Source: Tubulanus polymorphus (taxonomy: Eukaryota; Animalia; Nemertea). Taken from it: 64,000 nucleotides of DNA. The stretch is from NCBI RefSeq assembly GCF_964204645.1, contig NC_134032.1, positions 2,290,416 through 2,354,415 on the forward strand. The letters run 5' to 3'. Position numbers and translations under genes: made by a program. The notes beneath the pieces were generated by a model. The model was not told where the DNA came from and did no database searches. It saw only the letters and a program-made list of their open reading frames with translations. Each line of letters opens with the position of its first letter. The stretch's first letter is position 1. Positions 1 to 64,000 of this stretch are shown here, in pieces.

Positions 1-225
1 GGATCGTACAAAGAGAAAGTCAAGATAAATGTATCGACAACGTATCAACTCTTTGATATTAGATTATAGTAGAGTAAATGGCCCCGTAACTTTCTAATCC
101 CTACCAACCAATTTCATAATGTCGTACCTCTATCTACCGTTTAGATTTGTGTAATTCCTACGGTATCCCTTCTAAGTTTTTATGTATTTCCGACGCATAG
201 CTCCTGCTAATGATGGTGGTTAGCG

Positions 226-355
226 GTAAAAATCCTGTGGGTAACCCCCCCCCCCCCGGTAAAAATCCCCATGGTAAACCCCTCTAGGTAAAATTTCCCC
301 GGGTAAAAATCCCTAGGTAAAATCCCACGGCAAAAATCCCCATGGTAAATTCCCT
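226..355. repeat. short degenerate tandem repeat (ggtaaaaatccc-like)
   Basis: About 7 imperfect copies of GGTAAAA(A)TCCC. Confidence 0.6.
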
Positions 356-605
356 AATCTGCCTTATTAAACTGTTTTGAGGCGTACTCGATTGGGTGTT
401 CCTTCCCATCCTCACCGACTTGACTTAATACCATACCACATGCGAAATTACTTGCATCAGTTTGTAGAATAAATGGTTTGTCAAAGTCTGGGAACTTGAG
501 AATGGGCAGAGTTTGAAGAGCAGCCATTGAAAAATTTTAAGCTTTTCAAAAGCCGTTTGACACTCTTTTGACCACACAAATTTAATATCTTTCTGCAAAA
601 GTGTA
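356..605 (-). mobile_element. Ty3/Gypsy LTR-retrotransposon RT-connection/RNase H fragment
   Basis: Minus strand reads [22 protein letters not shown], then after a frameshift [51 protein letters not shown]: typical Gypsy RNase H motifs (FxLxTDAS, HPIxYAS). Confidence 0.8.
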
Positions 606-1870
606 TATAAGATTTCAATATGCTTTTCTCCAAAATGAGGTTGTAATACATTATAATAGAATTCATACATTAATAGTTTTGATATTTCTAAAACTGAAGC
701 ACCAACATAGATTGGTTTATTAAATTTTATAGAAGTTCTTCTCATTTTAACTGCAGCTAAATTTTCATAAAGATATTCTTTTCCCAATAAATTTAGGATA
801 TGTTTGTAAATGTCTAATTCTTTTATCATTACTAGCTAACTCAATATCATTCTATTTCTTATTTTTTCACAAGTCTTACCATAGAATGCATTATTCATTA
901 ACTTGAAGAAATCTTTCTCGAAATCAGTTTTAGCTTTAGTTCTCTGTTTGGTGTTAAAATCTATATATTTTTCTAACCATTTAGATTGACTGAATGAAAT
1001 ATATCTATGTACTTTTTTTTAGAATCATTCCTTGTTTTAGATAAAACTTCAACATTCTATAATGTACTACATAATTATATTTATCTTCCTGAGTTACCAT
1101 TAACTTTTCTGTATGAATATGATTTTCAGGTTTAGTTCTTTTTTGATAATTTGATAATTCTTCATGTGTTACAGTTTTATGTTCGGGACAGTATGCTAGA
1201 TTTCTAGATTTAAATTTAATGTTTTCAGGATATTCTAAATCTACAACAAAGAAGTAACCAGTGTCTGAATCATCTGCAATATCTAGAATTATTTTCTTCC
1301 AATCAAATTTATCATTATTTTCATGTTGTAAATCTTCACTAATTTCAAATACTCCATAAGGTTGTGGTTCTATCATTGCCCAACCATATAGAGTATTTGC
1401 ATCTATATATAATAACTTATAACCAGGGTTATCATTTACATTGAAAAACCTATCACCTAATCCACCTGAAACTCCTCCTCTTGTAGATTTTTCAAATAAT
1501 AATAATTGATCTATATTTGTTAACAAATCCATTTTTATATCTGTAAATTTTAAACCACAATCCCAAGTTAATCCTGGTGATGAATAACAATGGCAAGGAT
1601 CAATATTAGAACATTTTAGATTTACATCTCTAAACATTTCAAATATATCCGATAATAATAATACATCTGATTTTAAATATAAATCTACTAATTGTCCATG
1701 ATTTTTCATTCCAAAATGATTCCAAATATTCAATGTTCTATTATAGACTTCATCTTTATGTTAACATATTCATTTTTTAATTCATCACAGAATTGTTCTT
1801 TTAATGATTCAGTTATATTGAAATCATTATGCGATTTATAAAATGAATATGGAATTGCGCCTTTATATCG
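606..1870 (-). pseudogene. decayed family-B DNA polymerase, Polinton/Maverick/adintovirus type
   Basis: KGAIPYSF, YLKSDVLLLSDIFEMFR, DPCHCYSSPGLTWD, RGGVSG, LYIDANTLYGWAM (motif A), DFFKLMNNAFYGKT (motif B, in the gap ~870-930 between track ORFs), KPIYVGASVLEISK. Frameshifts near 1733, 1010 and 840; truncated just before motif C (YTDTDS). Confidence 0.88.
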
Positions 1871-3365
1871 GGTGTTACTAAAACTATGCACAACTAAAAC
1901 GAAGACCGAAGACCTATGCACTCATTAGAAATCATAACTAGGGGCGCTATCTGTATTGATCCACAGCTAGATTTTCGTAGTATTTGAAAATGTTTCGTAG
2001 TATTTAGAAATGTTCTTAATGTTGTTTCCGTATGCGTGGGGGTTACGTTAAGGCCGTTAGACAGGAACGTACTAGTAGTAAGAATTACGAAAGTTCTTGT
2101 CTGATGCTTTCATCTACCAACGCAAACCATAAATCAGTCTATAAACAACAATTCTTTCTCGGTTCTTCTGCTGTGAGATCTGGCAAACATTCAGAAAATC
2201 TTTATATAAAACTTTTAAATAGTTGGAACCATATTTGGTCGGGTCGGAACAATGGAGTGTATTTATAATGAGGCTCGTGAAGGGATCACGCTGATACTTG
2301 ATGATATTCCCGGCTACTTTCCGTAAAAGGAAAAACCGGAAGTTTAGGAAGATGTGGTTGTTTTGCTTATCCTGTATTAAAATAGAATCAGTTAAATTGT
2401 AGATAAAATGATTAGTATAAGTATTTCAAATAATTTAAGAATTGATGATCAATCACAATGTATACCGAATCGTAGTTAATTACAATAATTTAAAAAAGAA
2501 ACAATGAATTTGTACTGTAATTGGAAAAGAAAACAAAGTTTTGAAAAGATATCTAATTTGAGTAATCTAGATGTTGTTTAAGAACAAATTGTTAATAATC
2601 GCTAATGTTTTAGAAAAATTAATTTGTGTTAAATGTTAAAACTAGCTGTCTGAAGTTTCTGTTGTCTGTATGCGCTCGTTGGTAATTCACAGACAATAGC
2701 TGCTTTCTCAACAACGACTTGCAAGTAGTGAGTAAATCACAACGCGTCATGACAGGAGGGTTGGAAGAAAAAGTTTATTTCAGCAAATCAGTTTCTAAAA
2801 AACCTTTAGATCAGCAAATCAGTAGGGCTAAATTTTTCCGTTACTAAAAACGGTCATGACAGTTGGGTAGCTGCTCCTTGCCAAAAAGCGGAAGACCCTG
2901 CGTGGGAGAATCGGAATTCTGAGAATGCCGGTTCTTTCTACAAAAGGGGGCCGCTATCGAGAGAGAGGAGATAATCTGTACCCTAGTAAGACGAGTGTCG
3001 ACAGCAGGATAGGAGAAGCTTCGGAACGATAGGGATTCATATACAATAGGGATTAGGAAAATCATTCTTTGTTCAAGGTAAATAAAATATATTATCTTCA
3101 ATATTATCATCCGGTATTTCAATTTATTCATTCGGATTTGTGCACGGACACGTTCTCTCGCCAGGGCCTTACTCAAGTATTTTATAGATAACGATTAAAG
3201 AGAGGATTGTGACCGGTGTATCAGTATATTCAACCACCTCTGTCGATGAGTATAGGCAATAGGGACCTACTCGATATAAACATACATAAGGAAACGTAAA
3301 ATGTTCGTTTATTTTTCTCGGGTGCATAGGTCCTCGTTTTAGTAGTGCATAGCTTTAGTAACACC
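1871..3365. mobile_element. non-autonomous TIR element truncating the PolB gene
   Basis: ggtgttactaaaactatgcac..actaaaacgaagac..ctatgcac (1871-1921) is the inverse of gtgcataggtcctcgttttagtagtgcatagctttagtaacacc (3322-3365); a third copy lies at ~3378-3415. No clear TSD. Confidence 0.6.
2850..3223 (+). mobile_element. LTR-like sequence, copy 1 (3' part)
   Basis: Homologous to 3960-4386 (gctgctcctt.., agaatgccg.ttctttcta.aaaaggg, cggacacgttctctcgccaggg, agaggatt.tgaccgg.gtatca); AATAAA present and ends in CA. Confidence 0.45.
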
Positions 3366-3959
3366 TACACACGCAAAACTAAAACTATGCATGACTAAAA
3401 CGAAGACCTATGCACTTTGACAAAACTTACTTCAAACCTGGGATTATTCACGCAACCACTTCGGGGAAGCTCCAGCTACGACTATGCCGACAAATGTACG
3501 TATTTACGACGAATGAAACGGAGTTTTCATCTATAAATGTGCGATTTCTATTATATAAGATTTGCTGCGTTGTCGTTGCTAATACATGGACAACAATTGC
3601 ATTTGGTCCTGATATACGGGAAAGAATATATAACCGATCTATGAATGAATTATCATGGAAATATGTTCCAAGGGTTATTGCGCCACGCTCCGTCACTGTT
3701 ATAACCATCCCGGTCATAATTCAGTACGGTATGCCCTACCGTAATAAATCAAAAATAAAATACTACCTGGTACTCGAAAATTCCTAAATGCATCGTTCAC
3801 ATACTTTGGAAAATATTCAACTGAAATAATTTGAAAGTTTCCTCAATTTATGTTGATAACTGCTACTGCCTACCGGCAAATGTACTATATGCCTGACCAT
3901 GAGCAAAAATGTCTTTCTAGAATACAGCAAATCGAATATGATATAAATCGCACATTACA

Positions 3960-4386
3960 GTCATGACCGTTACGTTGCTGCTCCTTACCAAAAGTCGAGT
4001 GGGAGAGTCGGTATTTTAAGAATGCCGATTCTTTCTATAAAAGGGACCCGCATCTTGAGAGAGCAGCCACTCGGTAGACACTCAAAAGACACTCGATAGG
4101 GATTCGATAGTTACTTGTTAAAAGCTTGTTTGGGACTTGATTCAGGACGGGTTACCAACAGGAGAGTGCAATAGGAATTTAGAGCTAGGATTTGGATTGT
4201 GTTAAACTGGAGAGCTGTGTTTCAAAACATTAAGGTAAATAAATTCATCTTGTATTGTTATATCCATTCAAAATTTCCGGTATTCTAGTTTTACTTGGGT
4301 TTGTGCGCGGACACGTTCTCTCGCCAGGGACCGATTATTGCTTATATTATTATACGACTAAGGAGAGGATTTTGACCGGCGTATCA
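3960..4386 (+). mobile_element. LTR-like sequence, copy 2 (diverged)
   Basis: Direct diverged homolog of 2850-3223 with TATAAAAGGG, AATAAA and a ...GTATCA end. Confidence 0.45.
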
Positions 4387-5075
4387 ATAGGTAAAAAATA
4401 ATGTATAATAATAATAATATTTATTTCGCCATGTACATATGCAGTATAAATGATATATAGATTATAAACAATTTACATACATACGAGGCTGGATGCTTGG
4501 AAAGCCTTAGTATTAGGAATTAGGAACTTTTCTCGATAAAATATAACAAAGTTGTTAATGATACAAACATCCACTATTTACAATATATTAACTATTATAG
4601 GGATCTATAAACATCTAATCCTATTTTGATGAATTTATTTAACTGATTTGTAGGATGTTTTGAGATATGTATGCGTTAACCAGCTAGTGCTGCCGTCTAC
4701 AGTCAATTAAACTCACTGAATGATCCACCGCTTGAGAACACTCATAAAAATACACTGCAAGTCACAACTTCACAGTAAGATTTACAGACACTAGAAAGAG
4801 ACTAGAAACAAAGTGAGAAAACTGAACTACAGAATATGAAATGATCCACCTTATGACTACATGAAATTGGAACTACTGTCAATCCTGGAACAACCTAGAC
4901 CAGATAATCCTTAGAAACATAAACCAATCCTTATTAACGGAACACTAATATTCGTATGCTATGTTCTTCTGAAGCTTATTTCACATAAGTTATAGTACAA
5001 AAATATACGAAATATCAGAAATAGCGGATATATGTAAATCCATCAAATGTATCATCGTTATTTAACAACACTAAA

Positions 5076-5408
5076 TGTCCATCATAATTTTTGTATACAT
5101 TTCATCTATATTCTATATTCCTTTAATGTTTAAATGTTTACGCGTAATATGCTCTTTGTTTCTTGAGACAGTGTGTCTGTGTCTAATGCGTTAATTGTTG
5201 TTTGTCTCACTGTCATGTCACTATTCGTCACCTTTGTTTTTGTATCATTTTCCATGTCTCCACCTGTCTCGTATCTCAATGTATATAAATAAGTTTGTGT
5301 GTAAAAATAAATCAGTCCCAGTTTTGGTATTCCAAGCTGTTAGTTAAGTATCACTCTCTTCGCTCTGTTCCGGATTTCCGACGTCGACCATTCTTCGAGA
5401 ATAGGACA
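5076..5408 (+). mobile_element. probable solo LTR
   Basis: TGTCC...GGACA inverted termini, TATATAAA at ~5282, AATAAA at ~5305; the interval is absent from duplication copy B. Confidence 0.45.
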
Positions 5409-6051
5409 GAAAATAGCTATGTTAAAGTTAACCCTGAAAGTGCTGTTAGGATCTGATGAAATATTGCAGATCGAAAATTTCTCCAGAATTGTAAATTTGG
5501 ATTCTGGGGCTCAATATCATAGAATGAATCTACACCTCGGAATTCTACTCTGAAAACCGGTTATTCGTGTTTCCCGCTGATAACTGCTGTAAGATGAGTC
5601 CATCCATCTAAATGTCTCCGGTTATCCCAAACACTGGTTAATGGCCCGATCCGTTTCTGTCCAATTTACCGCGAAAACTTGCTTATTCTTCCACCTGAAA
5701 ACAGGAATAATATGAGTTAGTAATAAATCTAACCGGCGATTTTATATCATTCACTCCGTAGGTGTTTAACGCTCAAGACCCGGTACCTATCCCGGTACGT
5801 GTGGTTAATCTGATTATCATCGGTCTGGATTTCATAACCCCCCCCCCTTTATTTTGCGCCGAGCCAATGAGCAACATCGGTTTCTACTGACCGGTCGTCA
5901 AATTTGCTTTGGGGAACTTTCATAATGCCTCGGCTTTAACCGCACATGTTTCACCATCCGATCCCGACAGACCAGTTTCTATTTCTTAGTTTTTACACAC
6001 CCCTCCGAGTCTAATTTACTGTAATTTGTATTCTGCTTATGTAAACTATAA

Positions 6052-7031
6052 CCTCGTCTACACTAGCTGATTGAACCCGGGTTTCAACCAAAAACCCCCG
6101 GTGAGTAGCGTCTACACTAGCTCATTGAACACGGGTTTCAACCAAAAAACCGCGGTGAGTTGCGTCTACACAGCTCATTGAACCCGGGTTTCAACCAAAA
6201 ACCCGCGGTGAGTAGCGTCTACACTAGCTCATTGAACCCGGGTTTCAACCAAAAACCCCCGGTGAGTAGCGTCTACACTAGCTGATTGAACCCGGGTTTC
6301 AACCAAAAACCCCCGGTGAGTAGCGTCTACACTAGCTGATTGAACCCGGGTTTCAACCAAAAACCCGCGGTGAGTAGCGACTACACTAGCTCATTGAACC
6401 CGGGTTTCAACCAAAAACCCCCGGTGAGTAGCGTCTACACTAGCTCATTGAACCCGGGTTTCAACCAAAAACCCCCGGTGAGTAGCGTCTACACTAGCTC
6501 ATTGAACCCGCGTTTCAACCAAAAACCCGCGGTGAGTAGCGTCTACACTAGCTCATTGAACCCGGGTTTCAACCAAAAACCCCCGGTGAGTAGCGTCTAC
6601 ACTAGCTCATTGAACCCGCGTTTCAACCAAAAACCCGCGGTGAGTAGCGTCTACACTAGCTCATTGAACCCGGGTTTCAACCAAAAACCCCCGGTGAGTA
6701 GCGTCTACACTAGCTCATTGAACCCGGGTTTCAACCAAAAACCCGCGGTGAGTAGCGACTACACTAGCTCATTGAACCCGGGTTTCAACCAAAAACCCCC
6801 GGTGAGTAGCGTCTACACTAGCTCATTGAACCCGGGTTTCAACCAAAAAACCCCGGTGAGTAGCGTCTACACTAGCTCATTGAACCCGGGTTTCAACCAA
6901 AAACCCGCGGTGAGTAGCGTCTACACTAGCTCATTGAACCCGCGTTTCAACCAAAAACCCGCGGTGAGTAGCGTCTACACTAGCTCATTGAACCCGGGTT
7001 TCAACCAAAACCCGTGGTGAGTAGCGTCTAC
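6052..7031 (+). repeat. 54-bp tandem satellite (~18 copies)
   Basis: Unit tctacactagctcattgaacccgggtttcaaccaaaaacccccggtgagtagcg; accounts for the repetitive ORF 6340-7020. Confidence 0.97.
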
Positions 7032-8602
7032 TCTTAATGCAGTTTAGGTAAGTAAGAATCCATATCTGTAGTGCAAGTTCTAGGTTAACTGCGGCGCCGA
7101 GCGCTGCATTGAACGCGGGTTTACTGTCTACACCAGCGAAAATGCGATGTTTTACGCGAACGCGGGTTCAATGCGGGCGTGTACTCTTCTGTTTCGAGAA
7201 GGGTTTCTAAAACCCGGGTTTAGTGGGGAAACTCCGCATTGAACGCGTGTTTGAACCTGTAATATTCTTACGTTGGAAAACTTGATTAGTTTTCAAACGT
7301 CAAATTCTCCGCGACGTTTTTCCGAATATTCGCCTTGGATAATCGGTGACTTTTAGTTACCTACTCGCATCAAAAATGACGTCATTCTGTGACTCAGCAA
7401 ACAACACGCGCGATACATGCATCAGAAATTATATTATCCTAGTTTTAAAAATTTCTATTAGCAAATATATCTAGTTTAGTAATAACAAAATATCTACGTG
7501 CAAATTAGTAATTAGAATTAATTAAAAAAAAATGACAAAAATATCATCGACTTTTCTAAGGTACCATGCCGGTTTGAGTTTGGAAATAAAACGGTAACAA
7601 ACTCTCAGAATTTGCTGGATTGAGTTCGGCTACTAGAGTAGGGTCTAACTGGCTACGCGTGGTTACACCATCATCTTGTTTTAAATATAGGCGATTGTCG
7701 CCGCATTAAACATCCCGGACGTAGCGTTTTTAAGAAGTTCTTTAAATGCGCTCTTATATCATATGAGGGTTTGTAATGTTGAGTTATAAATATAATCTGA
7801 ATTCGGGTTTACATAAGTTTTTTTTCAAGCGACGCCGGTTTGTGAGTTCATAACTGATACAGTAGGCCTATATCGAAAGGGTGAAATTTTCTGGAAAACT
7901 TTTGAGTCTTTCCAGAAATTTCCAGGAACTGTTTAGCATGAGATTGCTGTTGTATTATCTGGTTTGTATTATTTGACTCGGGTCTGATCCGTGCCAATTT
8001 GACCCGAGCCTGATCCGTGCCAATTTGGCCCGGGCCAAATCGTCTCCGTGTGATCGCGACTTATGTCAACTATCGACTGGTTAACTCTTAGCCAATCTAT
8101 CAGCATCTGCAGCTCCTGATATAGTTATGGTTATGTGTAGAAATCTATAGTTTATTTGATTGCTATAACAGTTGAAAGTTAATTATGGTTTTGCAGAGAA
8201 AGAAAAAGAATTATAAAAAAGACGAATTTTCGATTTCAAAATTGAAAGTGTGTTTAAGCAAAAACGTTCTTTAGTTTAATCGGAATGATTAGAATAAATC
8301 GCAACGCAGCAAAATTAAGATAATATTTCCGAGGGTTTTTTGAACGCTCTTCAGAGACAATGATCTCTTGTATTATTCCCGAAATAGTGACAATATACAA
8401 GGAAGGCGCAGCTAGTGTGAAATGTGACGAGATGACGATTCTAATAGATGCGGGTGTTTTATTATACAGCCGTCATTTATGGGCGCTTCAGACCGCAAAG
8501 TATCACGTGATAATTATTCGCACATTCATTGGCTAGTCGATGACTCGCTTGTCGACGGGCGTTTCCAGCTGCAGCTAGCACACGACAGCAATTTCCCAAT
8601 AT

Positions 8603-9070
8603 CAGTCGCGGATTCAGAGCCATTCGGTGACTACAGCACAGTGAAAAAAGGGCACCAACTTTGAAAAGGGCCAGTATTAATGCCCAGCGAGCGGGTTTGA
8701 GTTTGAGTGCCATTTATTGGTATCATGCCACTAAATTTGCCTTAACATTCAATTTGCTTGTGCCTTTTTAGATTTTTTGGCGAAATTTCCCCTTTTTCGA
8801 TTAGATTTATAGAGCAACAATAAGTCTCTTTTATAATAGTGCCTTTTTGGGTAAAGGAAAATGCCTTAGATTGCCTTTTATGATTTTGGTCAATTTATTT
8901 CCATTCACATTTTGCTTTAGTCCTAGTACAGAAAGGTAATTATTTTTTTATGGCGGACAGATTGTGTTCCTTTTTATTTACTTTTTTCCCGAAACAAACA
9001 TTTTTCGAGGGCTTTTGAAAACTGCGACTACCGCACGTGCTGCATGTGCGATAGTCCGGATCCGCGCCTG
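8603..9070. mobile_element. MITE with CAG..GCGGAT TIRs and 5-bp TSD
   Basis: cagtcgcggattc...ggatccgcgcctg flanked by AATAT/AATAT; paralogous copy at 29509-29982. Confidence 0.8.
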
Positions 9071-11504
9071 AATATCAAACATGTTTGATATTGGGGCGCG
9101 ATGCGGAGTAAATCCTCTCGACGACGAGCGATTTCTGTCGCCGGTTGTCGAGCGGTTGCGTGCGCCGGGCTTTAGGTTATTTCGAAAATAGTGACCATTT
9201 ACGAGGAAGGCAAGATGATAAATAGATTCTGGTAGATATCCAGCCATCATTCCTTTATCATAGAGTATTTCAATTCAGATTATGAAGGTCCAGGATTTAT
9301 TTTATACACTTAATGTAACTAATAACAAAGATAGAATGGATGATAGTAGAAATATGATTAGAAAATAACCGCGTCTAATTAATGAACTAATGAAAGCCAA
9401 TAAGTATTAAATGGAAACTCCTGTTGATTTAGGGGAAAATAAGTCGACTGTTTGGACCTCGCAGATTGATTCTCGACCTGAGGGAAATTGGTAATAACGC
9501 GAATTAATTCGAAAGGGTTTTAGAAAATGCAAATATATCTGTGAAGCATTTTGAAACCACGCAACTCGAGCAGGAATCGAAATCGATTATAATACGAAAT
9601 ATAAAAAATACATAAAAATCTCAAATCTCAAAATCAATTTATCATTCATTTTTTGGCAATATCGACTGTGATATAAGGAAGCTATGTTCAATTATCCGCC
9701 CACCTTCAAGCCCCTATCCCTCTAGATATTTCAATCAGAGACGATTATGTGTTTTCAAAAGTTTATTATTAGAGTGCGTCAATAGAGGAGAGAGAGATAA
9801 TGATCCCGGGTCATTCACAAGATAACGTCTCGTACAAGGAAGTGAAATTATTTGTCAAAAAACGATGGTTTCCTATGCTATAATACAACGCAGTTTTCTC
9901 ATTTAAATAAAAAGATTGCAATCTCGATCGCAAATCGTCTGAAGGTTTACCCTAACCTCCCCTAGCCCTGGAGGACCCCTAAACCTAACCCTCTGGGCCC
10001 TTTTCTCACCCCTATTTTCAAACCCTTATTGATGTGCAGTCGTGGCCGTGGCCATGTTTCAGAAGGTACCAGTATAATACCACGGAATATAAATGTTCTA
10101 AACTCGAAAGGGGGACGCCTTTGAATTTCTGATATTTTTCGAGCCTCAGGACCTTTGGTCCTCTAGTTTTTCAACAGTTGAGCAATGGATGATTATAAAA
10201 TGCCCCCCTCCCGATATACCGCCCACATTTTATCGGTGTAGAGAGTATGGCGGTATTTTACTATGTATTTGTATTGGGAATACCTGGCGGTAGGCGGGGG
10301 TGGCTGTAAATGGGAGGGCAGTATATCGGCGGTTGACTGTACTCTCGATTGACCACTGATAATGAATTTTATTGAAAGTATTATATATGTATACACGTAT
10401 GATTAACCACCCTAAAAATGGTCAAAAAATGGTCAAAAAATGGTCTATACCTACTAGTCAAATATCTTCACTCAGTAATTTAGATTGCGTGTGATTAATT
10501 ATCTTTGTATCATAATTATCCTGTCACTCAGTAATTTGAAATTGTTTGTAATTAGCCTCGTCTTATTCTGTATAAATACCAGTATGATATGTAAATCTAA
10601 TCACTTGCGCTATGCCTGACGAGGGGATAACGTAACAATAAATATATATTACTCATTACAAAATGAGATTTGTTCTGTTTTTGCTTCTATGGACTTTGAA
10701 CCTAAAAATGGTTACAAGCCTAACAGATTAGAGAAGAGCAAACTGGAGGGGGTGCTAAAGTACAATACTGAATATAGGTAAGTTAGATATAGGCCTTTTA
10801 AATAGAACATTGATAAGATTGTTGCAGTTTAACTTTTTTTTAAGGTAGAAATTTTTCCCACTGTGCAAAAAGTGGCATTTTTACATTGGCATTGTTTTCC
10901 TACGTTGCAAAATTCGGTGGTATTTTCACCGGTGGCATTTCTTCCGGTGGAATAATTTCCGTATATTCATACAATAGAGGGTATGAAATTATTTTTTTTG
11001 ACCACTCGCATGTATTTTCTAAAGAAAATGGATAAATCATTTATTATTGGATAATAGATTCTTGTCTGTTATGTTTCATGTGGTGGCTTTTCGATACATG
11101 CCTTTGTGTATTATCATCTGCATATCATTATCTACAGATTCCCAAAATTGACGACTCAAACAAAAGCCCTTCCGATCCTACAAACTATTTAAATTACGCT
11201 TTATCAACTTCACACCTTGGGTCCCACCATCTTCGTATTTAAACTGGGCGACGCCACAAACCTCCAATACCGGATACTCTAACAGTGCAAGGTCTGATAT
11301 TTGCACGTATTTTGATACTTTCACCGATTTCATGACCCTGTCTCACTCGGATAAATTCGCTTTTCTCTCCTACAATAACAACGATTGTCAGGAGTTTTCT
11401 GAGTGCGATAAGCTTCAAGTTGAATTGTACAGAATGAACCCACTGATCTTATCAAGGTTTTAAGTCAGTAATCAGCTGCTATACATATTTGATGATTTCT
11501 TTTG

Positions 11505-11885
11505 CAACATCAGTATTCCTGAAGATGGCTATTGGGATATAGTTAAAACGTTGAATAAACTACACTAGCTCAAGGAAACATTTCAGACTCTTTTTATTCT
11601 TAGTGTGCAGGGATTTTATATTATCTTTACAACACGGACTCAGAGCGTTTCATCAATGGTTATAATGAGGACAACATCAGTATTCCTGAAGATGACTATT
11701 AGGATATAGTCGAAACGTTGAATAAACTACACTAGCTCAAGGAAACATTTCAGACTATTTTTATTCTTAGTGTGCAGGGATTTTATATTATCTTTACAAC
11801 ACGGACTCAGAGTGTTTCATCAATGGTTATAATGAGGACAACATCAGTATTCCTGAAGATGACTATTAGGATATAGTCGAAACAT
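11505..11885 (+). repeat. 167-bp tandem repeat (2.3 copies), Penelope pLTR/retrozyme-like
   Basis: Units start at 11505, 11672 and 11839; each carries cctgaagatg-hairpin-(g)aaac, followed by AATAAA in units 1 and 2. Confidence 0.85.
11681..11724 (+). ncRNA. minimal type I hammerhead ribozyme
   Basis: Stem I tattc/gaata; core CTGAAGA-T; stem II gactat(taggat)atagtc; GAAAC-GTT cleavage triplet with palindromic ACGT stem III. Confidence 0.72.
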
Positions 11886-12120
11886 TAAATGAAATACTGT
11901 TCAATGAAACATGTTCTAAAAATTTAATTCGACCAAATTACTTATTCTGGTATTATGCCCTTCTAATAATTTTGGCGTTTCAATTTTATTATCAATTTAA
12001 CGGTCTCTGGGAATTCTTTTTTGTTCTCGCTTAACGTAGTTCAGATCCTGTTCTCCCCAAGACCACCATATTTGTTTATCCATTTAACCTAACCGAAATA
12101 AAAAAAGAACAGTTTACTCA

Positions 12121-12443
12121 CCATCTGTCCAGATCGGGATCGGGGACGTGGTCGACTTTTCGTCTTTACGAAACAGTTGACAAACGGATGATTTCGCACC
12201 GCGACGCGTGAAGCTCATCGCACGGCAATCCGCTCGCAAGGTGCACGCTTCCGAACATCGTAACCGTGATTTCAAATTTGTAACGGTCGCCAAAACGGAC
12301 AATCTCGCACCAGTGCCCACCGTAGACCGGTTTAGCGACATCTGCCGCCGCTGCTGTTGCGGCAGTGCCCGGCATGGGTAACATATACAGCAGATCAGAG
12401 CGGTGAATATAAAACCTACTAGGCAGCCGTTAAAGGAACTCAT
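12121..12443 (-). CDS. secreted PAN/apple-domain protein, first coding exon
   Basis: Hydrophobic signal peptide (MSSFNGCLVGFIFTALICCICYPCRA), then SRLRCSEACTLRADCRAMSF...CQL (PAN C-x3-C-x5-C..F..C pattern); GTGAGT donor follows. Downstream exon uncertain (candidate acceptor ~11390). Confidence 0.65.
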
Positions 12444-13050
12444 TGCAGATATTAGACGGATTCTTTAGCTCTGACAATAACGGAGTTTTTTTACCGAGGC
12501 TTAGTTCATTAGGGAATAACGATTATGTAATGGTTATATTCGCTATGAAATCTGCAGCAATCAATTAACTTCCCAATTAATTATTCATAATCGCCGGTGT
12601 GCGAGACTCGATTCAGATGTAAAGTTTTCATTGAATAAAGCACTTTAATCTGTGTCAGGAATGTCCACATCTTCACTCAATTCGATATGCTCCAATCAAC
12701 TACTCTATGGTGAGTTTTCCGGTTTGCCCGACTGCCCGAACGATGGAGGTTAGTCTAGATAGGCCAATGTAAACTGCGGTTTGCTGAACTATATAACCCC
12801 TCTTTGCGGGGGGGGGGATGCGGTATGATGCTTATCACTTCATGTATTATGGTGTTTAATAAAAGATTTCATACATGATAAACCAAAACGCCATCGCGTG
12901 GGCTTCGTAGAAAGACCAGTGGCTTTTCCAAATTAATTTTCCTGTCCAATTTGGTTTCCTTTTCCAGTCAGGGACTTGCAATTTTGGCCCTCTTCGTCGG
13001 TTAGCTACAAATATTTCATTTCAGCTGTAGACCACAATGGTGACACCGTG

Positions 13051-13331
13051 CAGGGGCGGACCCAGAGGGCAAACTTGATTGCCTTCTTAGATTTAATAGG
13101 GCATATTATTGTAATCATAAGAGAAATTGTCTGCACTTGTATCAGCGAGCCACGCGGCGGCGACGCCCGAATTCCATCGGTAAACCACCACTTTGTTTTT
13201 GAAAGCATGCCAGAAGCAATCATTTTTTTCTCAGAGTTTAAAAAAAAATCATATACGTTGATAGTTGAAGGGCATTTAAAAATGTTGACTGCCTTCCGGA
13301 AGGCATGGAAGGCAACCTGGACCCGCCCCTG
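13051..13331. mobile_element. MITE with CAGGGGCGG TIRs and 5-bp TSD
   Basis: caggggcggaccc...ggacccgcccctg flanked by CCGTG/CCGTG. Confidence 0.85.
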
Positions 13332-15143
13332 CCGTGACGGTCAGAAACTGACCAATTGAGATATATGATCCCCGAGTCTGAACGTTTGACTTCGAATATC
13401 GGAAATTGTTCAAGTCATCGTTTGTTTTTAAACTACTAAGGATTCATCATTGCAAATTCATAGACTGACCATCACTGACCACTACTGACCAATTCAAACT
13501 ACTCGTATATGTTACTTTGGGCGTGACGAAAATATGGACAATGTCGCCTAATTCGCGACTGGCCTACTGACCTAATAAAGACGTTTCCAGTGTCTAGGCA
13601 CCATTTTGTGGCGGTCCCGCGAGGTCCCCATTGTTGCGATAATTTGCGCTCATTTTTCAAACATAAGTTTAGATTGAATATCACATAGTTCTGCAGTCCC
13701 TTGCTTGATTAACTTAATTCATTTTAAAGGAAATGAAATGCAGATATTTGCCGGTGATTCTTGGATTTTTTAAATGCAACAATTAAGAGCAGTGACGATG
13801 TGAAACCAAGGACCAAGATATTTCAACTGCGCGTCAAAAAATTGCGATTATTATTGATTTTAAAATATCTAAGTGGTTATTAAAGCTAGATTTCCCATTT
13901 TTACTGAGGTTAAAGAACGTTATTCGCTTTAAGGGCCTGCGTTGACATTTTGTGAATATCTTTCTTGACGACTGATCTCTAACCGCTAGAGTTTGAGATT
14001 ACGCGCCAAAGGGGTCTCCCACTGCGCACCGCCATTTCACTGAACATTGAGAGATTTGCGAAAAGCATGGGCGTGTGTCCGATAGCGATACAGCTGACAC
14101 TCAGATTCTCTCTGCGCATTTGTTATACTGACTAAACAATCTAACGAATGAAACATGTTATTTAAAAAACATTACCATCATAAGGCTATATGTTAGGCTA
14201 TATTGATATTGATTTATATAAGTGTTTCATTCTCTGTGATGCATCCTTAACCACAAGTTCCATTAACCGCTTCAAATAACGGATACATTTTTAAAACATG
14301 TACAAGGTATGGAATGATCTAAATCTATTTTGGAATAAATGAAATATGTGACTAAATTTCAATAATTTTCTATAATTTCCTATTCCTTATATACATCTGA
14401 AATATAATAGGATTTCCATTCAGTTGCCATGGTAGTCAGTAACCTGTCTGTGGTTTAGTTTCACGATCGGATATTGGTTGGTATAAGCCCATCCGTTTAT
14501 AAAAAGCTTACCACCAACGATTAGGTAACATAACTTTGCCAAGGAAACGTAAAAATTGGATCCCGATGGAGGCCCGGCTCCCGGCTTCTAAAATTGATAG
14601 TTAGGTTTGTATCAACATCTGGGCCAATTTTCGTGAATTTTTCCACCCGGTAACAATTCAAAAACAAACGCTAAGCCATCCTACTAGCGGTACCACCGAG
14701 AGGATCGACCCGCGATACTTTGGAGAGTTACCGGCGATCCCCGAACCTGGACGGAGCGCTCCTGATGTCGAACGTTTGTGAAGCTATCGTTTGGTGGCGC
14801 CCTCTCTTGTGAAGCGCCATCTTGAGTCTGTGTCGAATTAAAACCGGCTCGTCAAACCCGATCAAACACACTCAACGGCAGCCGCTCTACGATCCAGTAC
14901 TCGCCCTTGTGCAGCGGTGACACTGACGGTATTTTATCGCCAATTTTAGGAATCAGTTAATCGCAGTGAATACAACTGAGTGAACTATTTGTTAGCAGTT
15001 TAATCGTGAATCCGAAGAAGATCATTTTATAACGGAGGAGATTTCACCTCGCTCGTCGGTGAGTGAGGAGAGGAGATCACATCAATCAGTCATCAGTTAT
15101 TTGTTGGTTTGTTTTAAACTTGTGTTGGGGTTAAACTCGTAAC

Positions 15144-16341
15144 ATGGAAGCGAAAATCGATTCATTGACGCTCATTAAACGGGTAGATACAGACTTCATA
15201 CCCCACCTGGTGACGTCACTACCCGGTGAACACGAGGGTGAACAGTCACGTGTTATATGTGCGAGCTGGTGCTCCACTGATTATATATATAGTGTGAATG
15301 ATGATAATATACAGAGATACATAGAGATTGATGGTTTGATACAAGGACTCGATACTGATAGTAACGGGTTTCTGTTTGTGGTCGTGGAGAAAAACAGTGA
15401 ATACATCCTGAGAAAATATAAAAATAAGAGAAAACTCCTCGAAGAAAATATCACTGATCTCCTGCCTGGAGACTGTGGATCCTTAGTAATCCGTGATCAC
15501 AATATCTTTACACAGACAGGAGATAGTGATAGTGACATTCATGTTTTACCTTTACGAGAAAACCCTGTAGACAGATTGATTGATAGAACCCGAGTGAAGG
15601 AGCATCAGCTCCCGGATGGAGTTTACAAATGTATCAACAGTTTCGATGTCGACACGCGGGGACGTATATTTATCTACTGTATTCATGAACACAGCTTATT
15701 GTATCTAACACAAGAAGCAAAACTAACACAAGAAGCAAAACGGATGCGTTTTATTACTATGCACGATTGCGGACTGACATTTGATCCAATTGCAGGATTC
15801 CCGTGTGTTATTAATGATGATCATATATTACTATCGGTATACTCTAATACTGGTGACAGAGGATCTGTTATTAGTATCAGATATAATGATGTGGGGTTTA
15901 TAGATCACCGTATAATACTGAACTCTGACAGTTGGACATATCAGATACATCACGTGTGTAACAGTAACACTGTAGTTATCAATCACTGGGATCACAGTAA
16001 TAAACAGTTCTCACTGAGATTCTACAATATAGACACTGTGGAACCAGCTCCAGATGTCAGAGGGAATGTGTGTGGAATGAAAGTTGTAAACACTGTGGAA
16101 CCAGCTCCAGATGTCAGAGGGAATGTGTGTGAATCGGGTGGAATAGATCAATACTATATGAATCATGAACGCCGAGGCCTCGCTCTTGTTATATCAAATA
16201 AGGTATTTGACACCAGCAAAAATCGGATTGGCACAGAGTTTGATGTGGAGTCTTTACGCGAGGTGTTTAGTGATTTAGGCTTCGAAGTTGTCGTCCATGA
16301 GAATTTGACTGCGGAGGAAATGAAATCGAAAATGCGTGAAG
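15144..16341 (+). CDS. caspase exon 1 (propeller-like prodomain + start of p20)
   Basis: Track ORF 15144-16394; exon ends at GAAG|GCAAGT (phase 1). Confidence 0.88.
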
Positions 16342-19300
16342 GCAAGTATAAGAAAGAGTTTTATTATTTCAACTTTCAGCGAGTCCACAATTAGGCTAGA
16401 TCAGTAGCTAGTAGGTCAGACGCGTAGAGTCGGACCCCGGTCAAAAATGGTTCCTAGAATGAACGAGAGGTTTCCAATTGGACCCATCAGTTTGTCAACA
16501 TGAATTGGGGTTTGGCTAATACACAGCACTGCGGTGTATTAGTCCACCTGTATCCACCCTGACTATTACTCCTCAATCCACCTGTATCCACCCTGACTAT
16601 TACTCCTCAAGCTACCCGTATCCACCCTGACTATTACTCCTCAAGCTACCCGTATCCACCCTGACTATTACTCCTCAATCCACCTGTATCCACCCTGACT
16701 ATTACTCCTCAATCCACCTGTATCCACCCTGACTATTACTCCTCAATCCACCTGTATCCACCCTGACTATTACTCCTCAATCCACCTGTATCCACCCTGA
16801 CTTTTGCTCCTCAAGCTACCCGTATCCACCCTGACTATTTTTCCTCAATCCACCGGTATCCACCCTGACTATTACTCCTCAATCCACCTGTATCCACCCT
16901 GTCTATTACTCCTCAATCCACCTGTATCCACCCTGACTATTACTCCTCAATCCACCTGTATCCACCCTATTACTCCTCAATCCACCGGTATCCACCCTGA
17001 CTATTACTCCTCAATCCACCTGTATCCACCCTGTCTATTACTCCTCAATCCACCTGTATCCACCCTGACTATTACTCCTCAATCCACCTGTATCCACCCT
17101 ATTACTCCTCGATCCACCTGTATCCACCCTGACAATTACTTGACGAGAAATAGACAGTGTGGATAAAGTGGACCGTGGTATTCTTGGATCGCTCGTTCAA
17201 AGGATATACCGTATCGTGACCTGTTCACATTATAATTCTAATGCCAAATTTCAATTAACTGATTTAAACACTGTGCAATTTTTCAGCTGCCGCAGATCAT
17301 ATACATCGTGAATCAGATGCCTTTGTTTGTGCGATACTTAGTCACGGAGAAAAGGGTGACAAGGTTATGGGAAAAGATTGTAACACTGTTCGTGTTGAGG
17401 AACTTATCGAACCATTCAAAGGCAATGCGTGTGAAGCTTTAGCCGGAAAACCAAAACTATTCTTTATTCAGGTAAACAATATTCAGGAAGTTACGATGGC
17501 TCGCTACGATTCCTTGTGTCCTCGATAACTCCAAAAATGAATTTCAGCTAACAATCCCAAAAATCCTTGAAAATTCCTTGAATGTTAAGAAGTTGGCAAT
17601 TAGAAAACTTTTAGCCCACTAAAAATTTAGTCACTTGACCAGGACACCTCGCTGCAACTTGCAATTTACGTGACACAATAGTCTCATTGATACCACTGCC
17701 ACCTAACATAATGCTATCTCTATCTAAGGTTGTTTCGTGGAAAGGTCAATAAATACGAACTAATTGTGTCTAACAGGTTGTGTGGGGAATATCATATCTT
17801 ACTAAGTCTCCACTGTCCCCTTGCGTATGTGATACCTAAACTATTCAAGAGCACCATACTTTGATTTTTGGTAATATTTTGATTGACAGGCTTGTCGGGG
17901 TGATGGAACAGATGGAGGTGTAGTCGCTGATTCTATGACAATAGATGCTAATGAAGGTTTGAGAATTCCGAATGAAGCTGATGTCCTGATCGCCTACGCA
18001 ACCATTCCAGGTAAGAATTATGCACCTGCTTCAGATTGGTGAAAAACCTACTAAATCCGTGTGTTTTTAAATTCTTAGGCGAGGATTTTAAACTATATTG
18101 CGTTCACTTTTGATCCATCCGATTGTTTGACGCATGCGGAATCCAGTTATTTTCGTTTATTTAGAAGACACTTCAATGCATTGTCTTGATATTCCTAGAC
18201 ACATCTTCAGCCCCAAAACTGGCCCGATTAGAATCAAGATGGCCGTTTGACAGCCATTGTTGTTCGCTAAAATCAGCGCTTTTTACACTTTTGATATTTT
18301 GAAGATGCTTCAATCAATTATTCTAACTATGTTTTTTAGTGTTGCATGCGTGCTTAGTGGCATTCCGTATTTTAGTCTAAAATCGTTATTTGGTGAACAA
18401 ATGCCTAATCCTTTTTTTTCCGGGTGTGACGGAACGAGGATACCTGAAGGGACGTACTGATTCTTGATCGCCTTTAGTATATTTCCGCCGGTGTTGTCTG
18501 ACATTTAATAATTTTAGGTTTAGAATATAATGATGTACGGTACATACAAATAATCTGCATATTCAGATGGACCTTTTTATCCAATCAGAATTCAACATTT
18601 CATTTGGAAGCTAATAGAATTTGATGAATTCTTTGTAAAATGAAGCAGAAAATATATATAACAATCATAATCAACATTATAACCATAACAATCTACGGAA
18701 TTACAATAGGGTTTTCTGCCGTCAGCTGGTTTACGTGTGTAACTTAGAAAAATACTGGAAAGATTTCTGGAAATATTACAGCTAGGTGCTGGCAACACTG
18801 CTCCCTCCATGTATTATAGAAATGGTTTGAGTGGGAAATCCCTATCCTTTTCCTAGTGTTTGAGGCTAGCGCAGGAATTTTGGAAGTTGGCAGCTGAGCT
18901 CATTTCAATTTCATTACAACTCCACTGCGACAAGCTAGTTCAGTAGACTTCGCTAAGTCGAATGTTTTGGGAATGCCTGCTTTGAGTGATACCTGAGTCG
19001 GGTGTTATGTATTTCTTGTAAAAGTATCACAAAAAATATTATAAAAAAATGAAAACATTCGAGTTAAACGGTGTAACGATTTCATGCCCGGCAATCAACA
19101 ATTGGACGATTATCATGGATTGTATCAGAGCTCTTTATTCAACATGACTGTACGCAATGGCTGCAATACCGGAAGAGGCTGCAGTACTCGAGAACCACGA
19201 GTTTTTGATAACCACGGGGACCGTATCCTAATACATAATAGAACATGTTACTCATAATATTTCAAACGGTTACAGAGTTGATCAGATTCGATTTTGATTG

Positions 19301-19713
19301 AGTCTACTGTACATAGTCAATATTTTTATCAAAACTCTTTGGGGTCTACTTTTGCTTTTTCCACATTGTCAGATGCAAAGACTAAAAACCATTAACATCA
19401 TTTTCATTAGGAAGATCTATAAATAGGTTTATATATACCCTCACGGCCCCTACTTCTTTGTTAAGCACAATTTTTCGTTTTTTCCACAGGTTACGTTGCA
19501 TGGAGGAAGGAAGAGGAAGGATCATGTTATATACAAACCCTGTGTGAAGTTTTGAAGGAACCTTCTCGTTCGTTGGACCTGGTAAAAATGTTGACACTAG
19601 TCGGGGATAAAGTCGCGAAAAAAGTCACCAAAAAAAAAAATGAGGAATCCAAACAAATGCCGTGTTATTTCAGCTCATTAAGGAAAGATTTGTATTTTTC
19701 TCGTAAATCATAA
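15144..19713 (+). CDS. caspase (peptidase C14A) with long N-terminal beta-propeller-like prodomain, 4 coding exons, ~575 aa
   Basis: Exons 15144-16341, 17287-17471, 17890-18010 and 19490-19713 splice in frame: YYMNHERRGLALVISN..NRIGTEFD..LGFEV / DAFVCAILSHG..LAGKPKLFFIQ / ACRG..RIPNEADVLIAYATIP / GYVAWR..GSCYIQ..KQMPCYFSSLRKDLYF*. In-frame stop 12 nt upstream of the ATG. Confidence 0.93.
16543..17140 (+). repeat. 34-bp minisatellite in caspase intron 1
   Basis: Unit tccacctgtatccaccctgactattactcctcaa, ~17 copies. Confidence 0.95.
17287..17471 (+). CDS. caspase exon 2 (catalytic His, SHG)
   Basis: tttcag| ... ILSHG ... KPKLFFIQ |gtaaac. Confidence 0.93.
17890..18010 (+). CDS. caspase exon 3 (catalytic Cys, Q|ACRG, intersubunit linker)
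   Basis: gacag| ACRGDGTDGGVVADSMTIDANEGLRIPNEADVLIAYATIP |gtaaga. Confidence 0.93.
19490..19713 (+). CDS. caspase exon 4 (p10 subunit)
   Basis: cacag| YVAWRKEEEGSCYIQTLC...KQMPCYFSSLRKDLYFSRKS*; AATAAA at ~19763. Confidence 0.92.
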
Positions 19714-21325
19714 TGATGAAATGATGAACCACGTTATGATCCAAAATTTCAACATCAACGTTAATAAAAATGAAGAGACCATAAAACGCTACATGTCTGA
19801 TATAAAGGGTTCTAATAGATCAGGAAATTCCAGAGGGCGTTGAACAGAGTCCCTACGACTCCTTTATTCCTTGAATACTTCTAAACAATTACATTTTTGA
19901 ATATCCTTGAATTTGAGCAAAATGTCTAGAAAACTCCAAAATACGGCCTCGGCCTTTGACACACACCATCTTTCGTCAGCTCATTGTAGTTAGTATGAAT
20001 GATACAAAGTGTGTGCTGAGATTCTGTTGTACCTCTTGAACAAAAGAATTGTGTTCGAGATTTGAAATTCTATCCTTGTCAATTGCAATATCATTGCTGA
20101 TGATAAGTTCTGATTCATTACTGTAGCTGTGCATGAAGGAGTGATGAATATTGAAATGATCAGATTTTCAAGTATTTTCCCCAGGCGATCATGGTATCCC
20201 TGGAACCCTAGTTCAATCAGTCAATTGTCTTCTGATCGGCAGCCAGTTTCTCTATTTGTAGAGGCTTCCCTCAAAAAACCCTTAAATTCAAAAATCCATT
20301 TTTGAGGATACAAAATCTGAGTTGTAGCCCTTGGCCCCTCAAAATCCCCTCAAATTCTGAAAATTGTGTCTCAGAGAATTTTGTATCTCCTATTTTTAAA
20401 GGACCTTTCTGCATACATTATCATTATTATTAACAATGTACATCATAAGTTTTAGTGAGACAGAATGATTAAATTGTGTTGTTTGATGATAATCACAGTA
20501 ATTGCTTTAATTACTGTGTACTCACTGAATTGGCATTTTATACTGCATTGTCATAGTACATGTAGCTAGATTAAAAAAGCCTTGTTATCCTCCACCTGTC
20601 CAGACTAACCTTTCCAATCATTTTGGAGGGCTCATTTGATTGCAAAGAATCAATAAGACCTATTTATCCAGGAGTTTAGAAACAGTTACTCGAAGTTCGT
20701 AGTTGAGCTGAGTGTCAGACTTATTGTAACAAAATGCCGAAATCAAATGTTCAGTTTGTGACAGAAAGTTTTCTGGTACCTTATCATCGAAAGAAGGCTC
20801 TTCAGTCGTGATCAGCCTCCTACCCTAGACGAGTTATTTCACTAAAAAATCAAAGTCAACAATTTAAATTAGTCAAATATAGTCAAATTTAATGAGGTTA
20901 TTCATAAGCGCCTAAATGTATTTTGCTTCTGTTTAATGTATCAATTAGGTTTTCGTCCTGAAAAATTACTCTCAAATTTGGCGATCTTACCCTCAAAAGC
21001 CTCCCAAAAATACCTCTCAAATTTCGTATTTGATGGTCCTCTAGGAACCCTGTTTAATTTGTAGTCTTTAAATTTGATAATTGTTCCACTGTCTTAGGAT
21101 TACAATTAGGAATCGCCAAATTTCTAGTTTTGTTTTTTTATCACCGGAGGGAGTTGAGAATTGAATTTTCTACAACTAACCTACCAGTGAATTATATTGG
21201 ACATATATATTTTTATTTATCACCGCAATTAATTGCAAACCTTACAGCTCCTATGATCAATGTGAGTTTTCAAAGTCGTTAGTTTCATTACTGTTCACCA
21301 GGAGGCATCGAATATGCCAGATTGA

Positions 21326-21575
21326 CAGGGCGGATCTGGGTTGCGGTTCCGAGGGTTCTGGGATACCCTTCATCTGTGCCCCTTGGAGATGCCCCTAAAG
21401 TCAAGGATTTGACGTAAATATGCCCTCGTTAGGCATAGTGCCCCTGAAAACCACAAGTTTGATGTTAAGCGCCCCTGTTTTGCCATGATTTGACATAGAA
21501 AGTGCCATCCCCCATAATAGTGAGCGCCCTCATAATTCAGAACCCCCTCGAGATTGGGCCCTGGATCCGCCCCTG
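21326..21575. mobile_element. MITE, CAGGG(G)CGGATC TIR family
   Basis: cagggcggatctgg...ctggatccgcccctg, flanks ATTGA/ATTGT. Confidence 0.75.
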
Positions 21576-21805
21576 ATTGTTGACTATTTCGCAACATTTC
21601 CCTCATGGGCAATGTGTCCCTGGACACCTACTTCATGAGTAAAATGTGTTTGTTAATATACAGAAATCGCTACTATTTTAAATTGTATTGATACCAATGA
21701 TGTTCAATGTGAGTAATTCGTGTCGAATCTAAATAAATGAAAAATTTCTATGATTAAAAATTTTCTGATAAAATTTATGCAATGAAACAAAAAGCGAGTA
21801 ATATT

Positions 21806-22028
21806 TAGGCTAAGAAAAATTGATACCTTGTTTCTCATTTTCTGCTGAGCTTAAAAAGTTGACCCGGCCCTTCCACCTATGTACCCTGTACATTTCATTT
21901 AAATTGTAATCCTGATCAAGTTAACAATAAAAACAGACTCGACAATATTGAAATGATCTGATAAAAAATATTGCTTTTTTCAAAAGCGACCCGGCCGATT
22001 AGGAGAAACGAGGTATTGTTTTGCCTAA
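21806..22028. mobile_element. small TIR element (related copy at 23901-24112)
   Basis: taggctaagaaaaattgataccttgtttctc...gagaaacgaggtattgttttgccta. Confidence 0.55.
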
Positions 22029-22539
22029 GCATATATTATATTTTTATTTCTAGTTATTAATATAAGTATTATACTGAAGAGTTATATCTGTACATAAAAT
22101 ATCAAAATACGGTGCTTTCATGATTTACGGTGCTATGCTCACGATTTATTCCGATCAGATAGTGGGTTCTTATCTTATTGACATTATTAAATGTGTAGAA
22201 TTTAGACGCCGCCCACGAGCAGCAAGACGCGCCCAGGAAAGAGAGCTGGGGAGGATTTGAACCCATTTATCTGACGAAGCTACTATCGACTAGTGCTGCC
22301 GCCCTTGTCACTTTTCCAAAAAGGACTGATGAGAAACAATGGTATTTCTTTGCGTGGCTTAAAGCTATGATGAAATTGTATGTACATCCGTAGTGTTTAT
22401 AACCTATTAAGAGTTTAAAGACATGTTTCTATTTTCGATATTATGATAATCTCGATTTTAATATCTTTATTCGTATCGATAAAACAGATTAAAAGATATA
22501 CATAGAATAAAAGCAAAACACATTTTTGAGTAATATATG

Positions 22540-22542
<3 letters not shown>

Positions 22543-22616
<74 letters not shown>
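22543..22616. repeat. (AT)n microsatellite
   Basis: ~37 AT units. Confidence 0.98.
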
Positions 22617-22618
<2 letters not shown>

Positions 22619-22680
22619 ATTAAACTGTCATATTTAAAACTATATTTGTTTGTTCACTCATTCAATGGAAGTATAGTTCA

Positions 22681-23025
22681 AACCCTGTGGACTGGCGGCC
22701 CTAATACAATTAACACTGAGGACTGGTGGCTGGAATACAATCTATAACACTGTGGACTGGCGGCCCTAATACAATTAACACTGAGGACTGGTGGCTGGAA
22801 TACAATCTATAACACTGTGGACTGGTGGCCCAAATACAATCTATAACACTGTGGACTGGTGGCCCAAATACAATCTATAACCCTGTGGACTGGCGGCCTT
22901 AATACAATTAACTCTGAGAACTGGTGGCTGGAATACAATCTATAACACTGAGGACTGGTGACCGGAATACAATCTATAAAACTGAGGACTGGTGACCGGA
23001 ATACAATCTATAAAACTGAGGACTG
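22681..23025 (+). repeat. ~31-34-bp minisatellite
   Basis: aacactg(t/a)ggactggtggc..aatacaatctat, ~10 copies. Confidence 0.9.
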
Positions 23026-23199
23026 ATATTAATCTTCGTCTTACTGTTTGCTGAGCGCAATTTTTCCATGATACAAAATTAGAAATGAAAACCTTTCTCT
23101 AACAGATCACGTTTTAATTCCTTTCGTAGAACTGTCAAGTTTCATTTGTACTCTAATGGTAAAATGCATAGGCATATACTAGGCAGATTCTCTTCTCAT

Positions 23200-23720
23200 T
23201 GGTGCAAATACAACCCGAATTCATCGTCTGCAGTTAGTCCGAAACAATGCAGCTCGCCTTATCATAAAAACTAAAAAATGTGTTCATGTTACTGCAGCTT
23301 TGGTTACGCTTCATTGGCTTCTAATTTCCGCCAGTGTTCATTTCAAAATTCTTCTTATAAGTGTTTGCATGGTTTTACTTTTGTTTATCTTATGTTATGG
23401 CGTGCAGTTTATAAGCCTTAATTACGGGCTCTTCGTTCTAGTCAGGATAGCACCCGTCTAATTAATTACCTCCTGTCTCAAACCGTTCTTTTGGCGACTG
23501 TGCTTTTAATATCTGTGTCCCACGCTTGTAAATGCTCTTCCGGCAAACATACAACGAAGGTCCCACGGTTGAATCTTTTAAATATCGTGTTAAAACGAAC
23601 CATTTTTAGAAATATTAATGTTTTTATTTATAAGTGTAAAATTTCTAAGTTCACTGCAAATGTTTTTGTAATATAAAGCATTTAGAATATGATTTTAGTT
23701 GAGCGCTATATACGAAATTG
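23200..23720 (+). mobile_element. L2/CR1-clade LINE 3' remnant
   Basis: RLQLVRNNAARLI..HVTAALVTLHWL..HFKILL matches the ORF2 C-terminus of this clade; tail gagcgctatata. Confidence 0.75.
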
Positions 23721-25023
23721 ATAAGAAATGAAATCACCACTCTCGAAACAAAGTCTGAAGTTCCCCATTGTGCTTCAATGTCAAATTTAACAAATTAATT
23801 GAACCTTGTTCTATGGGTCCGATAAATGGCAGTAAAAAACGGCCGATAACAATCTACCCCTTACTTTCGAATGAAATTACATGAATCGGTTTTTTTAGAT
23901 GAGGCTAAACAAAAATGATAGCACCTTAATATTTCTCCGCAGCGGTCGGGTCATTTTTGTAAAATATGTAAACAGTTCATTTCTATAGCGGCCGGATGGT
24001 AAAATCACAATTTCAAAAAAAAAGTAATGTACAGGGTTGATAGGCGGCCGGCCGGGTCAACTTATCTGCTCAGCAGAGCGGAGAAACAAGGTATCAATTT
24101 TCTTTTTAGCCGAACTTCAAACATTTTTTACAATTCTAGTTTATTTATAATTTCAGTTAAGAATCATCTGACAACCGACCACAGCCAAATCATGTAAATG
24201 AACCAATTCCACATTCGTCTGATGTTTTGATAATCCAATTCCACAATCATCTGACAATCGACCACAGCAAAAGGATGTCGCTGCTGATCCTATTACACTT
24301 CTGATACAGCAGACAAATGATCTCAATACTGTTCACAATCGGCAAGCAATACAGAATGATCATCCTCCTCGGGGTGCTTCAGTTTAAAAGTTTTCTGACG
24401 GAGACACAGACAATAGCGGTGTAAGTGGTGAGTAACTTGTTCATATTCCAAGGTTCAGAATGCTGGAAACGGCTTCTAGCGACTGAAAAGGCTTTTAAAA
24501 TTCGAAAAAATTCCCAGACCCTCTTAGGGGCTTCGAGGCTCCCGTGTGCCTATGAAAAATTGCCTTTCTTTCTGGGATTTGAACCTGCCCTGGTTCCAGG
24601 AAAGCCGGAGACGTCAGTGTGATTGGTTCTAAACGATCTATTCGAATGTTATTCTTTTCACTGGCTTCGATAAGATATAATTCTTCACAAATCAGACTAA
24701 GGTTAACTACAGTAGCTCTCTAACTCAGCTCCTAACAGAGCGTATTGATTGATTGATAGTAAAATAAATCTAAACAGTTGAACTAAACTGATTCATTAAA
24801 CACGGATTTGTTTCAAGGAACCGGGAAAGTAGGGCGTTCTTCTCGAGTTGTCTAATACACACTACTCAGGTCTGGTATCGCGAGTTGATGAGAATGTGTA
24901 ATAATCGAGTTCATGTTTAACCTTGCAGGAAGAAATTGATCTCGAGATGCGGAGCCTGCTGACGTGTGGCGTGTGAGAGGTAACTTACAGGATCTGTGAC
25001 TCTCGGACAATTTGAATCAGTTC

Positions 25024-25303
25024 ATTTTGATTTCTATTTGACTGTCGTCTGCTAATTTTGAGTTCTATTAGACTGTCGTCTGCTAATTTTGATTTCTATT
25101 AGACTGTCGTCTGCTAATTTTGATTTCTATTTGACTGTCATCTGCTAATTTTGAGTTCTATTAGACTGTCATCTGCTAATTTTGAGTTCTATTGGACTGT
25201 CATCTGCTAATTTTGAGTTCTATTAGACTGTCGTCTGCTAATTTTGAGTTCTATTGGACTGTCGTCTGCTAATTTTGAGTTCTATTTGACTGTCGTCTGC
25301 TAA
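25024..25303 (+). repeat. 31-bp minisatellite
   Basis: attttgagttctattagactgtcgtctgcta, ~9 copies. Confidence 0.93.
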
Positions 25304-25319
25304 TAATCGAGCTGGTTTT

Positions 25320-25560
25320 TGCTTTTTATTTATAGGTCGTATCGAGCCTGATGCTGGGGTATCGGGAGACGCAATATATAAGTCCTGAATGAAAGATGTT
25401 ATGTCGGATACAGGAACTGATACTTCTAGATGTGGGAGTCATTCAACTCGGGCAGCGGTTGCTTCAGCTGTTGAAGCAGCTCGACGCGAACACTTTCAAA
25501 TGGTCGTACTGCGAAGACACGTTTGCACAGTTTTATAATAAGCCGATGATCGGAACTTCT
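25320..25560 (+). mobile_element. DIRS-type tyrosine recombinase remnant
   Basis: VSGDAIYKS*MKDVMSDTGTDTSRCGSHSTRAAVASA, then (frameshifted) WSYCEDTFAQFYNKP; matches DIRS YR HSTRxA and TFxxFYxKP boxes. Confidence 0.65.
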
Positions 25561-25979
25561 GAGAATACTCTGGCGAGGATCTGCACAACTGTAGTCGGTA
25601 CGGGCTTTTTATTCATCGACGAAATGAATTTTTCATTCGAAATCTCGTAGAATTGTGGAAATGAGTAAAATTATACAATTAAACAAGACTTACCCGTGAA
25701 ATTACACAATAAATGAATTGATACCTAAAGAGTTTATTTAGAATATTAGAAATATTGCAGGTGTTTGCTAAGATCCTTCTTCGGTCTAGAAATATGCATT
25801 TTCAAACCGAAGAAACCCGAAATATTTCTGATAATTTAGATTAACTTTTAAGCTATCAATTCATTTGTCATTGGATTCTACTCTTATTGATTAACCACAG
25901 GTATTGCCTGATCTACAACTGAGACTTACCCGTATAAGGAGAAGTTTGATGGTAATTCTACGAATGACCACAAACACGA

Positions 25980-26170
25980 GGAATGATTTAAGTGGTTGGT
26001 TTAAGCCGCCGGTCACTGGTCTCGTCAATCCAGGGTTTATGGGTTCAAACCCCGGTGGCGACAGAGTTTATCGGTCGAAGGATCTTCTCCGGTCTCTCCC
26101 CCATCGGGAGAAAGAAACATTAAACCCGCTTTTAATGCCCTGCATGGCGCTTAGTGGGTTAATAAAATGA
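25980..26170 (+). mobile_element. tRNA-derived SINE-like element
   Basis: A-box-like tggttggtttaagc and B box ggttcaaacc, followed by a non-tRNA body; no complete cloverleaf. Confidence 0.5.
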
Positions 26171-27783
26171 TTTTAAAAATTACACGTCCACGCCAGATTA
26201 CGGCCCTCTCTCGTGTGTTAGCATTTCTCATTGTGTTATGTATGATTTTCTATTTTAGGCGGAGTTTGATTTGTGATTGACAACTCATTCAGACGTTTAA
26301 TCTGTCAATTGATTTCGCCTTCTGTGAATAGTGCTGGACGGAAGTGGATCTCAATCACCTCAAACACAGGTAAGACTGGTTTAATTGTATAAATCTAATC
26401 GGTAATAAGAGACCGGCAACCAGTCTAATCTCTATCCTCCTGTCTGTCGTGTGTTTTAGTAAATAGTACATGTATTTGTATATATTGTAAATAACCTTGT
26501 TATGTTTTTCATTGAAATGTTTTTATTTTTCTCTTAATTCGTCAAAATTTTTGTAAACAAATCGCAAGAAATTCAAATTTTATCAGTTAACGCCGATAAA
26601 ATTATAATGTTATGAGTGAACGGAAAAGGTAAAATAATGTATTAGGAATTAGGAACTTTTCTCGATAAAATATAACAAAGTTGTTAATGATACAAACATC
26701 CACTATTTACAATATATCAACTATTAGAGGGATCTATAAACATCTAATCCTATTTCGATGAATTTATTAAACTGGTTTGTAGGATGTTTTGAGATATGTA
26801 TGCGTTAACCAGCTAGTGCTGCCGTCTACAGTCAATTCAACTCACTAAATGATCCACCGCTTGAGAACACTCATAAAAATACACTGCAAGTCACAACTTC
26901 ACAGTAAGATTTACAGACACTAGAAAGAGACTAGAAACAAAGTGAGAAATCTGAACTACAGAATGATATGAAATGAGCCACGTTGTGACTACATGAAATT
27001 GGAACTACTGTCAATCCTGGAACAACCTCGATCAGATAATCCTTAGAAACATAAACCAATCCTTATAAACGGAACACTAATATTTGTATGCTATGTTGTT
27101 CTAAAGCTTATTTCACACAAGTTTTAGTACAAAAATATACGAAACAAATATCAGAAATAGCGGGTATATGTAAATCCATCAAATGTATCATCGTTAACCC
27201 TGAAAGTGCGGTTAGGATCTGATGAAATATCGCAGATCGAAAGTTTCTCCTGAATTCTAAATTTGGATTCTCGGGCTCAATATCATAGAGTGAATCTACA
27301 CCTCGGAATTCTACTCTGAAAACTGGGTATTCGTGTTTCCCGCTGATAACTGCTGTAAGATGAGTCCATCCATCTAAATGTCTCCGGTTATCTCAAACAC
27401 AGGTTAATGGCCCGATCCGTTTCTGTCCAATTTACCGCGAAAACTTGCTTATTCTACCACCTGAAAACAGGAATAGCATGAGTTAGTAATATATCTAACA
27501 CCGGTGATTTTATATCATTCACTCCGTAGGTGTTTAACGCTCAAGACCCGGTACCTATCCCGGTACGTGTGGTTAATCTGATTATTATCGGTCTGGATTT
27601 CATACCCCCCTCCCCTTTTTTTGCGCCGAGCCAATGAGCAACATCGGTTTCTACTGACCGGTCGTCAAATTTGCTTTTGGGAACTTTCATAATGACTTGG
27701 CTTTAACCGCACATGTTTCACCATCCAATCCCGACAGACCAGTTTCTATTTCTTAGTTTCTACACACCCCTTTGAGTCTAATT

Positions 27784-28405
27784 TACCAAAAACCCCCGGT
27801 GAGTAGCGTCTACGCTAGCTGATTGAACCCGGGTTCAACCAAAAACCTCCGGTGAGTAGCGTCTACACTAGCTGATTAAACCCGGGTTTCAACCAAAAAC
27901 CCCCCGTGAGTAGCGTCTACACTAGCTCATTGAACCCGGGTTTCAACCAAAAACCCCCGGTGAGTAGCGTCTACACTAGCTGATTGAACCCAGGTTTCAA
28001 CCAAAAACCCCCGGTGAGTAGCGTCTACACTAGCTCATTGAACCCGGGTTCCAACCAAAAACCCCCGGTGAGTAGCGTCTACGCTAGCTGATTGAACCCG
28101 GGTTTCAACCAAAAACCCGCGCTGAGTAGCGTCTACGCTAGCTGATTGAACCCGAGTTTCAACCAAAAACCCCCGGTGAGTAGCGTCTACACTAGCTCAT
28201 TGAACCCGGGTTTCAACCAAAAACCCCCGGTGAGTAGCGACTACACTAGCTCATTGAACCCGGGTTTCAACCAAAAACCCCCGGTGAGTAGCGTCTACAC
28301 TAGCTCATTGAACCCGGGTTTCAACCAAAAACCCCCGGTGAGTAGCGTCTACACTAGCTCATTGAACCCGGGTTTCAACCAAAAACCCCCGGTGAGTAGC
28401 GTCTA
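27784..28405 (+). repeat. 54-bp tandem satellite (~11 copies)
   Basis: Same unit as 6052-7031. Confidence 0.97.
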
Positions 28406-28557
28406 AGAATTTGTTTGAGTTAACCAGTAGGAAGTTGGTGAAAAGTTCGTCAAAGATAACAAACCGATAAATACCATAGAAACAATGAACTTTAAATCAT
28501 CACCATCTCAACTATCAACTGGTTAACTGTAAACAACTTTTGAGCAACTGCAGCCCC

Positions 28558-28828
28558 AGCCGCGATCACACGAGCGCTTTTGGCCCGACCTAAAACGTCG
28601 GACCAGGCCCGAGCCTAATTTTAGCACCACACAAATTATTGCATTTGAAATGATCCACTTCGCTTTGTTTGAGCATTGTTTAGTATCGAGTGAATGGTTT
28701 GTGTGTGAACGCGCTCTCTAATTAGGCACGGGCCAAATTCCGCTCGGGTCTGATCCGTGCCAATTTGGCCCGAGCCTGATCCGTGCCAATTTGGCCCGGG
28801 CCGAATCGTCTCCGCGTGATCACGGCTT
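28558..28828. mobile_element. MITE (Harbinger-like termini)
   Basis: agccgcgatcacacg...cgcgtgatcacggct; only the right half survives in copy A (~7977-8061). Confidence 0.6.
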
Positions 28829-29508
28829 ATGTCAACTATCGACTGGTTAACTCTTAGCCAATCTTTGAGCAGCTCCTGATAAAGTATTTACCGGTAGCCT
28901 GCTATTAACACAATTGAATAGTTATTTTGTTATCAAACCTTTTTTTCTGAGAAAACTTGCCTGATTCCAAATATCTACCGTCCCACGTCTACAGGTCGAG
29001 CTATGTTTTTGAGATTCAGTCATCTATACAATATGGTTATGTTTAGATATCTATAGTTTATTTGATTGCTATAACAGTTGAAAGTTAATTATGGTTTTGC
29101 AGAGAAAGAAAGTTAATTATCAAAAAAAAGATGAAGTTTCGATTTCAAAATTGAAAGTTTGTTTAAGCAAAAACCTTCTTTAGTTTATCGATTAGAATGA
29201 ATAGTAATGCCGCAAAATTAAGATAATATTTCTGAGGTTTTTTTGGAAAAGCTCTTCAGGGACAATAAACATCCCTTGTATCATTCCTGAAATAGTGACA
29301 ATATACAAGGAAGGTGCAGCTAGTGTGATGTGACAAGATGATGATTTTAATAGATGCGGGTGTTTTATTATACAGCCATCATTTATGCGCGCTTCAGACC
29401 GCAAAGTATCACGTGATAATTATTCGCTCATTCATTGGCTAGTCGATGACTCGCTTGTCGACGGGCGTTTCCAGCTGCAGCTAGCACACGGCAGCAATTT
29501 CCCAATAT

Positions 29509-29982
29509 CAGGCGCGGATCCAGAGCCATTCGCTGACTACAGCACAGTGAAAAAAGGGCACCAACTTTGAAAAGGGCCAGTATTAATGCCCGGCGAGCGA
29601 GTTTGAGTTTGAGTGCCATTTATTGGTATCATGCCACTTAATTTACCTTAACATTCAATTTGCTTGTGCCTTTCTTAGATTTTTGGCGAAATTTGCCCAT
29701 TTTCGATTAGATTTATAGAGCAACAATAAGTCTCTTTTGGAATAGTGCCCTTTTGAGTAAAGGAAAATGCCGTCGATTGCCTTTTATGATTTTGGTCAAT
29801 TTATTTTCATTCACATTTTGCTTTAGTCCTAGTACAGAAAGGCAGAAAGGGAATTATTTTTTATGGCTCACAAATTGTGTTCCTTTTATTTACATTTTTC
29901 CCGAAACAAAAATTTTTCGAGGGCATTTGAAAACTGCGACTACCGCACGTGCTGCATGTGCGATAGTCTGGATCCGCGCCTG
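29509..29982. mobile_element. MITE with 5-bp TSD (paralog of 8603-9070)
   Basis: caggcgcggatcc...ggatccgcgcctg, AATAT TSD. Confidence 0.85.
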
Positions 29983-31009
29983 AATATCAAACATGTTTGA
30001 TATTGGGGCGCGATGCGGAGTAAATCCTCTCGACGACGAGCGATTTCTGTCGCCGGTTGCCGAGCGGTTGCGTGAGCCGGGCTTTAGGTTATTTCGAAAA
30101 TAGCGACCATTTACGAGGAAGGCAAGATGATAAATAGATTCTGGTAGATATCCAGTCATCTTTCCTTTATCATAGAGTATTTCAATTCAGATTACGAAGG
30201 TCCAGAATTTATTTTATACACTTAATGTAACTAGTATAAAGATAGAATGGATGATAGTAGAAATATGATTAGAAAATAACCGCGTCTAATTAATGAACTA
30301 ATGAAAGACAATAAGTATTAAATGGAAACTCGTGTTGATTTAGGGGGAAATAAGTCGACTGTTTGGACGTCGCAGATTGAATCTCGCCCTGAGGGGAATT
30401 TGGTAATAACGCGAATTAATTCGAAAGGGTTTTAGAAAATGCAAATATATCTGTGAAGCATTTTGAAACCACGCAACTCGAGCAGGAATCGAAATTGATT
30501 ATTATACATATAAAAATCTCAAAATCAATTTATCATTCATTTTTTGGCAATATCGACTGTGATATAAGGAAGCTATGTTCAATTATCCGCCCACCTTCAA
30601 GCCCCTATCCCTCTAGATATTTCAATCAGAGACAATTATGTGTTTTCAAAAGTTTATTATTAGAGTGCGTCAATAGAGAGAGAGATAATGATCCCGGGTC
30701 ATTCACAAAATAACGTCTCGTACAAGGAAGTGAAATTATCTGTCAAAAAAACGATGGTTTCCTATGCTATAATACAACACAGTTTTTTCATTTAAATAAA
30801 AAGATTGCAATCTCGATCGCAAATCGTCTGAAGGTTTACGCTAACCTCCCCTAGCCCTGGAGGACCCCTAAACCTAACCCTCTGGGCCCTTTTCTCACCC
30901 TATTGAGGCGTTTTCAAACCCTTACGGGCGCCAAATCTTGACAAGAGAAATCCCACAATAACGAAGCCAAGATTGAAAAATTCTATATCAGAATGATCGT
31001 ATTTGAGGA

Positions 31010-31050
31010 GCGACGTTTCGGCTAACAACTGTTAGCCATCATCAGACGTA
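31010..31050 (-). ncRNA. minimal hammerhead ribozyme motif in inverted pLTR
   Basis: Reverse complement reads CTGATGA-T-ggctaac(agtt)gttagcc-GAAACGTC. Confidence 0.55.
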
Positions 31051-33374
31051 CAACTGTTAGCCATCATCAGACGTACAACTGTTAGCCATCATCAGACGTA
31101 CAACTGTTAGCCATCATCAGGCGTACTGAAATACAATCATTCTGATATAGAATACAATCCTCAAATACAATCATTCTGATATAGAATACAATCCTCAAAT
31201 ACAATCATTCTGATATAGAATTTTTCAATCTTGGCTTCGTTATTGCGAGATTTCTCTCGTCATCATCATACACGGATATTGTGTATCTTCTCGGCTAATC
31301 ACGTAAATCGGATCGTAAAATTGTTCTTCAATTCTTCGTCGTAACTTTTCCGCATCTCATCTCATCTCTTTTTTTCGGACTTCGGAAAAAACGGCACAAA
31401 AACTGCGAAAACCAAAGTTAAATTCCTTCAAGAAAAAGTGAATCTCCGTTCGTTGAATTGGATCAGGAAATTTGATGCGCTCGTTTCCGCAGCGAGCAAG
31501 TATTCAAAACAGCGATCAGTAAAGCTAAAGACGACTGCGATTATCAGTATCTTAGATCACAACTTCCGCACCCGCATCTTTTCCGTTTACTCTCGTCTCT
31601 ATCGTTATAGTAACCGTCATTTTTCTGGAAATTCTAGCAAAGCTCGGAAGTTACATCAACTCGTCGGTGCTAGTCCTCGGACTAAGTATAGTGACGCCGA
31701 CATCATTGTGAATCTCTCCTCAGCTACGCTCTCAACATATCAACTTCAACTTCTCGGATTCGGTTTGAATTTCTCTCTACCCCGTCGTAAGTCGAATATT
31801 CTGGATTTTATGTCGGATTTAGAACTCGTCAAAAACTCGTCGTCAAATTTGGACTATAGTTTTTTGTTTACGAACTTACAAACTATCTGTGATAACCTTC
31901 GGAATAACTATTCCGAATTCTTACCTCGCCGTTTTAGGATTGCCCTCGCCGAACTCAAAAAATTGGACTCTGTTAGTATTTATAATGCCGACAAAGGTGG
32001 TAAAATTGTTCGGTTAGATATCTGCGACTAAAATTGAAAAATCTTCTCCCTTCTCGGTGATTTCAATGTATACAAACCATTAAAATCCAATCCTCGGCTT
32101 CATTCAACAAGAATCTTTCTGATATTATTAAACGTTTCCCGGATTCTAAAGACATTCCTCGAAATTCCGATCTCGGCTTCCGTCTCTCCCATATATTTAC
32201 GGGCTGCCTAAAATTCACAAACAAGATGTTCCCCTACGCCCTGTCGTATCGAACTACAACTCTCCCTCTTATCGCTTATCCATATTTATGGCTAAACAAT
32301 TATCCCCGATTCTCGGTTCCCCCATGCACTTACGGCACAACCAAGATTTACTTGAACGTTTCCTGGTAATGATAAATTCATCTCGTTTCGACGCTAGTTC
32401 TCTGTTTACCAATGTCCCCATCGCGCCTACCTTGGATTTTCTCAAACGTAAACTACCCTCGTTAGACTTCAATTTTTTATTTTCCTACTGATTGTATCAT
32501 TGAATTAATTGAAATTTGCACTCAGAACTCCTTTTTCAGTTTTAATAATTCATATTTTGAACAGGTCTTTGGTGCGTCCACGGGAACCCCCTTAGCCCCA
32601 TTTTAGCAAATTTATTTCTCGAACATGTCGAAACTGTATTATTACCTCCTCTATACTAGCACTCCCCCCTAAGCTTTGGTTACGATATGTTGATGACGTT
32701 CTTGCGCTTATTCCTTGCGATTTTGATATTGATTTATTTCTCTCATTCATTAACTCTGTTTACCCCTCGATGAACTTCACATTTGAATTGGAAGTTGATG
32801 GAAAAATCCCATTTTTAGACGTGTGCATTCATAATTATTTGTCGTGTTTGAAATTCTCAGTTTATAGGAAAGCCACTCATTCTGGATCCTACTTGCATTA
32901 TTTTCCCTTTACCACTTATAGCATAAAACTCGGTGTTGCTCAGGGATTATTTCTTCGTGCTTTTAGGATTTGCGACCCCCTTTTTCTCGATGATGAACTC
33001 ACCCAGATCAGGAATTCACTTAATAAGTTAGCTTATCCTAACGACCTTTTGAATAAAGCTTATTTTCGAGCCTGTCGCACTCATTTTTGTAATTCTCGAG
33101 TTTCGCGCCCTCACAAACTCGCTTCACTTGTACCCTCATTATTCTGTTAGCTTGTTTACCTCCGTTTGACACTTCCACTCATCCACTCTCCCTCCGTCCC
33201 TCCCTCCCCGGTTTTTGTTATTTAATTACTTAAATCTTAATCCTTTAATCTTAATCATTTGTCATATTCTGGTATAAATATCCTGTTATTTGATTTTATT
33301 CTCAGTACGCCTGATGATGGCTAACAGTTGTACGCCTGATGATGGCTAACAGTTGTACGTCTGATGATGGCTTC

Positions 33375-33412
33375 GCCTGATGATGGCTAACAGTTGTTAG
33401 CCGAAACGTCGC
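33375..33412 (+). ncRNA. minimal hammerhead ribozyme motif in 3' pLTR
   Basis: gc-CTGATGA-T-ggctaac(agtt)gttagcc-GAAACGTC-gc; stem I only ~2 bp. Confidence 0.6.
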
Positions 33413-33642
33413 TCCTCAAATACAACCATTCTGATATAGAATTTTTCAATCTTGGCTTCGTTATCGTAGGATTTCTCTCCTCATCATCATACACGGATAT
33501 TGTGTATCTTCTCGTCTAAACCTAAATCTTGTATGAGTATATCTGATTAGGGCGGCAGAATCGATGGATCGGAACTAGACCTAGCGATCAAAAGGTGGTT
33601 ATGAGTGATATAATATTATAGTGGAACCCTCCCCGATGAGCT

Positions 33643-33953
33643 GCCCTCTCTCAGGGCGTCCCTCATTTCCCTCTCTCAGGGTGTCCCTCATTTCCCTCAT
33701 TTCCCTCTCTCAGGGTGTTCATCATTTCACTCTCTCAGGGCATCCCTCATTTCACTCTCACAGGGTGTCCCTCATTTCCCTCAGGGTGTCCATCATTTCC
33801 CTCTCTCAGGGCATCCCTCATTTCACTCTCTCAGGGCATCCCTCATTTCACTCTCTCAGGGTGTCCCTCATTTCACTCTCTCAGGGTGTCCCTCATTTCC
33901 CTCTCTCAGGGTGTCCATCATTTCCCTCTCTCAGGGCATCCCTCATTTCCCTC
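33643..33953 (+). repeat. 25-bp minisatellite
   Basis: ccctctctcagggtgtccctcattt, ~12 copies. Confidence 0.93.
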
Positions 33954-34136
33954 AATCCCGGCACGTATACCGGGTTGATATATGAGGGTATATATGACTT
34001 CTGGTCCTACCCCTCAGACCTACCCCTCTAGATATTTCAATCAGAGAAGATTATACACGTTTAAGTATTTATTAATATCCGCCCTGATAGTTGTAAAACG
34101 ATGATTCTTCCTTATATGGACATGTTTTTTGTAGAA

Positions 34137-34146
34137 GGAAGTGAAA
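34137..34146 (+). promoter_or_regulatory. Ets-IRF composite-like element upstream of the receptor gene
   Basis: GGAAGTGAAA (GGAAnnGAAA) ~160 bp upstream of ATG 34307, invariant in paralogous blocks at 9838 and 30726; TATATAAA at ~34245. Confidence 0.4.
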
Positions 34147-34306
34147 TTTTCATATAAAAACGTTGGTTTCCTAATAGTTTAACGCACAGTGCGACGCAGT
34201 TTTCTGATTTATAAAGTTGATGATATCGGTGTCCGTGTGAATGTTATATAAACACAGTTTTTGTTAGTGGTTCACAGTTAGTTGTTTAGTATCGATAAGT
34301 CTCAAT

Positions 34307-45270
<10,964 letters not shown>

Positions 45271-45868
45271 AACCAGTGAATTATAATCTGCCAATCGCGA
45301 CAATCAATTCCTATTATTTTTAATTTTCTTTTCTCATTTCTTGTTTGTGTTATTTGTTTTTTCTGTATATTATCTGTAACTATTTTTTATTTTTCGGTCA
45401 GCTGTCCCACTGTATGTTTTCCCACTGATATATTGTAAGATTTTTATGATGATCATATAATCATATTCTGTCTTAGAAAACTGATGTATAGGATTATACT
45501 ATGTCATAATTTTTGCAGGAAATAAAGTAATAATAATAATGATAAAAATAATGATGATAATAGGCCTAATAATAATAATTTATCCAAGTAGAATTTTATA
45601 AAAATCAAGACATCATATTCTTTAGATAATAAATGAATTGTAAATAAGTATTTATCTGTCTAATATTGGTATGTTTGTAATATGTTTCTAATGTTTGTTT
45701 ATGACTGTGCAGGAGTCAGTTGCCTCTAAGTTGGTTGTTATAGTTAACCAGTGGATAGTTGACTATTGATAGTGACAATTAAAAGTTTATTGTTACTATG
45801 TATGCTATTTATCCACCGGTTATCTTTATCCATCTTAACAAGCTGCTACAGCCTCCGCCCCCTCCCCC

Positions 45869-46580
45869 GGGCCAGTTGCGTAGTCATAACTTGAGTCCAA
45901 AAGTGGTCTTGAATCTTAAGACTGGTCTTAAGTTGTTAGATTGGCTATAGAACTAAGTTGGTCTTAGACTGGTCTTAAGTTGTTAGGTCGGCTATAGAAC
46001 CAAAATGAGCTTAGAAAGGTCTTAAAGTAGTTAGATTGGCTATAGAACTAAGTTGGTCTTAGACTGGTCTTGTAGTTAGATTGGTTATAGAACCAAAATG
46101 AGCTTAGACTGGTCTCAAGTTGTTAGATTAGCTATAGAACAAAAATGAGCTTAGACTGGTCTTAAGTTGTTAGATTGGCTATAGAACTAAGTTGGTCTTA
46201 GACTGGTCTCAAGTTGTTAGATTAGCTATAGAACAAAAATGAGCTTAGACTGGTCTTAAGTTGTTAGATTGGCTATAGAACTAAGTTGGTCTTAGACTGG
46301 TCTTAAGTTGTTAGATTGGTTATAGAACCAAAATGAGCTTAGACTGGTCTTAAGTTGTTAGATTAGCTATAGAACCAAAATGAGCTTAGACTGGTCTTTA
46401 GTTGTTAGATTGGCCATAGGACCAAGTTGGTCTGAGACTGGTCTTAAGTTGTTAGATTGGCTATAGAACTATGGTCTTGGGTCTAAGATTTAATCTTAAG
46501 ACTGATTTTAAGTTTATGTCAGATTGGCTGTAGAACTGGTCTTAGACTGGTTGAAAGTCTAACCATGACTATGCAACCGG
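45869..46580. mobile_element. MITE carrying an internal 47-bp satellite (~13 units)
   Basis: TIRs ggccagttgcgtagtc / gactatgcaaccggc; unit ttagactggtcttaagttgttagattggctatagaactaagttggtc; shorter inverted relative at 60212-60395. Confidence 0.8.
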
Positions 46581-46582
46581 CA

Positions 46583-46855
46583 CAGAGCCGTCGGTAGGAA
46601 TTTTTCAGTGGCAAGGCTTATTTCTGAAGGGGGGTCTGGGGCCCTCCCCTAGAAAGATTTTGATAATTCAATCGCCGGAGATGCGTTTTGGGGCCATTTC
46701 ATGGTCTCATTCATAGAAACATGAGAAGTCGTGAGCCAACCACCTAGTACAGAGAACGACGAGCTGCTACGCGGTACAGCGTGCTTTGAAAAAACTTTAA
46801 GCAAAAAAGTGGGGCGGCTTTGGCCGACCCTGCCGCCCCTGTTCCGACGGCCCTG
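46583..46855. mobile_element. MITE with CAG TIRs and 5-bp TSD
   Basis: CGGCA|cagagccgtcgg...ccgacggccctg|CGGCA; left-end fragment again at ~47308-47354. Confidence 0.85.
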
Positions 46856-47354
46856 CGGCAGCTGGATCCAGTTCCACTTTTCGCGGTTAAATCTTAAATG
46901 TTATGATAAATCTCAGCACTATGAAACTGGATCAATATTTCCATCATCTAACCCGCGGGTTACATATGTATTTTCATTGATTGTATGAACTAAAAAGGAA
47001 TGAATTAATTTGAGAAGATAATTTGAATATAACCATTAAACAGTCGTTAGCGTTTTATTTTTTTTGTCGTTTTGATGACGTCATGGATATCTTACGGAAA
47101 ACCCAATCTCATGGTAGAGGAGTTTGCATCTTGACCCCTCAAAATTTGGTGACTTTCTACATACATTTATTTCACCGTACGGTGCTGCCGCTATACTCCT
47201 TGTTATACTCCTTGGCAAGCAAGGGTTATGGAGTATAACTAGAGAGCACGTCGATTGCCAGAGTTGACTTACGTTAGTGTATAAAAAAAACCGCTAACGA
47301 TGAGCATCAGAGCCGTCGGAAGGAATTTTTCAGTGGCGAGGCTTATTTCTGAAG

Positions 47355-50300
47355 CATTATGAGAATGCCGGTTTGCTAGCGTATCTATTTAACACCCGTA
47401 TTGCTCGGGTTAGTTTTACTACCAACGGATGGCGCTGTATGTAAATTTCACATAAATCAACGACTTTCGGCTATTAGCGGTACTTAAGACCACTTGAAAA
47501 CATCGTAGTCAATTACGCGGTAGTAGTGAAAATAAAAAGTTACGGTTCGGTGTACAGCACCATAGCACCCATATAATACCACATACATTTTATTCAGACT
47601 AAGGACTATTAGTTAACACTGATCTTCATTTCCATTAATTAATGATCTGTTGAATTAATTAGTAATCCAGTCTTTCGGTGTTCGAGATAAAATGCCCGCA
47701 AAATAAGAACTAACGAACCAGGGCTGACCACAAATTGCCCAACAGATAAATTTAAAATTTTTGGAAACGACACAGTCATGTTTAGTATCAAATAACTCGT
47801 GGCGTGGACCTTGGTCTATTAACTGACCAATGCATGACAAGTACTGGCTATATAGGCCCTAGTAAATTATCTGTTTTGCAAACAATTAAGTTGTTTGGTG
47901 TCAAATAACTAGATATGATGTGGACATTAAATTAAAAATTGTTTAACTGACCAATGCTTGACCAGTACTGACCAGTTACCACTAACTAGAACCCACCATA
48001 AGTAATTTATATGTTTAGTAAAGCAATAAAATCGTGTTTGGGCGTCGAGCTACTAGATACGATGCGGGCTATGATCTAACAACTATTTAACTGACCAATA
48101 TTTTACCAATACTGATCTTAAAGTAATTTGTTTATTCTAGAAGCAACACAGTCGTGTTTGGTGTCAAATAATTAGAAATGGTGTGGGCTTTCATCTAACT
48201 ATTCAAGTGACCAAATCTTGACCAATACTGACCACATAGCTATATTTATCTGTTTCGGACACAACTTAGTCGTGTCTCGTATCAAATAATTTCATTCGGT
48301 CTGAACGTTAATATAATAACTCTTTTACCTGTACAAGCTACACCAGTACTGTCTAATTACCGATTAAATGTTTTTAGAAATAACACGGGGTATTGCCTGA
48401 ATCCTTCGTCAGTACTACTCTTATTAAATGTGTCGTTTTAAAAGTCTTGTCCAATTTTTATTGTAGGAAGCGAGCTAACTTTGAAATTTCCCACTAAATG
48501 CAAAAGATTTTCACATCGGGTTTTGAACGAACAACGTTTCGATTTGTAATTGTAACGTGCGCATTTTAGCATGTAACGTGCACATTTCACTAGTGTGAAC
48601 GTGCGTATCGGTATCATTATGCGAAACTTGTCAAACTTTTGCGTTCAAGACGTTAAACTGAACACTAAAGGAGATATTATATCATATCATATCATATCAT
48701 ATATATATGAATAATGAATAGATGGAAGATAATGTAGTAGTTTTGAATGTTTCGTAACTGCCGTCCACTGACCGCAGATCATCAAAGTTAATCGCCTCAT
48801 TTGAAATATATATTCGTTATAAGGGATGTAGTAGTTCAGTGAGAATTCAAAGTTATGGGTAATTTTAAGTGATCACAACGCTGACCAATAGAGAAAGCTG
48901 TATCACAACAGAAGTGGGACTACCGTATCTTATTGAAACATTTAAAATACCGGAGAGTAAATGGGAGAACCCTGAATTCGAAACAATTTCACACTCGGAT
49001 CGTTTACTTTGAAAACACAATTTGCAATTTGTGGACATGCATTATTTCGGCACCAAAAGCATGAAGTATATTATCTTTGCTCGTAAAAATTTGATATTTT
49101 GAGGAAGATTTTTGGCCTCGTTAACCTGTGAACACGTCCTTCATATATCTTCTAAGACCGATCTTGATATAATGCTGAGAGTTTAGAGAAAATTATGGTA
49201 GGATGTAAACTTAGGCTGCTTCGTATCCGTGGAAGGTTGCTAATTATTGATCTTATACACAATAATCATAAGTACGTAACACGAGACTCCATAGAATATC
49301 GTTTTTCAATCATACGTACACAAATTATTGCGATATAAAGATAAATAGTACTTTAATATACTTTTTACTTCTTATACTGAATATTTCTTTAGTAGTATTA
49401 ATAAAGAGTGGATCAGCAGGCTACCTGAGCCCATTCCACGATTTGAGGTCAGTTGCCAAAAGTTAGTAAGTTTACATACCAGTGGATAGTTAACATTTAA
49501 AATGACAATTAAAACTTCATTGCTAAAAATAACTTTGTATTCGTAGAATAGTCACACTCAAATGCGGAGAATTGATAATACCATAATACAATACGAAAAT
49601 TCACTGTGTACAAATTCAAAATTCGCTTTTTACGCTTTTAATATTTGACTCGACGGTTGGTTTTAGATTGTATCTCTCCAAGCCGGAGGTAATCACGGAT
49701 ATCGGACTACAAAAAAAAATTCCTTGTGTAAAGCTCAACTTTGTAAATTCCTGGAAAAGCTCGCCTCGGATATTTCAATAATGATTAAACATTAATTTTC
49801 CCAACGAAAAACCTAAACAACCAATTGTACGCTTGCTTTAAGTTTACCAATGCACTATCGTTGCTTTTTCTAGCTATTTGCACTGTTTGCCGCAAAAAGA
49901 TTGCATCCTCTATTACAGGATTTAAGGATACAACTCTAAAACCAGTTAGTTTAAATTAACCATTATACAATATGATACATGACCAAATACACTGTTAATA
50001 TGAAAAAGATCCAATATGTACACATTTCAAATCTCAAACCAAGTTTTATCATTAGAAAATAACGACACAACGTTCGATCGTTCACTAGAGATCATCTTTT
50101 TGAATTTGTACACAGTGAATTTTCGTATCGTATTATGGTATTATCAATTCTCCGCATTTGAGTGTGACTATTCTACGAATACAAAGTTATTTTTAGCAAT
50201 GAAGTTTTAATTGTCATTTTAAATGTTAACTATCCACTGGTATGTAAACTTACTAACTTTTGGCAACTGACCTCAAATCGTGGAATGGGCTCAGGTAGCC

Positions 50301-52347
50301 TGCTGATCCACTCTTTATTAATACTACTAAAGAAATATTCAGTATAAGAAGTAAAAAGGATATTAAAGTACTATTTATCTTTATATCGCAATAATTTGTG
50401 TACGTATGATTGAAAAACGATATTCTATGGAGTCTCGTGTTACGTACTTATGATTATTGTGTATAAGATCAATAATTAGCAACCTTCCACGGATACGAAG
50501 CAGCCTAAGTTTACATCCTACCATAATTTTCTCTAAACTCTCAGCATTATATCAAGATCGGTCTTAGAAAATATATGAAGGACGTGTTCACAGGTTAACG
50601 AGGCCAAAAATCTTCCTCAAAATTTCAAATTTTTACGAGCAAAGATAATATACTTCATGCTTTTGGTGCAGAAATAATGCATGTCCACAAATTGCAAATT
50701 GTGTTTTCAAAGTAAACGATCCGAGTGTGAAATTGTTTCGAATTCAGGGTTCTCCCATTTACTCTCCGGTATTTTAAATGTTTCAATAAGATACGGTAGT
50801 CGCACTTCTGTTGTGATACAGCTTTCTCTATTGGTCAGCGTTGTGATCACTTAAAATTACCCATAAGTTTGAATTCTCACTGAACTACTACATCCCTTAT
50901 AACGAATATATATTTCAAATGAGGCGATTAACTTTGATGATCTGCGGTCAGTGGACAGCAGTTACGAAACATTCAAAACTACTACATTATCTTCCATCTA
51001 TTCATTATTCATAAATTATATGATATGATATGATATGATATAATATCTCCTTTAGTGTTCAGTTTAAACGTCTTGAACGCAAAAGTTTGACAAGTTTCGC
51101 ATAATGATACCGATACGCACGTTCACACTAGTGAAATGTGCACGTTACAGGCTAAAATGCGCACGTTACAATTACAAATCGAAACGTTGTTCGTTCAAAA
51201 CCCGATGTGAAAATCTTTTGCATTTAGTGGGAAATTTCAAAGTTAGCTCGCTTCCTACAATAAAAATTGGACAAGACTTTTAAAACGACACATTTAATAA
51301 GAGTAGTACTGACGAAGGATTCAGGCAATACCCCGTGTTATTTCTAAAAACATTTAACCGGTAATTAGACAGTACTGGTGTAGCTTGTACAGGTAAAAGA
51401 GTTGTTATATTTACGTTCAGACCGAATGAAATTATTTGATACGAGACACGACTAAGTTGTGTCCGAAACAGATAAATATAGCTATGTGGTCAGTATTGGT
51501 CAAGATTTGGTCACTTGAATAGTTGTTAGATGAAAGCCCACACCATTTCTAATTATTTGACACCAAACACGACTGTGTTGCTTCTAGAATAAACAAATTA
51601 CTTTAAGGTCAGTATTGGTAAAATATTGGTCAGTTAAATAGTTGTTAGATCATAGCCCGCACCGTATCTAGTAGCTCGACGCCCAAACACGATTTTATTG
51701 CTTTACTAAACATATGAATTACATATGGTGGGTTCTAGTTAGTGGTAACTGGTCAAGCATTGGTCAGTTAAACAATTTTTAGTTTAATATCCACATTATA
51801 TCTAGTTATTTGACACCAAATAACTTAATTGTTTGCAAAACAGATAATTTACTATATAGCCAGTACTGGTCATGCATTGGTCAGTTGATAGACCAAGGTC
51901 CACGCCACGAGTTATTTGATACTAAACATTATTGTGTCGTTTCGGAAAATTTATCTGTTGGGCAATTTGTGGTCAGCCCTGGTTCGTTATTTCTTATTTT
52001 GCGGGCATTTTATCTCGAACCACCGAAAGACTGAATTAGGCTACTAATTAATTCAACAGATCATTAATTAATGGAAATGAAGATCAGTGTTAACTAAGTC
52101 CTTAGTCTGAATGAAATGTATGTGGTATTATATGGGTGCTATGGTGCTGTACACCGAACTGTAACTTTTTATTTTCACTACTACCGTAATCGACTATGAT
52201 GTTTTCAAGTGGTCTTAAGTACCGCTAATAGCCGAAAGTCGTTGATTTATGTGAAATTTACACACAGCGCCACCCGTTGGTAGTAAAACTAACCCGAGCA
52301 ATACGGGTCTTAAATAGATACGCTAGCAAACCGGCATTCTCATAATG
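47355..52347. repeat. ~5 kb foldback/palindrome (arms ~2.26 kb, spacer ~475 bp)
   Basis: 47355-49621 is the reverse complement of 50097-52347 with scattered substitutions and indels. Confidence 0.95.
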
Positions 52348-54301
52348 GTGAAATACCAACTGCGCACCCCTCGACGGAGAAACCCATCCTCATCGGAGCT
52401 GCACCGTCGATGTCATACAACTACACTTCGGATACCCCTGAGGACCATACTCTCATCTGGAAAATTTGCGTCTCGAAATGTGCTTCCTTTCTATCTAGTC
52501 AACACGCGGGATCATCAACTAAGAGAACTTCTACATCATTACCCGAAAAAAATAACTAAAATAAACGATCGGACTATTTACACGTAGAAAACGACCAAAA
52601 AAATAAAAAAATGGACGAAATGATCTTCAACCTTGTAATTGACGGACGCCGGGCGCCGAAGGCACCCGGAGGATGTCCCTTTGGTAAACGTGTAGACTAG
52701 CTGACAAAGTCAGAAAAAAATGACGTCACTTGACGTCCGGTTTGAAGAGCTCAGACCACTATTCCAAAATCTTCTATATCCTATAGTAAAAACAAGAAAT
52801 TCAAGAGTTTAGTTCATATATAAGCGCGTAAATTCAGGGGAAATCCTGCTTATGGCTCATAGGCCAGCATCTTAGCTACGCATTGAAGTGGTTTTCGCCC
52901 CACATACCCAACCTAACTTTTGAAATAATCAAACCTTTAGAAAGGAGGGGTATCCCGGTACAGGTATGCCAGTACATCCGAGCCAAATATCTAAGGGAAT
53001 CCCCCACCGTGTTTGGTACCCTTACTCCAAGCAAAAAAAGTCCAGGGAATCCCTTACCTATTTCATCATCAATCTGTCTCTCAGGATCAATGGATTTCAT
53101 ACATATAACCGAAATTCGTTACCTATTCCATTTGCAGAAATTATGGCAACATTTATGGGGGACCTCTTCTTCACTCTAGGTACTATTTTTGGGGTCCGGC
53201 CCTACGCATTTTCGAGCTACTAACCTACTAATAATTGTGGTCTGATGCCTGAAGTTCATGGGGAAATCGGAAGTAGAATTACGTCACGCTAAAATCCGGC
53301 AGCCCATTAACTAAATAAAATAAGCCAATTTATGGATCGGGTTATTTCAGAATTTATTTATTTCATGAAATTTCGAACAAGATTGGGTCGATGAATAGTT
53401 TAACAATGAACCGCGTTGATCGAACGAGTTCGAAAATAGCTGAAATCCCCTTAGCAACGGGAGTGAATTCATAATAAACAAACCACGCGCCGGCCGCGGC
53501 CCGGTGCCACGCGGTTCGGCGCGCAGGTTCGAATTCCGGAGAATTACGCTCTCGCGCGCGCAGCTGTCATTCCCAGCGGCAGCACTGAAATACACTTTTT
53601 TAATCAAAAGTAACGACCCTAAAAACTGCGGTGAGAGTCGCGTTAGAGTCTTAAAATTTCTCGGCCAGCGCGGCGGCGGATCGGCACGGAAGGCGTAGTC
53701 TCGCTCTCGAGCAGCAGCGACATCGCGGTCGGCAAAAACATTAGTCTCCGCCCCTTCTTCAGCAAATAAGGAATTCGGAATCGCTGGCCACGTGCACTGC
53801 TTATTTTGAACCGTATTCCCGGCGGATTAGAAAGAAATGTATATTTTTCGCAAGAGAAATCAATTTTTGTACAGACATTCGCATTACCTGCTAATTCGAG
53901 TTTTTTCTAGCAGAAAATAATTTTCCGATTTGTGCGTTTCAACGCGTATTCGATTTTTTTTCTTTTTGAAGGTAATTAAGAAATGCGTTGTAATCTTCTC
54001 ATCTTCCTTTTATTTCCAAATGGAGCTAATTTCTAAATTAACTACCAGGTCAAAATTCTTCAATATTGCAAAAACCCCTCTCAGTTTCCACCATAGAAAT
54101 GTCATTGGTTACATTATGGTTTCACAAGGAGTTTTAAACCATTAAAAAATGACACTTTATCTAAACCGAAAGAATAATCTTTTTAGCAGACAGTGGTACC
54201 GAGACCTGATTTATAAGAAATTTTTCAAGTTTTTTTTCTCGCAAAAATTAAAATATTAAATTTCATTTGATCTTATAATATAAGATTAAAGAATTATGAA
54301 G

Positions 54302-54365
54302 TTTGATTCATTTCTGAAATTTGGGCTTATAATATATCAAGCCCAAATTTCAGAAATGAATCAAA
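54302..54365. repeat. perfect 27-bp inverted repeat, 10-nt loop
   Basis: tttgattcatttctgaaatttgggctt-ataatatatc-aagcccaaatttcagaaatgaatcaaa. Confidence 0.9.
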
Positions 54366-55896
54366 ACTTACAGTTACAGAGTTACAGTTTCATCTTCTTT
54401 CTTCCCACCCCTTAACTCGAGCATTAATTTTAAATTTTCCAAGTTTTGACTAAGAATTGATTTAATTTCTTCATTAATTCATTGCTTTGGGTTCAACTAC
54501 AGTACAATTTCAATATGAAATATTGGAGTTGATTCTCTTTCCAGTTTCATTAACAACATTTTAGTGTGCTCCTTGTCACTGACAATATTTTGAGTGTTTT
54601 CGACTTCGTTGCCCCGTACTTGAGGTTGTTTTCCCCCATCGCTATCATTTCTTACTATGAAAAATTGAATCAAGCTGTGACGAGGCGTCCGTCACTTAGA
54701 TTTCATCTATTACATATTATCATATTATGTAGTACAGCTTATTTTTTGCGACAGCGCCACGGCGCTGGAGCATATTAACCATCTGGTGTCTTCCAATACC
54801 ACCACCCAGTGGGCTCAAATTCAAGTTCAAATATACTTTATTGATACTCATCAAATATACTTAATTGTTACTTTATTCAATACTTTATTGTTCCCAGTAC
54901 TGCAAATACATCAGATTTCTGCAATTAAGTAGAAAGAACACAAATAAAATTAAGAATCTTTTAGTATTCAGAAAACAACGTACAAGTTATTTTTCAATTT
55001 TAATTAGCAATGAGATATTTTTTTTGCGACGCTCACGCATTCCCTTTCTGGAAGGCAGATCGGCTCTTCCCTGAAAAATTAATTGCTGAATCGACGTCCC
55101 GCTAATGATGAAAACTATCTTTAGATCCCCTGATTTCAAAATTCAAAAATATAGATTTATATGAACCTTAGGTCTACCTTGTAATTAACAAATTATTCGA
55201 AAGCAAAGATCTTGCATTCGAGTTAATTCATTTTAAGCAGTTTCTTTATTTCAAGCCCCGGATTGATTGTCTAAATCTCTTTGCTCTTCTCATGACTTGT
55301 ATTCAATTAAATTTTCTATTCTCATTCTACAATTTGTACGTGAATACTATCAACGGTAGCATTTCTTTCTTTTCATTTCGTTTTTCATAATGATTTTGTA
55401 ATATTTAAATCTTCATTTTATCGTGACGGGTGTTTCCGCTTTTAAACTGTTAGTTTATTACTTCCGATTTTTTAATCTTCATTAATTTATTCATTCTTTA
55501 TTACTTCTCTCTCCAAAATCGGAATAATTGTATCCTTAGACGCTTTTGATCTTGATTTTTAATGACTTTGCAAAACCACCTGTTGCAGTATATTTCCTTT
55601 TAGAAATATACCTTGTCTCCCTCTCTTATGCTGCAACCACCATGACACGTAGACACAAATATATCAGTTGATAATAATATCAAGACAGCGTTTCTTGTGT
55701 TCATCATAACCTAGAGGAAACCATCACATGATCCATATATCTAACGTACGTACATACACACCGCAGTGCATGGCATTCACGTATAACCGCGCGTTGCACT
55801 ACTGCGCTCTCCTAGCGCGTACTATAAGTACTGTCATACGCTGTCTGTTCGTTTAAGACGTTTTTAATTGAAATAAGCTTCATTAGGAACGCATTT

Positions 55897-56100
55897 GGTA
55901 AAAGTGCAGATCCGCACCTCTCGTGATTGACGCAATCTGCTGAATGACAGAATACAGGCTAAAATCTTTCTAGTGAAGATTTAAAATTAACCAATGGCAA
56001 TGTACTGAATTGCTGATGATATTTTGAATCTGAAACAATGATATTTAATGTAATTGATTGAACCGTTTAACGCGGAGAGGTGCGGATCTGCACTTTTACC
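55897..56100. mobile_element. MITE, ~26-bp TIR, 8-bp TSD
   Basis: ACGCATTT|ggtaaaagtgcagatccgcacctctc...gagaggtgcggatctgcacttttacc|ACGCTTTT. Confidence 0.8.
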
Positions 56101-56760
56101 ACGCTTTTTGTCGTGGATAATCATTTGAACTATTTCTGTGGCAACTATAAATAAGTGTGCTCCTCTTTTAATTTCGTAAGATGCTTCGTCGATGGATACT
56201 TAGATTAATATTTTAAGGTAACCTGGTTGGTATAAGCCCATCCGATTATAAAAAGCTTACCACCAACGATTAGGTAACTAACTAACAGACACAGGGACCT
56301 CATTCGGTGTCAATAACCACTTTCACTAGGCCGTACTAGCTGCGTGCACATGGTGCAGGCGATAGTTTCACAGATTTAGTTGAGCTGTTACAATTCCTTT
56401 TTATCCTCTTTTCTACATCTTCAGCAGGTTACCACCAGCTGACTCAACCAGTTTCGCCATATTTTCCCACGGCACCTCGTTTCAGAGGTGTGAAAATGAT
56501 AATCTGTTAATCCATTAAACAAGTGCTGAAAACTGCTGAAAACTTTTTGCTTACTAGAGTAATTGTAGGTTTAGCTCCCCTTTTCAACCACCCTCCCCCA
56601 ACCTCTCAGTCAGTCTCCCTGTTAATGTGTTTCTCTAATGACTGTTTCAATTATATATTATAGGTTATCCTCTCCGGACTGCCGTGTAAACTTCCTCATT
56701 AATACTGGACGTGGACTTCAACCGAAATTCATCAGTTTTACTTCTTCAGTCCACTTCTTC

Positions 56761-56890
56761 TGGACTACTAGTGAACTAACCGGACTATATGTTAACTAAC
56801 CGGACTACTAGTGAACAGACCGGACTATTAGTGACCTAACTGGACTATAAGTGAATTTACCGGATGTGAACTAACTGGACTATATTAGTT
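56761..56890 (+). repeat. 20-bp minisatellite
   Basis: ggactactagtgaactaacc, ~6 copies. Confidence 0.8.
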
Positions 56891-57170
56891 CACTAACTAG
56901 ATAGTGAATTGGTACTCGTGAAAAAACGATCAGTGGTGGACTCCTGAAGGCCAGACAAAGATCAGTCGAACTTTCTATATGGCAGTGCCACGTTGTGGTG
57001 CCAATGTTGGTTGTTTTACATGTCAGTAAATATGTTGTAACATACCCATCTCAAACTATGGCTGTACTGTGATAGCCTTGTCTTACTGTCATTTAGCTGT
57101 ATTTGTTGTCTGAGAATAAAACGGCTTTCATATTCATTATTCATGTTAAATTTTTCATTTGTTTGGTTAA

Positions 57171-57320
57171 ATGCCAGTAAATCGCCCCTTAGCCCGACCC
57201 TGCCAGTAAACAACCCCATAGCCCGACCCTGCCAGTCAATCGCCCCATAGCCCGATCCTGCCAGTAAATCGTCCCATACCTCATCCTGACAGTAAATCGC
57301 CGCATAGCTCACCCTCGCAG
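57171..57320 (+). repeat. ~29-bp minisatellite
   Basis: gccagtaaatcgccccatagcccgaccct, ~5 copies. Confidence 0.75.
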
Positions 57321-59524
57321 GTACATCGTCGTCCAAAACAGTTCGGTTCTACCAGTCGTACCCTCGGTTTTTGTTGTTAGTAGCCGTCATATTGGCTCCC
57401 TCCCCGAAAAACATACTATTTTTTCTGACTTATTAATGTAATTTTTCTGACTTCATAAAACGTACAAGTTTCCGATCCATACATTGCTACAGCTCCGGAC
57501 AAATATTTACCACATGCAGTTTGTCTGAATTTGGCGTGCACATTTTTATTACCGATCATCCGCCGCCCTAGCAATGAGGCTTGTGTGAGGTTGAAAATAT
57601 TAATATTTTTGCAACAGAAAATAAGTCGGAACAAATTGTTAGATGGAAAAGGCCAAGCGCCCCAGCTGCTTGACGTTTATTTGAAAAATTATACCAAAAC
57701 ACGTGACAACCTAATTTGCTGTCACGTACAAAATTGCAATATCATCAATCTAACAAAGAAATACAAAGTCATACAAAACTAACTAGGTCAACCGCCCCAG
57801 CTGGATTGACCTAGTTTCTGATTTAAACAATTATCGGAAAAAATACTACGCGGTCAAACGCCCCTGCTGTTTGACCTATTTATGAATACAAGTAACTACA
57901 CCACTATTACTAAGAAGTCAAACGCCCCAGCTGTTTGACCTAGTTCGGAGTAAAAAGTCCTCGATTAATCGTAAGTGGGCTGTAAAAATGGGCTAGAAAA
58001 GATTAATCGTAAGAGGGCCAACAAATGCCGTAGGCGCAGGTAGGGGATGGAGGGTGGTAAAATGTTAAACTTTACGCCTGAGTTCCGGAACTGAAAGGAC
58101 GTGTTTACTTCGCGTTGATTGGCTGGTTGGCTAATAGCCCGAGGGCGGCGCCACCGGCTGGTGCTGTTGCCCGCCGGGAGAAGAACTTCATTTTCTGTCT
58201 GATGGGCAACTGGTCATTCGCACATCATTTGTTTTAGAGACACTGAATACACTTTTTCCTTAGACTTTTTAAACTTCCTGCAACGAAGCGACGGGCTTTA
58301 AGTCGAAAAGCGACTCGACGCCTACCAACGTAATTCGCCGGATTATCGTCGATTAGCGGTACTACATAACCCCAGCGTATTCAAACTTCGAAGCATTTTC
58401 AAACTTCAAAAGGAAAGATGCCATTGATCGCAATTCAAGAATGGCCAGTGACCTACCTGCGTTACCTTTTGAAATCATTCGCCGAAGCTTTTATTATCGG
58501 TGATGCAACCAATCACCGGCTACGAATTTGAAAGGGGTCAGTTAAAAACTAGTGGGTGCTCCTACAAGTCGTCAATACACTTGGGAATTCTACACAGTGT
58601 TGAAGTCTCTGTCGCTGGATATTGCACAGATAGGACACGTATTGGAAAAAGAGAATTTTCATTAGATTGTAACAAACGCAGCTGAGCTGATATGAACTAT
58701 TTGTTGTAAATACAACTGGATTTTGGCAACAGGACACGGAATTAAAAATGACTTCAAAATTGACTCATGAATAAAAGAAGGATTAAATTGACCTCAGCCT
58801 CCATCGCGTTACAAGGTTGCTGTAAGGTAGGTGGAGCATTTATTTAACATTAGCGGTCGAAATTATGTTTTATAGGTTTAGATTTAGAAAAAAATAGTTG
58901 CGCTTTAGGTTAGGGTTAAGGTTAGGTTTTAATTAACAGGTACCTGTACCCAGTGTTACAGCTTCATGGAAGAACAGACACGCCTACTGATGAAAAACAA
59001 GAGCGGTCCGAATTGAATAAGGTAGGACATATTTCAGCGTGGACTTGTCAACTAGAGTTGATACGTCCATGATTTCAGTGAGAAGAAAAAGACCCCCGGG
59101 CCACAGAAGATCGAACCCGAAGTTGAATGATGATGACAGAGTGGCTTGAAAAATTCAGGTGCGACTTGTATGACATGTCTAATAATTCTCGTAGATAAAT
59201 AGAATTAATAGAACTTAGTAATAGCTAGTTATGACCCCCAATTAAAACATAATTTCAGCCGTTAATTCTTAGGTATTTTGAATATATTTCACAATCATCC
59301 ACCACCAAACCCCACCCCTTAAAACGAAGCTTCGACAATTTTTGTGGGTTAAGCGTGACTTTGGTAGCATGATGAATTGACGATTTGGACTTGACAACTT
59401 TTTACAAAATACAAGCTACAAAAACGTTAACGCATGTAGAACTAGGGAAAGATATAAAACCACGTGACTCTAAACGGGTCAATTATTGCGCGATTTGTTG
59501 AGATTCTTGTCGCTAACTCTGTTG

Positions 59525-59645
59525 AGCCATTTTATTTCGAAGTCTCAACTGGCGCCATTTTATTTCGAAGTCTCATCTCGCGCCATTTTATATAAAGTCT
59601 CATCTCGTGCCATTTTATTTTGAAGTCTTATCTCGCGCCATTTTA
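59525..59645 (+). repeat. ~27-28-bp minisatellite
   Basis: cgccattttatttcgaagtctcatctcg, ~4-5 copies. Confidence 0.8.
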
Positions 59646-60211
59646 GAAGTCTTTTCACGCATCCCAGATGACTCCCAGCATCACTCAAGGGTTGCATTTG
59701 ATGTTGAATTTTGGGAATTTATTTTAATTTGATGCATTTTATTTTGTTGTTGTAATATGTAATATGTATTGTAATATGTATTCTAATATGTATTGTATTA
59801 TTGTATCATGTATTGAAATATATATTGTTATATGTATTGTATTATTGTATCATGTGTTTTAATATGTATTGTATTATCTTGTATTTGTATAATTACCCTG
59901 CTCACTCAGATCTCTCTAATTAGAATCAGTTTACCTATAAATATTGTTGTTTGTACGTTGACTATATTCACTTAGATGTCAGCCTCTATAGTAGTGAAAG
60001 CTTGTGCGTCAAATAAACTAGTCACACCTATATTGTACTACTCGTCTTGTTACATTTATTCTAAACCCGGTTTACACCCCAGGCTCCGCTACGAATTCCT
60101 GATTCGGACCCGCTGTCACTGTCGCTGCCATCGTGGACACAGAGGAAAACTGGCTGGTTTCGAACCCGTGAAAGCAGCAGGCCCATTTCTCTTGGACATT
60201 GAGCAAAACTT

Positions 60212-60395
60212 GGTCGGTTGCACAGTCACGGCTTAGACTAAAGACCAGTCTTAGACCAACTTAGTTCTATAGCCAATCTAACAACTTAAGACCAGTCTAA
60301 ACTCATTCTAGTTCTATAGCCAATCTGACAACTTAAAACCAGTCTTATAGATTTAAGACCACTTTTGGTCTAAGTCACGACTGTGCAACTGGCCC
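60212..60395. mobile_element. short copy of the 47-bp-satellite MITE (inverted)
   Basis: ggtcggttgcacagtcacg...cgactgtgcaactggccc with ~2-3 internal units. Confidence 0.75.
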
Positions 60396-60697
60396 GGCTG
60401 AGAAGTTAACATTCGATTTTTAGCCTTCTTTGACGAAGAGAACTTCAGTGGGACAATACTCAGAACCTGTTTTGGAATTTTCTGCGAAAGCTTCATTTTT
60501 CTAGAGGGAAATCAATCAATTTCATCATTTTCGGTAAATACGACGAGAAATTTTGCCGAAATTGAGAGTATTGAAACAAGCTACACGGCTGTCTAGAATC
60601 AGTTAGTTCGGGTTGAAAAATTCGCAGAAAATTCCAAAACATTATATTTCTACATCACGAGGAGACTGATATTGACCGGTGACCACGTACGCTGAAG

Positions 60698-60983
60698 GAT
60701 TCGATTGAACCCACTACGCTAAAGCTGTTCCAAGCGAGTTCGGGGAGCGATACCGGACCCTGGCAAGCGAGGATGGGCGTACTTCGGTTATCGGAGTTAG
60801 TCGACTATAATTGTCGATCTAAGTGAAACCGAATGTAAGCTTAGTCGGAACTATATTCAGGAACGAAATTAACCGCTTTCGGTTATTAGTTCCGCCCTGA
60901 ACACTCATCCTCGCTTGCCAGGGGTCCGGTATCACTCCGGAACTCGCTTCCAGGGAACAGCTTAAGCGTAGTGAGTTCGAATC
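60698..60983. mobile_element. hairpin MITE with ~80-bp imperfect TIRs
   Basis: ..cactacgctaaagctgttcc..gataccggaccctggcaagcgaggatg / catcctcgcttgccaggggtccggtatc..ggaacagcttaagcgtagtg. Confidence 0.7.
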
Positions 60984-62165
60984 CCTAGACAAGCCGTGCC
61001 GAAGATGTTAACATTTTGAGCACCCCATTAATTTGTTGGCAATCCAAAAAATGAGAACAATATATCAAAAGTTTTTCAACTATATGGTGCTGGGGGTAGG
61101 GGCTTAAAACTTATACTTCATTGCCCATTCAAACATGTCTCGATTCAAAAGTTGTGCGAACATACCGGGAATAAAACAGCGGGTTCGTGTTTGTAATTGG
61201 AAATCGATAGGATATATCATAGTTGGTTGTTATGTCAAATTCTAATGGGTTTTTCTTTAGACCAAACATATAATTGGCAACTTTCAGCGTAAACGTTCTC
61301 CAATGTAATTCAGTTCTGTGGATACATCGTAGGCTGTATTTACATTTATTCATTTTTGGAAAAAAAAGATCCACCAGTTGATGACTGGTGAGTGGGTAGC
61401 TCGGGTCTGGGCAAAAATCTATTTCAAACAAGAATGAAATTTACCATTAAGTTACTTATAAACAACACTGATTGAAAAACGCCCTAAATCTCTTGACCTA
61501 TTTATTATCTTAACGTTACTCGTACGTACGGTCAAAGTGAGGAATCCAAAACGAAAGTGTTTGCGAAATAAAAATAAAAGATTAATTTTTTTCTTAAAGC
61601 AAAATTCCGCATTCGATTGACATCTTAAAGAGGAAACGAAATATTCGCTATCTTCTATTAGATATAAAGCAAAGATTTGGCTAAATGTTTCAAACGTGAC
61701 GGCTTAGAATTTTAACAACTCTAATGATGCGCTGATTATTTACGAGGTCAATTCATCTTTTATTTTCATGAACCTGAATGAGCAGGAAAAATAAAAAAAT
61801 AACAGGTTCAACATCCCACGGTAATTTTGGGCAGTTTGATATTCGCACCACATTCTTATCCAATTCATAAGAATTTTTCGGTTCCATCATTTCCACGTGT
61901 CGTGAATACCCACGCCCGATTATATTTCAGAAATATTCTGATAACTTCGTTCGCTCAGGTTTTTAAGAAATCAATTTCATGTTTAAAATTCCAATATTTT
62001 CAATAGTTTTCAGACGCATCTTGCAGAGAGGGCATGATTTTGGGTGAAATGTGCGAACTTTAATTGATCGAACGAATAATTTAAAAAAAAACTATTCCTG
62101 AGCTTAGATAGGACAACCCGATAATATTTGCCGAATCAAAACGTTTAGGCTGTTTAAAACATTTA

Positions 62166-64000
62166 TTAACGTAAGCGTTTAGTTTTTGCTCGTATGGATT
62201 TCATATCGATAGTCAGTATTGTGTAAAGTAGGGGATTGAGGGACGAGTTGATCGGTAGGAAAAGAACCGCCAGCCAAGCCGCCACCTGATTCGGTATTTC
62301 TACCCGTAATACCGCGCAAAACTGAACGATAATTAACGGCATCCAGCAAAATAAATTACAAAGATTTATCACCAAACTTCTACGTGCTAAAATCAGTTCG
62401 GTAGGGTCAATTCTACCCGATCCAGACCTGCTTCCAGAGACGAGTCTGTACATTTGCGCATAAGTCGTCATTATCGTAGCGAGTATGAAGGTGTTGAATA
62501 CGGCAAAAATTGCGAAGGAATATTGCCAGGCGTTGACGTCAATTGATATTAAATTCATAGGTAAACAAACTCCAGTTTTTCCGTAGAATTTAATACCGAA
62601 ATAAGATAATTCTGACAACGGCAATATGGAGATTGTACTTATAGTAACCCAACACACGCCACAAATAATGGACACGTATCTCGGTGATGTAATCGGGCTT
62701 CCAGAAAATGGATTAACGATATTTGAAAATCTATGACGTGTTAGAAAGAATAGAAACGTCAACGAGCCTTCGCAAGAAATAGTGACCGTAACTCCAGCGA
62801 AACTGCACAATGAACTGTCCGTCCAAGTTTCAGAATTCAGGAAATAAACTCCTTTAAAAACGTAATCCGCGCCCGCGATCGAAAACAAATAAATCGACAT
62901 GAGAAAATCACAAGCTGCGATATTAATAATTAGGATGTCGGAAGATGTGTTGCGCTTTTCGGAGGATGAAAGTCGAATTGATCGAAGACGAAATAAAATG
63001 ACAATTGTGTTCGCGAAGAAACTGAACGCGGCGATGACCCAGATGATAGCTCTGAGGACTGTGTTACCCATCAGATCAGAACAAGAGGAAAACTGATCAG
63101 CTTTAGGAAGGCACCGGTCGACATTCGGAGCCATGCAGCAAAATTTGTAAGCGTCAGACGATAGAGATACTAGCGATGTCAGATTGATGAAAACTTCTCT
63201 TTCTGTGGAAATGAATTGAGAATTGTTGGTTAAATCGAGAATTCTAAGTTTATTTAATCCTGAAAAAGCATATCGTGAAATATGATGGATTCTGTTGCTG
63301 CTGATATTCAACGACTGTAATGTAGATAATCCTCTAAACACATTTCTACCAAGCAGCAATAGCGAAAGCCCTTGAAGGTTCAGAATTTGTAATGACATTA
63401 AATCTCGAAAGGTATTGTCGTCTAAATGGCGTAGTGGATTTGCAGTTATCAATAACTCTTTTAAATTATACAAACCGATGAATGTGTTTGTGGATAATGA
63501 CGTTATGTTGTTGTATGTAAGATCTAATGTATGTAAATTATGCAGGTTTGTGAACGAGTTCGGTAAAATATGAGACAATTCGTTGGAAGAGATGTTGAGC
63601 ATTCGAAGATAAACGAATGAAGAAAACGTCGATTCATTGAATCGAAATTCGTTTTTTGACAGAATTAAAACTCGAGTTGATTCCGAGAAAAGACCAGTAA
63701 TATTTGTTAAACCGGCATTCGCGCAATCAATCAAATGACCTTGGCATCTACAGCCCATCTGACACGTGACGTTACAGAAAGCCTCGTCATCAATTGTGAA
63801 TTTACAATTTACGACACCATCACAAACTTCAGATTGTGGAATACATCGATTTTCGTGGCCACATTTAAACATTCCTGGACACGAAAATGTCTCACAGTTT
63901 TGTTCATCTTCTGAATTAGGACAATCTGATTGACCATCACACACCTGTCTGATCGGTATACAGTACGATGCTGGACATTTTACAGTATCAGCTGGGCATT
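62166..64000 (-). CDS. GRL101-like LDLa-LRR GPCR (LGR/RXFP family), 5'-partial
   Basis: Frame open to the window edge (CPADTVKCPASYCIPIRQVCDGQSDC); at least 2 LDLa repeats, LRRNT + LRRs, hinge YKFCC..FSSCSDL, 7 TM with CLP in ECL2, CWMP, LPINSSLNPLLYT. Confidence 0.93.
   Translation of the reverse strand, partial: CPADTVKCPASYCIPIRQVCDGQSDCPNSEDEQNCETFSCPGMFKCGHENRCIPQSEVCDGVVNCKFTIDDEAFCNVTCQMGCRCQGHLIDCANAGLTNITGLFSESTRVLILSKNEFRFNESTFSSFVYLRMLNISSNELSHILPNSFTNLHNLHTLDLTYNNITSLSTNTFIGLYNLKELLITANPLRHLDDNTFRDLMSLQILNLQGLSLLLLGRNVFRGLSTLQSLNISSNRIHHISRYAFSGLNKLRILDLTNNSQFISTEREVFINLTSLVSLSSDAYKFCCMAPNVDRCLPKADQFSSCSDLMGNTVLRAIIWVIAAFSFFANTIVILFRLRSIRLSSSEKRNTSSDILIINIAACDFLMSIYLFSIAGADYVFKGVYFLNSETWTDSSLCSFAGVTVTISCEGSLTFLFFLTRHRFSNIVNPFSGSPITSPRYVSIICGVCWVTISTISILPLSELSYFGIKFYGKTGVCLPMNLISIDVNAWQYSFAIFAVFNTFILATIMTTYAQMYRLVSGSRSGSGRIDPTELILARRSLVINLCNLFCWMPLIIVQFCAVLRVEIPNQVAAWLAVLFLPINSSLNPLLYTILTIDMKSIRAKTKRLR

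What the first reader, a model, noticed from the sequence alone, without database searches (positions are those of the whole stretch)
15144..19713. Caspase with a beta-propeller (NHL-like) prodomain instead of CARD/DED: candidate sensor-protease
Seen: an intact spliced caspase with all catalytic and S1 residues (R in NRIGT, SHG, QACRG, WR). The first ~295 aa, all in one large exon, consist of repeated beta-strand blocks (GLDTDSNGFLFVV, SLVIRDHNIFTQ, SFDVDTRGRIFIYC, CVINDDHILLSV, HHVCNSNTVVIN) like the NHL/6-bladed propellers at the C-terminus of invertebrate TRIM-NHL proteins; they do not look like helical death-fold domains. Established: initiator caspases normally use CARD/DED, and beta-propellers serve as ligand sensors in Apaf-1 and in fungal/bacterial immune proteins. 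Inference: a one-component ligand-sensing or self-oligomerising caspase made by exon shuffling or retro-capture. I do not recognise this architecture from described caspases.
Basis: partly seen in the sequence, partly recalled or inferred. Interest (0 to 1): 0.85.

Follow-up and report, generated by a model that had tools for sequence, protein, structure and literature searches.

The report
Caspase carrying a hypervariable beta-propeller
A ribbon worm has fused a fast-changing, propeller-shaped binding domain, shared with a large family of receptor-like genes, to an executioner-type cell-death protease, which may let one protein both recognise a target and start cell death; this function has not been tested.

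Summary
The gene has four exons (15144-19713, 575 aa, a GC-AG first intron). It joins a ~295-aa six-bladed beta-propeller to a caspase with R361, H419, Q461, C463 and R507 intact. A 61%-identical paralogue's propeller folds confidently and best matches TRIM-NHL domains (Z 23.9), though Pfam NHL is not met. The genome is Tubulanus polymorphus (a nemertean). The propeller is the terminal module of a lineage-specific family of more than 40 copies (unknown N-domain, coiled coil, propeller). About seven caspase fusions exist. Six examined share the junction and GC donor, yet their propellers are not one clade (p-AU 1e-5) and look like gene-conversion mosaics. Changes concentrate on the top face (dN/dS 3.4 against about 1.2 elsewhere). 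Best reading: an innate-immune sensor-protease activated by clustering (about 50%). Against: at least four fusions are broken, the caspase domain shows pN/pS near 1, this copy has altered S4 and dimer-interface residues, and transcription was not shown. The scan noted the same architecture at paralogous loci before.

The parts
15144..16341 (+). Exon 1 (aa 1-399): propeller, linker and first 63 residues of the caspase large subunit, in one reading frame
   Evidence: same layout in 5 paralogous fusions
15155..16039 (+). Six-bladed beta-propeller module (aa ~5-299; 24 strands, the first strand closes blade 6); hypervariable top face; no signal peptide or membrane segment. DNA homology to the non-caspase family spans exactly this stretch
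15705..15741 (+). 18-bp in-frame tandem duplication private to this copy, in blade 4 (strand c-d region)
16030..16151 (+). Propeller-caspase linker. Here it carries a ~45-bp duplication at 57-bp spacing, giving two PAPD motifs (D304, D323) and GGID335: candidate sites for release of the propeller (inference)
16152..16341 (+). Caspase large subunit, first part, with S1 arginine R361
16342..17286 (+). Intron 1, GC-AG, holding a 34-bp tandem repeat (16543-17140); GC donor conserved in all fusions checked
17287..17471 (+). Exon 2: catalytic His419 (17343) and Q461
17890..18010 (+). Exon 3: catalytic Cys463 (17893) and intersubunit linker with VVAD475-S, at the place of caspase-3 IETD-S (position from general knowledge)
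19490..19713 (+). Exon 4: small subunit with W506-R507. Cys514 replaces the conserved S4 Trp. The dimer-interface strand reads CYFSS (560-564) where caspase-7 has CVVSM and the twin gene has CVVTT

Best explanation
A cytosolic sensor-protease of the worm's innate defence. SHOWN: an executioner-clade caspase with intact catalytic and S1 residues carries, in place of a short prodomain, the propeller module of a lineage-specific family. That module's top face is changing faster than the rest, also within the caspase-fused copies. The fused propellers share sequence tracts with the neighbouring non-caspase array. INFERRED: the top face binds a variable foreign ligand, more likely protein or glycan than RNA. 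Executioner zymogens are dimers (established), so each dimer would show two propellers. A multivalent ligand, or the coiled-coil relatives bound to the same ligand, would cluster zymogens and allow cleavage at the intersubunit Asp475 and perhaps at the linker Asp sites, bypassing an initiator caspase and ending in cell death or signalling. Gene conversion from the array would keep supplying new specificities.
For: Fold: pLDDT 86-98 over the paralogue's propeller; best matches are the NHL domains of Mei-P26 (Z 23.9, rmsd 3.1, 255 aligned), Brat (23.4) and NHL-2 (23.0), and Brat is first in Foldseek. Variation: 19 of the 25 most variable sites are top-face; entropy 1.45 against 0.90 on the bottom face, p 2.8e-5. 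In the five caspase-fused C8 copies dN/dS is 3.4 on the top face, 1.3 on the bottom and 1.2 elsewhere; per-site test p 0.003. Window versus twin: introns differ at 6 of 2241 sites, the propeller at 41 of 870, 37 of them non-synonymous. Exchange: at 36 of these 41 sites both alleles occur in other paralogues; fused propellers are rejected as one clade, p-AU 1e-5, although junction, GC donor and exon structure are shared. No signal peptide or membrane helix. Precedents for direct sensor-caspase fusions: PMC2575513, PMC7836458.
Against: No ligand, expression or activity data; the reads were uninformative. Of about seven fusions, at least four are damaged: a deleted catalytic-His exon segment, missing exons 2-4 within the 7 kb held, a broken propeller frame and a rewritten catalytic loop. 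A fifth has SHV for SHG. The caspase domain shows pN/pS 0.8-1.1 between paralogues, which is weak constraint for a conserved protease. Top-face variation could be imported by conversion from the selected array without selection on the fusion itself. Executioner caspases do not normally self-activate (PMC2805924). This copy has Cys for the S4 Trp and Phe at the caspase-3 V266 position, where substitutions can activate (V266E, PMC2805924) or abolish activity (V266H, PMC3392103). Face assignment came from secondary structure, not from coordinates.
Confidence: 0.5

Rival explanations
1. Address label or substrate receptor: the propeller carries the caspase to a variable target (a microbial protein, or the array proteins themselves), while activation still comes from an ordinary initiator caspase. 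The output is then targeted cleavage rather than sensing.
For: Executioner-type domain with a conventional intersubunit Asp; substrate-contacting loops differ strongly among paralogues; executioner zymogens need cleavage (PMC2805924).
Against: Does not explain why catalytically dead fusions persist with intact propellers; no direct evidence.
Confidence: 0.2
2. Passenger: a chance fusion in a recombination-prone region that is duplicated and decays (birth and death). The propeller's variation is inherited by gene conversion from the selected array, and this copy's caspase may be weak or dead.
For: At least four of about seven fusions damaged; caspase pN/pS near 1; 36 of 41 propeller differences shared with other paralogues; changed S4 and interface residues.
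Against: The fusion is old enough for about 30% synonymous divergence between the C8 and C11 copies, yet frame, splice sites and start are kept. The top-face excess is stronger in the fused copies (3.4) than in the C8 array (1.55). RefSeq models of paralogues splice at the GC donor.
Confidence: 0.2
3. Bait or brake: the propeller holds the caspase inactive or mimics a host target, and a pathogen protease or binder removes or displaces it, releasing activity (guard or decoy logic).
For: Extended linker with a private duplication in this copy; fast change at one face also fits a bait evading or attracting an antagonist.
Against: Executioner zymogens are already inactive without a brake; the same face varies in array members that have no caspase.
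Confidence: 0.1

Closest known systems
Executioner caspases (caspase-3/6/7 clade; nearest outside Tubulanus among single-domain hits: Lineus longissimus caspase-3-like, 49%)
   Same: Peptidase_C14 domain, His-Cys dyad, S1 Arg/Gln/Arg, QACRG, intersubunit Asp
   Different: A 335-residue N-terminal region with a folded propeller instead of a short prodomain; S4 Trp and dimer-interface strand altered in this copy
NHL domains of TRIM-NHL proteins (Brat, Mei-P26, NHL-2, TRIM2, LIN-41/TRIM71)
   Same: Six-bladed propeller, top structural matches (Z 21-24); variation on the face that is the binding face in Brat (PMC4015489)
   Different: 9-12% identity, no Pfam NHL hit, no RING/B-box; top face acidic (4 K/R against 13 D/E by a rough face definition), not basic as in RNA-binding members; N-terminal and fused to a protease
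Predicted direct sensor-caspase fusions: amphioxus LRR-caspase and TNFR-caspase (PMC2575513); oyster DSRM-caspases Cg3C-like A/B (PMC7836458)
   Same: A putative recognition domain joined directly to a caspase, lineage-specific; the oyster cases are also executioner-group
   Different: Here the sensor is a beta-propeller, with measured diversification and exchange with a large non-caspase array; none of these cases is shown to be ligand-activated in the passages read
Lineage-specific expansions with a constant N-terminal effector or adaptor and a variable C-terminal propeller (Branchiostoma DED-TRADD-N-WD40; PMC8195603)
   Same: The donor family has the same layout: constant head, linker, variable propeller
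   Different: The head here is not Pfam TRADD-like_N and remains unidentified; the propeller is six-bladed NHL-like; no propeller-caspase fusion appears in the passages read

Membership tests
Caspases (Peptidase C14A) | Peptidase_C14 domain over its whole length | tested here: met
   four exons cover profile 1-233 in order
Caspases (Peptidase C14A) | His-Cys dyad and Asp-specific S1 residues (Arg, Gln, Arg) | tested here: met
   R361, H419, Q461, C463, R507
Caspases (Peptidase C14A) | Proteolysis after Asp | not testable with these tools
   needs an enzyme assay; S4 and interface changes make it uncertain
Executioner caspases (3/6/7) | Catalytic domain nearest caspase-3/6/7 | tested here: met
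   best hits in PDB and in the protein collection; by similarity ranking, no caspase tree built
Executioner caspases (3/6/7) | Short prodomain | tested here: not met
   about 335 residues precede the catalytic domain
Initiator/inflammatory caspases | CARD or DED prodomain | tested here: not met
   no Pfam death-fold hit; all-beta fold in the paralogue
NHL-type propellers | Six-bladed beta-propeller fold | tested here: met
   24 strands, Z 23.9 to Mei-P26 NHL; model of 61%-identical paralogue P0012
NHL-type propellers | NHL repeat sequence signature (PF01436) | tested here: not met
   no hit in 28 family members; the genome's PF01436 hits lie elsewhere; ESM features point to NHL clusters
TRIM-NHL proteins | RING, B-box and coiled coil before the NHL domain | tested here: not met
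   no RING/B-box in the fusion or in the donor family
TRIM-NHL proteins | Basic, RNA-binding top surface | tested here: inconclusive
   residue count suggests an acidic top face; no electrostatic calculation on coordinates was possible
Diversifying innate receptor systems | Multigene expansion with one-face diversification and sequence exchange | tested here: met
Diversifying innate receptor systems | Binding of a non-self ligand; induction or function in infection | not testable with these tools
   no ligand or expression data

The most novel reading that the evidence does not exclude
A one-component animal immune receptor in which an executioner caspase is switched on directly by a hypervariable beta-propeller, and whose specificity is renewed by gene conversion from a large array of non-caspase propeller genes; catalytically dead fusions act as partners or dampers. 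No adaptor, death fold or initiator caspase is needed.
Probability: 0.3. Interest if true: 0.85.

Novelty: new variant of a known kind. Interest (0 to 1): 0.66.

Why it matters
Animal caspases are normally linked to sensors through death-fold adaptors, and executioners need an initiator. A diversifying binding surface placed directly on an executioner caspase would be a short cut from recognition to proteolysis. It would give a testable case of how an invertebrate without adaptive immunity widens its recognition repertoire. The pair of near-identical genes (introns 99.7% alike, top faces about 9% different at non-synonymous sites) is a ready-made comparison for ligand specificity. It also shows that a Pfam-invisible propeller family hides behind 'uncharacterized protein' annotations. 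So far it is limited to one genome.

Tried and rejected
The spliced model was searched exon by exon, by reference; the joined protein was not built, searched or folded. Single-sequence AlphaFold of exon 1 was uninformative (pLDDT 34). My second and last fold job used paralogue P0012 with alignment A3, which I sent before seeing my own check. That check showed MAFFT had laid 14 N-domain-only rows onto the propeller columns. The propeller still folded confidently from 38 other rows, but the N-domain model is unsupported and I draw nothing from it. Pfam and PDB sequence/profile searches do not see the propeller. A profile search of 1.84 billion representatives gave 13 hits: 12 from T. polymorphus and one weak prokaryote-type repeat protein. 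The donor family's N-domain has no hit in Pfam, PDB, viral contigs or ESM Atlas, and only T. polymorphus hits in the protein collection; TRADD-like_N was tested and not met. Reads: the four runs offered are not on record as RNA and cover introns and flanks, so they show nothing on splicing. I laid only 12000-16540, leaving out the intron-1 tandem repeat because the tool turns away long repeats. Ten long-prodomain caspases from other animals showed no propeller Pfam, a weak test since this propeller is itself Pfam-blind. Literature searches found no paper holding caspase, NHL, prodomain and propeller together, and nothing on this family. Rejected: retro-capture (no intron loss needed), death-fold or disordered N-terminus, assembly artefact (about seven loci on two chromosomes).
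Full report
Observation. The gene lies on the + strand in four exons: 15144-16341, 17287-17471, 17890-18010 and 19490-19713. The phases are compatible and give 575 codons plus stop (trial coordinates corrected by one base). The four pieces match consecutive parts of Pfam Peptidase_C14. R361, H419, Q461, C463 and R507 are present. The first 299 residues have no Pfam or PDB sequence match and are in the same ORF as the start of the caspase. Intron 1 begins with GC; the same donor is found in all five paralogous fusions checked. RefSeq models of three of them continue into exon 2 at that point, which is indirect support for the splice. I searched exon by exon and left the joined protein out.

Organism and family. 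Close homologues are all Tubulanus polymorphus RefSeq proteins, and their contig lengths equal those of the window's assembly. The N-terminal domain has 94 matches in the genome, more than 40 of them near full length. Most belong to genes with an unidentified ~175-aa N-domain, a coiled coil of variable length and this domain at the C-terminus, where it lies inside the last exon. About seven loci have it at the N-terminus of a caspase: the window, C8:3.72, 2.27, 0.93, 3.08 and 3.23 Mb, and C11:13.88 Mb. DNA homology between the window and the non-caspase genes runs exactly over 15155-16039, so the domain moves as a unit. A profile search of 1.84 billion representatives found the family only in this species, apart from one weak repeat protein.

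Fold. ESM Atlas features place the window's domain with NHL clusters (0.93, 177 shared features), a modest signal taken alone. AlphaFold on paralogue P0012, 61% identical over the domain, gave pLDDT 86-98 and 24 strands, that is six blades closed by the first strand. The alignment behind this model was flawed for the N-domain, so only the propeller part is used. The best structural matches are the NHL domains of Mei-P26 (Z 23.9), Brat (23.4), NHL-2 (23.0) and TRIM2 (22.3) at 9-11% identity (Brat first in Foldseek). Other six-bladed propellers follow within 1-2 Z units, so descent from TRIM-NHL is likely but not shown. The Pfam NHL signature is not met.

The protease. The nearest solved and annotated relatives are caspase-3/6/7. 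It is therefore an executioner-type domain that gained a large N-terminal module, not an initiator that lost a CARD or DED. The intersubunit linker has VVAD475-S, and the propeller linker has PAPD twice (a private duplication) and GGID. This copy departs from its twin and from caspase-7 in exon 4: Cys514 for the conserved Trp of the S4 pocket, and CYFSS for CVVSM in the dimer-interface strand. The second change puts Phe at the place of caspase-3 Val266 (numbering from general knowledge), where Glu activates the zymogen (PMC2805924) and His abolishes activity (PMC3392103). Its effect here is unknown.

Diversification. I classed sites by blade geometry, with d-a and b-c loops as top and a-b and c-d loops as bottom, the convention used for Brat (PMC4015489). 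Across 32 propellers, 19 of the 25 most variable sites are top-face, and entropy is 1.45 against 0.90 (p 2.8e-5). Among the five caspase-fused copies on C8, dN/dS is 3.4 on the top face, 1.3 on the bottom and 1.2 elsewhere (pooled pairs, not independent); a per-site test gives p 0.003. The window gene and its twin at C8:3.72 Mb differ at 6 of 2241 intron sites but at 41 of 870 propeller sites, 37 of them non-synonymous. At 36 of these 41 sites both alleles occur in other paralogues, and the nearest relative changes along the domain. The six fused propellers examined are rejected as one clade (p-AU 1e-5), while the five on C8 are not (p 0.14). Yet the C8 and C11 fusions share the junction region (77% over 167 nt), the GC donor and the exon structure. 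The simplest reading is one fusion followed by repeated exchange of propeller sequence with the array; two fusions onto related caspases are less likely but not excluded. The top face of this copy is acidic by residue count, unlike RNA-binding TRIM-NHL domains.

State of the other fusions. C8:0.93 Mb lacks 73 bp that include the exon 2 acceptor and the catalytic His. C8:2.27 Mb has no exons 2-4 in the 7 kb held. C8:3.23 Mb has a broken propeller frame. C11 has a rewritten catalytic loop, and C8:3.08 Mb has SHV for SHG. Only this gene and its twin have the full canonical set. Caspase-domain pN/pS between paralogues is 0.8-1.1. This fits birth and death with specificity drift, and it also fits decay.

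Mechanism. Shown: the architecture, the fold (on a paralogue), catalytic residues, lack of a signal peptide or membrane helix, one-face diversification and sequence sharing with the array. Inferred: the top face binds a variable foreign ligand; zymogen dimers carry two propellers and are clustered by a multivalent ligand or together with the coiled-coil relatives; clustering allows cleavage at Asp475 without an initiator. I put this at 0.5. A targeting role with conventional activation gets 0.2, a decaying passenger 0.2, and a bait or brake 0.1. Transcription could not be tested: the runs offered are not on record as RNA and cover non-coding DNA.

Comparison and novelty. Direct fusions of a putative sensor to a caspase have been predicted before: LRR- and TNFR-caspases in amphioxus (PMC2575513) and DSRM-caspases in oyster (PMC7836458). 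Families with a constant head and a variable propeller are known from amphioxus and bivalves (PMC8195603). I found no paper on a propeller-caspase fusion or on this family, within an incomplete library. It is a caspase by membership, works like a direct sensor-caspase by inference, and is not a TRIM-NHL protein. I class it as a new variant of a known kind, interest 0.66. The scan's earlier notes record the same architecture at paralogous loci and the hypervariable array; I tested those points independently here.

Noticed in passing
G000 C8:0.21-0.76 Mb, C12:1.3-6.3 Mb, C6:22.2-22.6 Mb and others (L003-L036): Donor family: unidentified ~175-aa N-domain + cysteine-containing coiled-coil repeat of very variable length + hypervariable propeller; some genes have two propellers. 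The N-domain has no match anywhere outside this species and also occurs at loci with no propeller match (C2:6.63, C6:4.84 Mb).
   Followed up: partly
L022 (G000:C2:4.70 Mb; P0021, 1435 aa): Divergent member (about 30% identity) with a long low-complexity repeat and coiled coil before the propeller, and no match to the N-domain in the DNA held.
   Followed up: no
L029:2895-3974 (G000:C1:1.667 Mb): Very distant, intronless propeller-like ORF (28% identity, E 1e-4) lying between two near-identical rhodopsin-type GPCR-like ORFs.
   Followed up: no
L039 / RefSeq P0006: The RefSeq model reads through the GC donor and skips the catalytic His; the genome has a 73-bp deletion there, so the model is probably an artefact on a damaged gene. 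P0016 joins a truncated fusion to a CUB domain, possibly also a modelling artefact.
   Followed up: partly
G000:C11:13.871-13.875 Mb, C4:4.82 Mb, C8:0.644-0.647 Mb: Caspases with similar exon breaks and no propeller match at the start of the ORF; candidates for the unfused parent. The C11 one lies directly beside the C11 pseudo-caspase fusion.
   Followed up: no
window 62166-63998 (-): LDLa + leucine-rich repeats + 7TM in one long ORF: an RXFP/GRL101-type receptor fragment.
   Followed up: no
window 37244-37477: Near-perfect CAG run of 78 copies next to a 24-bp tandem array.
   Followed up: no
window 14433-14529 and 13520-13820: Very high-copy short interspersed repeats just upstream of the gene (depth and loose ends).
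   Followed up: no
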